A DNA stretch of 64,000 nt from an uncultured delta proteobacterium (GCA_963771175.1 CAVYSY010000038.1:96001-160000), one strand, 5' to 3'. Shown: positions 1-64,000, counted from the first letter of the stretch. Numbers and translations: made by a program. Notes: generated from the sequence alone by a model not told the origin.

Positions 1-52
1 CACTGCCCGCCAGCAGGGTGCCAGACACGGCGCTCAGGACTCGTCGGTGCAT
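1..52 (-). CDS. 5' end of a secreted protein running off the window (MHRRVLSAVSGTLLAGS...)
   Basis: ATG at 52 on minus strand with GGAGGG RBS upstream; signal-peptide-like sequence; only 17 codons visible. Confidence 0.45.
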   Translation of the reverse strand, partial: MHRRVLSAVSGTLLAGS

Positions 53-353
53 CCGCTCACGCCCTCCGGAGAAATCCAGAATGCCGCAACTCAGGGTTCA
101 AGGGTAGACACCCCCGTTCGTCTGGAGCCCAGCCGAGCGCGCGCCGGGCTGGAGCGTGGAGTCCACGAAGGTGCGCGGATCCACCACCGGACACCACCGG
201 GGACCCGAGGCATTTTCGTGACGCCCCCTCCAGGCGCAGGGGATATATGGGGGGGGGTAACAAGGACGCCGGCGGTGTCCGCCAGGCAACACCCTTTGTT
301 GCCCTTCCGGGGGCCGGCCCCAGCCGACACCCCGCCTCCAAGTTGGTACTGCC

Positions 354-1019
354 ATGAAGACCGAGTACGCGCGCCACGCTTCCGGGCGGATGTTCGAAAA
401 CAACTTCCTCGAAGCCTGCTCGAAGATCCACCCGGCCACTCCGTTCGCCTTCTACATCCCCATCATCACCGGCCTGCTGGCATGGAGCCTATGGAGCGGG
501 ACGACCCGCGTGGGGATGGTCGCCCTGTTCGCCCCCTTGGGGTACCTCACCTGGTGCTTCATGGAGTACACGCTGCACCGCAACCTCTTCCACTGGGAGG
601 GAAACGGGCCGCTCACCCGGCGCTTCCACGCCATCATCCACGGCTACCACCACACGTACCCGGATGATCCGCAGCGGCTGGTGATGCCCCTGGGGGCGAG
701 CATCCCGCTGGCCATCGTCGTCAGCGGACTGCTGTGGCTGGTGGGCCGGCCGGACGCCACGATTCCCTACTTCGTCGGCATCGTCGTCGGCTACCTCGCC
801 TACGACTACCTGCACTGGGCGGTGCACTACAAGAAGCCGTGGACCAACTGGGGCAAGGCGCTGCGTGCGCACCACATGGCGCACCACTTCGCCTGCCCGG
901 ACAAGAATTTCGGCATCAGCCACCGGTGGATCGACCGGATGGTCGGCTCGATGCAGGTGCGCGGGCAGGCGGCCCGCGAGTCGGCGAAGCAGGGCGCCGA
1001 CTCCACCGCGGCGGAGTAG
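354..1019 (+). CDS. Fatty acid hydroxylase / sterol desaturase family protein (FA2H-like)
   Basis: His boxes EYTLHRNLFH, IHGYHH, YDYLHWAVH, HHMAHH; PDDPQRLVMP and NFGIS motifs; TM helices. Confidence 0.9.
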   Translation: MKTEYARHASGRMFENNFLEACSKIHPATPFAFYIPIITGLLAWSLWSGTTRVGMVALFAPLGYLTWCFMEYTLHRNLFHWEGNGPLTRRFHAIIHGYHHTYPDDPQRLVMPLGASIPLAIVVSGLLWLVGRPDATIPYFVGIVVGYLAYDYLHWAVHYKKPWTNWGKALRAHHMAHHFACPDKNFGISHRWIDRMVGSMQVRGQAARESAKQGADSTAAE

Positions 1020-1046
1020 TCCCGCCGCGGTGAACCGGGGCATGGC

Positions 1047-2189
1047 CTACGGGTGCGCGGGAGCCGACGCCGCCCACTGCCAGGCGGTGCCCCGGTGCAG
1101 GGCGGCGTAGATGATGTCCCTCAGCTCGTTGCACTCGGAGTGGGTGAGCGAGCGGTCGAGCGCGCGCAGCACCACGCGCAACAGCACGTTCTTCTGCCCG
1201 GGTGAGATGCCGAGCCGCTTCACGGCGGCGGGAGGCAGCGCCTCACAGGGCGTCTCCGAGAGTACCTCGACGGTCTCCACCATCTCGGCCCGTGAGCCCA
1301 GGGCGGCCCGAACCCCATCTCCGAGCTCCTCGGAGGTGGCGTCGCCCTCGAGCACCAGCGACAAGTCACGACGCACCTCGGGCATGGAGGACACCTCGCG
1401 GTACGGCTCCAGGTCGAGCATCTGCGAGGCGATGCGTGGCTCCTCTGCGCGCAGCAGGCGGATGTCATCGAGGCCCTTGCGCAGCATGAGGATGCGATCC
1501 ATCCCGAGCCCCATGGCGAGCCCCGAGGTGCGCGCCGTGTCCAGCCCGCTGTCGGCGAGCAGCGCCGGGTTGGCCAGGCCGCACTCGCCGATCTCCACCC
1601 ATTCGGCTCCGTGGCGGACGTCGATCTGGAGCCCATCGGTGGTGTACGGGTGCTGGGCGGGAGTGATGCGCGGCTCGCGCCCGGGGAGCAGGGCGCGCAC
1701 CACGGTCTCCACCATGAGGCGCAGCTCCTCGACGCCGAGCGGCGCGCCCGTGCGGATGCGCCAGAGGTCCATCTGGTGGGGCTCGCCGGTGTGCAACCGG
1801 TCGATGCAGTCGCGGCGGTAGACGAGCCCGGGACAGGCGAGCAGCACGTCCTCGGGAGACTGGGGTACGGCGGCGAGCTGGCGCAGCAGCGGCGGAATCA
1901 TCGCCGAGGTCTGGGTGCGCAGCAGCGCGGTGTCACAGACGTAGCGGGTGTAGCGGGCATCGCGAGCGGCGCCCTCGGGCGGGTAGCGCAGCCGGTCGTA
2001 GTTGTCGGCGACGGAGACGATGGGGCTCTGCCGGTGGAGGCGCACGTCGCAGCGCCACGCGAGGCGCAGGGAGGAGAGCACGTCATCGATGAGGCGCTGC
2101 ATGGCATGAGGGCCGGCAGCGGGGTCGGTCAGGTCACGAATGGACAGGGCACGGCGGACAGCATCGGTGCTGAGAATGCAGACGGACAT
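1047..2189 (-). CDS. Single-chain PheRS-like class II ligase (PheS catalytic core + FDX-ACB domain; 'SrmL'-like)
   Basis: LLRTQTS, motif 2 GLVYRRDCIDRLH, EIGECG, motif 3 GLAMGLGMDRILML, DIRLL, C-terminal RDLSL..RSLTHSECN FDX-ACB; start ATG 2189. Confidence 0.8.
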   Translation of the reverse strand: MSVCILSTDAVRRALSIRDLTDPAAGPHAMQRLIDDVLSSLRLAWRCDVRLHRQSPIVSVADNYDRLRYPPEGAARDARYTRYVCDTALLRTQTSAMIPPLLRQLAAVPQSPEDVLLACPGLVYRRDCIDRLHTGEPHQMDLWRIRTGAPLGVEELRLMVETVVRALLPGREPRITPAQHPYTTDGLQIDVRHGAEWVEIGECGLANPALLADSGLDTARTSGLAMGLGMDRILMLRKGLDDIRLLRAEEPRIASQMLDLEPYREVSSMPEVRRDLSLVLEGDATSEELGDGVRAALGSRAEMVETVEVLSETPCEALPPAAVKRLGISPGQKNVLLRVVLRALDRSLTHSECNELRDIIYAALHRGTAWQWAASAPAHP

Positions 2190-2340
2190 GGGAAGTCTCT
2201 CGGACTGGAGTGGAAGGAAACGGCTCCAGGTGACGCCCGGTCCTCGAGGGGAGGAGCTGGCGCCACCACGCACGGCGCCCCCCGAACCCCTGGTCCAGGC
2301 GAGCGTCACGCCGAGAGGCGATCCGCCGAGAGAGAACGGG

Positions 2341-2421
2341 CTAGCGACGCAGCACGGCCTCCCTGAGCCTGGTGGGGCTCGGGGGGCGGCTAAATCGACG
2401 CTGGCACGTGAGGAGAAGCAT
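2341..2421 (-). promoter_or_regulatory. Putative 26-aa leader peptide MLLLTCQRRFSRPPSPTRLREAVLRR upstream of the PheS-like gene
   Basis: Manually read ATG(2421)..TAG(2341); followed by a highly base-paired 150-nt leader. Confidence 0.45.
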
Positions 2422-2472
2422 CGCGGTCAGAAAGGTAAACGCGGTTCGGGCCGAATGCAATCCGGGCCCCGC

Positions 2473-3036
2473 TCAGACCTCGACGAAACGTGTGCCGGTG
2501 ATGCCCTCCTGCTCCATGGCCAGCTTGAGATCCTCGGAGATGATGAGGGCCACGCGCCAACCCCAGGGGCGGAAGATATGCGCGTCCCCCACCTTCGTCG
2601 GGTCGATGCGCAGGCCCGAAACAATCCGGTACTGTCCTACCTTTTCTGGCTCATCATCCTCGGGCGTCCAGAGCACCACCCGTCTGCTCCCGGCCTCGTC
2701 TACGCAACGAGTGATGCGCAGCGCATTGAGGATGAAATAGGGCGCCTCGTGCCCCTCCACCCGAGCAGGAATGAACTGCACATCCTGGACACGTAGCCGC
2801 TCGAAGATCTGAACGACGCGGCCATGGACGACGGGGATGGAGAAGGCGGCCCAGCAGTAGTCCAGCGAGTCTCCGGGAATGTCGAGTGGGAATCGCGGTA
2901 CGCACCCCAGCTCGAGCACCCTCCCATCCTTGAACTGCCAGGGGTCGAGTTCCTGCCCCTGCTCGTCGACAGGAGTTCCCAGATGCCACCGCGTATGGGA
3001 TTGCCTGTCGTCCATCAGCTCGAAATACCGGGTCAT
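2473..3036 (-). CDS. Imm11 (DUF1629-like) immunity protein, copy 1
   Basis: MTRYFELMDD..DPWQF..DVQFIPARVEG..YFILN..IFRPWGW..ITGTRFVEV; directly downstream of AHH toxin; alternative start 3051. Confidence 0.8.
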   Translation of the reverse strand: MTRYFELMDDRQSHTRWHLGTPVDEQGQELDPWQFKDGRVLELGCVPRFPLDIPGDSLDYCWAAFSIPVVHGRVVQIFERLRVQDVQFIPARVEGHEAPYFILNALRITRCVDEAGSRRVVLWTPEDDEPEKVGQYRIVSGLRIDPTKVGDAHIFRPWGWRVALIISEDLKLAMEQEGITGTRFVEV

Positions 3037-3053
3037 GCGCTTCGCTCCCATTG

Positions 3054-4367
3054 TCACCAGGTCTTCGTCGCCCACCGATGGAGCGAGGACCCCGGAGTAC
3101 ATACCTCGTCCGCCAGCTCCTTGAGTGTTCGCACCAGCTTGCTCTTGCATTGTGAAACGGTCTGGCAGCCACGGAGTGCTGCTTCTAGCCTTTGCATGAC
3201 CTCCGTATGGTATTCCACCGGGTGAGGACCCTTGTGGCCCTTGAGGTAGACGAGGTTCTCCGCTGCGTCCAGGCTCATCCCCGCCTTGGCGAAGAGCTTC
3301 TCGAACAGGGGCGTCCACGGCCCACCGGACTGCGTCGAGGTTTCGTTCTTGTTGGTGGCGAGGTGGTGCCAGTGGTGGCCGTCCTTCTTCTCGGAGCCAT
3401 CGGTGCACGCGCTGCCCACCGCGGCAGCCGCCGTGCCCGCCGCCACTCCCGTGACGATGATGGTGCCATCCGCCGCCATCTGCACCGTCGTCGCCCCCGC
3501 CACGGACAGCCCCTCGGCCATGGCGTACCGGGGAGGCCCCAGCAACGCGCCCAGTCCTCCCTCGGGCACCTGGGGCAGCCCCCTGGCGAGCCCCATGCTG
3601 GCCACCACCATCAGCACCCGCAGCCCCGTGCCTCCCATCGCCTTGCCGAAGCGCTCCGCCGCCGCTTCGAGCTCCTGCACCGTCCTGGCCGCCTCCGCTT
3701 CCTCGTACAGCCGCAGGCACGCACGGGCGAAATGGGTGAGCTCCAGCGCCCCCACCACGAAGGCCAGTCGCAGCGTCAATGCCGTCACGAAGGCCTTGCT
3801 GAACAGCGGCTCGGGCACCAGCCACGCCCCGAAGTACACCAATACCGACAGGGCGACACTGGACAGGAAGACGGGCGAGGAGAACAACTCCTGGGCCGCC
3901 TCGCGCACTCCCGCGCCCATGTAGCGGGGAGAGAGCTTCAGGGCCAGGAAGAGGCGGCTCTGCTCCAATGACCGCGGCATGGGTAGCAGCGGCGGGCCAA
4001 ACCGGGACACGTACTCCTCCCGCAGCCGTGATTCCCACTCCGCCGGCTGGCCTTCTCCCGCCCCAGCCGACACCAGGACGAACCGGGGCCGAGACCGGGG
4101 CCTCTCCGTCAGTCGGAAGGACTCATGGAAGGCCGCGAGGACCGTCCGCGCCTCCTGCACCCTCAGTCGCTCCAGGACCGGGTCAGGGGCCACCGGCTCG
4201 AAGTCGAGCCGCAATGCGCCACCAGACAGCTCACTCGCCCTCACCGCGCTCGGCTCCGCCTGCTGTCTCCGCTCGGGAAGCGGCCCCTCCGGCGATGTGG
4301 CGCACGAGAGGGGCAACAGCAGCAACAGGGCCATGGCCATGCGCGGCAAGGCAGAAGCTCTCTTCAT
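3054..4367 (-). CDS. Lipoprotein polymorphic toxin with C-terminal AHH nuclease (SitA5-like), copy 1
   Basis: Lipobox LPLSC; hydrophobic PEPLFSK region; WHHLATNKN..GPWTP..HKGPHP.EYH AHH motifs. Confidence 0.8.
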   Translation of the reverse strand: MKRASALPRMAMALLLLLPLSCATSPEGPLPERRQQAEPSAVRASELSGGALRLDFEPVAPDPVLERLRVQEARTVLAAFHESFRLTERPRSRPRFVLVSAGAGEGQPAEWESRLREEYVSRFGPPLLPMPRSLEQSRLFLALKLSPRYMGAGVREAAQELFSSPVFLSSVALSVLVYFGAWLVPEPLFSKAFVTALTLRLAFVVGALELTHFARACLRLYEEAEAARTVQELEAAAERFGKAMGGTGLRVLMVVASMGLARGLPQVPEGGLGALLGPPRYAMAEGLSVAGATTVQMAADGTIIVTGVAAGTAAAAVGSACTDGSEKKDGHHWHHLATNKNETSTQSGGPWTPLFEKLFAKAGMSLDAAENLVYLKGHKGPHPVEYHTEVMQRLEAALRGCQTVSQCKSKLVRTLKELADEVCTPGSSLHRWATKTW

Positions 4368-4453
4368 GACGCGGCAGCATGCACGGTCCTCGGTTGTCGC
4401 ACCATGCGGCCGAGTCTACGCACCGCCTTGAATTTCAAGGTCATCGCGTTCGC

Positions 4454-5017
4454 TCACACCTCGACGAACCGGGTGCCGGTGATGCCCTCCTGCTCCAGGG
4501 CCTGCTTGAGGTCCTCTGAGATGATGAGGGCCACGCGCCAACCCCAGGGACGGAAGATATGCGCGTCCTCCACCTTCGTCGGGTCGATGCGCATCCTGTG
4601 GACAACCCGGTACTCCCCCAACTTGTCCGGGCGATTGTCCTCGGGCTTCCAGTACCGCACTTCCGCGCACCGGGCGTCATCGATGCATCGGATGATTCGC
4701 AGGGCATTGAGAATGAACCGGGGCTCCTCGTGGCCTTCCACCCTGGCGGGGATGAACTGCACATCCTGGACACGTTGCCTCTCGAAGATCTGCACGATGC
4801 GTCCATGGACCACGGGGATGGAGAAGGCGGCCCAGCAGTAATCCAACGCGTCTCCGGGAGTGTCGAGCGGGAAGCGAGGCACGCACCCCAGCTCGAGCAC
4901 CCTCCCTTTCTTGAACTGCCAGGGGTCGACTTCCTGCCCATGCTCATCGACAGGAGTTCCCAGATGCCACCGTGTGTGGGATTGCCTATCGTCCATCAGC
5001 TCGAAATACCGGGTCAT
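4454..5017 (-). CDS. Imm11 immunity protein, copy 2
   Basis: Paralogue of 2473-3036, same length. Confidence 0.8.
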   Translation of the reverse strand: MTRYFELMDDRQSHTRWHLGTPVDEHGQEVDPWQFKKGRVLELGCVPRFPLDTPGDALDYCWAAFSIPVVHGRIVQIFERQRVQDVQFIPARVEGHEEPRFILNALRIIRCIDDARCAEVRYWKPEDNRPDKLGEYRVVHRMRIDPTKVEDAHIFRPWGWRVALIISEDLKQALEQEGITGTRFVEV

Positions 5018-5037
5018 GCGCTTTGTCCCCAGCTCCT

Positions 5038-6488
5038 CTAGGTCTTCGTCACCAACCGATGGAGTAGGGACCCTGGAGTGCATACGTCATCTGCCAACGT
5101 CCTGAGCTCTTCCACGAACCTGCTCCTACATTGTGAAACGGACCCACAGTCCTCGAGCGCCTCCTCAAGCCTCCGGAAGACCGCCGCATGATACTCCTCG
5201 GGATGGGGCCCCTTGTGGCCCTTGAGGTAGATGAGGTTCTCCGCTGCGTCCAGGCTCATCCCCGCCTTGGCGAAGAGCTTCTCGAGCAGGGGCGTCCACG
5301 GCCCACCGGACTGCGTCGAGGTTTCGTTCTTGTTGGTGGCGAGGTGGTGCCAGTGGTGGCCGTCCTTCTTCTCGGAGCCATCGGCGCACGCGCTACCCAC
5401 CGCGGCAGCCGCCGTGCCCGCCGCCACACCCGTGACGATGATGGTGCCATCCGCCGCCATCTGCACCGTCGTCGCCCCCGCCACGGACACCCCCTCGGCC
5501 ATGGCGTACCGGGGAGGCCCCAGCAACGCGCCCAGTCCTCCCTCGGGCACCTGGGGCAGCCCCCTGGCGAGCCCCATGCTGGCCACCACCATCAGCACCC
5601 GCAGCCCCGTGCCTCCCATCGCCTTGCCGAAGCGCTCCGCCGCCGCTTCGAGCTCCTGCACCGTCCTGGCCGCCTCCGCTTCCTCGTACAGCCGCAGGCA
5701 CGCACGGGCGAAATGGGTGAGCTCCAGCGCCCCCACCACGAAGGCCAGTCGCAGCGTCAATGCCGTCACGAAGGCCTTGCTGAACAGCGGCTCGGGCACC
5801 AGCCACGCCCCGAAGTACACCAAAACCGATAGGGCGACACTGGACAGGAAGACGGGCGAGGAGAACAACTCCTGGGCCGCCTCGCGCACTCCCCGCGCCC
5901 ATGTAGCCTGAGCCAGGAGTGCATAGATCGTCTGCAATCCTCTTGAGCTCATCAACGAGGCTGCTCCGTCATTGTGCCATGGTCTGGCACCGTGACACTG
6001 CAATCTGAGCCAGCGATAGATTTCCGGGGAGAGGACGCTTCAGGGCCAGGAAGAGGCGGTCTCCGCTGCGTCCAGGCTCATGACCGCGGCATGGGTAGCA
6101 GCGGCGTAGGCCAAACCGGGACACGTGAGTTCTCCTCCCGCAGGCGTGATTCCCACTGGCGGCCGGCCTTCTCCCGCCAGCCGATACAAGACGAACCGGG
6201 GCCGAGACCGGGGCCTCTCCGTCAGTCGGAAGGACTCATGGAAGGCCGCGAGGACCGTCCGCGCCTCCTGCACCGTCAGTCGCTCCAGGACCGCCGGTCA
6301 GGGGCCACCGGCGAAGTCGAGCCGCAATGCGCACCAGACACTCACTCGGGCCCTGGCAGCCCCTGGCGCTCGGCTCCGCCTGCTGTCTGCCGCTCGGGAA
6401 GCGGCCCCTCCGGCGATGTGGCGCACGAGAGGGGCAACAGCAGCAACAGGGCCATGGCCATGCGCGGCAAAGCAGAAGCTCTCTTCAT
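5038..6488 (-). pseudogene. AHH lipoprotein toxin copy 2; 5' part disrupted by indels and a ~118-bp insert (possibly assembly artefact)
   Basis: MKRASALPR start at 6488 as in copy 1; intact 3' ORF 5038-5890; garbled 5890-6400. Confidence 0.7.
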
Positions 6489-6538
6489 GACGCGGCAGCA
6501 TGCACGCCCCCGCACTGCCGCGTCATCCGATGCCGCGA

Positions 6539-7177
6539 CTACCGCGTCCCGAAGAGCCGATCTCCCGCGTCACCCAGACCCGGGAGGATGTAGCCGTGCT
6601 CGTCGAGCTTCTCATCCACCGCGGCGGTGAAGACGTGCACGTCCGGGTGGTGCTCGCGCAGGTTCGCCAGACCCTCGGGGCACGCCAGCAGGCAGACGAA
6701 ACGCAGACTGCCCGGCTTGTTGCGCTTGATGCGGTTGAGCGCCGCCACCGCCGAGTTCCCCGTCGCCAGCATCGGGTCGCACACGATGACGTCTCGGTCC
6801 GCGAGCTGGTTCGGAACCTTGTAGTAGTACTCCACCGCGCCCAGCGTCTTCGGGTCCCGGTACAGACCGATGTGGCCCACGCGGGCGCTCGGCACCAGTT
6901 GCAGCATGCCGTCCAGGATGCCCTGGCCCGCGCGCAGGATGGCCACCAGCACCAGCTTCTTTCCATCCAGCACCGGCGCCACCGTCTGCATCATCGGCGT
7001 CTCGATGGTCTCCTCGCGCACCTTCAGGTCCCGCATCGCCTCGTAGGCGAGCAGCAGGGAAATCTCCTGCAGCAGCGCGCGGAAGGAAGCCGTGCTCGTG
7101 TCCTTGCGCCGCATCAGCGTCAACTTGTGCTTCACCAGTGGGTGGTCCACCACCGTGCAGTTTTCCGGGTACGTCAT
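6539..7177 (-). CDS. upp: Uracil phosphoribosyltransferase
   Basis: [38 protein letters not shown]. Confidence 0.97.
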
Positions 7178-7220
7178 GGCTCCCTCCTTCGTCGACTCGA
7201 CTGAATAGAAAAGAAGACCT

Positions 7221-8411
7221 TCAGAACACCGTACCGTCGCTCTCGATGCGGATGGGCGGCGTGCCCCCCTTCCGCTTCTCCGCGGCGATGCGCCTCCCGG
7301 CGCTCCACGTCCCCCCTTGCAGCACCTTCGCCAGCGGCAGCTCCTCCGCCGTCATTCCCAGCCGCTCGCGCACCCGCTTCGCCACCTCGTCCAGCAGCGC
7401 CACCGTCAGCGCCCGCCACTCCACGATGGGCTCCGCTCCCGGCGCGAAGGCGTCCGTGAGCAGCCGCGAGTCCCTCGGAACCAGCAGGCCCAGGTCCACC
7501 AGCAGCCCGCCATTGCGGTACTCGGGCAGCCCCGTCAGCGCGTCCAGGTCCGTCACCTGGATGCCGCCTTCCTCCAGCGGCTCCAGCAGCGAGTACGTCA
7601 GCCACTGCGACAGCTTGTGGAAGGGCACCAGCGACTCCGGGCTGCCCTCGGCCCCCAGCGCCGAGTGCGACCACACGTCGCCCAGGTTCACCCCGTCCAG
7701 CGTGATGCGCCCCGGCCAGATGGAGCCCAGCGACTCCAGCACCCGACCCAGCACCTCCGCCGCGGGCACTCGAGGACCCCGCGCCGCGAGCAGGTCGAAG
7801 AGCGCTCCGGGCCTCGGCAGCGCCTTCCCCAGTCCGCGCAACAGCGCGAGCCGTCCCTCCAGCCCCGCCAGCGGGTTGACCTCCGTCACCTGGAAGCCCC
7901 GCGCCAGTGCATCGAGGCTCAGCCCCTTCAGCCCCTCCGCGTCCGCGCGCAACGGTTGGCGTGGGTCCGAGGAGAACGCGCCCGCGAGGAACATGCGGAA
8001 GCTCGCCACGGCCAGGCCCTCGGAGCGCGCGTAGGTGTCACCACCGGGCTCCACGTACTTCCACGTGGGCCCGCTGCCCGCGTCCAGCAGTACGCTGGTG
8101 ACGACCAGGTCCAGCTTCGCCCGGGCCCGCTCGGCGGGTGGCAGCGAGGCCAGGCGCGCATCCAGCTCCGCGTTGCGCCGCACCCCCCCCACGTCGAAGT
8201 GCCCCCAGCGACTGTGCACGGGAATCGCCAGCGAGGGGTACGCCGCGCGGGTGACGTCCAGCACGTAGTCCGCCACGGCCGGCAGCCGCTCCATGTCCAC
8301 GCGGAAGTGCTTCAGCTTGCCGGCGAGCCCCAGCTCCAGCAGGGCCCGGCAGCGCTCGCGAATGGCTCGCGGGCTCCGCAGGTACGCGACGGTGGCGGAG
8401 GGCTCAGGCAT
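7221..8411 (-). CDS. URC4/Urg3 family protein (DUF1688)
   Basis: [57 protein letters not shown]. Confidence 0.9.
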
Positions 8412-9657
8412 CGAGTGCCCTGCCCTTCACCTGCTCCAGCTCGTCCTTCGAGGCCACCTTGCCGTTGGTGAAGTAGCCGGCGGCCTTCTTCGCCTCCATC
8501 TCCACCTTGGCGTCGGCGGGGATGAGCTCCTCCGGGATCGGCACGCGCTCGAGGATTTCGATGCCCGAGCGGACGATGGCGTCGTGCTTCATGTCGCTCA
8601 TGGACACGAAGCGGTGGATGCGGGTGATGCCCAGCCAGTGCAGCGCGTCCGGCATCAGCTCCTGGAAGCGCATGTCCTGCACGCCCGCGACGCACTCGGT
8701 GCGGTGGAAGTAGGTGGCCGCCGAGTCGCCGCCCTCCTGCCGCTTGCGCGCGTTGTAGACGAGGAACTTCGTCACCTCGCCCAGCGCGCGGCCTTCCTTG
8801 CGCGAGTAGACGATGACGCCCGCTCCGTTCTCCTGCGCCGTCTGGATGCACACCTCGATGCCGTGCGTGAGGTACGGCCGGCACGTGCAGATGTCGCTGC
8901 CGAACACGTCCGAGCCGTTGCACTCGTCGTGCACGCGCACCGCCAGCGGCACGTCGGGGTCGGCGATGGTGTCCATGTCGCCGAAGAAGTAGAGGGTGAG
9001 CCCACCGATGGGCGGCAGGAACACCTCCAGGTCCGAGCGGGTGATGAGCTCGGGAAACATGCCGCCGGTCTGCTCGAAGAGCCCGCGGCGCAGCGCCGCC
9101 TCGGTCAGGCCGAAGCGCTTGGCGATGCCGGGCAGGTACCACACCGGCTCGACCGCGGCCTTCACCACGCTCACGTCGCCGTTGGCGCAGAGAATCTTCC
9201 CGTCCGGCTTGAGGCGGCCAGCGGTGATGGCGTCGCGCAGCTCGGGCATGTTGATGTGCGCGCGGGTGATGGCGATGGTGGGCCGGATGTCCATGCCCTG
9301 CTCCAGCAAGTTCCGGAAGGCCTGCGGGGCCACCGCCCCCCACGGGTCCATCGAGACGATGCGGTCGGGGTCCGCCCACGCCTTGTGGGGTCCAATCTGC
9401 ACGGCCGGCGCGGTGTTGGTGAGGTCCGCCCGGTGGTCCTGCGTGAGCTGCCCGGCGGCCACCGCGACGGCCCGGTAGATGGCATACGAGCCCGAGTGCG
9501 TGCCGATGACGTTGCGGTGCACGGGCTCCGTCAGCGTGGCGATGACGGGTCCCCGGCGCAGCGGCTCGGGCTCTCCCCAACGGATGGGGAGGGTCTGCGA
9601 GTCGCTATCCGGATGAGAGGTGAGACGGATGTGGTTGACGGGCTTCTTGTCGGACAT
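8404..9657 (-). CDS. URC1/Urg1-type GTP cyclohydrolase II family protein
   Basis: RNVIGTHSGSY N-terminal domain; RVHDECNGSDVFGSDICTCRPYL; EGRALGEVTK. Confidence 0.9.
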   Translation of the reverse strand: MSDKKPVNHIRLTSHPDSDSQTLPIRWGEPEPLRRGPVIATLTEPVHRNVIGTHSGSYAIYRAVAVAAGQLTQDHRADLTNTAPAVQIGPHKAWADPDRIVSMDPWGAVAPQAFRNLLEQGMDIRPTIAITRAHINMPELRDAITAGRLKPDGKILCANGDVSVVKAAVEPVWYLPGIAKRFGLTEAALRRGLFEQTGGMFPELITRSDLEVFLPPIGGLTLYFFGDMDTIADPDVPLAVRVHDECNGSDVFGSDICTCRPYLTHGIEVCIQTAQENGAGVIVYSRKEGRALGEVTKFLVYNARKRQEGGDSAATYFHRTECVAGVQDMRFQELMPDALHWLGITRIHRFVSMSDMKHDAIVRSGIEILERVPIPEELIPADAKVEMEAKKAAGYFTNGKVASKDELEQVKGRALDA

Positions 9658-9717
9658 GAGGCGCCCTCCTCGGAGTGCGCGCTGCGGGGGAAGGAAAAAA
9701 GAACGGGAGAGACTCGG

Positions 9718-11202
9718 TCAGCTCATCCAGCTTCCGTCGGTGCGGGCGCTCCACTTGCGGGTGACCTTCTTCAGGTCCGTCCAGAAGCCAAGGCTGGACG
9801 TCCCCGTGATGTCGCCGTAACCGAACTTGGACTCGCCGGTACCGCCGAAGGAGAAGGGCTCGCGAGGCACGGGCACGCCCACGTTGACGCCCACCATGCC
9901 CACGCGCGCGCCCTCCACCACCGCCTGAGCCACCGCGCCGTTGGTGGTGAAGATGGAAGCCGCGTTGCCGTAGGGCGAGGCGTTCTCCACCTCCAGCGCC
10001 GCCGACAGCGTGGGCACGCGGACGATGGACAGCACCGGGCCAAACAGCTCCCGCTGTGCCGCCTCCATGTCCGGGCGCACGCCGTCGAGAATCGTGGGTC
10101 CGAGCCAGTGGCCACCCGCCCACTGCTCGCCCACGGGCTTCTTCCCGCGCCCGTCCACCAGCACCCGCGCTCCGGCCTTCTCCGCCGTGGCGATGGCCGC
10201 CTCCAGCCGCGAGAGGCTCGCCCGGTCGATGATGGCGCCCATGCCGCCGCCCACCTCCAGCCGGGAGGCGCGCTCCGCCACCTGGTCGATGATGCGCTGC
10301 ACGTCTCCCACCGCGAGCAGCACGCTGGCCGCCATGCAGCGCTGGCCGGCGCACCCGGTGAAGGAGTCCACCACGGCCTGCGTGGTGAGGGCCTCGTCCG
10401 CGTCGGGCACGACGATGAGGTGGTTCTTCGCTCCGCCGAGCGCCAGCACGCGCTTGCCCTGCGCGCTGCCCTCCGCGTACACGCGCCGCGCCACGGGAGA
10501 GGAGCCCACGAAGGCCACCGCGCGCACCTCCGGGTGGGCCACCAACGACTCCACCGTCTCGCGCCCGCCGTGCACCACCGAGAAGACGCCGCGAGGAATG
10601 CCCGCCTCCACCATGAGCTCGCCGAGCGCGCACGCGGTGAGGGGCACCTTCTCCGAGGGCTTGAGGATGAAGGCGTTGCCCACCGTCACCGCGATGGGGA
10701 ACATCCACAGCGGCACCATGGCGGGGAAGTTGAAGGGCGTAATCCCCGCCACCACGCCGAGCGGCTCGCGCCGGAACTCGCAGGTGACGCCGCGGCTCAC
10801 CTCCATCGCTCCGCCGGTGTCGAGGTTCTGCAGCGACAGCGCGAAGTCACACACCTCCAGCCCCTTGAGGATGCCGGCGCGGGCCTCGGCCACCGTCTTG
10901 CCGGCCTCGCTGGCGGCGAGGTGGGCCAGTCGCTCCAGGTTGGACTCGAGCAGCGCGCGGAAGCGGGCCATGAGCGTGGTGCGCTCGCGCAAGGGCGTGG
11001 CGCGCCAGCCGGGCACCGCGGCCCTCGCGGCCTCCACCACCTGAGCCACGCCATCCGCGGGCGTCAGGGGCACGCGGCCGATGACGCCTCCGGTGTACGG
11101 GCTGCGCACGTCGAGCAGAGAGGCATCTCGCGGAACGAGCCACTCACCTCCCACGAGGTTGCGGCAGGTGGTGACGCTCTCGGACAACTGGACGAAGGAC
11201 AC
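9718..11202 (-). CDS. mmsA: CoA-acylating (methyl)malonate-semialdehyde dehydrogenase
   Basis: GITPFNFPAMVPLW, LKPSE, GGAKNH, GCAGQRCMA, ELFGP, GVNVGVPVP; GTG start with GGGGGAG RBS. Confidence 0.85.
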   Translation of the reverse strand: MSFVQLSESVTTCRNLVGGEWLVPRDASLLDVRSPYTGGVIGRVPLTPADGVAQVVEAARAAVPGWRATPLRERTTLMARFRALLESNLERLAHLAASEAGKTVAEARAGILKGLEVCDFALSLQNLDTGGAMEVSRGVTCEFRREPLGVVAGITPFNFPAMVPLWMFPIAVTVGNAFILKPSEKVPLTACALGELMVEAGIPRGVFSVVHGGRETVESLVAHPEVRAVAFVGSSPVARRVYAEGSAQGKRVLALGGAKNHLIVVPDADEALTTQAVVDSFTGCAGQRCMAASVLLAVGDVQRIIDQVAERASRLEVGGGMGAIIDRASLSRLEAAIATAEKAGARVLVDGRGKKPVGEQWAGGHWLGPTILDGVRPDMEAAQRELFGPVLSIVRVPTLSAALEVENASPYGNAASIFTTNGAVAQAVVEGARVGMVGVNVGVPVPREPFSFGGTGESKFGYGDITGTSSLGFWTDLKKVTRKWSARTDGSWMS

Positions 11203-11313
11203 TCGTGCTCCCCCTTGAGACGGCAGCGTCACGAGAACGGTGACGGCTGTGTCACGAGAGAGCTTACCAAGAGTGCTTGAGAACCCGGTAATCCGGGGGG
11301 GAGCGGAAAGGCC

Positions 11314-13584
11314 CTACACAGGGTCCATTAATAGACATTTGTCGAAAACGACGCGCTGCGCAGTGACACGGGCCCCGTCCCCGTCCGCCACCAGCGCGCG
11401 CAGCGTGTCGAGCTCCACCGGCTTGACGAGGTGGGTGTCGAAGCCCGCCTCGCGCGAGCGCTGACGATCCGAGGCCTGTCCATAGCCGGTGAGCGCCACC
11501 AGCCGCAGCCCCGCGCCACCCGGGCGCCGCCGCAACCGTCGCGCCACCTCGTACCCGTCCAGTCCCGGCAAGCCGATGTCGAGGAAGACCACCTCAGGAG
11601 CGAAGGCCTCCACGCACTCCAGCGCCGCCATGCCGTCGTAGACGACGGACACCTGGTGCCCATCCAGCTCCAGCACCTCGCCAAGCAGCTCGGCGGCGTC
11701 CACGTTGTCATCCACCACGAGCACGCGGCGGCCCTCGGAGGACACCTCCGGCGCGGGCCGCGAGTCCTCGCGCACCGGCACCCGCTCCGCCGGCAGCAGC
11801 GGCAGGCGCACCGTGAAGACGCTGCCCTGTCCCACGCCCTCGCTCGCCACCTCCACACGGCCGCCGTGCATCTCCACCAGCCGCTTCACCAGCGTCAGCC
11901 CCAGGCCCAGTCCGCCCTGCGCGCGGTCCAGCGTGCGCGCCACCTGCATGAAGGGCTTGAAGAGGTGGGGCAGCGCCTCGGCGGGGATGCCCATGCCCGT
12001 GTCCGCCACGCGCACCACCGCCTCGTCCTCCTCGCGCACCAGCGTCAGGGTGATGCGGCCACCTCGCTCGGAGTACTTGGCCGCGTTATGCAGCAGGTTG
12101 GTGAGCACCTGCTCCAGCCGCACCGGGTCCGCCTCCGTCCACACCGGCTCCCCCGGTAGCTCCGCGCGCAGGGTATGTCCCCGCGACTCGGCGAAGGGCC
12201 GCGCCGCCTCCACCGCGCGCGCCGCCGCTCCCACCACGTCCAGCGGGCGCTTCTGGAGGTGGATCTTCCCCCGCGTCACCCGCGACACGTCGAGCAGGTC
12301 ATCCACCAGGCGCCGCATGTGATGCACCTGACGCTCCACCACGTCGCGCTCCCGGCCGACGTCCTGGCCCTCCCGCTGCTTGCGCTCCATGAGTTGGACG
12401 GCGGTGAGCACCGGGGCCAGGGGATTGCGCAGCTCGTGGGCGAGCATCGCGAGGAAGTCGTCCTTGCGCCGATCCGCCTCGCGAAGTCGCTCCTCCACGC
12501 GGGCCCGCTCGGCGAGCGCCACGCGCAACCCATCCGCGCCCCGCTCCGCCTCGCCGCGCGCCCGAGCCTGGGCGAGCGACAGGATGAAGAGGGCCAGGCT
12601 CACCAGCACGCCCCCCACCGCGAAGGGAATCACCATCTGGCTCCGAGTGCCCTCCTCGAAGGCTGGCAGCGAGGAGAAGGCGAGCGTCCAGGGTCGCCCG
12701 GCCACGGTGAGCGTGGAGATGGCGGTGAGCATGGGCTTTTCGGAGAGCTCCTCGGGACGGTGCGAGCGGTGCAGCAGGTTCTCGGGGTCCACCACCGGTC
12801 CGTCATGGAGATGGAAGGCCACGCGGGGCCGCCGCTCGGTGCCGAAGATGCCGTTGAGCAGGTCGTCCGCGCGGAAGGGGCTGTAGACGAAACCGACGAG
12901 CGCCTCGCGCCTCGCCTCCACCGTGGCCGGCACATCGCCGCCCCGATAGACGGGCAGCAAGAGGAGGAAGCCGGCCTGCTTCTGCTCGTGGATCTCCTGC
13001 TTGAGCGTCACCTTGGCGGAGAGGGCGGGCACCCCGGTGTCCCGCGCCCGGTCCATCGCCTCGCGGCGGATGGGCTCCGAGTACATGTTGAAGCCCATGG
13101 CCGCCCGGTTCCGCTCATCGAGCGGCTCCAGCAGGACGATGGAGTGCAGCTCCCCGTTGGGGCTCTCCGGCCAGACGCGGAAGTCCCGCAGGCCCGCCAC
13201 CTCGTGCGCCCACTGCTCGATCTCGGGACGCTCCTGGTGCGAGAAGCGCCGGCTGAAGCCGATGCCCTGGATGCCCGGGTAGAACTCCTGCACCTGGAGC
13301 AGCCGCACGAACTCGGAGAACTCGCGTGGCGTCACCTCGCGCTGAGTGGCGAACAAGCCACTGGTTCCCCGCAGGAGCGCCACATGGGCATCCAACCGCC
13401 GCTGGATTCGGTCGGAGGTCGACTGCACCACGTTCTCGAAGCGCGCCTGGTCCCTCGCCCGCGCGTTCACCCCCAGCAGCAGACTCATGCCGAGCGTGAC
13501 GAGCAGGGAGAGGATCAGGACGACCCCGGGGACGAGCTGGCGAGGGAGCCGGCGCAAATGCGGATGGCGGAGCAGTGTCTTCAT
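11314..13584 (-). CDS. CHASE-domain hybrid sensor histidine kinase with receiver domain
   Basis: TM-CHASE-TM; LAHELRNPL H-box; NAAKY, DTGMG, GGLGLGL; VVDDN..DIGLP..KP receiver. Confidence 0.92.
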   Translation of the reverse strand: MKTLLRHPHLRRLPRQLVPGVVLILSLLVTLGMSLLLGVNARARDQARFENVVQSTSDRIQRRLDAHVALLRGTSGLFATQREVTPREFSEFVRLLQVQEFYPGIQGIGFSRRFSHQERPEIEQWAHEVAGLRDFRVWPESPNGELHSIVLLEPLDERNRAAMGFNMYSEPIRREAMDRARDTGVPALSAKVTLKQEIHEQKQAGFLLLLPVYRGGDVPATVEARREALVGFVYSPFRADDLLNGIFGTERRPRVAFHLHDGPVVDPENLLHRSHRPEELSEKPMLTAISTLTVAGRPWTLAFSSLPAFEEGTRSQMVIPFAVGGVLVSLALFILSLAQARARGEAERGADGLRVALAERARVEERLREADRRKDDFLAMLAHELRNPLAPVLTAVQLMERKQREGQDVGRERDVVERQVHHMRRLVDDLLDVSRVTRGKIHLQKRPLDVVGAAARAVEAARPFAESRGHTLRAELPGEPVWTEADPVRLEQVLTNLLHNAAKYSERGGRITLTLVREEDEAVVRVADTGMGIPAEALPHLFKPFMQVARTLDRAQGGLGLGLTLVKRLVEMHGGRVEVASEGVGQGSVFTVRLPLLPAERVPVREDSRPAPEVSSEGRRVLVVDDNVDAAELLGEVLELDGHQVSVVYDGMAALECVEAFAPEVVFLDIGLPGLDGYEVARRLRRRPGGAGLRLVALTGYGQASDRQRSREAGFDTHLVKPVELDTLRALVADGDGARVTAQRVVFDKCLLMDPV

Positions 13585-13800
13585 CAACGAGCAGGTGGAT
13601 CCGGACGACAACGCGCCAGCGGCCCGCATCCCTCCCGGCGCCTCGCAGCGGGAACCGCCCGCGCCAGGGGCTCTCCCTTTGCGGCCGATGGCGAACGCCC
13701 ACCTGCCCTTCCGAGTCGCTTGCTCGCTCCAGGCCCTGGTTTGGACTCTGGCCATGTCGGACAGGGCGACACGGCCAGGCATGGCGGCCCGGTGGGGAGG

Positions 13801-14979
13801 CTAGTCGCGGCGGTACATCGTCACCACGCACGCCCCGCCGAGGCCGAGGTTGTGCTGCAGGGCGACGCGGGCGTCCTCGACCTGACGCTGCTCGGCCTGA
13901 CCGCGGAGCTGCCACACGAGCTCGGTGCACTGCGCGAGGCCGGTGGCGCCCAGCGGGTGGCCCTTGGAGAGCAGGCCGCCCGAGGGGTTGGTGACGAACT
14001 GCCCACCGTAGGTGTTGTCCCCGTCCCAGATGAACTTCTCCGCCTCGCCCTCCTTGCACAGGCCGAGCGCCTCGTAGGTGAGGAGCTCGTTGGCGGTGAA
14101 GCAGTCGTGCAGCTCGATGACGTCCACGTCCTGGGGACCGAGGCCGGACTTCTCGTAGACCTGCTTCGCGGCGAGGGCGGCCATGTCGAAGCCGATCATC
14201 TTGATCATGCTGTCGCCGAAGCTGGAGGGCAGGTCCGTGGTCATCGACTGGGCGGCGATGTACACGGGGTTGGAGATGCCCAGCTTCCGGGCGAAGTCAT
14301 CCGAGCAGACGATGGCGGCGGCGGCCCCGCAGGTGGGCGGGCAGCACTGGAAGCGCGTGAGCGGGTCGAACACCTCGTCCGAGGCCAGCACCTCCTCCAC
14401 CGAGAGCGTCTGGGTGAAGAGGGCGTAGGGGTTCTTGCTGGCGTGCTTGCGGGCCTTCTCGGAAATCTTGGCGAAGGTCTCGCGCTTCGTGCCGTACTTC
14501 CAGCGGTACTCCCGACCGGCGCCGCCGAACATCTGCGCGGCGAAGGGCGACTGGTTCATGCCCTGGGCCCGGTTCATGGTGTCCACGTGGCGCTCGAGCG
14601 GGTTGGCGCGGTCGTCGTACTTGGAGCCGAGCGCGCCCTTCTCCATCTTCTCGAAGCCGAGCGCGAGCACGCACTCGGCCATGCCGCCCTCGACGGCCTG
14701 GCGCGCGAGGTAGAGCGCGGTGGAGCCGGTGGAGCAGTTGTTGTTGACGTTGATGACGGGGATACCGGTGAGGCCCACCGAGTAGACGGCGCGCTGGCCG
14801 CAGGTGCTGTCGCCAAAGACATAGCCGGCGTAGACCTGCTGGATGTCGCCGTAGGCGATACCCGCGTCCTTGATGGCCGCGTGCGCCGCCTTGCTCGCCA
14901 TCACGTCGTACTCCTCGCTGGCGCCCGGCTTGGCGAACTTCACCATCCCCACTCCGATGACATTGACCCGACGTCCCAT
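13801..14979 (-). CDS. SCP2/SCPx-type thiolase (lipid-transfer protein)
   Basis: [45 protein letters not shown]. Confidence 0.92.
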
Positions 14980-15026
14980 GGTTGTTGTCCCTTTCTCTTG
15001 GAGCCGTGTAATGGCCATCCGGTGGG

Positions 15027-17636
15027 TTACAGGAGGAAGCGCAGGCGCCGGGCCGCCAGCACATCCCCGTCCACACGCAGCTTGCCCTGCATGTAGAGCC
15101 GCGTGACGGACTGCGGGTCCTGCTTCAACGTGACCAGGTCCTCGTCGGCGATGCGAATCGTGGTGTCGGGCTTCTCGACGGTGCCCTCGCGCACGCCCGC
15201 CGAGCCCTTGGCCGCCACCACCCAGGAGCCCTGGGGCTCGGTGACGTGGAACTGGATGACGGCGTCCACCTCGCGGGCGACTTCCGGCTTCTGCGCCAGC
15301 CGCTCACCGAGTTCCTTGAAGATGGCCGGAGCACGGGCCGTGAGTTGCTGGCTGGCGCTCTTGAAGCTGGCCTTGGCCTCGGCTGCCGCGTTCTGGGCCG
15401 GGGACGACTTCGCGGCGCCCGAGCCCTCAGCAGCAGGCGCGGAGCCGACCTTGGCGAGGAACCCGAGCTTCTGCGAGGCCATCACGTTGCCGGTAATCTT
15501 CAGCTTGCCGCCGAAGTAGAGCTTCTGCGGGTCCGCCTTGCCCGAGGTCATCGCGAGGAAGTCCGCGTCGGTGAGCTCCAGGGTGCAGTCGGCCTTGCCC
15601 TGCGCGCCCTCCTGCACCGAGCCGGCGCCGTTCTTGAGGTCCAGCGTCCAGGCGCTGTCCGGCTGGGTCAGCTTGAACAGGTAGACATTGGCCACCTTGC
15701 CGACGAGCTCGGGGTGCTGCTCCACGTAGGCGCGGAGGGCCTCGAAGACGCGGGCACTCGCGGAGGCCCCACCGGAGGCCGCGGCGGGAGCGCTCGCCTG
15801 CGCGGGGGCCGCGGGCTTCACCTGGGCCTTGGGGACTTCCTTGTAGAGCTCGACGGCGGCGTTGCTGATGACGACCTTGTCGCGCTCGACGACCTTGCAG
15901 CGGACGATGATGCGGTCGCCCTCCTTCCACATCTCGGTGCGGAGCGTCTCACCGGGCAGCACGGTCTCGGCGAAGCGGACGCGGATGCTCTTGAAGAGAC
16001 GCGGGTCCCCCTCGGCGAAGGCCTTGATGACGTGGCGGCCCACGTACCCGAAGGTGCACAGGCCGTGGAGGATGGGCCGCTTGAAGCCGAAGTTCCGGGC
16101 GAGCTCGGGGTCGGCGTGCAGCGGGTTCCAGTCACCCGACAGGCGATAGAGGAGCGCCTGGCTCTCGTGCGTCTTCTCGGTGATGACGGCGTCGGGAGCG
16201 CGCTCGGGCGGCACGTTGATGTCGCTCGACGGCCCGCGCTCGCCTCCCCAGCCACCGGCGCCCCGCACGAAGGTGGTGATTTCGTTGCGCACGAGCGGCT
16301 CGCCCGTCTTCGCGTCGTAGCTGGTGACCTCGGTGACGACGAGCGCGTTCTTGCCCTTGTCGAAGATGTCCTTGATGCGGCCCTTGTGGCGCAGGGAGGC
16401 CGTGGAAGGCAGCGGGCGCAGCAGCTCGGTGTACTGCTCGCCGTGGAGGACGCGGTCCAGGCCGTAGTTGAGACCCGGGGCCTGCTTGCCCTCGGCCGAC
16501 AGCTTCAGGATGGTGTTGAGCGCGGGGATGACGCCATAGGTGGGCAGCGGGCGGAAGCCCTCGCCGTGGAGCTCGTAGACGTACTGGAGCTCCTTCGTGT
16601 CGAGCGGGTCCTGCGCGGCACCCACGCCCAGCGCATAGAGGGAGAGGTCACGCTCGTCGTAGGACGAGGTCGTCTCGGGGAACTCGTAGCCGAGCGCCGC
16701 GTCGACGTCGATGAACTCGTTGCCGCCCTTGCTCTGGGAGGAGAGGTTGTCCATCACCGGCTGCATGCTGGCGGCGATGTCCGCGGGGTGGGTGGCGTCG
16801 GTGAAGTCGGTGATGGCCTCCCACGACTGCTGGATGGCCTCGGGGGTGATGGCACGGCCGAGCTTGAAGACCTTGCCGTGGGTGCGCTCCCAGCGCAGCT
16901 TGGCCATGAAGCCGCCGCCCACCTCGAAGAGGGAGCCGGACTCCTGGCAGTCCTCGTGGCAGAGCCAGGTGACGAGCGGGCTGACGTACTCGGGCTTGAG
17001 GACGTTGACGACCTCCGGAGGCAGCACGGTCTCGGTCAGGCGGCAGCCGGCGATGGGGGCAATCGCGTTGACGAGGACGTTCTTCTTGCGGCCCTCGATG
17101 GCGAGCGTGTTGGCGAAGCCCACGAGGCCGAGCTTGGCCATGCTGTAGTTGGCCTGGCCGAAGTTGCCGTAGATGCCGGCGGCCGAGGCGGTGAAGATGA
17201 TGCGGCCGTAGCCCTGGTCGCGCAGGTGGGGCCAGGCGGCGTGGGTGACGCGGAAGGCGCCGAGCAGGTGGACGCGGTAGATGAGCTCCCAGTCCTGCTC
17301 GCTCATCTTCTGGAAGCTGGTGTCGCGCAGGATGCCGGCGTTGTTGATGACGATGTCCAGGCGCTTGAAGGTGTCGAGCGCGGTCTGGACGATTTTGGTG
17401 CCGTCCTCGACGGAGTCGTAGTTGGCGACGGCCTCGCCGCCCGCGGCCTTGATTTCGGCAACGACCTTGTCGGCGGCCTCGGAGCTGCGCCCGCCACCGG
17501 TGGTGGCCCCTCCGAGGTCGTTGACGACCACCTTCGCGCCACGGCTCGCGAGCAGCAGCGCGTGCGAGCGGCCCAGACCATTTCCGGCGCCGGTGACGAT
17601 GGCGACCTTTCCGTCGAAACGAAGCTCGTTGCCCAT
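15027..17636 (-). CDS. Peroxisomal multifunctional enzyme type 2-like protein (SDR dehydrogenase + MaoC hydratase-2 + two SCP2 domains)
   Basis: [42 protein letters not shown]; two SCP2 repeats. Confidence 0.92.
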
Positions 17637-17679
17637 TCAGTCTCCTTGCGGGGCGAGAGCAGACGACGGGACGAGGCGT

Positions 17680-17695
17680 TTGACAAGTGAGTCAA
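17680..17695. promoter_or_regulatory. TTGAC-N6-GTCAA palindrome, candidate operator for the MFE-2/thiolase operon
   Basis: Perfect AT-rich inverted repeat about 45 bp upstream of the 17636 start. Confidence 0.4.
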
Positions 17696-17933
17696 TCTCG
17701 CCCGCCGCACTGCGTCGACGACCCTCACCACCCGTGCGACTCCAGACGGAGGACCTACCGCCCCCACATCCCGGCAGTCGCTCCTATTGGTGGCAGCGAG
17801 AGCATTGGCCCCGCCCTGACGCCGCATGGAAGGCGGCTGTTCCCATCACCACCCTGACGACGCGGCAAACGGGGCGAGCCCCCCTCCCAGGGCCCGCCCG
17901 AAGAGGGACGAAAGGGAGACGGAGGAGGCAGAC

Positions 17934-18479
17934 ATGCGAGGGACGTGGACGAAGGCAGCGCTCATCACGGTCGTCGCGGTGCTGGGGTCGATGGGTTGCG
18001 GTGGTCCGATGGAGGAGGCGGGTGCCGTCGAGGAGCTGGACGAGGTGGCGCAGGAAGAGGCGGGGGACGTCAGCGCGCTCACGGAGACCTACCCGAAGTG
18101 CCAGGGCGTCGAGGTGAGCCCGAGTGTGCTCTGGCCGCCGAACCACAAGTTCGTCTGCGTCAAGCTGAGCGGCGCGAAATACATCAACATCAAGTCGGTG
18201 ATGCAGGACGAACCGGTGAATGACGGGGGTGACGGCAACACCTCACCGGATGCGAAGTTCAAGGACGGCAAGCTGTGCCTGCGAGCGGAGCGCAGCGGCC
18301 AGGGGGATGGGCGCGTGTACTGCATCAAATTCACGGCCAAGGACAAATACGGCAATAAGTGCAAGGGCACGGTGGAGGTCGGCGTCCCGCATGACCAGGG
18401 CCAGGGCTCGGAGCCGATCAACTCCGGGTGCAAGTACAACTCGTTCGGCTACGGCTACGACCACGACTGCGACTCCTGA
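17934..18479 (+). CDS. Cys-rich lipoprotein with LWPPNHK domain
   Basis: GGAGG RBS; signal ending SMGC; LWPPNHK..LRAERSG.GDGRVY.I..VPHDQG. Confidence 0.7.
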   Translation: MRGTWTKAALITVVAVLGSMGCGGPMEEAGAVEELDEVAQEEAGDVSALTETYPKCQGVEVSPSVLWPPNHKFVCVKLSGAKYINIKSVMQDEPVNDGGDGNTSPDAKFKDGKLCLRAERSGQGDGRVYCIKFTAKDKYGNKCKGTVEVGVPHDQGQGSEPINSGCKYNSFGYGYDHDCDS

Positions 18480-18496
18480 TAGCGACCGCGGAAGGA

Positions 18497-18537
18497 CTCG
18501 GGCTCGGCCCTCTCGTATAGGGAGAGAGTCGGGCCCT
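18497..18537. terminator. Hairpin between convergent genes
   Basis: gggctcggccctctc..gagagagtcgggccc imperfect inverted repeat. Confidence 0.35.
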
Positions 18538-18556
18538 TGCCCGTCGATGCAGCGAC

Positions 18557-19021
18557 TCAGAGGGCTGGCACGGCGCTCGGGAAGGGGCGGAAGCCGAGCG
18601 CGGCCTCCACGGTGGCGCGCAGCTCGCCCGCGGCCCACGGCGTGGCGAGGGCGAAGTGGATGATGCTGGACTGACTGAGGGTGGAGGCCTCCTGGGGGCG
18701 GAACCTGCCGGACAGGAGGAGGCGGGGGCCGGGGTAGCCGCGCTCCACGAGGCCAGCGAGGAACTCCGCCGCCCGCTTCGCGTCCGCGAGCCCCAGGTCG
18801 ATGAGAATGGCGGCGGGGGCCGGCTCGAGGTCCAGCAAGGGCTCGGCGAGGGAGAAGGTGTTGGCGGGGAGCAGCTCGAAGCCCGGGGACAGCTCCCGCC
18901 GGACGGTCTCGCGGAGAGCGGAGTCGTCGGCCACGAGGAGCACACGGATATCGCCGGAGGTGCTCCGATTCAGGGAGCGTCCGTCACCCTGCGGCTGTCG
19001 GGAAGGAGGCTCGGTCGGCAC
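18557..19021 (-). CDS. Atypical single-domain response regulator
   Basis: RVLLVADD, ILIDLGL, LLSG, TPW replacing KPW; start approximate. Confidence 0.6.
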   Translation of the reverse strand: MPTEPPSRQPQGDGRSLNRSTSGDIRVLLVADDSALRETVRRELSPGFELLPANTFSLAEPLLDLEPAPAAILIDLGLADAKRAAEFLAGLVERGYPGPRLLLSGRFRPQEASTLSQSSIIHFALATPWAAGELRATVEAALGFRPFPSAVPAL

Positions 19022-19119
19022 GGACCCAGAGTAACGCCGGGAGAGAACGGGGGGCAACGCAACTCCCTTTCCTCCAAGGGGTAGCACAATGAGCGACCGC
19101 TCGCGCTCCCGCTGGCCGA

Positions 19120-19761
19120 CTAGCCATGCTGGGGGTGTGGGGACACGGCGTAGGCCCGGAGGAACGTCTCCAGGTGGTCCTCCAGGAAGCGCTCCACGTC
19201 CAGCGGCCTGCAGCGCGCGCCCGAGAGCTGCACCTGGTGCAGCAGGCCGAGCACCACCGGGCATACCAGCTCCAGCGCGGCGTGGCGCACGTCGCAGCGC
19301 CGCAGCTCCCCCTCCGCGATGTGGCGCGACAGCCGCGCCTCCGCCGCCTGCAGCGTGGGCTCCAGCATCTCCTGCACGTACACGGGGCCCAGCGTCTCGT
19401 GGCCCACGCTCGCGGTGAGGCCGAAGGCATGCGCCGCCCCCACGCCCATGCGCCAGCCCAGGAGGAGGGATTGGAGGAACCACTGGAGTGACTCGCGCAC
19501 CGGACCCCGGGGCTCGGTGGCCGCGGCGTGCAGGTGCGGCAGGCCGCGCCGGTGCAGGTCCACCATCACCTCGGCCAGCAGCGCCTCGCGCGAGCCGAAA
19601 TAGTGGCGCAGCGTGGCCACGCTCACCCCGGCCACCTCGGCCAGCTCCCGGAAGCTCGTCTGGGCCCCGTCCGGCGCGAGCAGTCGCACGCGCACCGCCT
19701 CCAGCAGGCGCGCTCGCTCCTTCTCGTAGTCCGCGTTGCGGCTCCCCTTCACCCGGGCCAT
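19120..19761 (-). CDS. TetR/AcrR family transcriptional regulator
   Basis: TSFRELAEVAGVSVATLRHYFGSREAL HTH. Confidence 0.9.
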   Translation of the reverse strand: MARVKGSRNADYEKERARLLEAVRVRLLAPDGAQTSFRELAEVAGVSVATLRHYFGSREALLAEVMVDLHRRGLPHLHAAATEPRGPVRESLQWFLQSLLLGWRMGVGAAHAFGLTASVGHETLGPVYVQEMLEPTLQAAEARLSRHIAEGELRRCDVRHAALELVCPVVLGLLHQVQLSGARCRPLDVERFLEDHLETFLRAYAVSPHPQHG

Positions 19762-19896
19762 GCCCTTGAATAACCCGCCTGGGGTAGGAAATCCATTTCC
19801 CGCCCCTCTTGTATCTCCCCTTCCCGCACTTCGACTTGAAATTAAATAAACCACCCTGAATATTCTAACCGAGAGCGCTGGAAGCGGGAGGACTGC

Positions 19897-20904
19897 ATGC
19901 TGGACGGTTTCGCCGACGAGGGCTTCGCGGACATCTGGACGCCAGTGGCGATGTCGCGAGAGGTGGGCAAGGCGCCCTACGCGCTGACGCTGGCCTCGGA
20001 GCGCATCGTGCTCTTCCGGGACAACGAGGGTCGGGTGTCGGCGCTGCACGACCAGTGTCCGCACCGGGGCGTGAAGCTGTCGCTGGGGAAGGTGGGGAAG
20101 GACGGGTGCCTGGAGTGTCCCTTCCACGGCTGGCGCTTCGCGTCGGGCGGGGCCTGTACGCACATCCCGCTCAACCCCATGCCCGAGGAGAAGCGCCGGC
20201 GCTTCGCCGCCACCACCTTTCCCGTGCGTGAGCGCGGCGGCCTCATCTGGGTCTACACGCGCCCGGGTACCGAGGCCCCCGAGGAGCCGACGGTGCCCGC
20301 GGTGCTGGAGCAGGAGGGCGTCCACGTGTGGCTGTACGCCGAGACGTGGAACGCGCACTGGACGCGGGCGATGGAGAACATGCTGGACTCGCCGCACCTG
20401 CCCTTCGTGCACCGGCGCACCATCGGCGGAGGGCTGCGCCGGAGGATGAAGCCGGACTCGAAGATGGAGATGGAGGTGCACCCGACCCCCACGGGCTTCC
20501 GCACCTCGTGGACCATGGACGGAAAGTTCACGGATGCCTCCCTGGAGTGGCTGCGGCCCAATGGCATGGCGCTGCACGTCCCCGTTCCGAAGCGCATCAT
20601 GAGGCTGCATATGTGGTGCGTGCCGGTGGACGCGAACCACACGCGGATGATGCTGGCGAGCGCGCGTGATTTCCTGCGCTTCCAGCCCATCGCGGGCCTC
20701 ATCGACCGCTTCAACACGCGCATCCTGCGCGAGGACCAGGCGGTGGTGGAGTCGAGCCACCCGGCCGAGGTGCCCCCGGCGTCCGAGGAGCGCAGCGTGG
20801 CGACGGATCGGGCCACGCTGGCCTTCCGGCGCTGGTACCTGGAGCGCAAGAAGCGGGGCGCACGAGAAGTCACCAGCCCCGAGGCTCCGTCACTGGCGAG
20901 TTGA
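19897..20904 (+). CDS. Rieske non-heme iron oxygenase alpha subunit (VanA/KshA-like)
   Basis: CPHRG..CPFHGW Rieske motif; ENMLDSPHLPFVH iron site. Confidence 0.92.
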   Translation: MLDGFADEGFADIWTPVAMSREVGKAPYALTLASERIVLFRDNEGRVSALHDQCPHRGVKLSLGKVGKDGCLECPFHGWRFASGGACTHIPLNPMPEEKRRRFAATTFPVRERGGLIWVYTRPGTEAPEEPTVPAVLEQEGVHVWLYAETWNAHWTRAMENMLDSPHLPFVHRRTIGGGLRRRMKPDSKMEMEVHPTPTGFRTSWTMDGKFTDASLEWLRPNGMALHVPVPKRIMRLHMWCVPVDANHTRMMLASARDFLRFQPIAGLIDRFNTRILREDQAVVESSHPAEVPPASEERSVATDRATLAFRRWYLERKKRGAREVTSPEAPSLAS

Positions 20905-21222
20905 TCAGCTCGCCGCTGGCTCCGCGACGGCCTGCTCCTCACGACGCAACCGCGCGTCGAGCACGAAGGTCCCAAAGGGCAGCAGCGACGCGATGAACGC
21001 GCCCACGATGCGCACGAGCGACCAGCGGTGCGCCGCGGACGCCTCCACGAGGGCGAGGAGGTAGAGCACGAACAGCAGCCCGTGCGCCCAGCCGACCATC
21101 TTCACCGCGAGGGGCATGCCGGCCAGATACTTCAGTGGCATGGCGATGAAGAGGAGCACGAGGAAGGAGAGGCCCTCGAGCAGGCCGACGGCGCGCAGAC
21201 GTCCGATGGGGGTCTTCAGCAT
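20905..21222 (-). CDS. DUF3817 membrane protein
   Basis: EGLSFLVLLFIAMPLKY, GWAHG, LPFGTF. Confidence 0.8.
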   Translation of the reverse strand: MLKTPIGRLRAVGLLEGLSFLVLLFIAMPLKYLAGMPLAVKMVGWAHGLLFVLYLLALVEASAAHRWSLVRIVGAFIASLLPFGTFVLDARLRREEQAVAEPAAS

Positions 21223-21411
21223 GGGGGGGAACCTCATTCGCCCCCCTCGCTTCGCACCCTCTCGGGGCCCGGGTCAACACACGTGGCCAGCGCCCTCCCA
21301 CAAGCACCCCTGAAGTAAGTCGTTTCAGGTGTGACGAGCAGCGCCAGTGCGTCCGCACCGCACACGCCCGCCACGACACCTGAGCCCCCGCCTCCTGGGC
21401 GCGCTTTTCAG

Positions 21412-21438
21412 AAACCTGTCCGACTGTCGGACAGGTTT
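21412..21438. repeat. Palindromic REP-like element aaacctgtccgac-t-gtcggacaggttt
   Basis: 13-bp perfect inverted repeat in intergenic DNA. Confidence 0.6.
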
Positions 21439-21492
21439 TTGAAGACCGCGCCCGGCAGCCCCCCCCTCCTGCGCGGACTTTCTTCGGATGGC

Positions 21493-21900
21493 TTAGCGGC
21501 GCTCCGTCATGCGCTCCAGCGTGTCTCGGTTGCGAGGCTCGAAGAAGCGCTCGCGCAGCAACCTCGGGAGTGCGCGCTTGTCCACACACAGGAGTTGGAG
21601 CGCATCGTTCCATTCCCCGAGCACGGCGACGGCGCGCACGTCGGGTGCCTCACGATAGAGGTCGTTGAGGTTGTGGACGAGCGCCCAGAGGTCCTCCACC
21701 TCCCAGCGCTCCGACGTCTCCCCGGCGAGGATGTGAAGCTCGAAGTGCGGGCGCTCGCGAACGTCGACGACCTTGAAGCGCCGAGCGGCCCCACCCATGG
21801 CCAGCGTGAGGGGCCCGACGAGCTCATCGGCCCGCACGCCGAGCGCGACGGTGAGGCCCCCTTCGAGGACACCGGCGTCACACAGGCGGAGCAGGGACAC
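21493..21900 (-). CDS. Hypothetical protein
   Basis: Good codon usage; LVHNLNDLY..VLGEWND.LQLLC; start approximate. Confidence 0.55.
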   Translation of the reverse strand: MSLLRLCDAGVLEGGLTVALGVRADELVGPLTLAMGGAARRFKVVDVRERPHFELHILAGETSERWEVEDLWALVHNLNDLYREAPDVRAVAVLGEWNDALQLLCVDKRALPRLLRERFFEPRNRDTLERMTERR

Positions 21901-22027
21901 GTGGGGAGGCTCCGCATCATTGAGGAGCTCCCGCGGCCGCCTCCCGGTCCTTGAGGAGGCGCGAGCGTTCGAGCGAGTCGAGGAGCGAAGCCATGGGCGC
22001 GAGGGTGCCACGGCGTCTCTCCCCGGC

Positions 22028-22528
22028 TCAACCTTCCTCGCCCTCCCAGTAGCCCACCTGGGAGGCAAGGGGCAGATACGCCTCCAGGGTGCGCGCGGCC
22101 TTGTTGCCCCCGGGCGCCGCTCCGGCGAGCACCCCCACCTTGTTGGAGTCCGGGTACACGATGACGTCGGGCTCGAGCATGGTGGAGATGGCGAGGTAGC
22201 GCAGGGGCTCGTCCCCCTCATTGATGAGCTGGTGCGCGCAAGCGGGCCCGGCGGGGAGCGCGACGTAGTCCCCGGTCTTCACGGGCACGGTCTCCTCGCC
22301 GAGCCGCAGCGTGCCGGAGCCCGAGAGGATGAAGAGGGCCTCCTCGTTGGAGAGGTGGTAGTGGCGGGGCCAGGACTGCTTGCCGGGGAGGAGCTCGAGG
22401 AGGCTGCACCCGAGCTTCTGCCCGTGGGCCGCGGCGCCGAGCTGCTTGCGCCGCATGGCGACACGGGAGCCGCGAGTGGTCTCGGTCCAGGAGATGTCCT
22501 GCGCATTGACGACGTGGGGGTGGGCCAT
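22028..22528 (-). CDS. Cupin domain protein
   Basis: PRHYHLSNEEALFILSG, AHQLIN, YPDSNK. Confidence 0.88.
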   Translation of the reverse strand: MAHPHVVNAQDISWTETTRGSRVAMRRKQLGAAAHGQKLGCSLLELLPGKQSWPRHYHLSNEEALFILSGSGTLRLGEETVPVKTGDYVALPAGPACAHQLINEGDEPLRYLAISTMLEPDVIVYPDSNKVGVLAGAAPGGNKAARTLEAYLPLASQVGYWEGEEG

Positions 22529-22539
22529 GGGTTCCTCCG

Positions 22540-23319
22540 TCAGGGGCGAGTGGCGATGAGGGCGAAGACGCGGTGGGGCACGGCGAGCGGGTTCTCGGGG
22601 AAGCGCTCGGAGAGAACGGAGGCGAGCGCGGCATCGAAGCGGGCCACCTGCTCTGGCGCGAGCGACGCGCCAATCTTGGCACTGGCCCGGACCCGACCGC
22701 GCCAGGCCTCGTGGGTGTAGGGGACGGCGAGGTCGAAGGAGAAGCTCTCCAGGTGGACGAAGCCCGCGCCGGCGGCGTCCTTGAACCAGGCCGGATAGAG
22801 GCCGGTGCCGTGGCCGAAGCGGACGTAGGGCTGCACGGGGCCGGGATTGAACTCCTCGATGAGGTGCTCGGTGGCCTCGATGACGTTGCCGGGCAGGGTC
22901 ACCCAGTCGAAGTGGGCGATGACGAGCCGGCCACCGGGGACGAGCAGCCGGGCGGCCTCGCGAGCGGCGGCGGTGCGGTCGAACCAGTGCCAGCACTGGC
23001 CGGCGATGACGAGGTCCGCCGAGCCGTCGGGCAGCCCGGTGTTCTCCGCGGGGGCAATCCGCCAGTCGATGGAGAGCCGCTCCTCGGCGGCGAGCCGGCG
23101 GGCGCCCTCGAGCATGGAAGCGGAGATGTCCAGGGCGGTGACCTGGCAGCCGTGCCGGGCGAGGCCTCGGGCCACGGTGCCAGTGCCGGTGCCCAGGTCC
23201 ACGGCGCGCAACCCGGGCCGGAGGACGCCCTCGCGAGCGAGCCGCAGGAAGAACGGCTCGGGGAATCCGGCCCGGTGCTTCACGTAGTCATCCGCCGTGC
23301 GTCCGAAGTCGACCTGCAT
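22540..23319 (-). CDS. Class I SAM-dependent methyltransferase
   Basis: VDLGTGTG, AGQCWHWFD, LVPGG. Confidence 0.9.
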   Translation of the reverse strand: MQVDFGRTADDYVKHRAGFPEPFFLRLAREGVLRPGLRAVDLGTGTGTVARGLARHGCQVTALDISASMLEGARRLAAEERLSIDWRIAPAENTGLPDGSADLVIAGQCWHWFDRTAAAREAARLLVPGGRLVIAHFDWVTLPGNVIEATEHLIEEFNPGPVQPYVRFGHGTGLYPAWFKDAAGAGFVHLESFSFDLAVPYTHEAWRGRVRASAKIGASLAPEQVARFDAALASVLSERFPENPLAVPHRVFALIATRP

Positions 23320-23394
23320 GGTGGCCTGCTCCTCGCCTCCCATCTCGACGCGCTGTCGAGTCGAGTCGACAATGCGCTCCGGGAGACACGGTGA

Positions 23395-24669
23395 ATGGTT
23401 AAGGCACGCGAACCGAAGGCTCAATCTCGATTCGACAGTCGACATGAGGAGCTGCTGCCGGCGGCGGAGGCGGCGAAGCTGCTGGGGGTGAAGCGAGCCA
23501 CGCTCTACACGTACGTGAGCCGGGGTCTGGTGCGGTGCGTGCCCGAGCCGGGGACGAAGGAGAACCGGTACGTCCGCGCGGACATCGAGCGGCTGAAGGT
23601 GCGGCACGACGCGCGGGCAGGGCACGCGGCTGTGGCGGCGGGGGCACTGCGCTGGGGCGAGCCGGTCATCGACTCGGCGGTGTCGCGGGTGGGGGCGGAG
23701 GGGCTGGCGTACCGGGGCCACCCAGCGGTGCAGCTCGCGCTGGAGGGACGGACCTTCGAGGATGTGGCGGAGCTGCTCTGGACGGGCTCACTGCCAGTAC
23801 AGCCGGTGCGGTGGCCCTCGCCGGGGCTGCCCATCCAGCCCTCGGCGGTGGCGGAACTGATGCCGAAGCGCTCGCCGCCGCTGGCGGTGCTGTCGGCGGT
23901 GGTGCCGCTGTTGGGCGCCTGGGACGAGGTGCGCTTCGCGGCCCCGGCGGAGCAGGAGCGGCTGCGAGGGCGACGCCTTCTGCGGCACCTGGCGGCCTGG
24001 GTGTGCGCGGCGCACGCGCCGGCACGGGTGGCGCGGGCGCTGAAGGAGGAGACGGTGGCGGCGTCGCTGGCGGTGGCGTGGGGAGCGACGGCGAAGCGAG
24101 CACCGGAGGTGCTGGACCGGGCGCTGGTGCTGTGCGCGGACCACGAGCTGAACGTGTCCACCTTCGCGGCCCGGGTGGCTGCGTCCTCGGGAGCGGACCT
24201 GTACGCGTGCATGAGCGCGGCATTGGCGGCGCTCTCGGGACCGAAGCACGGAGGCGCGTGCGACCGCATCGAGGCGCTGCTGCAGGAAGTGGGCAGGCCG
24301 GAGCGGGCGCGCACGGTGGTGCACGAGCGGCTGCGCCGAGGCGAATCCGTTCCAGGCTTCGGGCACCAGCTGTACCCCGAGGGAGACCCCCGCACACCGC
24401 CCCTGCTGGAGGCGGCGTACACGTTCCGTCCGGAGCCCCTGGGCGTGCGAGTGCTGCGCGCGGTGGAAGAGACGATGCGCGAGGCGGGGCACGCGCCGCC
24501 AACGGTCGACTTCGGACTGGTGGCGCTGGCATCAGCGCTGGAGCTGCCCACGGGAGCGGCAGCGGCACTGTTCGCGGTGGGGCGCGCGGCGGGCTGGGTG
24601 GCACACGTCCTGGAGCAGCGCGAGCAGGGGAACCTGCTGCGCCCCCGGGCCCGCTACGTGGGAGCCTGA
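23395..24669 (+). CDS. Citrate synthase family protein with N-terminal HTH DNA-binding domain
   Basis: AAKLLGVKRATLYTYVSRG HTH; ADHELNVSTF, GPKHGG, PGFGH, TVDF, RPRARY. Confidence 0.88.
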   Translation: MVKAREPKAQSRFDSRHEELLPAAEAAKLLGVKRATLYTYVSRGLVRCVPEPGTKENRYVRADIERLKVRHDARAGHAAVAAGALRWGEPVIDSAVSRVGAEGLAYRGHPAVQLALEGRTFEDVAELLWTGSLPVQPVRWPSPGLPIQPSAVAELMPKRSPPLAVLSAVVPLLGAWDEVRFAAPAEQERLRGRRLLRHLAAWVCAAHAPARVARALKEETVAASLAVAWGATAKRAPEVLDRALVLCADHELNVSTFAARVAASSGADLYACMSAALAALSGPKHGGACDRIEALLQEVGRPERARTVVHERLRRGESVPGFGHQLYPEGDPRTPPLLEAAYTFRPEPLGVRVLRAVEETMREAGHAPPTVDFGLVALASALELPTGAAAALFAVGRAAGWVAHVLEQREQGNLLRPRARYVGA

Positions 24670-24776
24670 GCCCGAGCGGACTCCGCGTGGTTTCCAACGC
24701 TCGCCGGCCGTATGGGGCGCATGGCGGACGACAATGCGCTGGACTCCGCTTCCTCCGCGTCTTACCGGAGCCACCC

Positions 24777-25052
24777 ATGAGCCCCTTCGTCCGCCTTCAG
24801 CTCCTGCTCCTGCTCGGCAACGTCGCCTTCATCGCCGCCTGGGCCGTGGCCCTCACGCGGCCCGCGGGCTGGCAGTGGGTGGGAGTCGCCCTGCTCGCCT
24901 TCTTCGTCGCCGTCCGCGTGGGCGGCATGTGGCTGCGCGCCCGGCAGTTCCCCGACGAGGGTCGCTCCCGCAGGGCAGCCATCCTCTCCACCGTCGTCGC
25001 GGCGCTCGCGGTCGCCCTGTGGGTCTACACCGCCCTGCGCGGGCCCGCATAG
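24777..25052 (+). CDS. Small membrane protein
   Basis: Three hydrophobic helices, GGAG RBS. Confidence 0.6.
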   Translation: MSPFVRLQLLLLLGNVAFIAAWAVALTRPAGWQWVGVALLAFFVAVRVGGMWLRARQFPDEGRSRRAAILSTVVAALAVALWVYTALRGPA

Positions 25053-25139
25053 GAGCGCCCTGGCCCGCAAGTGAGAGAGGGTGCCGGGACCTCTCACGGT
25101 CCTCGCGGCACCCTCACCCGACCTCTCAAGAGAGAGGCG

Positions 25140-26249
25140 TCACACGTTGAAGCGGAAGTGCATGCAGTCGCCGTCCTGCACCACGTACTCCTTGCCTTCC
25201 ACGCGCAGCAGGCCCTTCTCCTTCACCGCCGACTCGGCACCGAACTTGATGAGGTCTTCCCACCTCATCACCTCGGCCTTGATGAAGCCGCGCTCGAAGT
25301 CCGAGTGGATGACGCCCGCCGCCTGCGGCGCCTTGTCACCCTTGTGGATGGTCCACGCCCGGCACTCCTGCTCGCCCACCGTGAAGTACGTCTGCAGGCC
25401 CAGCAGCTTGTAGCCCTCGCGCACCACCTTGTGCAGGCCCGGCTCCGTCAGCCCCGCGCTCTCCAGGAAGCCCGGACGCTCCTCCTCGGGAAGCTGCTGG
25501 ATTTCCGACTCCATCGCCGCGGCCAGCACCACCACGCCCGCGCCCTCCTTCGCCGCCATCTCCCGCACCCGCTGCACCATCGGGTCGGAGTCTTCCTTGC
25601 CGATCTGCTTCTCGCTGATGTTCGCCACGTACAGCACCGGCTTGTCCGTCAGCAGGAAGAGGTCCTTGAGGACCGCCCGCTCCTCGTCCGACAGCTTCTG
25701 CGCGCGCACGGTGATGGCCGAGTCCAGCCCGGCCTTGACGCGGTCCAGGATGGCGAGCTCCGCCTTCGCCTCGTCGCCCGCCTTGCCGCCCATCTTGGCG
25801 TTCTTCTGCGAACGCTCGCGGCGCTTCTCCACCGTCTCCATGTCCTTGAGGCAGAGCTCCGTGTCCACCACGTCCCGGTCTCGCACCGGGTCCACGCCGC
25901 CCTCCACGTGGGTGACGTTGTCGTCCACGAAGCAGCGCAGCACGTGCAGCACCGCGTCCACCTGCCGGATGTTGCCCAGGAACTGGTTGCCCAGTCCCTC
26001 GCCCTTCGAGGCGCCACGCACCAGGCCGGCGATGTCCACGAACTCGAGCGAGGTGGGAACCTTCTTGAGGGGCTTCACCAGGGCCGACAGCTTGTCCAGC
26101 CGATCGTCCGGCACCGGCACCACGCCCACGTTCGGCTCGATGGTGCAGAACGGGTAGTTGGCCGCCTGGGCGCCCGCTGCCGAGAGTGCGTTGAACAGGG
26201 TGGACTTGCCCACGTTGGGCAGACCGACAATGCCGATGGAAAGCGCCAT
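25140..26249 (-). CDS. ychF: Redox-regulated ATPase YchF
   Basis: GLPNVGKST, ANYPFCTIEPN, DIAGLV, TGS domain end HFRFNV. Confidence 0.97.
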   Translation of the reverse strand: MALSIGIVGLPNVGKSTLFNALSAAGAQAANYPFCTIEPNVGVVPVPDDRLDKLSALVKPLKKVPTSLEFVDIAGLVRGASKGEGLGNQFLGNIRQVDAVLHVLRCFVDDNVTHVEGGVDPVRDRDVVDTELCLKDMETVEKRRERSQKNAKMGGKAGDEAKAELAILDRVKAGLDSAITVRAQKLSDEERAVLKDLFLLTDKPVLYVANISEKQIGKEDSDPMVQRVREMAAKEGAGVVVLAAAMESEIQQLPEEERPGFLESAGLTEPGLHKVVREGYKLLGLQTYFTVGEQECRAWTIHKGDKAPQAAGVIHSDFERGFIKAEVMRWEDLIKFGAESAVKEKGLLRVEGKEYVVQDGDCMHFRFNV

Positions 26250-26294
26250 ATTGGATTCCTGAACAGCTCGAGGCGAACCCGAAAATCCGGGGGA

Positions 26295-26834
26295 CTAGGC
26301 TCGGGTCGCGGGCGTGCCCTTGCCCGGCAGGCCCTGCACGAACTGCTCCGCCAGGGCGCGGTGCTTGGTGTCGTCCATGCGCTCGTTGAGCAGCTTGCCG
26401 GCCACCTCCATGGACAGGTCCACCGCCATGGCCTTCACCTCGGCGATGGCCTTGGACTTCTGCTCCTCGATCTCGCGCTGCGCGGAGGCCTTGAACTCCT
26501 CGGCCTCCTTGCGGCTCTTGGCCATCAGCTCCTCGCGGAACTTCTCCATCTCCTGCTGGTTGCGGCGGAGCATCTCCTGCGACTCGCGGCGGGCCTCGGC
26601 GATGGCCGTCTTCTGCTCGGCGAGCAGCTTCTCGGCCTCGGCGCGCTCACGCTTGGCCGCCTCGATGGAGCTGGCGATCTGCTTCTCGCGCTCCTCGACC
26701 AGCGACAGGATGGGGCCCCAGGCCTTCCAGCGCAGGACGATGGCGACGATGATGAAGGTGACGAGCGTCCAGAAGATGAGGCCCGGGCGGACCTCCACGA
26801 AGCTGCTGGCGGCGAGAACGTTGGGCAGGAGCAT
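26295..26834 (-). CDS. atpF: ATP synthase Fo subunit b
   Basis: PGLIFWTLVTF TM then coiled coil; operon context. Confidence 0.9.
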   Translation of the reverse strand: MLLPNVLAASSFVEVRPGLIFWTLVTFIIVAIVLRWKAWGPILSLVEEREKQIASSIEAAKRERAEAEKLLAEQKTAIAEARRESQEMLRRNQQEMEKFREELMAKSRKEAEEFKASAQREIEEQKSKAIAEVKAMAVDLSMEVAGKLLNERMDDTKHRALAEQFVQGLPGKGTPATRA

Positions 26835-26971
26835 GGCGGCCTTCGCAGGTACTGCGTCAGGGGTACGGCCTGCTGGGACTACAGAAGACGGGGAACCGCG
26901 GTGATGCGAGGGCCGGCGCCCCCTCGTCTGCACGAGCGAGCGCCGGACCCGGGTCCTACTCACGACCTGAA

Positions 26972-27202
26972 TCACACCTTGATGGCGAGGAGGATGCACA
27001 CGACCAGCGCGAACAGCGTCGCGCCTTCGATGAGGGCCGCGGCGATGATCATGGTGGTGCGGATGTCGCCACCGGCGGCCGGCTGACGGCCCGTGGCGTC
27101 CATGGCGGCGGCGGCCAGCTTGCCGATGCCGAGGGCGGCGCCGATGATGGAGAGGCCGGCACCGATGCCGGCGGCGAGGAAGGCGAGAGCGACGTTGGTC
27201 AT
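26972..27202 (-). CDS. atpE: ATP synthase Fo subunit c
   Basis: GAALGIG, RQP loop, LIEG. Confidence 0.95.
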
Positions 27203-27344
27203 GGGAGTGCTTCTTCTTTCTTCGGAGGGGACCCACTTGTGGGGGGGTCGTTGCTTCCCTTTTGGACGACCTCCGGCGACCTTTCGAATCGCCGGGTACT
27301 CACCGGGGCCCCAGGAGTCGGGGCCCCGCTAACTTGGGGGGACC

Positions 27345-28407
27345 TCAGGAGCCCAGCACGTGGGCCTTGCCATGGTCGTGGCTGTGGCCCAGCTCCTTGT
27401 GGTCGCCGTGCTCGTCGGCGTGCGCGTGGCCGTGGTGGCCCATGGCCACGCTCATGCCGATGAAGAGCGCCGAGAGCATGGTGAAGACGTAGGCCTGCAC
27501 GAAGGCCACGAAGAGCTCCAGCAGGTAGATGCCCATGGCGAAGGGCACGCTCACGAAGGCCACCGCCGGGTGGCCGAGCATGAAGATGAGGCCCAGCAGG
27601 AAGAAGATGACGATGTGGCCCGCCAGCATGTTGGCGAAGAGACGGATGGTGAGCGCGAAGGGCTTGGTGAACAGGCCCAGCATCTCCACCGGAATCATGA
27701 TGGGCCACAGCGCCCAGTGGCACGCCGCCGGTCAGGTGGGCCAGGTAGCCGCCGAGGCCCGCGGCGCGGATGCCGGCGATCTGCGTGACGACGAAGGTGC
27801 AGACGGCCAGGCCGCAGGTGACGGCGATGTTGCCCGTGGCGCTCGCCATCCAGGGGAACAGGCCCAGCAGGTTCATGAAGAGGATGAAGAAGAACGCGGT
27901 GAGCAGGTAGGGCGTGTAGCGCGGGCCCTCCTCCTTGCCGATGTTCTTGATGGCCAGCTCGTCGCGCACGAAGAGGACGAGCATCTCGAAGAGGTTGGCC
28001 GCCGGTGCCGCGGGGCACCAGCTTCGTCTTGTCGCGGTTGCTCCAGATGAGGAGCGAGCCGATGAGCAGCAGCGCCGCCAGCCACATCATCACCGTGTGC
28101 TTGGTGATGGAGAGGTCCAGGCAGCCGGCGCCCAGGCCGGGGATGACCTCGCCGTGCTCCGTCATCTGCGGCGTGCAGGCGCCCGCCTTCAGCGGGATGA
28201 GAATCTGCGGCAGGTGGATGGGGACGTGGTTGTTGCTGAGCGGAATCTCGAACTCGTACTCCGGCGAGTCCGAGACGTGGTGGAGGATGTAGCCCGCCAC
28301 GTCCTGCTCTCCTTCTCCAGGTGCGTCTCGCCGGCAGCGCCGTGCCCGCCTTCGGCGAACGCGACGCCGGCCATCAGCCCGACGAAGAGAACCATTGCCT
28401 TGCGCAT
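27345..28407 (-). CDS. atpB: ATP synthase Fo subunit a (several apparent frameshifts)
   Basis: Pieces in different frames: [45 protein letters not shown]. Confidence 0.88.
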
Positions 28408-28453
28408 CACTCGTCTCCGCCCGCCGCGCCCCGGGACGCGGCCATCACGTAGC

Positions 28454-28806
28454 TCACTTCAATCCACTGCAGCGCGAAGTAGGTGCCGAAGAAGCCGGCC
28501 ACGAACGCCACCGCGCCCAACCCTCGCGCCACCACCCACAGCAGACCCACCACCACGCACCACGGCCCGCATCCCGAACACCACTCCTACCACCTTCAAC
28601 GCCGCGTTCAGGTCCTTGCGCACCGCCCGCCGCTTGAGCACCAGCGCCACCGCCCCCGTCACCGCCGCCAGCCCCACCCCCATCACCGCCGCCAGCCGCG
28701 CCTCCGGCCCCCTGGGCGCCAGCGCCGCCACCGCCAGTCCCACCACCGACACCACCGCCGCCAGTCCGGCGTGCAGCCGGAAGGTCTCCGCGCCGTGTTC
28801 CTTCAC
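28454..28806 (-). CDS. ATP synthase subunit I-like membrane protein (frameshifted)
   Basis: Hydrophobic helices, position upstream of atpB. Confidence 0.55.
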
Positions 28807-29067
28807 CGCTTCCGCTTCCCCAGCCGAGCCATCTCGCGGAGGAAGGCGTAGAAGCCCACGCCAGATCCCCACCAGGCTCAGCCCCAGCAAGAACCAGGGC
28901 GACGTTCCCAACCACCTGTCCAGGAAGTACCCGCCCAGCACCCCTACCACCGCCCCGCCCACCAGCTTCCACACCGCGGAGATGTACGGCTCCGCCGCCC
29001 TCATCTGCCGAGCCGTCTCCGACAGCTCGTCGCCCTCCGTGTCTTCCCGTGGCTCCTTCTCCGCCAT
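28803..29067 (-). CDS. AtpZ/AtpI family protein (frameshifted)
   Basis: GYFLDRWLGTSPWFLL motif. Confidence 0.75.
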
Positions 29068-29477
29068 GCCCTACAACCCTCGGGAAAACCACGGGTTTCC
29101 TTCGCCGCCCACCCCGCCCTTCCTACGCGCGGGCGCCGCTTAACATTGAAGGTGCGCGCCACGCAACCGCCACGCTCGGAAAGAGGTGGTCCTCCTATAA
29201 GAAGGGTTGCGGTGACTGGAAGCCCAGCTTGCTGAAACGGGCATGGATGGAGCTGGAGGAGGTGCCCCGATCTGCACCACGGTGTTGCCCTCGGGGTTCC
29301 TTCTCATGGTGTGGGTAAAGGCCATACCCAACCGCGCGTCGGGCAGGGCGGACGGCCAGCGCAGCGCCGGGGGGGGTGATCGACCCCGCGCCAGTCCACC
29401 GGGCGCTCCTCGTCGCGAGGTCCCACCGTTCCCAGCTTCCACCTGGACCTCTCACCACACGCCAGGAGGACCCCACG

Positions 29478-29975
29478 ATGCCAGTCCCCTTCCAAATCAC
29501 CTCGCCCCGCTTCAAGGACGGAGACCCCATTCCCATCGCCTACACCTGCGAAGGAGAAGACGCGCCCCCGCCCCTCCACTGGCAGGGCGAGCCACCGGGA
29601 ACCAGGAGTTTCGCACTCGTGGTGGAGGACCCCGACGCCCCCGACCCGAAGCACCCCCAGCGAACCTGGGTGCATTGGGTGCTCTACAACCTGCCCCCCA
29701 ACATCCATGACGTGCCCGAGACCATGCTGCCCGACAGCGTCCCCCCGAGTGCCCGCCAGGGCCTCAATGACTGGAAGCGGCAAGGGTACGGAGGGCCCTG
29801 TCCTCCCATCGGCCGCCACCGCTACTTCTATCGCCTGTACGCCCTGGACACAGTGCTGCCCGACATGGGCGCCATCACCCGCGACCAGTTGGAGCACGCC
29901 ATGGCCGGCCACATCCTCGCCCAGACGGAGCTGATCGGCACCTACGAGAAGGTCCACGCGCATACCCGGCACTGA
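29478..29975 (+). CDS. YbhB/YbcL (PEBP, Raf-kinase-inhibitor-like) protein
   Basis: DPDAP, WVHWV, YGGPCPPIGRHRYFY. Confidence 0.93.
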   Translation: MPVPFQITSPRFKDGDPIPIAYTCEGEDAPPPLHWQGEPPGTRSFALVVEDPDAPDPKHPQRTWVHWVLYNLPPNIHDVPETMLPDSVPPSARQGLNDWKRQGYGGPCPPIGRHRYFYRLYALDTVLPDMGAITRDQLEHAMAGHILAQTELIGTYEKVHAHTRH

Positions 29976-30041
29976 CTGGCCGCGCACGAAAACACCGGGC
30001 CCGCTTCCCCCCAACCCGGCCTGGGTGTCATCCTCCCCTCC

Positions 30042-32178
30042 GTGACGACGCACGACGGAGCGGGGGGGGCCCCGTACCATCATTTCGAGACGCTGCCCTT
30101 CGCCCTGTGCGTCATCCGCGACAGCGTCATCGTCTACGCCAACGCGGCGCTCCTCGGGCTGATCGGCAAACCTCGCGAGGAGGTGGTCGACAGGCCGTAC
30201 GAGCTGCTGCTGTCGGCGCAACAGGCCCCCTTCATCACCGAGCGGCACGCGCGTCGGCTGCGCGGGGAGCCGGTGCCGGACGCGTACGAGACGGTGGTGC
30301 GCACCCCCACGGGTGAGCGTCGCGTGGAGTTCACCATCTCCCTGAGCGGGCCGGACACCGTGGTGCTGATGCGAGACCTCTCCAGCCGGCTGGCCCAGCG
30401 CCAACTGCTGCAGCGCATGGCCTCGCTCGGCGCCTCGCTGCCCGGCATCCACGCCGAGGACGAGGTGCTCCGCCGCGTCTTCGAGGGGCTCGCCGAGCTG
30501 GAGCTGTCCTACGGCTACCTCGTGCCGGACGGAGACAAGGTGTGGCTGGGCCATGCCTGCGTGGCCACCGGAGCGTCCGCCGGCGAGGCGCGCCTCACCG
30601 GCCAGCACCTGGTGGACGTGCCCGGCCGGTGGTCCCCCGTGCTGGAGCGGGCCTGGCGGGAGGGCTCCGCCTTCGGGAATGACTTCGCCTGGGAGGCGGC
30701 CCAGTTCGTGGGCCAGGACTGGGCCGAGCCGGTCCGCACCCACCTGAGCCGGGTGGAGCCGCTGCGCGCCATCTGCGTCCGCATCGACCTGGAGGGCGCA
30801 CCCCGGGCGCTGCTCATCGTGGCCGCCGACTGGTTGCGCGAGGAGGAGCAGCCCTCGCTGCGTCTCTTCGCCGCCCAGGTGTCCGCCGCGCTGGAGGCCG
30901 CGCGCACCATCTCCCGCCTGTCCACGCGCAACACCGCGCTCGCCGCGCTCAACCGGCTGGCCGAGGTGGCCGCCACCGCCCCGGAGCCGCGCGCCTTCTT
31001 CGAGCCGGGCACGCAGGAAATCTTCGGGCTGCTGCACTGCACCGCGGTGCTCATCACCCTGCGCACCGAGGACTCCGACGAGATGGAGATGGTCTGGACG
31101 TCCGGTGCCACCGAGGAGGCGGTGCGCCCCTACCGGCGGCGCGCCCTGTTCGGCGACGTGACCCGGCAGGTGATGGAGGAGGGCGTCCCCCGGGTGCTGC
31201 ACCTCGAGGACTTCCCCGACCCCGCGCGCGAGGACATGCGGCGCGCCGGCCGCGCCTCCGCCGTCATGGTGCCCCTGCAGGTGCGCTCGCGCATGGTGGG
31301 CGCGCTCGTCATCACCTTCCGCCAGCACCGCATCCTGTCCGACCTGGAGCTGGAGACGCTCCAGGCCATGGGCTCGCACTTCGCCGCCGCCATCGAGTCC
31401 CACCGCCTGCTGCAGGAGGTGCGCGGGCGCGCCGAGGAGCTCGCCCGGCTCCACGCGGAGCTGAAGCACGCCCAGCAGCAGCTCGTGGAGCGCGAGCGCC
31501 TGGCCGCGCTCGGCGAGCTGTCCGCCGTGGTGGCCCACGAGGTGCGCAACCCCCTGGGCGCCATCTTCAACGCCGTGGCCACCCTGCGCCGCTTCGTCGA
31601 GCCCGCCGGCTCCGCCCACACCCTCATGGGCATCCTCGAGGAGGAGGCCAACCGCCTCAACCGGCTCGTGGACGACCTGCTCGACTTCGCCCGCCCCTCC
31701 TCGCCCGAGCCGCAGCCCGTCCCGCTGGAGCCGCTCCTCCAGGAGGCCGTGCGCACGGCGACGAGCGGGCAGACGCGCGTGCGCGTGGAGTGGGCGCTGG
31801 AGCGGGACGTCCCCCCGGTGCCGGTGGATGAGCGGATGATGCGGCAGGCCTTCCTCAACCTCGCCCTCAACGCCGTGCAGGCCATGCCCCAGGGCGGCAC
31901 CCTGCGCGTGGCGGCCCGCCGCTGCTCCGAGCACCCCGGCGCCATCGTGGAGTTCACCGACACCGGCCTGGGCATCCCCCTGCGAGCTGCGCGAGCGCCT
32001 CTTCAAGCCCTTCTTCACCACCAAGGCCACCGGCACCGGCCTCGGCCTCGCCATCGTCCAGCGCACCCTGGCCGCCCACTCCGGACGCATCACCATCGAG
32101 TCGCCTCCCGGCGGCGGCACCACCTTCCGGCTCGTGCTCCCGCTGCTCCCAGAGGCCGTGGCCATGCAGGCGGAATAG
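30042..32178 (+). CDS. PAS-GAF-GAF sensor histidine kinase (frameshift near 31980)
   Basis: [10 protein letters not shown]-box, [27 protein letters not shown] continues in another frame. Confidence 0.88.
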
Positions 32179-32441
32179 CCAGGGCTCGCTCTCCCGCCTG
32201 CCGTTTGGCGCCCGTCCTGTCCGGTAGCGCACGCTCCGGCGCCGCGCGGGGCTCACCATCCATTGTTTGTCAAGGCATTCCTCCGGCGGACCCTGGCCAT
32301 CGGCGAACCGGGACAGTAGAACGACGAATCCCCAGGCATCGTTCCGTTGCTCGGCGTGGCCGGCGCCCCAGTCGTGGCCTGGGTTGAAGGCATCCATGGC
32401 GCCGGACCTCCGAGCCCCCATCCCGTCTTCCGGGAGGTGTC

Positions 32442-33470
32442 TTGATGCGTCGTCTGCTCGCAGGAAGTGTCGCGGTGTCCGCGCTGATGCTGGGGGGAAG
32501 CGCCCAGGCCTCAGGGGCGTGTGGCTGGACGTCCGCCGGCTGGAACGCCCCCAACGGGGCGGTGGTGTTCAACCGCGGCCCCGGCCCCATCCGCAACGTG
32601 CTGGACGCCATCGGGGAGTACCGCACGCACTCGATGCTCTCGCATGGGCCGGGCGCGGGCGTGTCCCACGCCACCATGAAGACCCCGAAACAGACGGACT
32701 GGCCGGGCGTCTGCACCAAGCCCATCAACGGCGGCGAGCTCCAGTACGGCTACCCGGGTCTCGAGCAGGTCAACCAGGGCGGCATCTACCACTACATCTA
32801 CGAGGAGGGCGCCGCCGCCGAGTGGACCGGCTGGCAGCAGGGAGACCCCGCCCAGGCGGCCCTCATCGGCGACTCGCTCTGGTTCAACCACCCGTACGTC
32901 AGCGACGTCTCCCGGGTCGACTCGGGCCAGTACCTCGACCGGCCGGTGCGCAACGGCTATCGCGTCAACTACTCGCTCTTCCAGTACAAGGACCTGGAGA
33001 CCACCCATCTGATTCCGGGCGGCGGGGCGAACGAGGGCATCGTCTGCTCCACCTTCATGGCCTACGCGCACAACTACGCGGGCCGCGGACAGGTGACGCC
33101 GTACACCTACTCGCACGAGCAGATCGCCAACGCGTCCAACTCGCTCTACACGGGCGTCTACAACGAGTGCAAGGAGTCGCTCGGCTGGTTCACCAACGCG
33201 CTCCTCACCGTGGCCTGCCCCTTCTACAACGTGTGCGGCAACGCCGGTAACCAGGTGGCCAACTGCATGTCCACCAACCGCTGCGACACCTCCGATGGCA
33301 AGTACTGGAGGGGCGTGCGCGACGACCCCAACACCACCGCCACCTCCCTCAGCCCGGATCGCATCGGCGGATGGGGCGTCCACCCCATCAACAACACCGT
33401 CTGGGGCCCGGACTACTCGCACCAGCTCCAGTGGAACTCGGGCGGCAACGTCTACGGCTGCTGGCAGTAA
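32442..33470 (+). CDS. Secreted Cys-rich protein, probable permuted papain-like (YiiX/YaeF) fold
   Basis: Signal peptide; GAVVFNRG..THSML and later IVCSTFMAYA. Confidence 0.55.
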   Translation: MMRRLLAGSVAVSALMLGGSAQASGACGWTSAGWNAPNGAVVFNRGPGPIRNVLDAIGEYRTHSMLSHGPGAGVSHATMKTPKQTDWPGVCTKPINGGELQYGYPGLEQVNQGGIYHYIYEEGAAAEWTGWQQGDPAQAALIGDSLWFNHPYVSDVSRVDSGQYLDRPVRNGYRVNYSLFQYKDLETTHLIPGGGANEGIVCSTFMAYAHNYAGRGQVTPYTYSHEQIANASNSLYTGVYNECKESLGWFTNALLTVACPFYNVCGNAGNQVANCMSTNRCDTSDGKYWRGVRDDPNTTATSLSPDRIGGWGVHPINNTVWGPDYSHQLQWNSGGNVYGCWQ

Positions 33471-33491
33471 TCACGGAGAGGAGCCCACGCG

Positions 33492-34907
33492 ATGACGTCC
33501 ATCCCCGAGAACCGCTCTCAACGGCCCTGGCGCCCGGTGCTGCTGCTCTCGCTGCTCGCCCTCGGGGGACTCGTCGGCTGGCTCCTCTCCCGGGAGAGGC
33601 CGGCGCCGGACGCCCCCGCTCCCCAGACGCGCACCCGGGGTGCCTCCGAGGACGCTCCGTCCCCGGCCCTGGCCGCCGCGCCGAAGTCTCCGGAGGCCGC
33701 TCCCGCCGCCGCCGCCAGGCCCGCTCCGCCCATCGTGGATGAGATTCAGGTGGAGAAGCAGGAGGTGTGCTCGGGCGAGGAGAACCTCATCTCCGTGCGC
33801 GCCCACACCCCGGACGGCAAGGACGCGTACCTGCACTACACCGTGGGCAGCGGCACCGGCCAGCGCATGCCCCTGCGCGTCTGGCGCAATGACGACGGCA
33901 CCTACGAGATTCCCACCCTCACGGTGTTCACCCAGGACAACGTGGCCGTCACCGTCCCCATCCCCACCTACCAGGTGAAGGAGTGCGAGCCCGAGCGGCT
34001 CGTCCATGTCATGTCGCGGCGGCAGCCCAACGCCGAGGACGACTTCGAGTTCCTCGCCAAGGTGGTGGAGCGGCCCGCGCGCCCCGGCCAGCCCGCGCTC
34101 AAGCCCTTCGTCCCCGCGCGCTACGTGTGGACCTTCGACGACGAGCCCGCGGAGACCACCACCCAGCCCGTCGTCTCGCACTCCCTGCTGGGCAAGACGG
34201 GCGTGGACAGCATGTACACGCAGCACCTCGTCCGCGTGGACGTCTATGATGCCGCGGGCCAGAAGGTGACGGGCCGCTCCTCGCTCCAGGTGCTCAACAC
34301 CGCCTTCGAGAACTTCGACAAGAAGGGCATCGTCACGATTCTCACCGTGGGCACGCCGCGCTTCCCCGTGCTCGACGAGGACGGCGTGGTGCGGCAGAGC
34401 TTCCGCCTCTACCACCGCTTCCGCGGGCCGGTGCGCCTCACGAAGGTCACCACCATCCGCGCCTTCCAGGGCAACAAGGAAGGGCCTCCGCCTCCGGAGC
34501 AGGTGGACGACGCGTCGCTCCCGGTGAGCGAGGTCCCCGAGGGCAAGGGCGCCGAGGTGAAGGTCACCTTCGACACGAAGGCCGAGCCCGACGTCTTCGC
34601 CATCACCTACGCGCTGGAGGGCGTCAGCGCCGACGGCCACCCCGCGCGCGGCACCTTCTCCCTCATGCGGCCGCCTCCCAAGCCCACCCGGGAGAACAGC
34701 AACCCCGTCACGGACCCGGTGCTGCTCGCCAAGGTGAAGCGCGCGCGCGAGCTCCTCAAGCAGGAGTTCGTCACCGACGAGGACCTCTTCCGCCTGGAGC
34801 GCGAGGGCAGGTTCGCGGACCTGAAGGTCGACGCCTCCCAGCAGCCCGCCCAGGCCACGCCCGCGAGCGGCACGTCCACGGGCCGTCCCCGCAACCCCGG
34901 GCGGTAG
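33492..34907 (+). CDS. Membrane-anchored hypothetical protein, beta-rich
   Basis: N-terminal TM, Pro/Ala linker; co-oriented 21 bp after the previous gene. Confidence 0.6.
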   Translation: MTSIPENRSQRPWRPVLLLSLLALGGLVGWLLSRERPAPDAPAPQTRTRGASEDAPSPALAAAPKSPEAAPAAAARPAPPIVDEIQVEKQEVCSGEENLISVRAHTPDGKDAYLHYTVGSGTGQRMPLRVWRNDDGTYEIPTLTVFTQDNVAVTVPIPTYQVKECEPERLVHVMSRRQPNAEDDFEFLAKVVERPARPGQPALKPFVPARYVWTFDDEPAETTTQPVVSHSLLGKTGVDSMYTQHLVRVDVYDAAGQKVTGRSSLQVLNTAFENFDKKGIVTILTVGTPRFPVLDEDGVVRQSFRLYHRFRGPVRLTKVTTIRAFQGNKEGPPPPEQVDDASLPVSEVPEGKGAEVKVTFDTKAEPDVFAITYALEGVSADGHPARGTFSLMRPPPKPTRENSNPVTDPVLLAKVKRARELLKQEFVTDEDLFRLEREGRFADLKVDASQQPAQATPASGTSTGRPRNPGR

Positions 34908-34987
34908 CCCCGGTGGGAGGGCGAGGAAGCGGGCAAGGTGGCGCCCCCATGGGGAAAGCGCCATGCTCTCTCCCACGGAGGTAGTCC

Positions 34988-35461
34988 ATGTCCCTCTTCG
35001 ATGCCGTGGCGGCCGGTGACCTGGCCCGCGTGCAGGTGCTGCTCGACAGCGGCGCCGACCCCAACCCCTTCGACGACGAAGGCCGTACTCCCCTCATCGT
35101 CGCCGCCGAGAACGGCCACGAGGCGCTCGTGCGCGCCCTGCTCGCCGGTGGCGCCGACCCCATCCTCACCGATCGCATGGGCGAGACGGCCCTCGGCAAG
35201 GCCGCCGCCCACGGCCACGCCCGCGTCGCCGCCCTCCTCTACCCGCTCGCCTCCGAGGACGAGCAGATGATGGCCCGCTCGCTGCTCAAGCTGGGCACTG
35301 ACTTCTTCAACCTCCCGAGCGAGCCGGCTCCGCCCCCGGACGAGTTCCGCCGCAAGCTGGCCTCCGCGGGCGCCTACGTCGCCGGGAAGCTCGGCGACAA
35401 CGCCCCCACCGAGCGGCTGGAGCGACTGGCGCGCGCGGAGAAGAACGCCAAGAAGCGCTGA
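34988..35461 (+). CDS. Ankyrin repeat protein
   Basis: GADPN..GRTPLIVAA..GADP..GETAL. Confidence 0.9.
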   Translation: MSLFDAVAAGDLARVQVLLDSGADPNPFDDEGRTPLIVAAENGHEALVRALLAGGADPILTDRMGETALGKAAAHGHARVAALLYPLASEDEQMMARSLLKLGTDFFNLPSEPAPPPDEFRRKLASAGAYVAGKLGDNAPTERLERLARAEKNAKKR

Positions 35462-35673
35462 GGCCGTGCCGCTACAGGTTTTTCGGGAGATCGCGCGACA
35501 ACGTCCGGTTTTCAGCACGCACTCCGCCCGTCGGTGAACATCTCCACGGGCCGGTTTCCGGCGAGTCCCGCCACTCCGTGCGATTATGCCGCCACTGTCC
35601 GGTGCGGCTCTGTGAGTCGCATGGTTCCAAATGGTCCCCGCTGTACGGGACCGTCATGAGTGGGGGGACATGC

Positions 35674-36225
35674 ATGTTGATGACGGATGAGCGCGGAGTG
35701 TTCGGCAACGCCTTCCACGGTCTCTTTCAGCTTGCACACGGGAGGCTCTCCTTGGGAGCCCGCAGTGCCCTCGGACGCATGGGGCTGCAGCTCGACTGCC
35801 AGCCCCAGTCCTTCTACCCGCTGTCCGTCTGGCGCCCCTCGCTCGACATCGTCGTGCGCGAGCTCTACCCCAACCTCCAGCGCGACGAGGCCCTGCGCCG
35901 GCTCGGCCAGCAGATGGTGCTCGGGGTGAGCGAGACGGTGCTCGGCCGGGGGATGCTCGCGCTCGGGCGCGCGCTCGGGCCTCGCCGGCTGCTCATGCGG
36001 ATGAACCACAACTTCCGCAACGCCGACAACTACGTGCAGATGCAGCTCACCGAGCTGTCCCCCACCGCCTATGAGGTGTGGATCAACGAGACGCTCGGGA
36101 TGCCCTCCTACTACCAGGGCATCCTCGAGGCCGCGCTCGGTGCCACCGGCGTGCGCGAGCCCCGCGTGCGGAGCGTGCGCGTGGAGGGCGGGAGCGCCAC
36201 CTACCACGTCGAGTGGTGCGCATAG
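35674..36225 (+). CDS. DUF2378 family myxobacterial protein
   Basis: YPLSVW, ALRRLG, TVLGR, LGPRR.L.R...NFR.ADNY, YYQGILEA. Confidence 0.8.
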   Translation: MLMTDERGVFGNAFHGLFQLAHGRLSLGARSALGRMGLQLDCQPQSFYPLSVWRPSLDIVVRELYPNLQRDEALRRLGQQMVLGVSETVLGRGMLALGRALGPRRLLMRMNHNFRNADNYVQMQLTELSPTAYEVWINETLGMPSYYQGILEAALGATGVREPRVRSVRVEGGSATYHVEWCA

Positions 36226-36226
36226 C

Positions 36227-36874
36227 TCAGTGGGGCAGGAGGCTCGCCGCCCGCTGCAACACGCCCCGCCAGCCCGAGAGCCGGATGTCCTCGCACTCCT
36301 CGCGCGCCAGGGCCCAGCAGCCCTCCTTCGGGTCCGCGGTGAGCTCGTGCGTCGAGCCCGCGGGCGCGCTGCTCCAGTCCCCCGCCTCCAGGAACCGGCC
36401 CCGGTCCCATGCGCCGCCCGCCACCACCAGCGTCTCCTCCCCGCCCCGGTGCGCGTGCCTCGGGAAGCGAGCCCCCGCCGGCAGGTGGACCAGGTAGAGC
36501 GCGCACCCGCCCGATTCGTCCCTCAGCAGGCGGGACACCCGGCTGCCCTCGCTCAGCAGCGAGTGCCACCGCCAGTGCTCCGGTGGCGGCAGCTCCGCCA
36601 GCAGCGCGGGGGGCAGGGGCAGGCCTTCCACGGGCCTCGGTTGCTCGCGTCGGGACGCCTCCTCCCAGACGCGGCCGAAGAGGTCCGGCGGCACGGGCGC
36701 CTCGGGCACGGCCTCCAGCACGGTGCCTCCGGCGGCCCCCAGGCGACCTGCCCGCCGGGCGCAGTCATCACAAAAGGAGAGATGCGTCTCCACCAGAAGG
36801 CGCAGTGGCACGTCCGCGGCTCCCGTGGCGTAGGCCAGCAACCGCTCGGTCGAGGGATGGTTCGCAGGCTTCAT
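36227..36874 (-). CDS. ChrR-like anti-sigma factor (zinc finger + cupin)
   Basis: LAYATG, HLSFCDDC ZAS motif, PRHAHRGGEETLVV. Confidence 0.85.
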   Translation of the reverse strand: MKPANHPSTERLLAYATGAADVPLRLLVETHLSFCDDCARRAGRLGAAGGTVLEAVPEAPVPPDLFGRVWEEASRREQPRPVEGLPLPPALLAELPPPEHWRWHSLLSEGSRVSRLLRDESGGCALYLVHLPAGARFPRHAHRGGEETLVVAGGAWDRGRFLEAGDWSSAPAGSTHELTADPKEGCWALAREECEDIRLSGWRGVLQRAASLLPH

Positions 36875-36878
36875 CGCT

Positions 36879-37400
36879 TCACTCCGTCAGCAGGGCGCGC
36901 ATGTGCAGCAGGGCCATCCGGACTCGGGACTTGAAGGTGCCCAGGGGCACGGCGAGCGCCGTCGCCGCCTCCTCGTGCGTGTAACCCCCCAGCACCGCCA
37001 GCTCGACGGCCTGACGCTGCTCCGGGCTCAACCCGTCCAGCGCGCGTGCGAGGCTCATCGATAGCTCGGGGTCCGCCCGCACCAGTTCCCGCAGCGGCTC
37101 CTCCGCCTCGGGGGGCGCGGGCGCCTCTCCCGACTTCCGACGGCGCCACCGGTCCACCAGCTTGTGGCGCGCGATCATGTACATCCACGCCAGGGGCGTG
37201 CCGTGCTCGGGCCGGTAGCTGGACGCCTTCTGCCAGATGGCGGTGAAGACGTCCTGCACCACGTCCTCGGCGAGCGCGCGATCCCTCGTCACGCGCAGCA
37301 CGTAGCCCAGCAGTCGGCCCGCGTGCCGCTCGTAATAGGACTGGAAGGCATCCTTGCTGCCGCGCGCGATGGCGCACAGCAGCACCCCATCCTCCGCCAT
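36879..37400 (-). CDS. ECF sigma-70 factor
   Basis: AEDVVQDVF, WMYMIARH, THEEAA..PLGTFKSRVR. Confidence 0.92.
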   Translation of the reverse strand: MAEDGVLLCAIARGSKDAFQSYYERHAGRLLGYVLRVTRDRALAEDVVQDVFTAIWQKASSYRPEHGTPLAWMYMIARHKLVDRWRRRKSGEAPAPPEAEEPLRELVRADPELSMSLARALDGLSPEQRQAVELAVLGGYTHEEAATALAVPLGTFKSRVRMALLHMRALLTE

Positions 37401-37536
37401 GGCTCGACTCCTCCGGACGCACGCGCGCCGCGCGCCGCCCGGGTTCAGAGGCCATTACGGAAGACAGGGTGGAGTTGGATGAGTCGGAACGACAGGGGAG
37501 GTTGCCTGCCCGCACCTCCCCCGAGGGACGGACGAG

Positions 37537-38492
37537 CTAGTCGTTGAACTTGCCAGCACGCGCGTCCTCGAAGGGCACGCGGTGCTTGAGGTACGTGTCC
37601 TGGAGCATGTGGTTGGCGACGAGGTTGATGCCGCCGTCGCCGAAGCGGTGCACCACCGCGTCCTTGCCCGCCTTCTTGAGGAAGGCCAGCGGATCCACAC
37701 TGCCACCCAGGCCGAAGAGCGAGGGCACCATGTCCCGGTTGTTCACGTAGTGCACGTACTTGGGCCCATCCGGGTAGGTGGCCGCGGCGGCCCCGAAGGT
37801 CTCCACGTTCACCCGGCTCATGGTCTTCTCGACCTCGGCCTTGGACATCCCATCTTCGATGCGCAGCCGGTTGTAGACGTCCTTGAGCGCCCGGCTGGTG
37901 ATGAGGCCGCCCTGGCTGTAGCCCATCAGGTCCACCGACCGGCCCGCCTTCAGCTCCGAGTAGACGGTGTCCGCCAGCGTGTCCACCGCCGGGTTGCGGC
38001 CCTTGTCCAGCTTGTCCTTCACGCACTGGGCCAGGTCGCTGATGAAGCCCTCGGTGGAGTTGTGGATGCCGATGGTGCGCGCCCCCGACTTGTCGGCGAT
38101 GGCCTGGAGGTCGCTCGACTGCGCCTCCTTGGGCGTCATGATGCCGTTGACGTAGATGATGGTCTTCGTCGGGTTGGGGTTGTTCTTCGGCATCACCGCC
38201 GGAATCTGGCTCAGCGGCGTGCCCGGCGGGAACGTCTTCCCGTTGGCGCCCACGAACTGGCCGTCATGCACCCGGTCCGGCGGCTTGCTGCCACCCAGCA
38301 GGCTCGTCACCTGCCGCACCGGCCCCGACTCGAAGGCGTCCACGCCCTGCTTCACCACCTTGGCGCCCTCGGCCACCGCGTTCTTCACGGTGTTGACCGC
38401 GGCGTTCGCGGTCTGCTGGGCTTCTCGAGGGTCTGACGCGCGCCCTGGCCCACGTGGGACAGGGGGTTGCGGTTGCGATCGATGGTGCTCAT
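37537..38492 (-). CDS. Alpha/beta-hydrolase-like protein with low-complexity N-terminus (frameshift near 38420)
   Basis: IYVNGI, GYSQGG nucleophile elbow, TFGAA, D.VP, C-terminal H..Y; MSTIDRNRN start at 38492 is out of frame. Confidence 0.6.
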
Positions 38493-38615
38493 GGGGGCTC
38501 CTACGAATTGTCCGTTGCTCCATTCTCCCACGAAGCGGTGCGGAAGTTGCGTACCCCCCGCACTTTTCTGGCACGGTACCGTCCCCCTCTCTCCCTACAC
38601 GAAAGGAAGAAATCC

Positions 38616-38882
38616 ATGAGCGCGAAGCGTCTTCTGTCGTCGGCGGTGCTCCTGTCGGGCCTGCTGGCCCTCGCGGCCTGCGGCAGTGCCGAGATTGGCG
38701 AGGAGTGCGACAAGACGGGCAGCACCGACGAGTGCGTCGAGGGCGGCGTCTGCGACACCCTCGGCGGCGGCAGCACCACCCTGCAGTGTCTGAAGATCTG
38801 CACCGCGGACACCGACTGCCCCTCCACCCAGTCCTGCACCGGCGTGAGTGGCAGCAACCTGAAGGCCTGCCACAACAAGTAG
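38616..38882 (+). CDS. Small Cys-rich lipoprotein
   Basis: Lipobox LAAC; 8 further Cys. Confidence 0.75.
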   Translation: MSAKRLLSSAVLLSGLLALAACGSAEIGEECDKTGSTDECVEGGVCDTLGGGSTTLQCLKICTADTDCPSTQSCTGVSGSNLKACHNK

Positions 38883-39034
38883 GAATTCCGGCTCCGCGCG
38901 CGTGGCCGCTCTGACGGTGCGGGTGGGCTCGATCGAACCCATCCTCAAGCGGCAAGCAGCCACGCGCGCCGGGGTGAGTGCTCCTCGGGGCTTCCCGAAT
39001 GGCTACATCAATCCCAGGAGGAAGGGGTAAAGCC

Positions 39035-39451
39035 ATGCGTGAGAGCATTCTGGCGGCGATGATCTCGGCCGTGTCCTGGGGGGCGATGGGCACCGCCCTC
39101 GCGCAGCAGGGCAACTACCCGCTACAGCAACCCATGGCCGGCAGTTACTACCAGCAGCAGCCCATGGCCGGGAGCTACCAACTCCAGCAGCCCATGGCCG
39201 GGAGCTACTACCTCCAGCAGCCCATGGCGGGGAGCTACCAACTCCAGCAGCCCATGGCCGGGAGCTACCAACTCCAGCAACCGATGACTGGCAGCTACTA
39301 CCTCCAGCAGCCCATGGCGGGGAGCTATTACCTCCAGCAGCCGCTCATCGGCAGCGACTATGTCGAGCCGCTCTTCGACAACGACGTCTACGACATCAAC
39401 GAGCCCTACGTCGGCGGCTACGACCTCTATCCCCTTGACGCATCGGAGTAG
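39035..39451 (+). CDS. Secreted Gln/Tyr-rich tandem-repeat protein
   Basis: Signal peptide ending ALA; 7 QQPM(A/T)GSY(Y/Q)(L/Q) repeats plus 1 degenerate; acidic Tyr-rich tail. Confidence 0.75.
   Translation: MRESILAAMISAVSWGAMGTALAQQGNYPLQQPMAGSYYQQQPMAGSYQLQQPMAGSYYLQQPMAGSYQLQQPMAGSYQLQQPMTGSYYLQQPMAGSYYLQQPLIGSDYVEPLFDNDVYDINEPYVGGYDLYPLDASE
39125..39364 (+). repeat. 30-bp coding tandem repeat x8
   Basis: cagcagcccatggccgggagctac(c/t)a... units. Confidence 0.9.
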
Positions 39452-39702
39452 GAGGACCCCAAGGGTCAGCAGCCGAGCCGCTCCGTCATCCGCGTCTCAA
39501 CTCCGTGAGGGACGCTTCGCTCGAGCCTCAAGCCATCCGGCTGGCGTGAGGGGTGCGGTGGGGCTGTCACTCGAACCTCCCCCGGGAAGGGGACGGGCCC
39601 TCCCATGGCCGCCTGCCCTGCCTTGGCATGCGCGGGTGGAAGACGCACCTTCATCAAGCCTCACCCGTCCCGAAGACCTGGAGAGGGCGGAAGGAGAGCA
39701 TC

Positions 39703-41391
39703 ATGGAAGGCAGCCCACCTACCGGATGGCAGGCAATGGAGGCTGCGCCCGCAACGGCGACCGAGGTCGAGCACCCCCTGCCCCCCCGCACCCACTCCTT
39801 GAAACAGTTCATCCTGCGACTCCGCGACGCCAATAGACGCGGAGGCCCCGAGGCCATCGAGCAGGTGCTGCGCGAGGGCAGCCTGCACCGGCGCGCGGTG
39901 GAGCCCTTCGCCCTGCGGCGCGAGGGGCGCTACACGCGCACGCTCGTGTACCGGGACGAGGACTTGGAGGTGCTCGTGCTGGGCTGGGGCCGCGACGCGC
40001 GCACGCCCATCCACGGGCATGACGGCCAGGAGTGTTTCCTCACCACCATTACCGGGGAGCTGGAGGTGGCTGACTACCGCCTCATCGCCGGAGGCCAGGA
40101 GCCCGGCTATGCGCTCGTCGAGCGCGTCGGCCCCCGCCGTACGCTGCTGCCCGGCGCCATGGACCACCGCGGCCCCGAGGCGGAGCTGCACTCGGTGCGC
40201 ACCGGCGCGCGCAGCGGCTACGCCATCTCCCTCCACGTCTATTCCCGGCCCATCGACACCTGCCTGGTCTACGACCCACGCCGTTCGAGTTGCGACCTGC
40301 GCAAGCTTCATTACGACCGGGTGATGCGCCTCGTCGACCCCCCGCCCCCCACCGCCTCCCCTCGTCCCCAGGAGACGCCCGCCTCCCGCCCCGGACTCGT
40401 CTCCCGGGTGTGGCGCTCGCTCTTCCGCCGCGTGCAGGAGGTGAAGGAACTGCTGGTGCCCGCGAAGGTGGGCGCGGACTCGGCGAAGATCGCCGTCTCG
40501 AAGGTGGAGCACCGCTACGCCAACAAGGTGGTGGCGCTGAGCAACGTCAACCTCAACATCCGCTCCGGCGAGTTCGTCTGCCTGTTGGGGCCCTCGGGCT
40601 GCGGCAAGTCCACGCTGCTGTACGCGCTGGCGGGCCACATCGCCCCCACCGGGGGCACGGTGCGCATCGACGGCAAGCCCATCCACGGCCCGGGTCCGGA
40701 GCGGCTGCTCATGTTCCAGGAGCCGGCGCTCTTCCCGTGGCTCTCCGTGCGGCAGAACATCGAGTTCGTGCTCAGCGCCCGAGGCCTCTCCAAGGCCGAG
40801 CGCCGCGAGCGCGCGAGCCGCTACATCCACTACGTGCAGCTCTCGGGCTTCGAGAACACGCTGCCGCACGAGCTGTCGGGTGGAATGAAGATGCGCGCCG
40901 CGCTCGCCCGCGCGCTGGCGGTGGACTCGCCGGTGCTGTTGATGGACGAGCCCTTCGGCTCGCTGGACGCGCAGACGCGCCTGCACATGCACGAGCTGTT
41001 GCAGCGCGTGTGGCTGGAGACACACAAGACGATTGTCTTCGTCACCCATGACGTCACGGAGGCGCTGGTGCTGGCCAACCGGGTGGTGGTGATGGCGCCC
41101 CGGCCCGGCCGCGTCCTGAAGGACCTCGAGGTGCGGCTGCCCATGCCGCGAGGCCCCGACGACGTGGCGCTGGTGGGACTGGCGCGGCAGATCCGCGTGA
41201 TGCTCCGCGAGAGCGAGTCCATGGGCGGACCCGGGCCCGGTCTCCGGGAAGAGCAGGGGGCGCACCATGAAGGCCTGGCACCTGAGTCAGAAACTGCTGT
41301 TCCTCGCGGGGCTCCTCGCGGTGTGGGCCCTGCTCGCCCGGTTCGGCCCGTGGCCCCACCACCTGTTCCCGGGTCCGAAGGCGGTAGCTGA
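39703..41391 (+). CDS. Cysteine dioxygenase domain fused to SsuB/TauB/NitT-type ABC ATPase
   Basis: YTRTL..IHGHDGQECF..LHSV..SLHVYS; then GPSGCGKS, LSGGMKMR, LMDEPF, FVTHD in one frame. Confidence 0.85.
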   Translation: MEGSPPTGWQAMEAAPATATEVEHPLPPRTHSLKQFILRLRDANRRGGPEAIEQVLREGSLHRRAVEPFALRREGRYTRTLVYRDEDLEVLVLGWGRDARTPIHGHDGQECFLTTITGELEVADYRLIAGGQEPGYALVERVGPRRTLLPGAMDHRGPEAELHSVRTGARSGYAISLHVYSRPIDTCLVYDPRRSSCDLRKLHYDRVMRLVDPPPPTASPRPQETPASRPGLVSRVWRSLFRRVQEVKELLVPAKVGADSAKIAVSKVEHRYANKVVALSNVNLNIRSGEFVCLLGPSGCGKSTLLYALAGHIAPTGGTVRIDGKPIHGPGPERLLMFQEPALFPWLSVRQNIEFVLSARGLSKAERRERASRYIHYVQLSGFENTLPHELSGGMKMRAALARALAVDSPVLLMDEPFGSLDAQTRLHMHELLQRVWLETHKTIVFVTHDVTEALVLANRVVVMAPRPGRVLKDLEVRLPMPRGPDDVALVGLARQIRVMLRESESMGGPGPGLREEQGAHHEGLAPESETAVPRGAPRGVGPARPVRPVAPPPVPGSEGGS

Positions 41392-42031
41392 GAGCCTCTT
41401 CGCCATGGCGCGGGATGGCCGGCTGTGGAACGCCATCACGCGCTCCCTGGGGCGGCTCGCGCAGGGCTACGGCATCTCGGTGCTCATCGGCGTGCCGCTC
41501 GGCCTCGCCATGGGGCGACTGCGCTTCGTGCGGCGGTTGCTGCGCCCGCTGGTCGTGGGCCTGCAGGCGCTCCCCTCCATCTGCTGGCTGCCCCTGGCGC
41601 TGCTGTGGTTCGGCCTCACCGAGACGTCCATCATCTTCGTGGTGGTGATGGGCTCGGTGCTGGCCATCGCCATCGCGGTGGAGGACGGCGTCATGGGGGT
41701 GGACCCGCTGATGCTGCGCGTGGCCTCCACCTACGGCATCCGCGGCCCGCGCTTCTACGGCGGCGTGCTGCTGCCCGCGGCGCTGCCCGGCATCGTCACC
41801 GGCCTCAAGCTGGGGTGGAGCTTCGCCTGGAGGGCCCTCATGGCCGGCGAGCTGCTCTACGTGTCCGGCGGCCTGGGCCAGCTCCTCACCATGGGCCGCG
41901 AGCTGATGGAGATTCCCCAGGTCATCGCCGTCATGGTCTGCATCATCCTCGTGGGCACGGTCATCGACCGGGTGCTCTTCCAGACGGTGGAGCTGCGCGT
42001 GCGGCGCCGCTGGGGACTGGCGACGGGCTGA
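41267..42031 (+). CDS. ABC permease, SsuC/TauC/NitT family
   Basis: LQALPSICWLP, LPAALPGIVTG, WRALMAGEL. Confidence 0.92.
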   Translation: MKAWHLSQKLLFLAGLLAVWALLARFGPWPHHLFPGPKAVAESLFAMARDGRLWNAITRSLGRLAQGYGISVLIGVPLGLAMGRLRFVRRLLRPLVVGLQALPSICWLPLALLWFGLTETSIIFVVVMGSVLAIAIAVEDGVMGVDPLMLRVASTYGIRGPRFYGGVLLPAALPGIVTGLKLGWSFAWRALMAGELLYVSGGLGQLLTMGRELMEIPQVIAVMVCIILVGTVIDRVLFQTVELRVRRRWGLATG

Positions 42032-42093
42032 CAGTCACCCCGCACTCCAGTCCATGTGCGGCGAGCCCCGCCCCACCCCACCCTGAGCGGCCT

Positions 42094-43113
42094 ATGCGTA
42101 TCGGGTTCCTCGTCGCGAGTCTCGCCGCCCTCTGTCTGGCGGTGACCGGGTGCAAGAAGGAGCAGGCGGCGAAGCAGGCCGGCGGTGGGACGGAGCAGCG
42201 CCCGCTCCGGGTGGGCTTCTTCCCCAACATCACCCATGCGCAGGCCCTGGTGGGCAACGCCTCGGGGACCTTCCAGCAGGCCGTGCCCGGCATCGAGCTG
42301 AAGATGTTCAACGCGGGACCGGCCGCCATGGAGGCGCTCACCTCCGGCTCGCTCGAGGCCTCGTACGTGGGCACGGGGCCGGCCATCAACACCTTCCTCA
42401 AGGCCGGGCGGGAGCTGCGCATCATCGCCGCGGCGGTGGACAGTGGCGCGGTGCTGGTGACGAAGACGGCGCGCGGCCCGGCGGAGCTCAAGGGCAAGAC
42501 GCTGGCCAGCCCACAGCTCGGCAACACCCAGGACATCGCGCTGCGGCACTGGCTGGGCCAGCAGGGATTGAAGGTGGGGCAGGACGTCACCGTCACCCCG
42601 CTGTCCAACCCGGACATCCTCGGCCTCTTCCTCAACGGCAAGATTGAAGGGGCCTGGGTGCCCGAGCCGTGGGGCGCGCGCATGGTGGCCGAGGGCGGTG
42701 GCCATATCCTCGTGGACGAGCGCGACCTGTGGCCACAGCGGCGCTTCCACACCACGGTGCTCGTCACCACCCGGAAGACCCTGGAGGAGCGGCGCGAGCA
42801 ACTGAAGAAGCTGGTGCGCGCCCACGTGGAGCTCACCCGGCAGTGGCAGCAGCAGCCCGACGCCTTCGTCGGCCGCGTCAACGACGCCTTCGCCAAGGTG
42901 ACCGGACACCCCATCTCCGAGCCCGTGCTGAAGGATGCCTTCACCCGCCTGGAGCCCGCGCTGGACGCGGTGCCCGCTCAGCTCCAGACGGCCGCCGAGC
43001 ACGCACAACAGCTCGGCTTCATCCCCAGCTCCGACCTGAAGGGGCTCGTGGACGACTCCCTGCTGCGCGAGGTGATGGCCGCTCCGAGCGCGGCTCCGGA
43101 CGCGGGGCCGTGA
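42094..43113 (+). CDS. Aliphatic-sulfonate-type ABC substrate-binding lipoprotein
   Basis: Lipobox VTGC; GFFPNITHAQA, SPQLGNTQD, WVPEPW. Confidence 0.88.
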   Translation: MRIGFLVASLAALCLAVTGCKKEQAAKQAGGGTEQRPLRVGFFPNITHAQALVGNASGTFQQAVPGIELKMFNAGPAAMEALTSGSLEASYVGTGPAINTFLKAGRELRIIAAAVDSGAVLVTKTARGPAELKGKTLASPQLGNTQDIALRHWLGQQGLKVGQDVTVTPLSNPDILGLFLNGKIEGAWVPEPWGARMVAEGGGHILVDERDLWPQRRFHTTVLVTTRKTLEERREQLKKLVRAHVELTRQWQQQPDAFVGRVNDAFAKVTGHPISEPVLKDAFTRLEPALDAVPAQLQTAAEHAQQLGFIPSSDLKGLVDDSLLREVMAAPSAAPDAGP

Positions 43114-43135
43114 GCCACCTACACGGAGGAGGGGC

Positions 43136-43444
43136 TCAGCTCAGCTTCGGCGGGACGCGGTAGATTTCCTCCACGTCGTCGTGGTTGAAGAGCCCCATCG
43201 CCTCGCGCTGCACGATGAGCGACCACTGGCGGTACTCGGCATCACGACGCTTCTCGGTGTACTCCGCGAGCTTCTTCTCGCGCGCGGGTCCTGGCGCCAT
43301 CGCCTGCACCTGCTGCCCGAGCTGTCTCAGCTCGGTGAGCTGACGCTCCAACCTGTGCCCCAGGGCCTTGAGGCTGTTGGCTGCCTCGGCCCGCAGGGCC
43401 ACTTCGATGGCGAGTGTTCCACCGATGGGTGCCTTGCTGGACAT
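43136..43444 (-). CDS. Small helical hypothetical protein (DUF6665-like)
   Basis: IVQREAMGL..Y.VP motif. Confidence 0.6.
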   Translation of the reverse strand: MSSKAPIGGTLAIEVALRAEAANSLKALGHRLERQLTELRQLGQQVQAMAPGPAREKKLAEYTEKRRDAEYRQWSLIVQREAMGLFNHDDVEEIYRVPPKLS

Positions 43445-43499
43445 GCGCTCGATTTGGGGCCGGAAACGAGAGCGGGTTACGGTTCCAGCCCAGTCTCTC

Positions 43500-46400
43500 A
43501 TGACCGCCAAAAAATACCTTCATCTCTTCCTGGTCATCGGAGGCGTCCTCGGAGCTCTCGTGCTCGGCGGCGCGCTCCACTTCGTCACCGGCCAGCCGAG
43601 GGACTGGGCTGGCTGGTCCGTGTTGCTCCTCGGCACGCCCCTGCTGCTGCTGGTGACGAGTCAGCTCTTCTGGTGGGTGTGGGGGGCGAAGCGGGTCAGG
43701 GCGCGCACCCGCTTCTTCACCCAACTGGCCGAGGGAAACCTCACCCACACCGCCTATGGCGGCATGGAAGACCAGCGCGAGGTGCGCCGGCTCATCTACT
43801 CCCTGCGCCGCGCGCTCAGCCAGGTGCAGCGGGTGACGGGCAACGTGCGCCGCACCTGCCAGGGCGTGTCCGAGGAGGTGCGCGTGCTGCTGGAGGCCGC
43901 GCGCCGGCAGGGCGGGGCGGTGGAGCGCTCGCGGGAGTCGGTGGAGAGCATGGGCCAGAGCCTCCAGTCCGCGGGCAAGCGCATGACGCACCTGGAGACC
44001 TTCTCCCGGGAGACGGCGGGCTCGCTGCTCGAGATGTCCGAGCGGCTCGGACAGGTGGCCGAGGCGCTGCTCGCGCTGGACGACTTCTCGCACCGCACCA
44101 CCCAGCAGGTGCAGGCCATGAGCGAGCGGCTGCACCATATCGCCTCCTCGGGCGACGAGCTGGTGCGCTTCGCCAGCGAGGCGGAGGCCTTCGTCCAACT
44201 GGTGCGGACCGGCATCGACGCGGTGCGCCTGCGCGCCACGGAGACGAATCAGCTCGCCCACGACGTGACGGCCACCGCCGAGCGCGGCGAGGTGCTCGTC
44301 ACCGAGTGCGTCCAGGGCATGTACCGGGTGGAGGAGACGGTCCGCAAAGCCGCCGAGCTGGTGGACTCGCTCGGGGTGCGCTCCACGCAGATTGGCCGCA
44401 TCGTCGACGTCATCCAGGAGATCGCCGACCAGACGAACCTGCTGGCGCTCAACGCGGCCATCATCGCCGCGCAAGCCGGTGAGCAGGGGCGTCCCTTCGG
44501 CGTGGTGGCGGACGAAATCCGCGGCCTGGCCGAGCGCACCGCTCGCTCCACGCGGGAGATCGCCACCATGGTGGGCGGCGTCCGCCGGGAGGTGGACACG
44601 GCGGTGGCGCTGGTGAAGGAGGGCCGCGAGCAGGCCGGCACGGGTGTGCTGTTGGGAGACCGGGCGGCCGAGGCGCTGAAGGAAATCCGCACCATCACCC
44701 AGCGAACCTTCACGGCGGTGGAGGCCACGCTGACGGAGACGAAGCGGCTGGAGGCCCAGGGCTCCACGGTGGTGGAGGCCAGCCGCCGGGTGGCGCGGCG
44801 CGTGGACGACGTGACGCGAGAGGCCATCGCGCAGGCGGGGCACGGGCGAGAGCTGGTGCACCAGACGCAGCAGATGGCGAAGCTGGCACAGGAAGCCTCG
44901 CACAAGGCGGAGGGCCAGTCGCGCACGGGCCGGGACCTGTCCAACGCGGTGGTGCGACTGAACTCGGCCATCGAGGAGATTCGTTCGGCGCACGGCGTGC
45001 TGATGCGCGGGGACACGGCCATCGGCGAGGAGGTGGCGCGGGTGCGCGAGGACGCGCTCCAGGTCCTCCGCATCGGCGACGGACTGAGCCGCACGGTGGA
45101 GCAACTGGCCCACGAGGCGGCCAGCCTGGACGGCGAGGTGTTCCGCTTCCGGCTGCCGGCGCCACGCTCGGGCGGCACGCTCCGGGCGGGCATCCACCAG
45201 TCGACGTTCCTCAACACGCAGGGTCGATTGGATCCACTCTTCGGCGTGGAAATGCAGCTCGTGGAGATGAGCTGCGGCGTCTTCTCCAACCTGCTGCGGC
45301 TGGAGGACGGCGTGCTGGTGCCGGACCTGGCCGAGCGCTGGGAGGCGGACCCCTCGGCGCGCCGCTACCGCTTCTACCTGCGCCAGGGCGTCCTCTTCCA
45401 TGACGGGCAGCCCCTGACGGCGCGCGACGTGAAGCGCCACTTCGAGCGGCTGCTGGACCCGACGGTGAAATCGCCGGAGCGCGGCCTGCTGGAGGACGTA
45501 GAGGGCGCCAAGGCGTTCGCGGCCGGCAAGGCGCGTGAGGTGACGGGCATCGAGGTGCTGAACGACCTGACGCTCGACATCCGGCTGGAACAGCCCAAGG
45601 CCTTCTTCCTCCAACTGCTGGCGCAGACGGCCGCGGCGGTGGCCCGGCTGGACGCACAGGGCCAGCTTCAGGGCACGGGTCCCTTCCGGCTGGTGGACAT
45701 CGGGCCGACTCGCGTCGTGCTCGAGCGAAACCCCACCTATTGGCGCCGCGAACAGCCGCTGTTGGACCGGCTCGAGTTCCACATCCATGGGTCGCGCGAG
45801 GAATCCATCACGGCGCTGCGACAAGGGACGGTGGACCTCGCCTCGTACCTGCACGCCACACACGTGAAGCGCCTCGAGCAGGAGGGGCACCTCCAAGTCG
45901 TGCCAGGCACCACGCCCTCCACCTCGTTCCTGGGCTTCAACCTGCGAGAGGCACCGTACAACGACGTGCGCGTGCGCCAGGCCATTCGGGCGGGACTGGA
46001 CCTCCAGGGGTTGGTGAACGGCTTCCACGCGGGGGCACGCCTGGCCAGGACGCTGACACCGCCGGAGCTGCTGGACAGCTCGGGTCTGCCCGAGCCCCGC
46101 ATGGACCTCGACCTGTCCGTGCGCCTGCTGCACGAGGCCGGAGTGCGGCGGCTCCCCGTGACGCTGTACCAGACGGTGGGACGCGACACCTCGGCGGAGG
46201 ATGCCGTCCTCTTCCGCCCGCTGCTGGAGGCGGGGCTGGTGGAGCTGCGGCATGTGGAGGTGAGCGCGGAGGAGTTCGCGGAGCGGCGGCGCGAGGGACG
46301 GCTGCCCGTCTTCCGGTTGCACTGGGTCGCCGACTTCCCGGACCCGGACAACTTCCTCCACTTCCTGCTGAGCTCCCAAGCGCAGGGGGTGTACCCGCTG

Positions 46401-46646
46401 AGCTACCGCAACGAGGAGCTGGACACGCTCACCGCGGAGGCCCGCATCAGCATCGACCCGGAGCAGCGCAAGCAGCACTACCAGCGTGCGGAGAAGCTCG
46501 CCCAGCAGGACTGCCCCATCATCCCGCTCTTCCATCCCCGCGTGTACGCTGCGACGAGCGGCCGGGTGCAGGGACTTCGACTGCACCAGACGCCCCCCCA
46601 GGTGCGCTTCGAGGAGCTGTGGTTGGACGCGATGGAGGAGTCATGA
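43500..46646 (+). CDS. Methyl-accepting chemotaxis protein fused to family 5 (peptide/nickel) solute-binding domain
   Basis: 2 TM; IADQTNLLALNAAIIAAQAGEQGRPFGVVADEIR; then VPDLAERW, FHDG.PLTA.DV, GTGPF, W.ADFPDPDNF. Confidence 0.9.
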   Translation: MTAKKYLHLFLVIGGVLGALVLGGALHFVTGQPRDWAGWSVLLLGTPLLLLVTSQLFWWVWGAKRVRARTRFFTQLAEGNLTHTAYGGMEDQREVRRLIYSLRRALSQVQRVTGNVRRTCQGVSEEVRVLLEAARRQGGAVERSRESVESMGQSLQSAGKRMTHLETFSRETAGSLLEMSERLGQVAEALLALDDFSHRTTQQVQAMSERLHHIASSGDELVRFASEAEAFVQLVRTGIDAVRLRATETNQLAHDVTATAERGEVLVTECVQGMYRVEETVRKAAELVDSLGVRSTQIGRIVDVIQEIADQTNLLALNAAIIAAQAGEQGRPFGVVADEIRGLAERTARSTREIATMVGGVRREVDTAVALVKEGREQAGTGVLLGDRAAEALKEIRTITQRTFTAVEATLTETKRLEAQGSTVVEASRRVARRVDDVTREAIAQAGHGRELVHQTQQMAKLAQEASHKAEGQSRTGRDLSNAVVRLNSAIEEIRSAHGVLMRGDTAIGEEVARVREDALQVLRIGDGLSRTVEQLAHEAASLDGEVFRFRLPAPRSGGTLRAGIHQSTFLNTQGRLDPLFGVEMQLVEMSCGVFSNLLRLEDGVLVPDLAERWEADPSARRYRFYLRQGVLFHDGQPLTARDVKRHFERLLDPTVKSPERGLLEDVEGAKAFAAGKAREVTGIEVLNDLTLDIRLEQPKAFFLQLLAQTAAAVARLDAQGQLQGTGPFRLVDIGPTRVVLERNPTYWRREQPLLDRLEFHIHGSREESITALRQGTVDLASYLHATHVKRLEQEGHLQVVPGTTPSTSFLGFNLREAPYNDVRVRQAIRAGLDLQGLVNGFHAGARLARTLTPPELLDSSGLPEPRMDLDLSVRLLHEAGVRRLPVTLYQTVGRDTSAEDAVLFRPLLEAGLVELRHVEVSAEEFAERRREGRLPVFRLHWVADFPDPDNFLHFLLSSQAQGVYPLSYRNEELDTLTAEARISIDPEQRKQHYQRAEKLAQQDCPIIPLFHPRVYAATSGRVQGLRLHQTPPQVRFEELWLDAMEES

Positions 46647-47614
46647 GAACGAAGCCCCGAGTCCTGCTGGTCGGTGCGGGGGCCGTAGGACAGGTGTTTG
46701 GGAGGTATCTCCAGGCGGCCGGGTGCGACCTCGCCTTCCTGGTGAAGGAGAAGTACGCGCAGGAGGCCCGGCGGGGCTACACCCTCTACGAGCTCGGCAT
46801 CCTCGAGAAGGACCCGGAGCCGGTGGCGTTCTCCGGCTTCGGCGTCCACACCTCGGTCCAGGAGGTCGCGGCCCAGAGGTGGGACCAGGTCTGGCTCTGT
46901 GTCTCCTCGACGGCGCTTCGCTCCGGCAACTGGGTGAGCGAGCTCGCCCGAGCCACGGGAGAGGCCACCTGGGTCATGCTCCAGCCCGCGCTCGATGACC
47001 GCGACTGGCTCCTGCAGTGGGTTCCCGCGGAGCGGCTCGTCTCCGGCATGATTCCCTTCATCAGCTTCCACACGCCCCTGAAGCCCGGAGACCGGGTGTC
47101 GAGGCCGGGCACGGCGTTCTGGATGCCTCCGTTGGCCCAGGGCCTCTTCAGCGGGCCCCCGGAGCGGCTCCAGCAGGTCATCCGGACACTGCGGGCCGGC
47201 GGGTATCCGGCCCGGCGCGACCGCGATGTGACCCGGGCCGTGGCGATTCCCTCCGCGGTGCTGACCGTCTTCGTGGAGGGATTGGAAGCGGCGGGATGGA
47301 GCTTCGAGCGGTTCCTCCAGCGCGACTCCCTGGAGCGAGTCCATCAGGCCATGAGGGAGGCGGTCGGGATCGCCGCCTGGCGCACGCAGGGGAACGCCTC
47401 CGCCCTGCTCCCGCTCCTGCGCCCCGCGCTCTTCAAGCTGCTCCTGCCCATCGCCGCCCAGGTCGCGCCCTTCGACCTGGAGACCTATCTGAAGGTCCAC
47501 TTCACCAAGGTCGGAGAGCAGACCCGATTGATGATGCGGACGTACATCGACCTGGGGAGGACCGCCGAGCTGCCGGTCGAGCACCTTCAAGCCTCGTCTA
47601 CCACCCGGTGCTAG
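46643..47614 (+). CDS. Ketopantoate reductase (ApbA/PanE)-like protein
   Basis: VLLVGAGAVG Rossmann start; HFTKVG; ATGA overlap with the previous gene. Confidence 0.7.
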   Translation: MRTKPRVLLVGAGAVGQVFGRYLQAAGCDLAFLVKEKYAQEARRGYTLYELGILEKDPEPVAFSGFGVHTSVQEVAAQRWDQVWLCVSSTALRSGNWVSELARATGEATWVMLQPALDDRDWLLQWVPAERLVSGMIPFISFHTPLKPGDRVSRPGTAFWMPPLAQGLFSGPPERLQQVIRTLRAGGYPARRDRDVTRAVAIPSAVLTVFVEGLEAAGWSFERFLQRDSLERVHQAMREAVGIAAWRTQGNASALLPLLRPALFKLLLPIAAQVAPFDLETYLKVHFTKVGEQTRLMMRTYIDLGRTAELPVEHLQASSTTRC

Positions 47615-47623
47615 CATCACCCC

Positions 47624-48628
47624 ATGCGCGCCGCGAACGACCCCACCGTCGGCAGTGAAGCAGGCCCGACCGAACCGAAGCAGGAGCCGGTCCAACAGCC
47701 CTCCACCGCCGAGGACGCGAGCGCCGTCCAGAAGGTGACTCAGGGACTCACCACGCTGCCTCCGGCACCCACGGCCTCCGAGGAAGCACTCCCTCCCGAG
47801 ACACCGAACACCCTCGTGGTCTCGGATGCACGCACCAACCCCTTCGAGCCGGGACAGCCGGAGCGGGGCGGCGCGGAGCTCGCTGATGCACTGGGCGCGG
47901 AGCTGGCCGCCCGGGTCGACCATGCCCTGTCCGGAGAGGTCTCGAAGGAGCTTCAGCAAGAGCTCGCGGCGCTGGTGACACTCATCCCCGGCACGCGGGA
48001 GCATCTCGGCTCCGAGCAGCTCCAACTCCTGCGCTCGGCCGTGCGGGCGCTGCTGGGCGAGAAGCCGAACTTCACCTACGCCCGAGAGCTCAAAGGCGTG
48101 CTGCAGAAGTCCATCCGGGACAAGACGTCCCCACTGCGGCTGTCCCTGTGGCAGAGGGAATCGCCATCCATCCTGGTGGTGATAGGGCTCGGGCTCTTCG
48201 CATACCTGGTCGCGCCGCTCGCCCTGTGGGTGATGCCGAGACTGATTCAATGGGGCGGGCGCTCCCCCGGGGCGGGCCTGAGCATCGAGGATCTCGTCCT
48301 CATCACCGTCATCGGGGCGCTCGGGAGCGTCACCAGCATCATGGTCCGGCTCCAGGACTTCGACGCTCGCGCCAACATCAAGCCCGGCGTCCTGGTGCTC
48401 TTCGGCTTCTTCAAGCCCATCATCGGGATGTTCTTCGCCCTGTTCAGCTACACCCTCTTCAACGCGGGCCTGCTGCCGGCGGTGCAGATTCCCGAGGGCA
48501 AGGACATCTACTTCTACATGACCCTCGCCTTCATCACCGGGTTCAGCGAGCGGTTCGCCGGGGACATCATCTCCCAGGTGCAGCAGCGGGCCCTCCCTGG
48601 CATCACCCAGAGCGACAACAAGCTGTAA
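47624..48628 (+). CDS. Hypothetical membrane protein (4 C-terminal TM)
   Basis: GALGSV, KPIIG, GFSERFA. Confidence 0.65.
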   Translation: MRAANDPTVGSEAGPTEPKQEPVQQPSTAEDASAVQKVTQGLTTLPPAPTASEEALPPETPNTLVVSDARTNPFEPGQPERGGAELADALGAELAARVDHALSGEVSKELQQELAALVTLIPGTREHLGSEQLQLLRSAVRALLGEKPNFTYARELKGVLQKSIRDKTSPLRLSLWQRESPSILVVIGLGLFAYLVAPLALWVMPRLIQWGGRSPGAGLSIEDLVLITVIGALGSVTSIMVRLQDFDARANIKPGVLVLFGFFKPIIGMFFALFSYTLFNAGLLPAVQIPEGKDIYFYMTLAFITGFSERFAGDIISQVQQRALPGITQSDNKL

Positions 48629-48795
48629 CGTCGTGAGCTGGGACGAATCCGACGGTATCAAGAAGGGCTCGGAGGCGAATGATGCCTTCCGGGCCCGGCT
48701 GCGCGAGAACGGGCTACGGTGAGCCAGCGGTCGTATGGCCCTAGGATGCGAAGAATCCCAGTCCCCCGTGGCTTGCACGGGGAAGGAGAACAGCC

Positions 48796-49522
48796 GTGAC
48801 CCGGGTACTTCTCATTGCGCTTCTGATCGGCCTGGGATGCTCGACAGCCCAGCGCCTCGACGACCCCCACATCTGGCGGCACGCGTCCGACGAGAGACCG
48901 GACAGCATCCCGGGTCCCCTGAAGAACTTCGGATCGTTCGATTCTCCTTCGGACGCACTCAAGGCAGCCTGCCCGCTGATCCTCTCGAAGCCGAACGCAA
49001 CCGTCGTCCACCTCCAGCAGAGAGACCCCAAGCTGGCCCTGCGAGTCTCCACCGAATACTGCGCCTGGCTCTACTACACTCCAGAGCATAAGTACGAATT
49101 GAGCATGCTGACGGACGTGGCAGCACCAGGGAGCGCTCTGCAAGGAGAAGCAACCTGCCTGCTTCCTCCGAATGTGGACGACCCTCGATACGCGCCGAGC
49201 AGCATCAAGTACATCATCCTCCTCCACAACCATCCTTTCTCGAGCGAGATCTCCAAACCGGACGTCAATTTCGCCATTGCCATGGCGAATGCACATGCAC
49301 TGACCGTAGAGGCGGGAGGTAGAACAATCCCTCTCGCCGTCGTCGCGTTCTTCTCGAACTCGAAGGAAGCCAGAATCCCACCTGTGATGGCTTCTACCAG
49401 TACATTCCGGCGACCAGTGAGTTGCTGAAGTGGACAAACACGGCGGGCGAATGGGAGGAAGGAGAAGATTGGCACGGTCAGTTGGACCAGTGACAACGAG
49501 CCCACCATCATCGAGGGAATAG
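48796..49522 (+). CDS. Lipoprotein with JAB/MPN-like motif (3' frameshifts)
   Basis: Lipobox GLGC; EYCAWLY and HNHPFSSEISKPD; lower GC. Confidence 0.6.
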
Positions 49523-49555
49523 CACCTTCCCACCAAACTCTTTCGAGGATGCTGT

Positions 49556-50100
49556 ATGAAGATGCGATGGATTTCTCTCGTGCTCGCCGTCACACTCATG
49601 GGATGCGGTTACTTGCGGCAGGCTTCTTCATCCCGACGCGCCGACGGAAGATGACAGGTCCGTTGAATTTCCAGATTCTTGACCATGTTGCTGTCACGGT
49701 CGGGGCACAGGGGAGCTGTATGAACTGGACGGCGAGATGCTTCGAGCTCTCGTCATTGCGTCCAATGATTATCTTCCCTCCGGACACCAGGGATTTACCT
49801 TGTCCGGACAGGAAGGAGGCACAGTTCTATCGGGTCATCCGCCAGGGCAAGCATCATCTTCGTCTTGATCCACGAGAACTTCGTATACTGCGGTCACCAG
49901 TATCCGGTACGGGCTGGGCGAGGATGATGTACGCCATCAGCACGGACGGCCGCATTCTCCGACGACTCGTCGGGGACCAGACCTCGAAGGCCCCATCGAG
50001 CCGGAAACCCCGGATGCTGGACGCCGACGGATCAGCGCCGAACCCGGCGTCTCCTCTAATTCGAAATGTGCAACCCACGGCGGGACGGGGGAACTGTTCC
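49556..50100 (+). CDS. Partner lipoprotein (multiple frameshifts; end approximate)
   Basis: MKMRWISLVLAVTLMGC; fragments ELDGEMLRAL, YRVIRQG, YAISTDGRILRR in different frames. Confidence 0.5.
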
Positions 50101-50198
50101 CTTCGCGACAGTCACAGCGCTCGTCACCGCCCACGCGGCGGAGTTCCCTCACGGTGGGGGCCCACGGAGGAGACGCGGGATGAGGAAGGGCTCGCGGC

Positions 50199-51551
50199 TC
50201 ACTGCCAGAGCCGCTTGTACCAGGGCTCCTGCTCCTTCTTGCCCCCGGCCTTCTTCGCCTTCCCTGGCGCATCGTCCCCCATCTTCTTCGTGATGGTGCC
50301 CAGGTCCCAGCCCGTGAGCTCCGCCAGCGTCTCCGCCTCGGTCTGATGACGCTTGTCCAATTCGGCGAGGTACTGCTTCCCGGCCTCGCACTGGAGCGGG
50401 CCCTTGAAGGCGTGGCGCAGCACGTAGCGCGCCTGGAAGTTCTGCCGGTCGTTCGTCGTCTGGAACACCAGATCCTCGGGGAAGTGCTCACCGTCGTAGC
50501 GCGCGTGCAGGCGCGTGAGCACCGTCTGAGAGCCACCGCCCATGCCGTTGGGGTCCTGCTCGTCCAGCCAGAACACACCGAGCCCCTTGAGCTCCTCGGG
50601 AGTGAGCGGATCCGCCGCGCACGGGTCGCACCAGCCCATGTCCCAGACGTACTCGGTGAAGATGGCGCGCTTCTCCTCCTTCTGGTGCGCCTTCTCGAAG
50701 AGCGCCGGGTAGAACTTGGAGAACTCCCCCTTCACGTACACGGGGATGTCCATGTCGCTGGGCACCTTCACCGTGCGGTAGTTGGAGGACTCCACCCGCC
50801 CGGTGCGCGTCAGGGCGTAGATGACCAGGTCCTGCGGCCCTCGCCCGTTGGCCATCCCCAGGCGGATGGGCAGCATGAACTTCTTCGACTCGTAGGCCAT
50901 CTGCAGCGGCCGCAGGTAGTTGAAGCCCGTGGCCTTCTGCTCCTTCAGGTTCACCTTGGCCACGAAGAACTTCATGTCCTGCTTGATGTACGGCTCCAGC
51001 GCCTTCGAGGCGCGCGGCGGAATCTTGTAGCCGCTCTCGCGCAGCCACGTCTCCAGCCCCGAAGACTCCTTCGCCGACAGGATGAGGATGTCGTACTCGC
51101 CGATGGTGTACTGCGCCTCCACCGTCACGCCCAGGCTCTTGCTCCGAGCCCTGTCCATCCCCGCCCCCGCGGGCGCGGCCGCCGTTGGCGCCATCTCCAT
51201 CATGGGCGGAGGAGGCGCACACGGGTCCTCGTCGAAGTACTCCACCAACCTCGGCGCGGAGTAGGCGTCCACCCGCTCGATGTACTTGCGCTCGCCCACG
51301 TGGATCTGCTCGCGCTTGAGCACCACGGGCACCGGCACCACCAGGGCGAATTCGGTGAGCTCTCCCTTGTAGTCGTTGGACATGGTGAGCACGGTGCGCT
51401 CGCCGTCGCGCACCATCACCACCTGAGAGGCCTCGTTGAAGAGGCTCGTATCGGCCTTGCCCACGTAGAAGCCACAGAAGGCCTCGGCGGCGGGCGCGGC
51501 GAGGGTGAGGAGGCCGGCGGTCAGGCCGGCTGCGAGGAGGCGGAGGCGCAT
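50199..51551 (-). CDS. DUF2330 domain secreted protein
   Basis: Signal then AFCGFYV; APRLVEYFD.DPC; CDPC; TRLHARY. Confidence 0.85.
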   Translation of the reverse strand: MRLRLLAAGLTAGLLTLAAPAAEAFCGFYVGKADTSLFNEASQVVMVRDGERTVLTMSNDYKGELTEFALVVPVPVVLKREQIHVGERKYIERVDAYSAPRLVEYFDEDPCAPPPPMMEMAPTAAAPAGAGMDRARSKSLGVTVEAQYTIGEYDILILSAKESSGLETWLRESGYKIPPRASKALEPYIKQDMKFFVAKVNLKEQKATGFNYLRPLQMAYESKKFMLPIRLGMANGRGPQDLVIYALTRTGRVESSNYRTVKVPSDMDIPVYVKGEFSKFYPALFEKAHQKEEKRAIFTEYVWDMGWCDPCAADPLTPEELKGLGVFWLDEQDPNGMGGGSQTVLTRLHARYDGEHFPEDLVFQTTNDRQNFQARYVLRHAFKGPLQCEAGKQYLAELDKRHQTEAETLAELTGWDLGTITKKMGDDAPGKAKKAGGKKEQEPWYKRLWQ

Positions 51552-52372
51552 GCGTTGTTCCTTTCCGGTGCCTTGCCTTCCGGCCAGTTGAAGCGGCTGG
51601 CGGGCAGGACACGGTCGATGAGGGGAGTGAGGGGAGAAGCCAGGCAGAGCGCCCAGATGAGCGCGTTCTGCCACCAGAGCCCGTGCAGGAAGAAGAAGGC
51701 CAGCCCGGCCACGAAGGCGGCGTAGAGGATGCGCCCCACGCGGTGGTCCGGCGTCGTCTTCGGATCCGAGATCATGAAGAAGGTGAAGAGGATGAGGCCG
51801 CCCGCGGAGAGCTGGTGCTGGAGGCTGGCCCAGGGAGCGCCCAGGTAGAAGATGCGGGCGGCCTTGAGCAGCACCCAGGTGCCCAGGAAGGCCAGGCTCA
51901 CGTCCGAGCGGAACGAGCGATGGGCCACCGCCAGACCGAAGGCCGCGAACCACCCCAGCAGCGCGGCGCTGTGCCCCCACTGGCTGGGCGAGCACCACGC
52001 GTGCGTGGTGAGCAGCATGGCCACCACCAGCCCCAGGTTGGTGGGGTTGAAGAGGTGCTTGCCGCGCACGCGCAGGACGAACTTGCCGGAGATGGCCACC
52101 GCGGCGGCGAAGGGCCCCACCCAGAAGGCGTCGGTGCGCAACAGCAGCGACAGCCCCAGCGAGGTGATGAGCGGCGAGAGGTACCCCACGGGCGGCGCTC
52201 GGAAGAGGCGCGTCATGGCCCACTGCGTCGCGCACGCGGTGAGGGCGATGAGCGGCGGCTGCCAGGGGGGAACATCGAACCCCAGTGCCAGGAGTCCCGC
52301 CACCAGGAAGGAGGCGAGGAAGGCAATCTGGAGGGAGCGCGGATCGCGGGGGAGCGCGGCGGCGAGCGACAT
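51521..52372 (-). CDS. RnfD/NqrB-like membrane protein
   Basis: GKHLFNPTN, FFMISDPKTTP. Confidence 0.75.
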   Translation of the reverse strand: MSLAAALPRDPRSLQIAFLASFLVAGLLALGFDVPPWQPPLIALTACATQWAMTRLFRAPPVGYLSPLITSLGLSLLLRTDAFWVGPFAAAVAISGKFVLRVRGKHLFNPTNLGLVVAMLLTTHAWCSPSQWGHSAALLGWFAAFGLAVAHRSFRSDVSLAFLGTWVLLKAARIFYLGAPWASLQHQLSAGGLILFTFFMISDPKTTPDHRVGRILYAAFVAGLAFFFLHGLWWQNALIWALCLASPLTPLIDRVLPASRFNWPEGKAPERNNACASASSQPA

Positions 52373-52510
52373 GCCTCCCATCAACGCCCGAACTCGCGAA
52401 AAGTTCTACCGCTCGGCCCGAGCATCCGCCCAGGAGACGACGGACGCGCCCGGTAACGCCCCTTGGCGCCCTCGCCACCGCTATCTTCCGCGCCTCCGAG
52501 GTGATGACCC

Positions 52511-53122
52511 ATGCAGACCAAGGCCGCTCCCCCCATCACGCACCTTCAAGGCCGGCGCACCCTCCCCCTCATCGAGGCGTATTTCGAGCTCAACCACCTC
52601 AAGCAGCTCTACCGGCAGGGATGGCTGCGCGTCGGCCTCTCCAAGGAGAAGTGCGAGAGCGTCGCCGAGCACTCGTTCGGCGTCGCGCTGCTGTGCCTGT
52701 TCCTCGCCGACAGCTACTTCCCCGAGGCGGACGCCTCCAAGGTGGTCCGCATCGCGCTCCTGCACGACCTGGGCGAGGCCTACGTCGGAGACATCACGCC
52801 CCATGACAAGGTGAGCCGAGAGGAGAAGCTCCAGGCCGAGCAGCAGGCAGTGGAGCGCATCCTCGCCAAGCTACCGCGTGGTGCCGAGTACGTCGCACTG
52901 TGGGAGGAGTACGAGCATGGCACCTCCTTCGAGGCCCGGCTGGTGCGTCAGGTGGATCGACTGGAGATGGGACTGCAGGCCACCATCTACGAGCACCAGG
53001 ACGCGGGCGACCTCTCGCAGTTCTTCACCTCGGTCCACAAGGCACTGGAGACGCCCGAGTTGAAGGCGGTACTCGCCGAGCTCGAGAAGCTGCGGCCCGG
53101 CACGCCGGCCCCCGGGGCCTGA
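52511..53122 (+). CDS. HD domain phosphohydrolase (HDDC2/YfbR-like)
   Basis: RQGW, ESVAEHS, LLHDLGEAYVGDITP, DRLE. Confidence 0.9.
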   Translation: MQTKAAPPITHLQGRRTLPLIEAYFELNHLKQLYRQGWLRVGLSKEKCESVAEHSFGVALLCLFLADSYFPEADASKVVRIALLHDLGEAYVGDITPHDKVSREEKLQAEQQAVERILAKLPRGAEYVALWEEYEHGTSFEARLVRQVDRLEMGLQATIYEHQDAGDLSQFFTSVHKALETPELKAVLAELEKLRPGTPAPGA

Positions 53123-53261
53123 GTCACGCGCGTTTCACGGATGTCAGCAGGGAGAGCGAAGGAGCGCGGGTCATCGGGGGCAGGTGGGGTCGGCCCGCGT
53201 AATGGATTTCGGGGCGGACGCCCTCATCGGAGGGAGCCTCGTCCCAGGCTATCCTGGGGGC

Positions 53262-55064
53262 ATGCAGGTGGGCGCGGGCAGAGATGAGGCCGCGGCGATT
53301 CCGGTCGCCGCCGAAGCGGTGACACCACGGGCTGAAGCCCCCCCCATGGCACTCACCGTGCGCGCACTCGGGCTCGGCAGCCTCATCGGCGCGCTGATGT
53401 GCCTGTCCAACCTCTACGTGGGATTGAAGACGGGCCTCGCCTTCCCCGCGGCCCTCATCGCCTGCGTCGTCGGGCTCGGCCTGCAGGGAGCGCTCCTGCG
53501 GCTCAGCCCCTCGCGCTTCGGCCCCGCGCTCAGTCTCCAGGAGACGAGCGCCATGCAGTCCACCGCCTCCTCCGCGGGCTACTCCACCGGGGGAACCATC
53601 ATCTCCGCCAGCGTGGGCTACCTGCTGCTCGCCGGCCACCATCCCCCCGCCTGGGCGCTTCTCCTGTGGACGTTCCTCGGCTCGGCGCTCGGCGTCGTCC
53701 TCGCCCTGCCCCTGCAACGTGCCTTCATCCGCCGCGAGCCCCTTCCCTTTCCCACCGGAATCGCCGCGGCCGCGGCCGCTCGGGCGCTCCACTCGGGAGA
53801 CGCGGCGGGGAAGCGTGGGGCGCGAGCGCTCGGACTCGGGGCGTTCGGGGCAGGACTCCTGGCGTTCGCGCGTGATGGCCTCCAGCTCCTTCCCGCCACG
53901 CTCGCGCTCCCAGGAGCCCTGCTCGGCGTGCCCCTGACGAGCCTGTCCTTCGGCATCGACCTGGCCCTGGTGCCGCTGGGCACCGGGATGCTCGTGGGCC
54001 CTCGCATCGGGGCCTCGCTCCTGCTCGGCGCGCTCGTGTGCTTCGGAGGGCTCGCCCCCTGGCTGCACGGGCGCGGGCTCCTCGCGCGGACGGACTTCTT
54101 CGGCGTGCTCGAGTGGAGCATGTGGCCGGGGGCCGCGCTGGTGACGAGCGCCTCCTTCACCCACCTCGCGCTCCAGCGGGGACTGCTGCGCCGCACCCTG
54201 GGGGCGCTCCTCGGCGCGGGCCCGTCCGGGGATGAAGTGCCCGACGCGGCGGATGTTCCGCGCTCGTGGTTCCTCGCCGGGACGGCTCTGCTCACCCTGG
54301 GGCTCGTGGCGGTGGGCGCGGTGGCCTTCGACATCCCCGCTTCGCTCGGGCTGCTGGGGGTGGTGCTCTCCTTCGCGCTCGCCGCCGTCGCGTGCCGGGC
54401 GACGGGCGAGACGGACATCACTCCCTCCGGACCCATGGGGCAGGTGGCCCAGCTCGCCTTCGGCGTGCTCCTGCCGGGCAACACCCTGGCCAACACCCTG
54501 GCCGCCAGCCTCTCCGGCAACATCGCCTCCTCCAGCGCGGACCTGCTCACCGATGTGAAGGCCGGGCACCTCCTTGGAGTCGCGCCCCGGCAGACCTTCC
54601 TGGCGCAGCTCTGGGGTTGTGTCGTCGGCTCGGCCCTCATCGTCCCCGTCTTCTTCCTGCTCGTTCCGGATACCTCGGCCATCTCCGAGGAGCGCTTCCC
54701 CGCGCCGGGCGGGATGTTCGTGGCCGGAGTGGCGCGCGTGCTGGCCACGGGTCTCGGGAGCCTGTCGGAGGCGGCGCGCTGGGGAGCCCTCGCCGGAGGT
54801 CTCGTGGGGGTGGCGCTCGTCCTCCTGGAGCGCTCCGCGCCCGAGCCGGTGCGGCGCTTCCTCCCCTCCCCCATCGCCCTGGGGCTCGCCTTCGTGCTGC
54901 CGGCGTCGGCCTCGCTGTCCATCTTCCTGGGCGCGGTAGCCGCGGCGCTCCTCGCGAGGGTACGGCCCGCGTATGCCCTCGCCGCCACTGTGCCGCTGGC
55001 CTCGGGGCTCATCGCCGGGGAGAGCCTGGTGAGTCTGGCCGTCCTGCTGCTCGCGCCGTCCTGA
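53262..55064 (+). CDS. OPT family oligopeptide transporter
   Basis: LTVRA, SNLYVGLKTG, LPFPTG, GETD.TP, DVKAGHL, SGLIAGES; start uncertain (53262/53346). Confidence 0.88.
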   Translation: MQVGAGRDEAAAIPVAAEAVTPRAEAPPMALTVRALGLGSLIGALMCLSNLYVGLKTGLAFPAALIACVVGLGLQGALLRLSPSRFGPALSLQETSAMQSTASSAGYSTGGTIISASVGYLLLAGHHPPAWALLLWTFLGSALGVVLALPLQRAFIRREPLPFPTGIAAAAAARALHSGDAAGKRGARALGLGAFGAGLLAFARDGLQLLPATLALPGALLGVPLTSLSFGIDLALVPLGTGMLVGPRIGASLLLGALVCFGGLAPWLHGRGLLARTDFFGVLEWSMWPGAALVTSASFTHLALQRGLLRRTLGALLGAGPSGDEVPDAADVPRSWFLAGTALLTLGLVAVGAVAFDIPASLGLLGVVLSFALAAVACRATGETDITPSGPMGQVAQLAFGVLLPGNTLANTLAASLSGNIASSSADLLTDVKAGHLLGVAPRQTFLAQLWGCVVGSALIVPVFFLLVPDTSAISEERFPAPGGMFVAGVARVLATGLGSLSEAARWGALAGGLVGVALVLLERSAPEPVRRFLPSPIALGLAFVLPASASLSIFLGAVAAALLARVRPAYALAATVPLASGLIAGESLVSLAVLLLAPS

Positions 55065-55218
55065 ATCGGTGACAGGGGCCCGCGCCACCAGCGGCCGAGC
55101 CTCCGAGCACTCCGTTGGCGGGCACCTGCTCGCGTCACCTCCGCTGCCAGGAGAGCAAGCCGCCAGCGCCCCGGGATGAGGCGCGCCGTGACTAGCTTTG
55201 GAAGCCAGGAGGTGTGCC

Positions 55219-56320
55219 ATGGAACGTTCGACCCGACGCATCCTCGCCGGGGCGGGAGTGGGGATTCCGCTCGTGGCGCTGGGTGCGCGGCTGTGGTCCA
55301 GCCCGGGCTCCACGCCGCCCATCCAGGATGAGCGGGGCGAGCCCCTGTCCGAGGGCATCGCCTCGCTGGAGCAGGTCCGGCTCGGGGGCGTGGACCAGTG
55401 GCTGCTGTTGCGCGGGCGGAGCGTCCACAACCCGCTGCTGCTCTACCTGTCCGGAGGCCCGGGCGGGCTCCGAGCTGGCCTGGGTGCGTCACTTCAACGC
55501 CCCGCTGGAGGACCACTTCCTCGTCGTGCAGTGGGACCAGCGCGGCGCCACCAAGTCCTACGCCGCCGTGAAGGACCGCGACGAGCTCACGCTGGACCAG
55601 TACATCTTCGACGCGAGCGATCTGCTCGAGCTGCTGACCACCCGCTTCGACCAGCAGAAGGTGTTCGTCGTCGGTCACTCGTGGGGAAGCGTCCTCGGGG
55701 TGCTGCTGGCCCAGCGCCGTCCCGAGCGCATCCACGCCTATGTCGGCCTCGGCCAGCAGGTGAACTTCCTGGAGAACGACACCGTCAGCCACCTGCGCGC
55801 GTACGAACTCGCGGCAAGGTACAGGGACGGCAAGGCGCTCGAGCAACTGGAGCGCCTCGGCCCGCCGCCCTACACGGGCCCGGACATGATGCAGCGGTAC
55901 ATGACGCTGGTATCGCTCGCGAACCGCCACGCCGGCCGCCGGAGGGTGGTGCCCGAGATGCTCTCCTCGGTGCTCAAGGCCCCCGAGTACTCGCTGCGCG
56001 ACAAGGTCCACATGTTCCTCGGGCCGCGTGACACCTTCCCGCTCGTGTACCCCCAGCTCGCCGGCATCAACCTGGAGGCGCAGGTGCCCCGACTGGAGGT
56101 GCCCGTCTGGTTCATGCTCGGGCGCGAGGACTTCGTCACGCCCTCGGAGATCGCCGCGCGCTACTTCGACAGGCTGGAGGCACCGCGCAAGACGCTCGTG
56201 TGGTTCGAGCACTCCGGGCACTCGCCCCAGTTCGAGGAGCCGGGGAAGTTCAACAGCGTGCTCACCGAGCAGGTGCGCGCCGTGGCCTCCGAGACGCGGC
56301 CCGAGGCCGTACTCCACTGA
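55219..56320 (+). CDS. Alpha/beta hydrolase (proline iminopeptidase-like); frameshift near 55462
   Basis: GGPG, WDQRG, GHSWG, D..TP, SGHSP. Confidence 0.85.
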
Positions 56321-56332
56321 CGCACTGTCCCG

Positions 56333-57019
56333 CTACGCCCGCCTGGCCGAACGGCGCACCTCGTTCACCAGGCGGTGCGCGTGCCGGGTCGTCTCGGGCT
56401 CGCGGTAGCGGGTCGTCACCCGCAGCACCAGCTCGACCGCCGTGGGCAGGTCCATCAGGTGCCCCGGCGACACGTAGACCGGCTGCACCCCCCTGCGCGT
56501 GCGCACCGCCATGCCCACCACCTCGCCCTGGTGGAGGAGCTCCGCCGTCGAGCCCCGTTCCTCGCCCAGCGGCCCGTGCTTGCCCACCAGCAGCGACTTG
56601 GCGCACCCGATGGAGGGCACGCCGAACAGCAGCCCGCCGTGACACGCCAGCCCCAGGCGCCGGGGGTGCGCCGTTCCCTGCCCGTCGAAGATGAGCACGT
56701 CCGGCCTCACCTCCAGCCGCTTCCACGCCTCCGCCAGCACCGGCAGCTCGCGGAAGGACAGGAGCCCCGGCACGTAGGGGAAGCCCAGGCGCACCGCGGC
56801 GCTCGCCTTCGCCACCGGCTCCAGCGTCCCCGCGTCCAGCACCACGAAGCCGCCATACGCGGTGTCCTCTCCGCGCATGGTGGAGATGTCCGCTCCCGCC
56901 ACGCGCTCCACCTTCAGCCCGCTCGGCGGATGCAACACCAACCGCTCCCGCAGCTCGCGCTGCAGCGCCACCGCCTCGCTCGGCGTCACATCCCATCCAT
57001 GCAGAGGATTCAGCTTCAT
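56333..57019 (-). CDS. nfi: Endonuclease V
   Basis: AGADIS, FPYVPGLLSFRE, DGQGTAHPRR, PVYVSPGH, PETTR.AH. Confidence 0.95.
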   Translation of the reverse strand: MKLNPLHGWDVTPSEAVALQRELRERLVLHPPSGLKVERVAGADISTMRGEDTAYGGFVVLDAGTLEPVAKASAAVRLGFPYVPGLLSFRELPVLAEAWKRLEVRPDVLIFDGQGTAHPRRLGLACHGGLLFGVPSIGCAKSLLVGKHGPLGEERGSTAELLHQGEVVGMAVRTRRGVQPVYVSPGHLMDLPTAVELVLRVTTRYREPETTRHAHRLVNEVRRSARRA

Positions 57020-57090
57020 CCGCCCTCCAAGGCCCGCGCGACCCTCCTTCTGGAGTCCGCCGCGCCATCCTACCTTGGAGATCAGGTCCC

Positions 57091-57657
57091 TTACACCTCG
57101 ATGAACCGGGTGCCGGTGATGCCCTCCGCCTCCATGGCCTGCTTGAGGTCCTCGGAGACGATGAGCGCCACCGGCCAGCCCCAGGGGCGGAAGATACGAG
57201 CGTCCCCCACCTTCGTGGGGTCGATGCGCATGCCCGCGACGACCCGGTACTCGCCCACCTTGTCCGGTTGCCCGTTCTCGGGCTTCCAGTACCGCACCTC
57301 TTCACAACGAGCGTCGTCGATGCAGCGGATGACGCGGAGGGTATTGAGGATGAAATAGGGCCCGCTGTGGCCCTCCACCTGGGCAGGAAGGAACTGAACC
57401 TCCTGGACGCCCATGCGTTCGAAAAGATGGACGACACGGCCATGCACGACCACGAGCGCCCAGGTCCGCGAGGCTGAAGTCGAGTTCACACCCGGGAAGA
57501 GGACACGGGAAGACAGGAGCTTCGATTGCACTTCAAGAACGCGGCTCTCGGTGAATTGCCAGGGGTCCACCTCCTCGCCATGCTCGTCGACGGGACTCTG
57601 CAGCACCCAACGTCCAGGGATGCGCATGTCGCTGTAAAGCTCGAAATAGCCAGTCAT
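57091..57657 (-). CDS. Orphan Imm11 immunity protein (short internal frameshifted stretch)
   Basis: Paralogue of the Imm11 genes at 2.5 and 4.5 kb; no adjacent toxin. Confidence 0.75.
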   Translation of the reverse strand: MTGYFELYSDMRIPGRWVLQSPVDEHGEEVDPWQFTESRVLEVQSKLLSSRVLFPGVNSTSASRTWALVVVHGRVVHLFERMGVQEVQFLPAQVEGHSGPYFILNTLRVIRCIDDARCEEVRYWKPENGQPDKVGEYRVVAGMRIDPTKVGDARIFRPWGWPVALIVSEDLKQAMEAEGITGTRFIEV

Positions 57658-57847
57658 TGCCCGCGCTCTTGATTCAATCTCAAGACTCAAAGAACCATGC
57701 CCAGACGCAGCCACCAGAAGGCCTTCTTCATGTCCTGGCGAGCATGCATGGCGGCCCGCTGCCACACCAGTGACCCGGGAGAGGTAGACTCCAACGGTCC
57801 CGGTCGCCGCGGCCCCCCCACCGCGCCCGGACCAGCAGGAGGAAGCC

Positions 57848-60221
<2,374 letters not shown>

Positions 60222-60230
<9 letters not shown>

Positions 60231-60972
60231 TCCAGCACCCGCACCACCACGCCCGTGATGTTGTCGGTGCCTCCACGGTTGTAGGCCTCGGCGACGAGTC
60301 GCTCGGCCATCTCCTGGGCCGAGCCCCCCTGCGCCAACAACGGGACCATCCGCTCCGGAGGCACCGGCTCGTACAGGCCATCGCTGCAGAGCACCAGCAC
60401 ATCACCCGGCTGCATGGGGACGCGCTGACAGTCCGGGTCCACGCTGGCATCCATGCCCACGGCGCCCGTGAGCGAGTTGCGGTGCATCGCGGCGAAGGGG
60501 TTGTTCGTATCGAACCCCGCCTCCTCCATCTCCGCGAGCACGGTGTGATCCCTCGTGAGCCGCCGCAGCTCGCCGCCCCTCACCAGGAAGGTGCGGCTGT
60601 CTCCGAGATTGCACACGATGGCGTCCCCGTCGCACAGCAGGACCGAGGTGATCGTCGAGGCCATCATCGAGAGCTTGCCGCTCTGCTGGGAGCGCACCGC
60701 TTCGTGGGCCTGACGCACGGCCTGGACGATGAGACTCTCGCCCCCACCGCCCAGCCTCCCGGAGCAGGCCCGGCTGGCCGCTGGCCCACCTGGGAGGTCA
60801 GGAAGTCAGCCACCGTGCACAAGACGAGCTGACTGGCCACCTCTCCGCCTTCATGTCCGCCCAGGCCATCCGCAACCGCGAAGAGGCCCAGTTCGGGCTT
60901 CTGGCAGAAGGAGTCCTCGTTGTTTGGCCGGCGGCCTACGTGCGTGGCCGCTCCGCTGTCGGTTCGAGACAT
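60222..60972 (-). CDS. PP2C-type Ser/Thr phosphatase (frameshifted; end approximate)
   Basis: GRRPNNED, AVADGLGGH, GDSR, LCSDGL, GGTDNIT. Confidence 0.85.
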
Positions 60973-61118
60973 GTCGGTCCCGGGAGGTGTCGAAGCAAAG
61001 ATGCTCATCCCGCGCGCGAGTCTCGACCTGAGCGACTACCTGGCCAAGGAGATAACGCCTCCCTGGCCCTCCGCTTCCCAGGCACAGGAGTTTCTCAGTG
61101 CCCGGGAAACCCACGCCT

Positions 61119-62834
61119 TCACGGCGCCGGCGCGACCGTGGGCTTGGGCTCGGGCTTCTGCGCCGGCTTCACCTCGGGCTTCGGCTCCGGCTTCGCCACG
61201 GGCTTCGGCTCGTGCCGGCATGACGAGGCGCGGACCGGCGTCCTTCGACGATGTGCCGGTACCAGGAGTCCGGATACTTGCGGGTGGTTCACCTTGCCCT
61301 TCTCGTCCCGGACGTTGCCGTCGATGTACTTCACGAGCAGCTGCTCGCCCAGCTGGCGCCAGCGGGTGTGCACCTTGTCGCCCTGCTTCTCCGAGTACTC
61401 GGTGAGGTAGTCGCGCGCCTGCTCCGGCGTGCTCTTGTACAGCTCCAGCGCGGCCTTCTCGATGTCCGCCTGGTCCGCGAGGAACTGCCCCTCCAGCTCG
61501 CCCTGCACCTTCTGGACGTCGACGATCATGTCGCTCTAGCGCGAGTAGGCCTAGTTGGCGACCCAGTTGAACACCCAGAAGGCCGAGTCCCAGGAGAACT
61601 CGCCGCGGCTGGCCACGCCCGTGCGCGAGGTTCTTCGGCGCCTGGCGGATGCCCGCGTACATCGGCATGTAGACGGTGGTGTAGGTGTCGTCGACGCCGA
61701 ACCAGAGCACGCCGCCGATGGGGCGCCGGCAGCCAGGCGCGCATCTGCGCCACGAAGGAGAAGCCGGTCTGCTGCGTGGAGATGGCGCGCTCGTGGACGT
61801 ACTTCTTGCCGTCCACCTTCCACGTCATCGGGCGCCAGCGGTAGGGCACGGCGTACGGCCCGGCGCCCACGTCCTTCGTCATGTCGAGCGGGGTGCCCTC
61901 GAAGTGGTCGCGCATCAGCGCCATCACGTCCTGCACGGCGAGCTTCTTGTCCGGCTTGACCCACAGCGGCAGGCGCTTGTTGGGCGCCGAGCCATCCACG
62001 TACTCCGCGCCCAGCTGCCAGCGACGGCGCCGCGCGGCGGAAGATGCTCCACACGCGCGCCTCGCAGAAGCGCGCGCCCTCGAAGTCGAGCGGGTCGTAG
62101 GTGTCGGCGAAGCTGAAGTCCTCGTCCGCGCCCGGTGAACCAGCCCTTCTCGCGCGCGAAGGAGATGACGTCCTTGCGAGTAGAGCGCGTTCTCCGGGTC
62201 GTTGAGCGGGAACTGGCGGATGCGCGACTGGTTGGCGTGCGCCGAGATGTACCCGTCGGGCACCCGGCGGGCCACCCACACCGCGCCCTTCTGCCCCTCG
62301 CCCTTGCCGATCATCTCCAGAATCCACACCTCCTTGGGGTCGGCGATGGAGAAGGACTCGCCGGTGGAGGCGTAGCCGTACTCGGCCACCAGGTCGGTCA
62401 TCACCTGGATGGCCTCGCGGGCCGTCTTCGCGCGCTCCAGGGCGATGTACATGAGCGAGCCGTAGTCGACGATGCCGGCCGGGCCCTCCAGCTCCTTGCG
62501 GCCGCGTGAAGGTGGTCTCGCCGATGGCGACCTGGTGCTCGTTCATGTTGCCCACCACCGAGTAGGTGACGGGGGCCTCCTTGATGCGGCCGAGGAACTT
62601 GCCCGTGTCCCACTCGAAGATGTCGCGCTGGGCCCCGGCCGCGTGGCGGCGCGCGGGGGTGTAGTACAGCTCGCCGTACAGCTCGTGCGAGTCGGCGGCG
62701 TAGGTGATGAGGGTCGAGCCGTCGGCCGAGGCGCCCTTGGTGACCAGCATGCTGGTGCAGGCGAGCGCGGCGGGGGCGACCAGCCCCGCCGAGACGGCCA
62801 GGGCCGGGAGGAACTTCGAGAAGGGTCGGATCAT
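61119..62834 (-). CDS. Peptidase C69 family dipeptidase (frameshifts and two TAGs)
   Basis: Signal then ACTSMLV N-terminal nucleophile; MNEHQVAIGETT, GESFSIAD..E.W, HANQSRI, ERAIS. Confidence 0.85.
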
Positions 62835-62949
62835 GGCGGCGGATGCTACCAGGGCGACCGTCAATGCCACCTTTCTGAACACGCCATGCATCCCACCCCA
62901 CCGGGCAGGGGGCCGAGCGGAGGGTGGCCAGAACCCGACCACGGCCTAG

Positions 62950-64000
<1,051 letters not shown>

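Follow-up and report, generated by a model that had tools for sequence, protein, structure and literature searches.

A cysteine dioxygenase domain fused to the ATPase of a NitT/TauT-family ABC importer in Archangium-type myxobacteria

A single gene in a 64,000-nucleotide stretch of DNA from an uncultured delta proteobacterium (GCA_963771175.1, CAVYSY010000038.1:96001-160000; hereafter the window) encodes a cysteine dioxygenase (CDO) domain joined to the ATPase of an ABC importer, and genes for a permease and a substrate-binding lipoprotein follow it. The coordinates are collected in Table 1. The fusion is real, and it is conserved in Archangium-type myxobacteria. No paper on a CDO-ATPase fusion was found in the literature searched, in agreement with the original prediction, made from the window alone, that the arrangement is undescribed.

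Table 1. Features of the fusion gene and the importer genes that follow it, in window coordinates
Feature	Position	Strand	Details
Shine-Dalgarno-like AAGGAG	39691..39696	+	6 nt before ATG 39703; read from sequence
Fusion gene	39703..41391	+	562 codons + stop; CDO domain, spacer, ABC ATPase
Cysteine dioxygenase (cupin) domain	39790..40335	+	residues 30-211; Pfam CDO_I, PDB alignments, AF2
Pro-rich disordered spacer	40336..40395	+	residues 212-231; pLDDT <50; dN/dS 0.17-1.69
Amphipathic basic helix + LVP strand	40396..40461	+	residues 232-253; native N-terminus of ATPase subfamily
ABC nucleotide-binding domain	40447..41223	+	residues 249-507; Pfam, NCBIfam, motifs
Low-complexity tail	41224..41391	+	residues 508-562 + stop; pLDDT <50 from residue 509
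Permease	41267..42031	+	BPD_transp_1, 254 aa
Substrate-binding lipoprotein	42094..43113	+	339 aa, NMT1_2 / SsuA-family-like

The open frame around the gene spans 39553..41391 on the plus strand, and the start codon position of relatives aligns, in the protein alignment, with the ATG at 39703, which gives a product of 562 residues. The permease gene starts inside the fusion ORF in a different frame, and the two share 125 nt (41267..41391). The permease and binding-protein genes are present downstream as first described; the coordinates needed correcting for this overlap. A missed stop, a frameshift or a conserved internal start could in principle yield a separate dioxygenase and ATPase. RefSeq does annotate the Melittangium boletus gene from an internal ATG, as a 321-aa ATPase identical (100%) to residues 237-557 of the 557-aa GenBank form, and a Shine-Dalgarno-like GAAGGA precedes a GTG at 40456, where an internal start had been proposed. 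This start is rejected, however, because the codon, which specifies the Val of the LVP strand, reads GTC or GTT at 11 of the 15 loci; the Melittangium Met is likewise not conserved in genus g1. The same uninterrupted frame occurs in the window and in all 14 related genomic loci, with no stop codon between CDO and ATPase in any of these 15 loci or of 25 aligned proteins, so that two separate genes, the outcome named at the outset as fatal to the fusion, were found in no locus or protein examined. Independent contigs carry no indel in the ORF: a 10.6-kb contig from run X1 spans 39593-41500 without a gap and with 14 mismatches, and the CDO-ATPase junction is also bridged by short metagenome contigs of X2 and X5. 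Because purifying selection on the CDO part (see below) implies that it is translated, translation must continue into the ATPase. The two-protein explanation is largely refuted, and we leave it only a very slight chance. The only RNA run, a metatranscriptome (X20), aligns over 40591-41500 with about 90% identity and represents the ATPase/permease part of a relative. Rfam, promoter and terminator scans of 38500-43600 returned nothing above chance.

The search for the same architecture in relatives was successful, with PF05995 (CDO_I) and PF00005 (ABC_tran) occurring together in 38 of 120 listed 90%-identity clusters. The 25 aligned fusion proteins show 48-91% identity. All 28 fused CDO domains fall in one clade (SH-aLRT 97), within one GTDB family, and the nearest relatives of the domain are uncharacterised bacterial proteins, not eukaryotic ones. 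Over nine same-genus loci, dN/dS was 0.18-0.31 for the CDO part and 0.25-0.36 for the ATPase; the CDO part is as constrained as the ATPase and is under purifying selection. The fusion is the only CDO_I match in the source genome (82% complete). It is also the sole CDO_I site in genus g1 (10/10) and genus g22 (8/8), if one gene divided between two contigs and another with an in-frame TGA are set aside. In sister genera the CDO stands alone, and the ATPase has an unfused orthologue with 64-70% identity. The fused clade also includes four short proteins: P0121, from a 1.3-kb contig and carrying an ABC name, P0122 and P0129, from contigs of 2.3-2.5 kb, and P0132, which may be a true standalone form, as its cluster-mate P0270 is encoded on a 23-kb contig. 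Of the members open to checking, none could be confirmed to have reverted to split genes.

The ORFs beside standalone CDO genes of relatives were also scanned. An ABC gene adjoins the CDO gene at none of 11 loci (a count that leaves out L026 and L028, where the ORF filter missed the CDO gene), and the neighbourhood therefore gives no independent link between CDO and importer. Myxococcus-like standalone loci have the order mnmE-Uma2-MshEN-CDO-SppA, and those of family f5 have gmk-mutL-CDO-TPR-OMP. In G092, a complete Archangium-like genome, SppA alone was detected near the expected CDO site; CDO, MshEN and MnmE were not found within 6 kb. A small ORF 5' of the unfused operons (188-224 aa, with two hydrophobic stretches) was considered as a possible CDO relative and rejected at an hhalign probability of 0.3%.

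The N-terminal domain matches Pfam CDO_I at residues 70-192 (E 2.3e-11; 44 bits against a cut-off of 23) and is modelled by AF2 with pLDDT of about 85-94. Its top match by phmmer against the PDB is mammalian CDO1 (E 2e-10). In the printed alignments RYTR pairs with RYTR (Arg60), HxH with His86/His88, the Cys at +5 with Cys93, LH with His140, and SLHVY..C with Ser153-His155-Tyr157..Cys164. Residues Arg79, His104, His106, Cys111 and His163 correspond in this way to rat Arg60, His86, His88, Cys93 and His140, and Ser176, His178, Tyr180 and Cys187 to rat Ser153, His155, Tyr157 and Cys164, so that every active-site element first noted (the YTR Arg, the HxH..H triad, SLHVY, and the Cys five residues after the second His) has its mammalian counterpart. 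The three iron-site histidines, His104, His106 and His163, are all kept in 22 of the 25 fusion proteins. The Arg60 equivalent, Arg79, is invariant (25/25), the triad of Ser176, His178 and Tyr180 is present, and the full set equivalent to Arg60, the three His, Cys93, His155 and Tyr157 is kept in 21 of the 25. Cys111 and Tyr180 supply the Cys93-Tyr157 pair, and the domain is predicted to be capable of the cross-link. The residue at the Arg60 position separates Arg-type CDO from Gln-type 3MDO, and CDO_I spans several thiol dioxygenase specificities, the Gln-type 3MDO included, according to the accessible text of PMC8050391. Judged by its residues, the domain is probably catalytically competent and mammal-like, that is, Arg-type and Cys-Tyr-capable.

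Mammalian CDO1 (2b5h, 2atf, 6bgf) is thus the best solved match, with aligned active-site residues and both Cys-Tyr partners; the window domain differs in being bacterial and fused to an ABC ATPase, and is about 30% identical to it over 125-145 residues. Bacillus subtilis CdoA/YubC (3eqe, 4qm8) shares the fold and the 3-His/Tyr site and is a weaker match (E 2e-3). It stands alone and has Gly at the Cys93 position, as the original prediction held to be usual for characterised bacterial CDOs, a contrast that is correct for this solved enzyme; genus g15, within the same GTDB family as the fusions, likewise has a Gly-type CDO. Cys is not specific to the fusion, however: it is invariant in 18/18 aligned sequences, made up of the window domain and 17 relatives, standalone bacterial ones included.

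Three fusion proteins, P0039, P0044 (G002) and P0045, have lost the equivalents of His86, His140 and Tyr157 while keeping that of Arg60, and iron ligands have been lost in two or more sublineages. The degenerate domains are still modelled confidently (AF2 pLDDT about 86-95). Between P0044 and P0045 identity is 92% in the CDO domain, 49% in the spacer and 100% in the ATPase. The retention of domains that lack iron ligands yet stay conserved and folded points to a role beyond catalysis.

The spacer varies in length and sequence among relatives, with in-frame indels. In the AF2 model a helix (232-248) and a strand (251-253) follow it, and this helix/LVP motif also opens the unfused orthologues of the ATPase, which are about 310 aa long. 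Of the linker first described as Pro-rich and amphipathic, the Pro-rich spacer therefore stands, but the amphipathic helix is not a linker. The ATPase itself has the motifs Walker A GPSGCGKST, Q-loop, LSGGM signature, Walker B LLMDEP and H-loop His449, read in the translation, and matches Pfam ABC_tran at residues 279-418 (E 7.4e-32). This full motif set, with the adjacent BPD_transp_1 permease and the binding protein, identifies the ATPase of a NitT/TauT-family importer; the best Foldseek matches are CmpC/D and NrtC/D at 36-40% identity (TM 0.84-0.88, normalised by target). Only three positions, all conservative (T316/S, V320/I, K396/R), discriminate 25 fused from 74 unfused ATPases, some of the latter rows being truncated fusions such as P0046, and so no fusion-specific ATPase surface is visible. 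The tail has dN/dS of 0.8-1.5, with low dS in the fusion frame, and is absent in P0035, P0039 and P0043-45. The AF2 models show two confident domains joined by a disordered stretch of 37-52 residues (pTM 0.52), with no confident packing of CDO against ATPase.

The importer had been called sulfonate-type, a description that holds at the family level (NitT/TauT) and fails below it. Models for TauB, SsuB, TauC, SsuC, TauA and the SsuA family are among the top NCBIfam matches, but every TauB, SsuB and TauA equivalog cut-off is missed; the ATPase scores 228 against 357 on NF008421 and 176 against 395 on NF008420. The binding protein, whose putative lipoprotein signal ends in LAVTGC (the lipobox assignment is our reading), falls just under the cut-off of the SsuA-family model TIGR01728 (163.0 against 163.5). 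Its best PDB match is TauA 6ssy (E 3e-13). Glu106, Thr132 and Asp205 of TauA, given as taurine-contacting residues in the accessible text of PMC6906117, appear as Gly, Asn and Thr when the binding protein is aligned to 6ssy by phmmer, although at such low identity the mapping is uncertain. Neither SsuD nor TauD was found in the source genome (82% complete), and SsuD scored above cut-off in none of five complete relatives. TauD-family matches occur in four of these five. The four sites compared, all in G092 and G093, lie 0.4-10 Mb from the fusion, a comparison confined to these places from which absence is not taken as proven; weak TauD-family matches in G102 are on the far side of its single-contig genome from the fusion. 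The window set thus resembles E. coli TauABC/SsuABC in gene set and families, and differs in the missed equivalog cut-offs, the replaced taurine contacts and the lack of a detected ssuD or tauD. A change of substrate is not indicated: the binding protein shares 62-66% identity with its counterparts in unfused operons, along with their conserved motifs. The NCBIfam names SaoA, SaoP and SaoX, which come from a selenoprotein preprint, also appeared among the matches; all scores were below cut-offs, and the names were judged irrelevant.

Regulatory domains on importer ATPases are an established theme. In MetNI and ModBC a domain fused to the ATPase (C2 in MetN) senses a cytoplasmic metabolite and blocks ATPase closure, as the available portion of PMC10710835 describes. 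The closest solved ATPases, NrtC and CmpC (8wm7, 8w9m, 9ua0, 9ua1), belong to the same NitT/TauT family as the fusion and also carry an extra domain on the ATPase, which binds ligand and regulates transport (available portions of PMC10945777 and PMC13287603). That domain is C-terminal, SBP-like and non-enzymatic and works with PII, whereas the window has an N-terminal cupin, a presumed enzyme, on a disordered tether. With MetNI and ModBC the fusion would share the working concept only, and membership is not claimed: their domains lie at the C-terminus, form dimers beneath the ATPases and bind the substrate being transported, while the CDO domain is N-terminal with no packing predicted.

The original prediction offered two roles for the fusion, either that it gates uptake or that it oxidises an imported thiol, and as a whole this interpretation is partly supported. 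Our best reading, to which we give somewhat less than an even chance, is a membrane-tethered cysteine dioxygenase that is active and in addition signals the cysteine status of the cell to the importer. The flexible Pro-rich tether would join the dioxygenase to the native amphipathic N-terminus of the ATPase, and two dioxygenase domains would hang beneath each transporter. Each would bind cytoplasmic L-cysteine at its Fe(II) centre, with Arg79 holding the carboxylate, and oxidise it to cysteine sulfinate. The substrate-bound domain would restrain the ATPase dimer, such that import is throttled when cysteine is high and released as cysteine is consumed, a trans-inhibition-like brake built from an enzyme. 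The imported compound is probably organosulfur, and the sulfur logic of the importer is an assumption. In sublineages without iron ligands the domain may survive as a non-catalytic sensor or scaffold. A related proposal, which we hold only tentatively, makes the dioxygenase an enzyme-derived sensor of cysteine, and possibly of O2 or iron, that gates the importer from the cytoplasmic side: the substrate-bound CDO would part the ATPases, turnover would reset them, a slow Cys-Tyr cross-link would set the gain after lasting cysteine excess, and some lineages would keep a pure pseudoenzyme sensor. The lack of confident packing in the AF2 models argues against a domain that reports to the importer, as does its placement at the N-terminus on a spacer of variable length, given that known trans-inhibition domains are C-terminal and dimerising. 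The three conservative ATPase differences and the standalone CDO loci without an ABC neighbour also count against it.

An enzyme that is merely tethered is nearly as likely as one that reports to the importer, and we hold it as a tentative alternative. A housekeeping cysteine dioxygenase, fused to and co-expressed with the ATPase, would work at the membrane face and leave transport unaffected, the fusion persisting because splitting would need a new start site. The disordered, flexible tether (pTM 0.52), an ATPase essentially unaltered but for three conservative positions, and the similarity and shared motifs of the binding protein to those of unfused operons all agree with such autonomy, as does the fact that the fusion is the only CDO in its genome while other genera of the family keep a standalone one. 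An enzyme-only role leaves unexplained, however, why domains predicted to be unable to bind iron are still conserved (92% against 49% in the spacer). The absence of a confirmed reversion among checkable members also counts against it, with the reservation that P0132/P0270 may be a standalone form.

We give a small chance to vectorial oxidation, in which the importer would take up a thiol (cysteine itself, or else a sulfonate or acid with a thiol group) and the tethered dioxygenase would turn it into a sulfinate at the permease exit, sparing the cell thiol toxicity. Attachment through the amphipathic N-terminal helix would suit this by placing the enzyme at the cytoplasmic mouth of the transporter, but the orthologous transporter of sister genera (64-70% identity) has no fused or adjacent dioxygenase, and the degenerate members could oxidise nothing. 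The binding protein is of the NMT1_2/SsuA type, to our knowledge not a family known to bind cysteine, and the Arg60-type residues are said, following Driggers 2015, to indicate free L-cysteine and not an exotic thiol. The chance is smaller still that the dioxygenase-fold domain is not functionally a CDO, and instead binds or oxidises another small molecule or is a mere dimerisation or stability module of the ATPase. The members without iron ligands are consistent with this, as is the range of thiol dioxygenase specificities within Pfam CDO_I (PMC8050391, accessible text), yet 21 of the 25 fusion proteins keep all the residues that define mammalian CDO, including Arg60, Ser-His-Tyr and Cys93, which is hard to explain without cysteine chemistry.

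Small ligand-binding domains that are fused to the ATPase and throttle an ABC importer are familiar, but we know of no described example with a working redox enzyme in that role. If transport is gated by the dioxygenase, the fusion would represent a new way to couple metabolism to uptake, and its relatives would form a natural series from active enzyme to pseudoenzyme sensor. Should the reading as an enzyme-derived sensor be true, an ABC importer would for the first time have a trans-inhibition module based on an enzyme, and bacterial CDOs of the Cys-Tyr type would gain their first physiological role. Were the two halves to act independently, it would still hold that current annotation conceals a CDO domain, since the fusion proteins are automatically named "ATP-binding cassette domain-containing protein" and one RefSeq record trims the gene to the ATPase alone. 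A whole bacterial CDO clade, moreover, carries the mammalian Cys93/Tyr157 pair, which opens the Cys-Tyr cofactor to study in bacterial proteins.

The gene lies in a window of about 70% G+C, and the best-named relatives of the window's proteins in the protein search belong to Archangium, Vitiosangium, Cystobacter and Melittangium. Its product, P0001, is 562 residues long and carries a CDO_I domain at residues 70-192 (44 bits by Pfam, cut-off 23) followed by an ABC_tran domain at residues 279-418 (E 7e-32). When the N-terminal 256 residues are compared with the PDB, mammalian CDO1 is the top match (E 2e-10), and the printed alignments pair all of its catalytic residues: Arg60, His86, His88, Cys93, His140, Ser153-His155-Tyr157 and Cys164. 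The original prediction placed a cysteine dioxygenase (CDO) and an ABC ATPase in one reading frame, with genes for a permease and a binding protein downstream; the open frame, the Pfam domains, the residue pairing and the downstream genes therefore confirm that observation.

Features of the fusion locus and its flanks, in window coordinates
Feature	Position	Strand	Remarks
157-aa ORF	38978..39451	+	just upstream of fusion gene; about nine tandem 'QQPMAGSY(Y)L' repeats; no Pfam match
99-nt stretch	39493..39593		just upstream of fusion start; replaced by 1174 extra bases in a 10.6-kb contig of run X1 that is ~99% identical elsewhere
Open frame	39553..41391	+	ORF scan
Fusion gene start, ATG	39703	+	AAGGAG six bases upstream; aligned residue opens relatives too
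Permease	41267..42031		downstream of fusion gene
Lipoprotein, NMT1_2/SsuA type	42094..43113		downstream of permease
DUF6665 ORF (weak)	43136..43510		strand opposite to MCP/SBP_bac_5 ORF
MCP/SBP_bac_5 ORF	43368..46646	+	1092 aa; MCP signalling domain and family-5 solute-binding domain (SBP_bac_5)

The CDO part and the ABC signature share one open frame in the window and in 14 related genomic loci (L018-L020 also by Pfam). A 10.6-kb contig of sequencing run X1 spans 39593-41500 with 14 mismatches and zero gaps, and short metagenome contigs bridge the CDO-ATPase junction. Both PF05995 and PF00005 occur in 38 of the 120 clusters listed in the protein search; clusters P0039, P0044 and P0045 have the length and architecture of the fusions, and their CDO part is so degenerate that the precomputed Pfam call misses it. 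Twenty-five fusion members can be aligned over their full length, at 48-91% identity, with spacer indels that preserve the frame. With the window as reference for each of nine same-genus loci, dN/dS is 0.18-0.31 for the CDO part and 0.25-0.36 for the ATPase; the spacer ranges from 0.17 to 1.69 and the C-terminal tail from 0.8 to 1.5. The tail shares 125 nt (41267..41391) with the start of the permease gene, and in the fusion frame the overlapped part has a dN/dS near 1. The tail is disordered in the AlphaFold2 model, is absent from several aligned relatives, and looks like read-through constrained by the permease frame.

Two separate proteins would call for the internal GTG start that had been suggested near 40456; this Val codon reads GTC or GTT at 11 of the 15 loci, and the start is not conserved. 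The Melittangium boletus gene (P0021/P0036) appears as 557 residues in one record and in RefSeq as a 321-residue ATPase beginning at an internal ATG, an annotation that hides the CDO domain; that ATG is not conserved in the window's genus. Judged from these alignments, the fusion is a single gene and an old one, and either two separate proteins or an artefact is highly improbable.

The CDO of Bacillus subtilis is a weaker match to the window's domain (E 2e-3); Gly takes the Cys93 position there, where the window's domain has Cys. This Cys is no peculiarity of the fusion: all 18 of 18 aligned sequences have it, standalone relatives included. A second CDO type, B. subtilis-like and with Gly at this position, is encoded within the same GTDB family in genome G078 of genus g15 (L033:314-850, + strand). 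The CDO part matches 955 proteins at E <= 1e-3 in a library of 1.84 billion representatives, and among the best 150 of these the only CDO-ABC fusions are P0029 and P0044. The best relatives in the library search also include P0123, P0127, P0138 and P0145, proteins of 672-924 residues in which the CDO_I domain is repeated three or four times in tandem (Pfam E 1e-95 to 1e-106). In the window's genome the fusion is the only CDO found.

Unfused orthologues of the ATPase, about 310 residues long, occur in Anaeromyxobacter and other Myxococcota. At their N-terminus a basic amphipathic helix leads into 'LLVP..R....AKIAV', and this whole element recurs at residues 232-262 of the fusion. What the original prediction described as an amphipathic linker is thus the ATPase's own N-terminus, and sequence comparison indicates that nothing but the CDO domain and a Pro-rich spacer was gained in the fusion event. 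With a 25-row alignment, AlphaFold2 gives two confident domains (residues 30-211 and 249-507), pLDDT below 50 for residues 212-248, and no fixed CDO-ATPase packing (pTM 0.52). In the model, a flexible tether joins the CDO domain to the native membrane-proximal helix of the ATPase. The closest structures to the ATPase by Foldseek are CmpC/CmpD and NrtC/NrtD, at 36-40% identity, and only three ATPase positions, all conservative, separate fused from unfused forms.

The CDO part has matches in 68 of the 151 genomes taken from its GTDB family and in 108 of the 401 taken from the phylum. Long open frames that include the spacer are found in 10 of 10 genomes of genus g1 (plus the window's genome), 8 of 8 of genus g22, and single genomes of g50, g9, g38 and g3, in a check that leaves out genomes G038 and G054; none was seen outside this family in the 401-genome sample. 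The exceptions are one g1 copy split over two contigs and one g22 copy with an in-frame TGA inside the CDO part (G121:C2:10981645-10982318), which may reflect a pseudogene or an error in sequencing. In other genera the CDO stands alone, as a protein of 200-300 residues at 35-45% identity and in housekeeping surroundings, and 0 of 11 such loci adjoin an ABC gene. Four Myxococcus-like genomes encode both a standalone CDO and, 60-120 kb away, an unfused ATPase orthologue (64-70% identity, helix included) within the same three-gene operon as in the fusion loci. Just ahead of these unfused operons lies a conserved ORF, 188-224 residues long and with two hydrophobic stretches (L030:5947-6621, +; L031:7373-7939, -), which has no Pfam match and no CDO likeness.

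A quick maximum-likelihood tree was built from 109 CDO domains, leaving out proteins of at least 300 residues and hits after P0215. A single clade (SH-aLRT 97) holds all 28 fused domains and, besides them, four short proteins; the CDOs that stand alone in Myxococcus-like genera and in family f5 group in clades of their own. One of the short proteins, P0121, lies on a 1.3-kb contig and carries an ABC name, which makes a truncated fusion probable; the contigs of P0122 and P0129 measure 2.3-2.5 kb. P0270, a cluster-mate of the fourth, P0132, is on a 23-kb contig, and these two may represent a true standalone form. One fusion event is the simplest reading of this tree, which is unrooted and weak at its deep nodes.

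The description of the importer as sulfonate-type stands at family level only. TauB, SsuB, SaoA, TauC, SsuC and TauA equivalog cut-offs are missed by all of the proteins, and the SsuA-family model scores the binding protein at 163.0 against a cut-off of 163.5. Among solved structures, TauA (6ssy) matches the binding protein best (E 3e-13). TauA residues Glu106, Thr132 and Asp205, which hold the amine of taurine (PMC6906117), map to Gly, Asn and Thr in a pairwise alignment of low identity. The window's genome, which is 82% complete, yielded neither TauD nor SsuD. SsuD scored above cut-off in 0 of 5 complete relatives; TauD-family matches occur in 4 of the 5, and four such places compared in genomes G092 and G093 are 0.4-10 Mb away from the fusion. 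On sequence evidence, then, the name "sulfonate importer" denotes the family and no particular substrate. Comparison of the binding proteins from fused operons with those from unfused ones gives 62-66% identity, with every conserved motif shared; the transporter substrate is probably unchanged between the two kinds of operon.

Arg60, the three His ligands, Cys93, His155 and Tyr157 are all kept in 21 of 25 fusion proteins. In P0035 the iron site and the Tyr are kept, with Ser in place of Cys93 and Gln in place of His155. Three others, P0039, P0045 and P0044, the last of which is identical to the protein of genome G002, lack His86, His140 and Tyr157 and retain Arg60. The tree places these four exceptions on two separate branches within the fused clade. 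Between P0044 and P0045, identity is 92% over the CDO part, 49% over the spacer and 100% over the ATPase, and the P0044 domain is modelled at pLDDT of about 86-95, helped by the alignment of intact relatives. This conservation and the confident model thus indicate that a domain predicted to be no longer able to bind iron is still under constraint.

We tentatively favour an active cysteine dioxygenase that also reports to the importer: the CDO domain would oxidise cysteine and signal cysteine status to the importer ATPase. This follows the pattern of regulated ATPases seen in MetNI and ModBC (PMC10710835) and in NrtC of the same transporter family (PMC10945777). Known trans-inhibition modules are placed differently from the CDO domain, and against cysteine reporting stand this N-terminal position, the lack of predicted docking and the mere three conservative ATPase differences. 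Mammalian CDO gains about 20-fold in activity from its Cys-Tyr cofactor, which is proposed to arise once the enzyme has turned over many times with substrate in excess (PMC11951088); speculatively, such a cofactor would suit gain control of the importer.

A housekeeping enzyme merely tethered to the ATPase is nearly as likely as cysteine reporting, if itself doubtful; the main argument for a role beyond catalysis comes from the conserved pseudoenzyme forms. That the fused dioxygenase oxidises an imported thiol is unlikely, because sister genera run the same transporter without it. Another ligand for the CDO-fold domain, or a purely structural role, we consider slightly less probable still; the CDO residues in the fusion are intact and under purifying selection.

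A full-text literature search, with subscription journals outside its coverage, found no paper on a CDO-ABC transporter fusion, and papers that touch on cysteine dioxygenase and myxobacteria, PMC2938197 and, judging by its title and the start of its abstract, PMC2922099, have no bearing on it. Database names of the fusion proteins are generic. The fusion is an importer ATPase with an accessory domain, which is a known theme; here the accessory domain is an enzyme.
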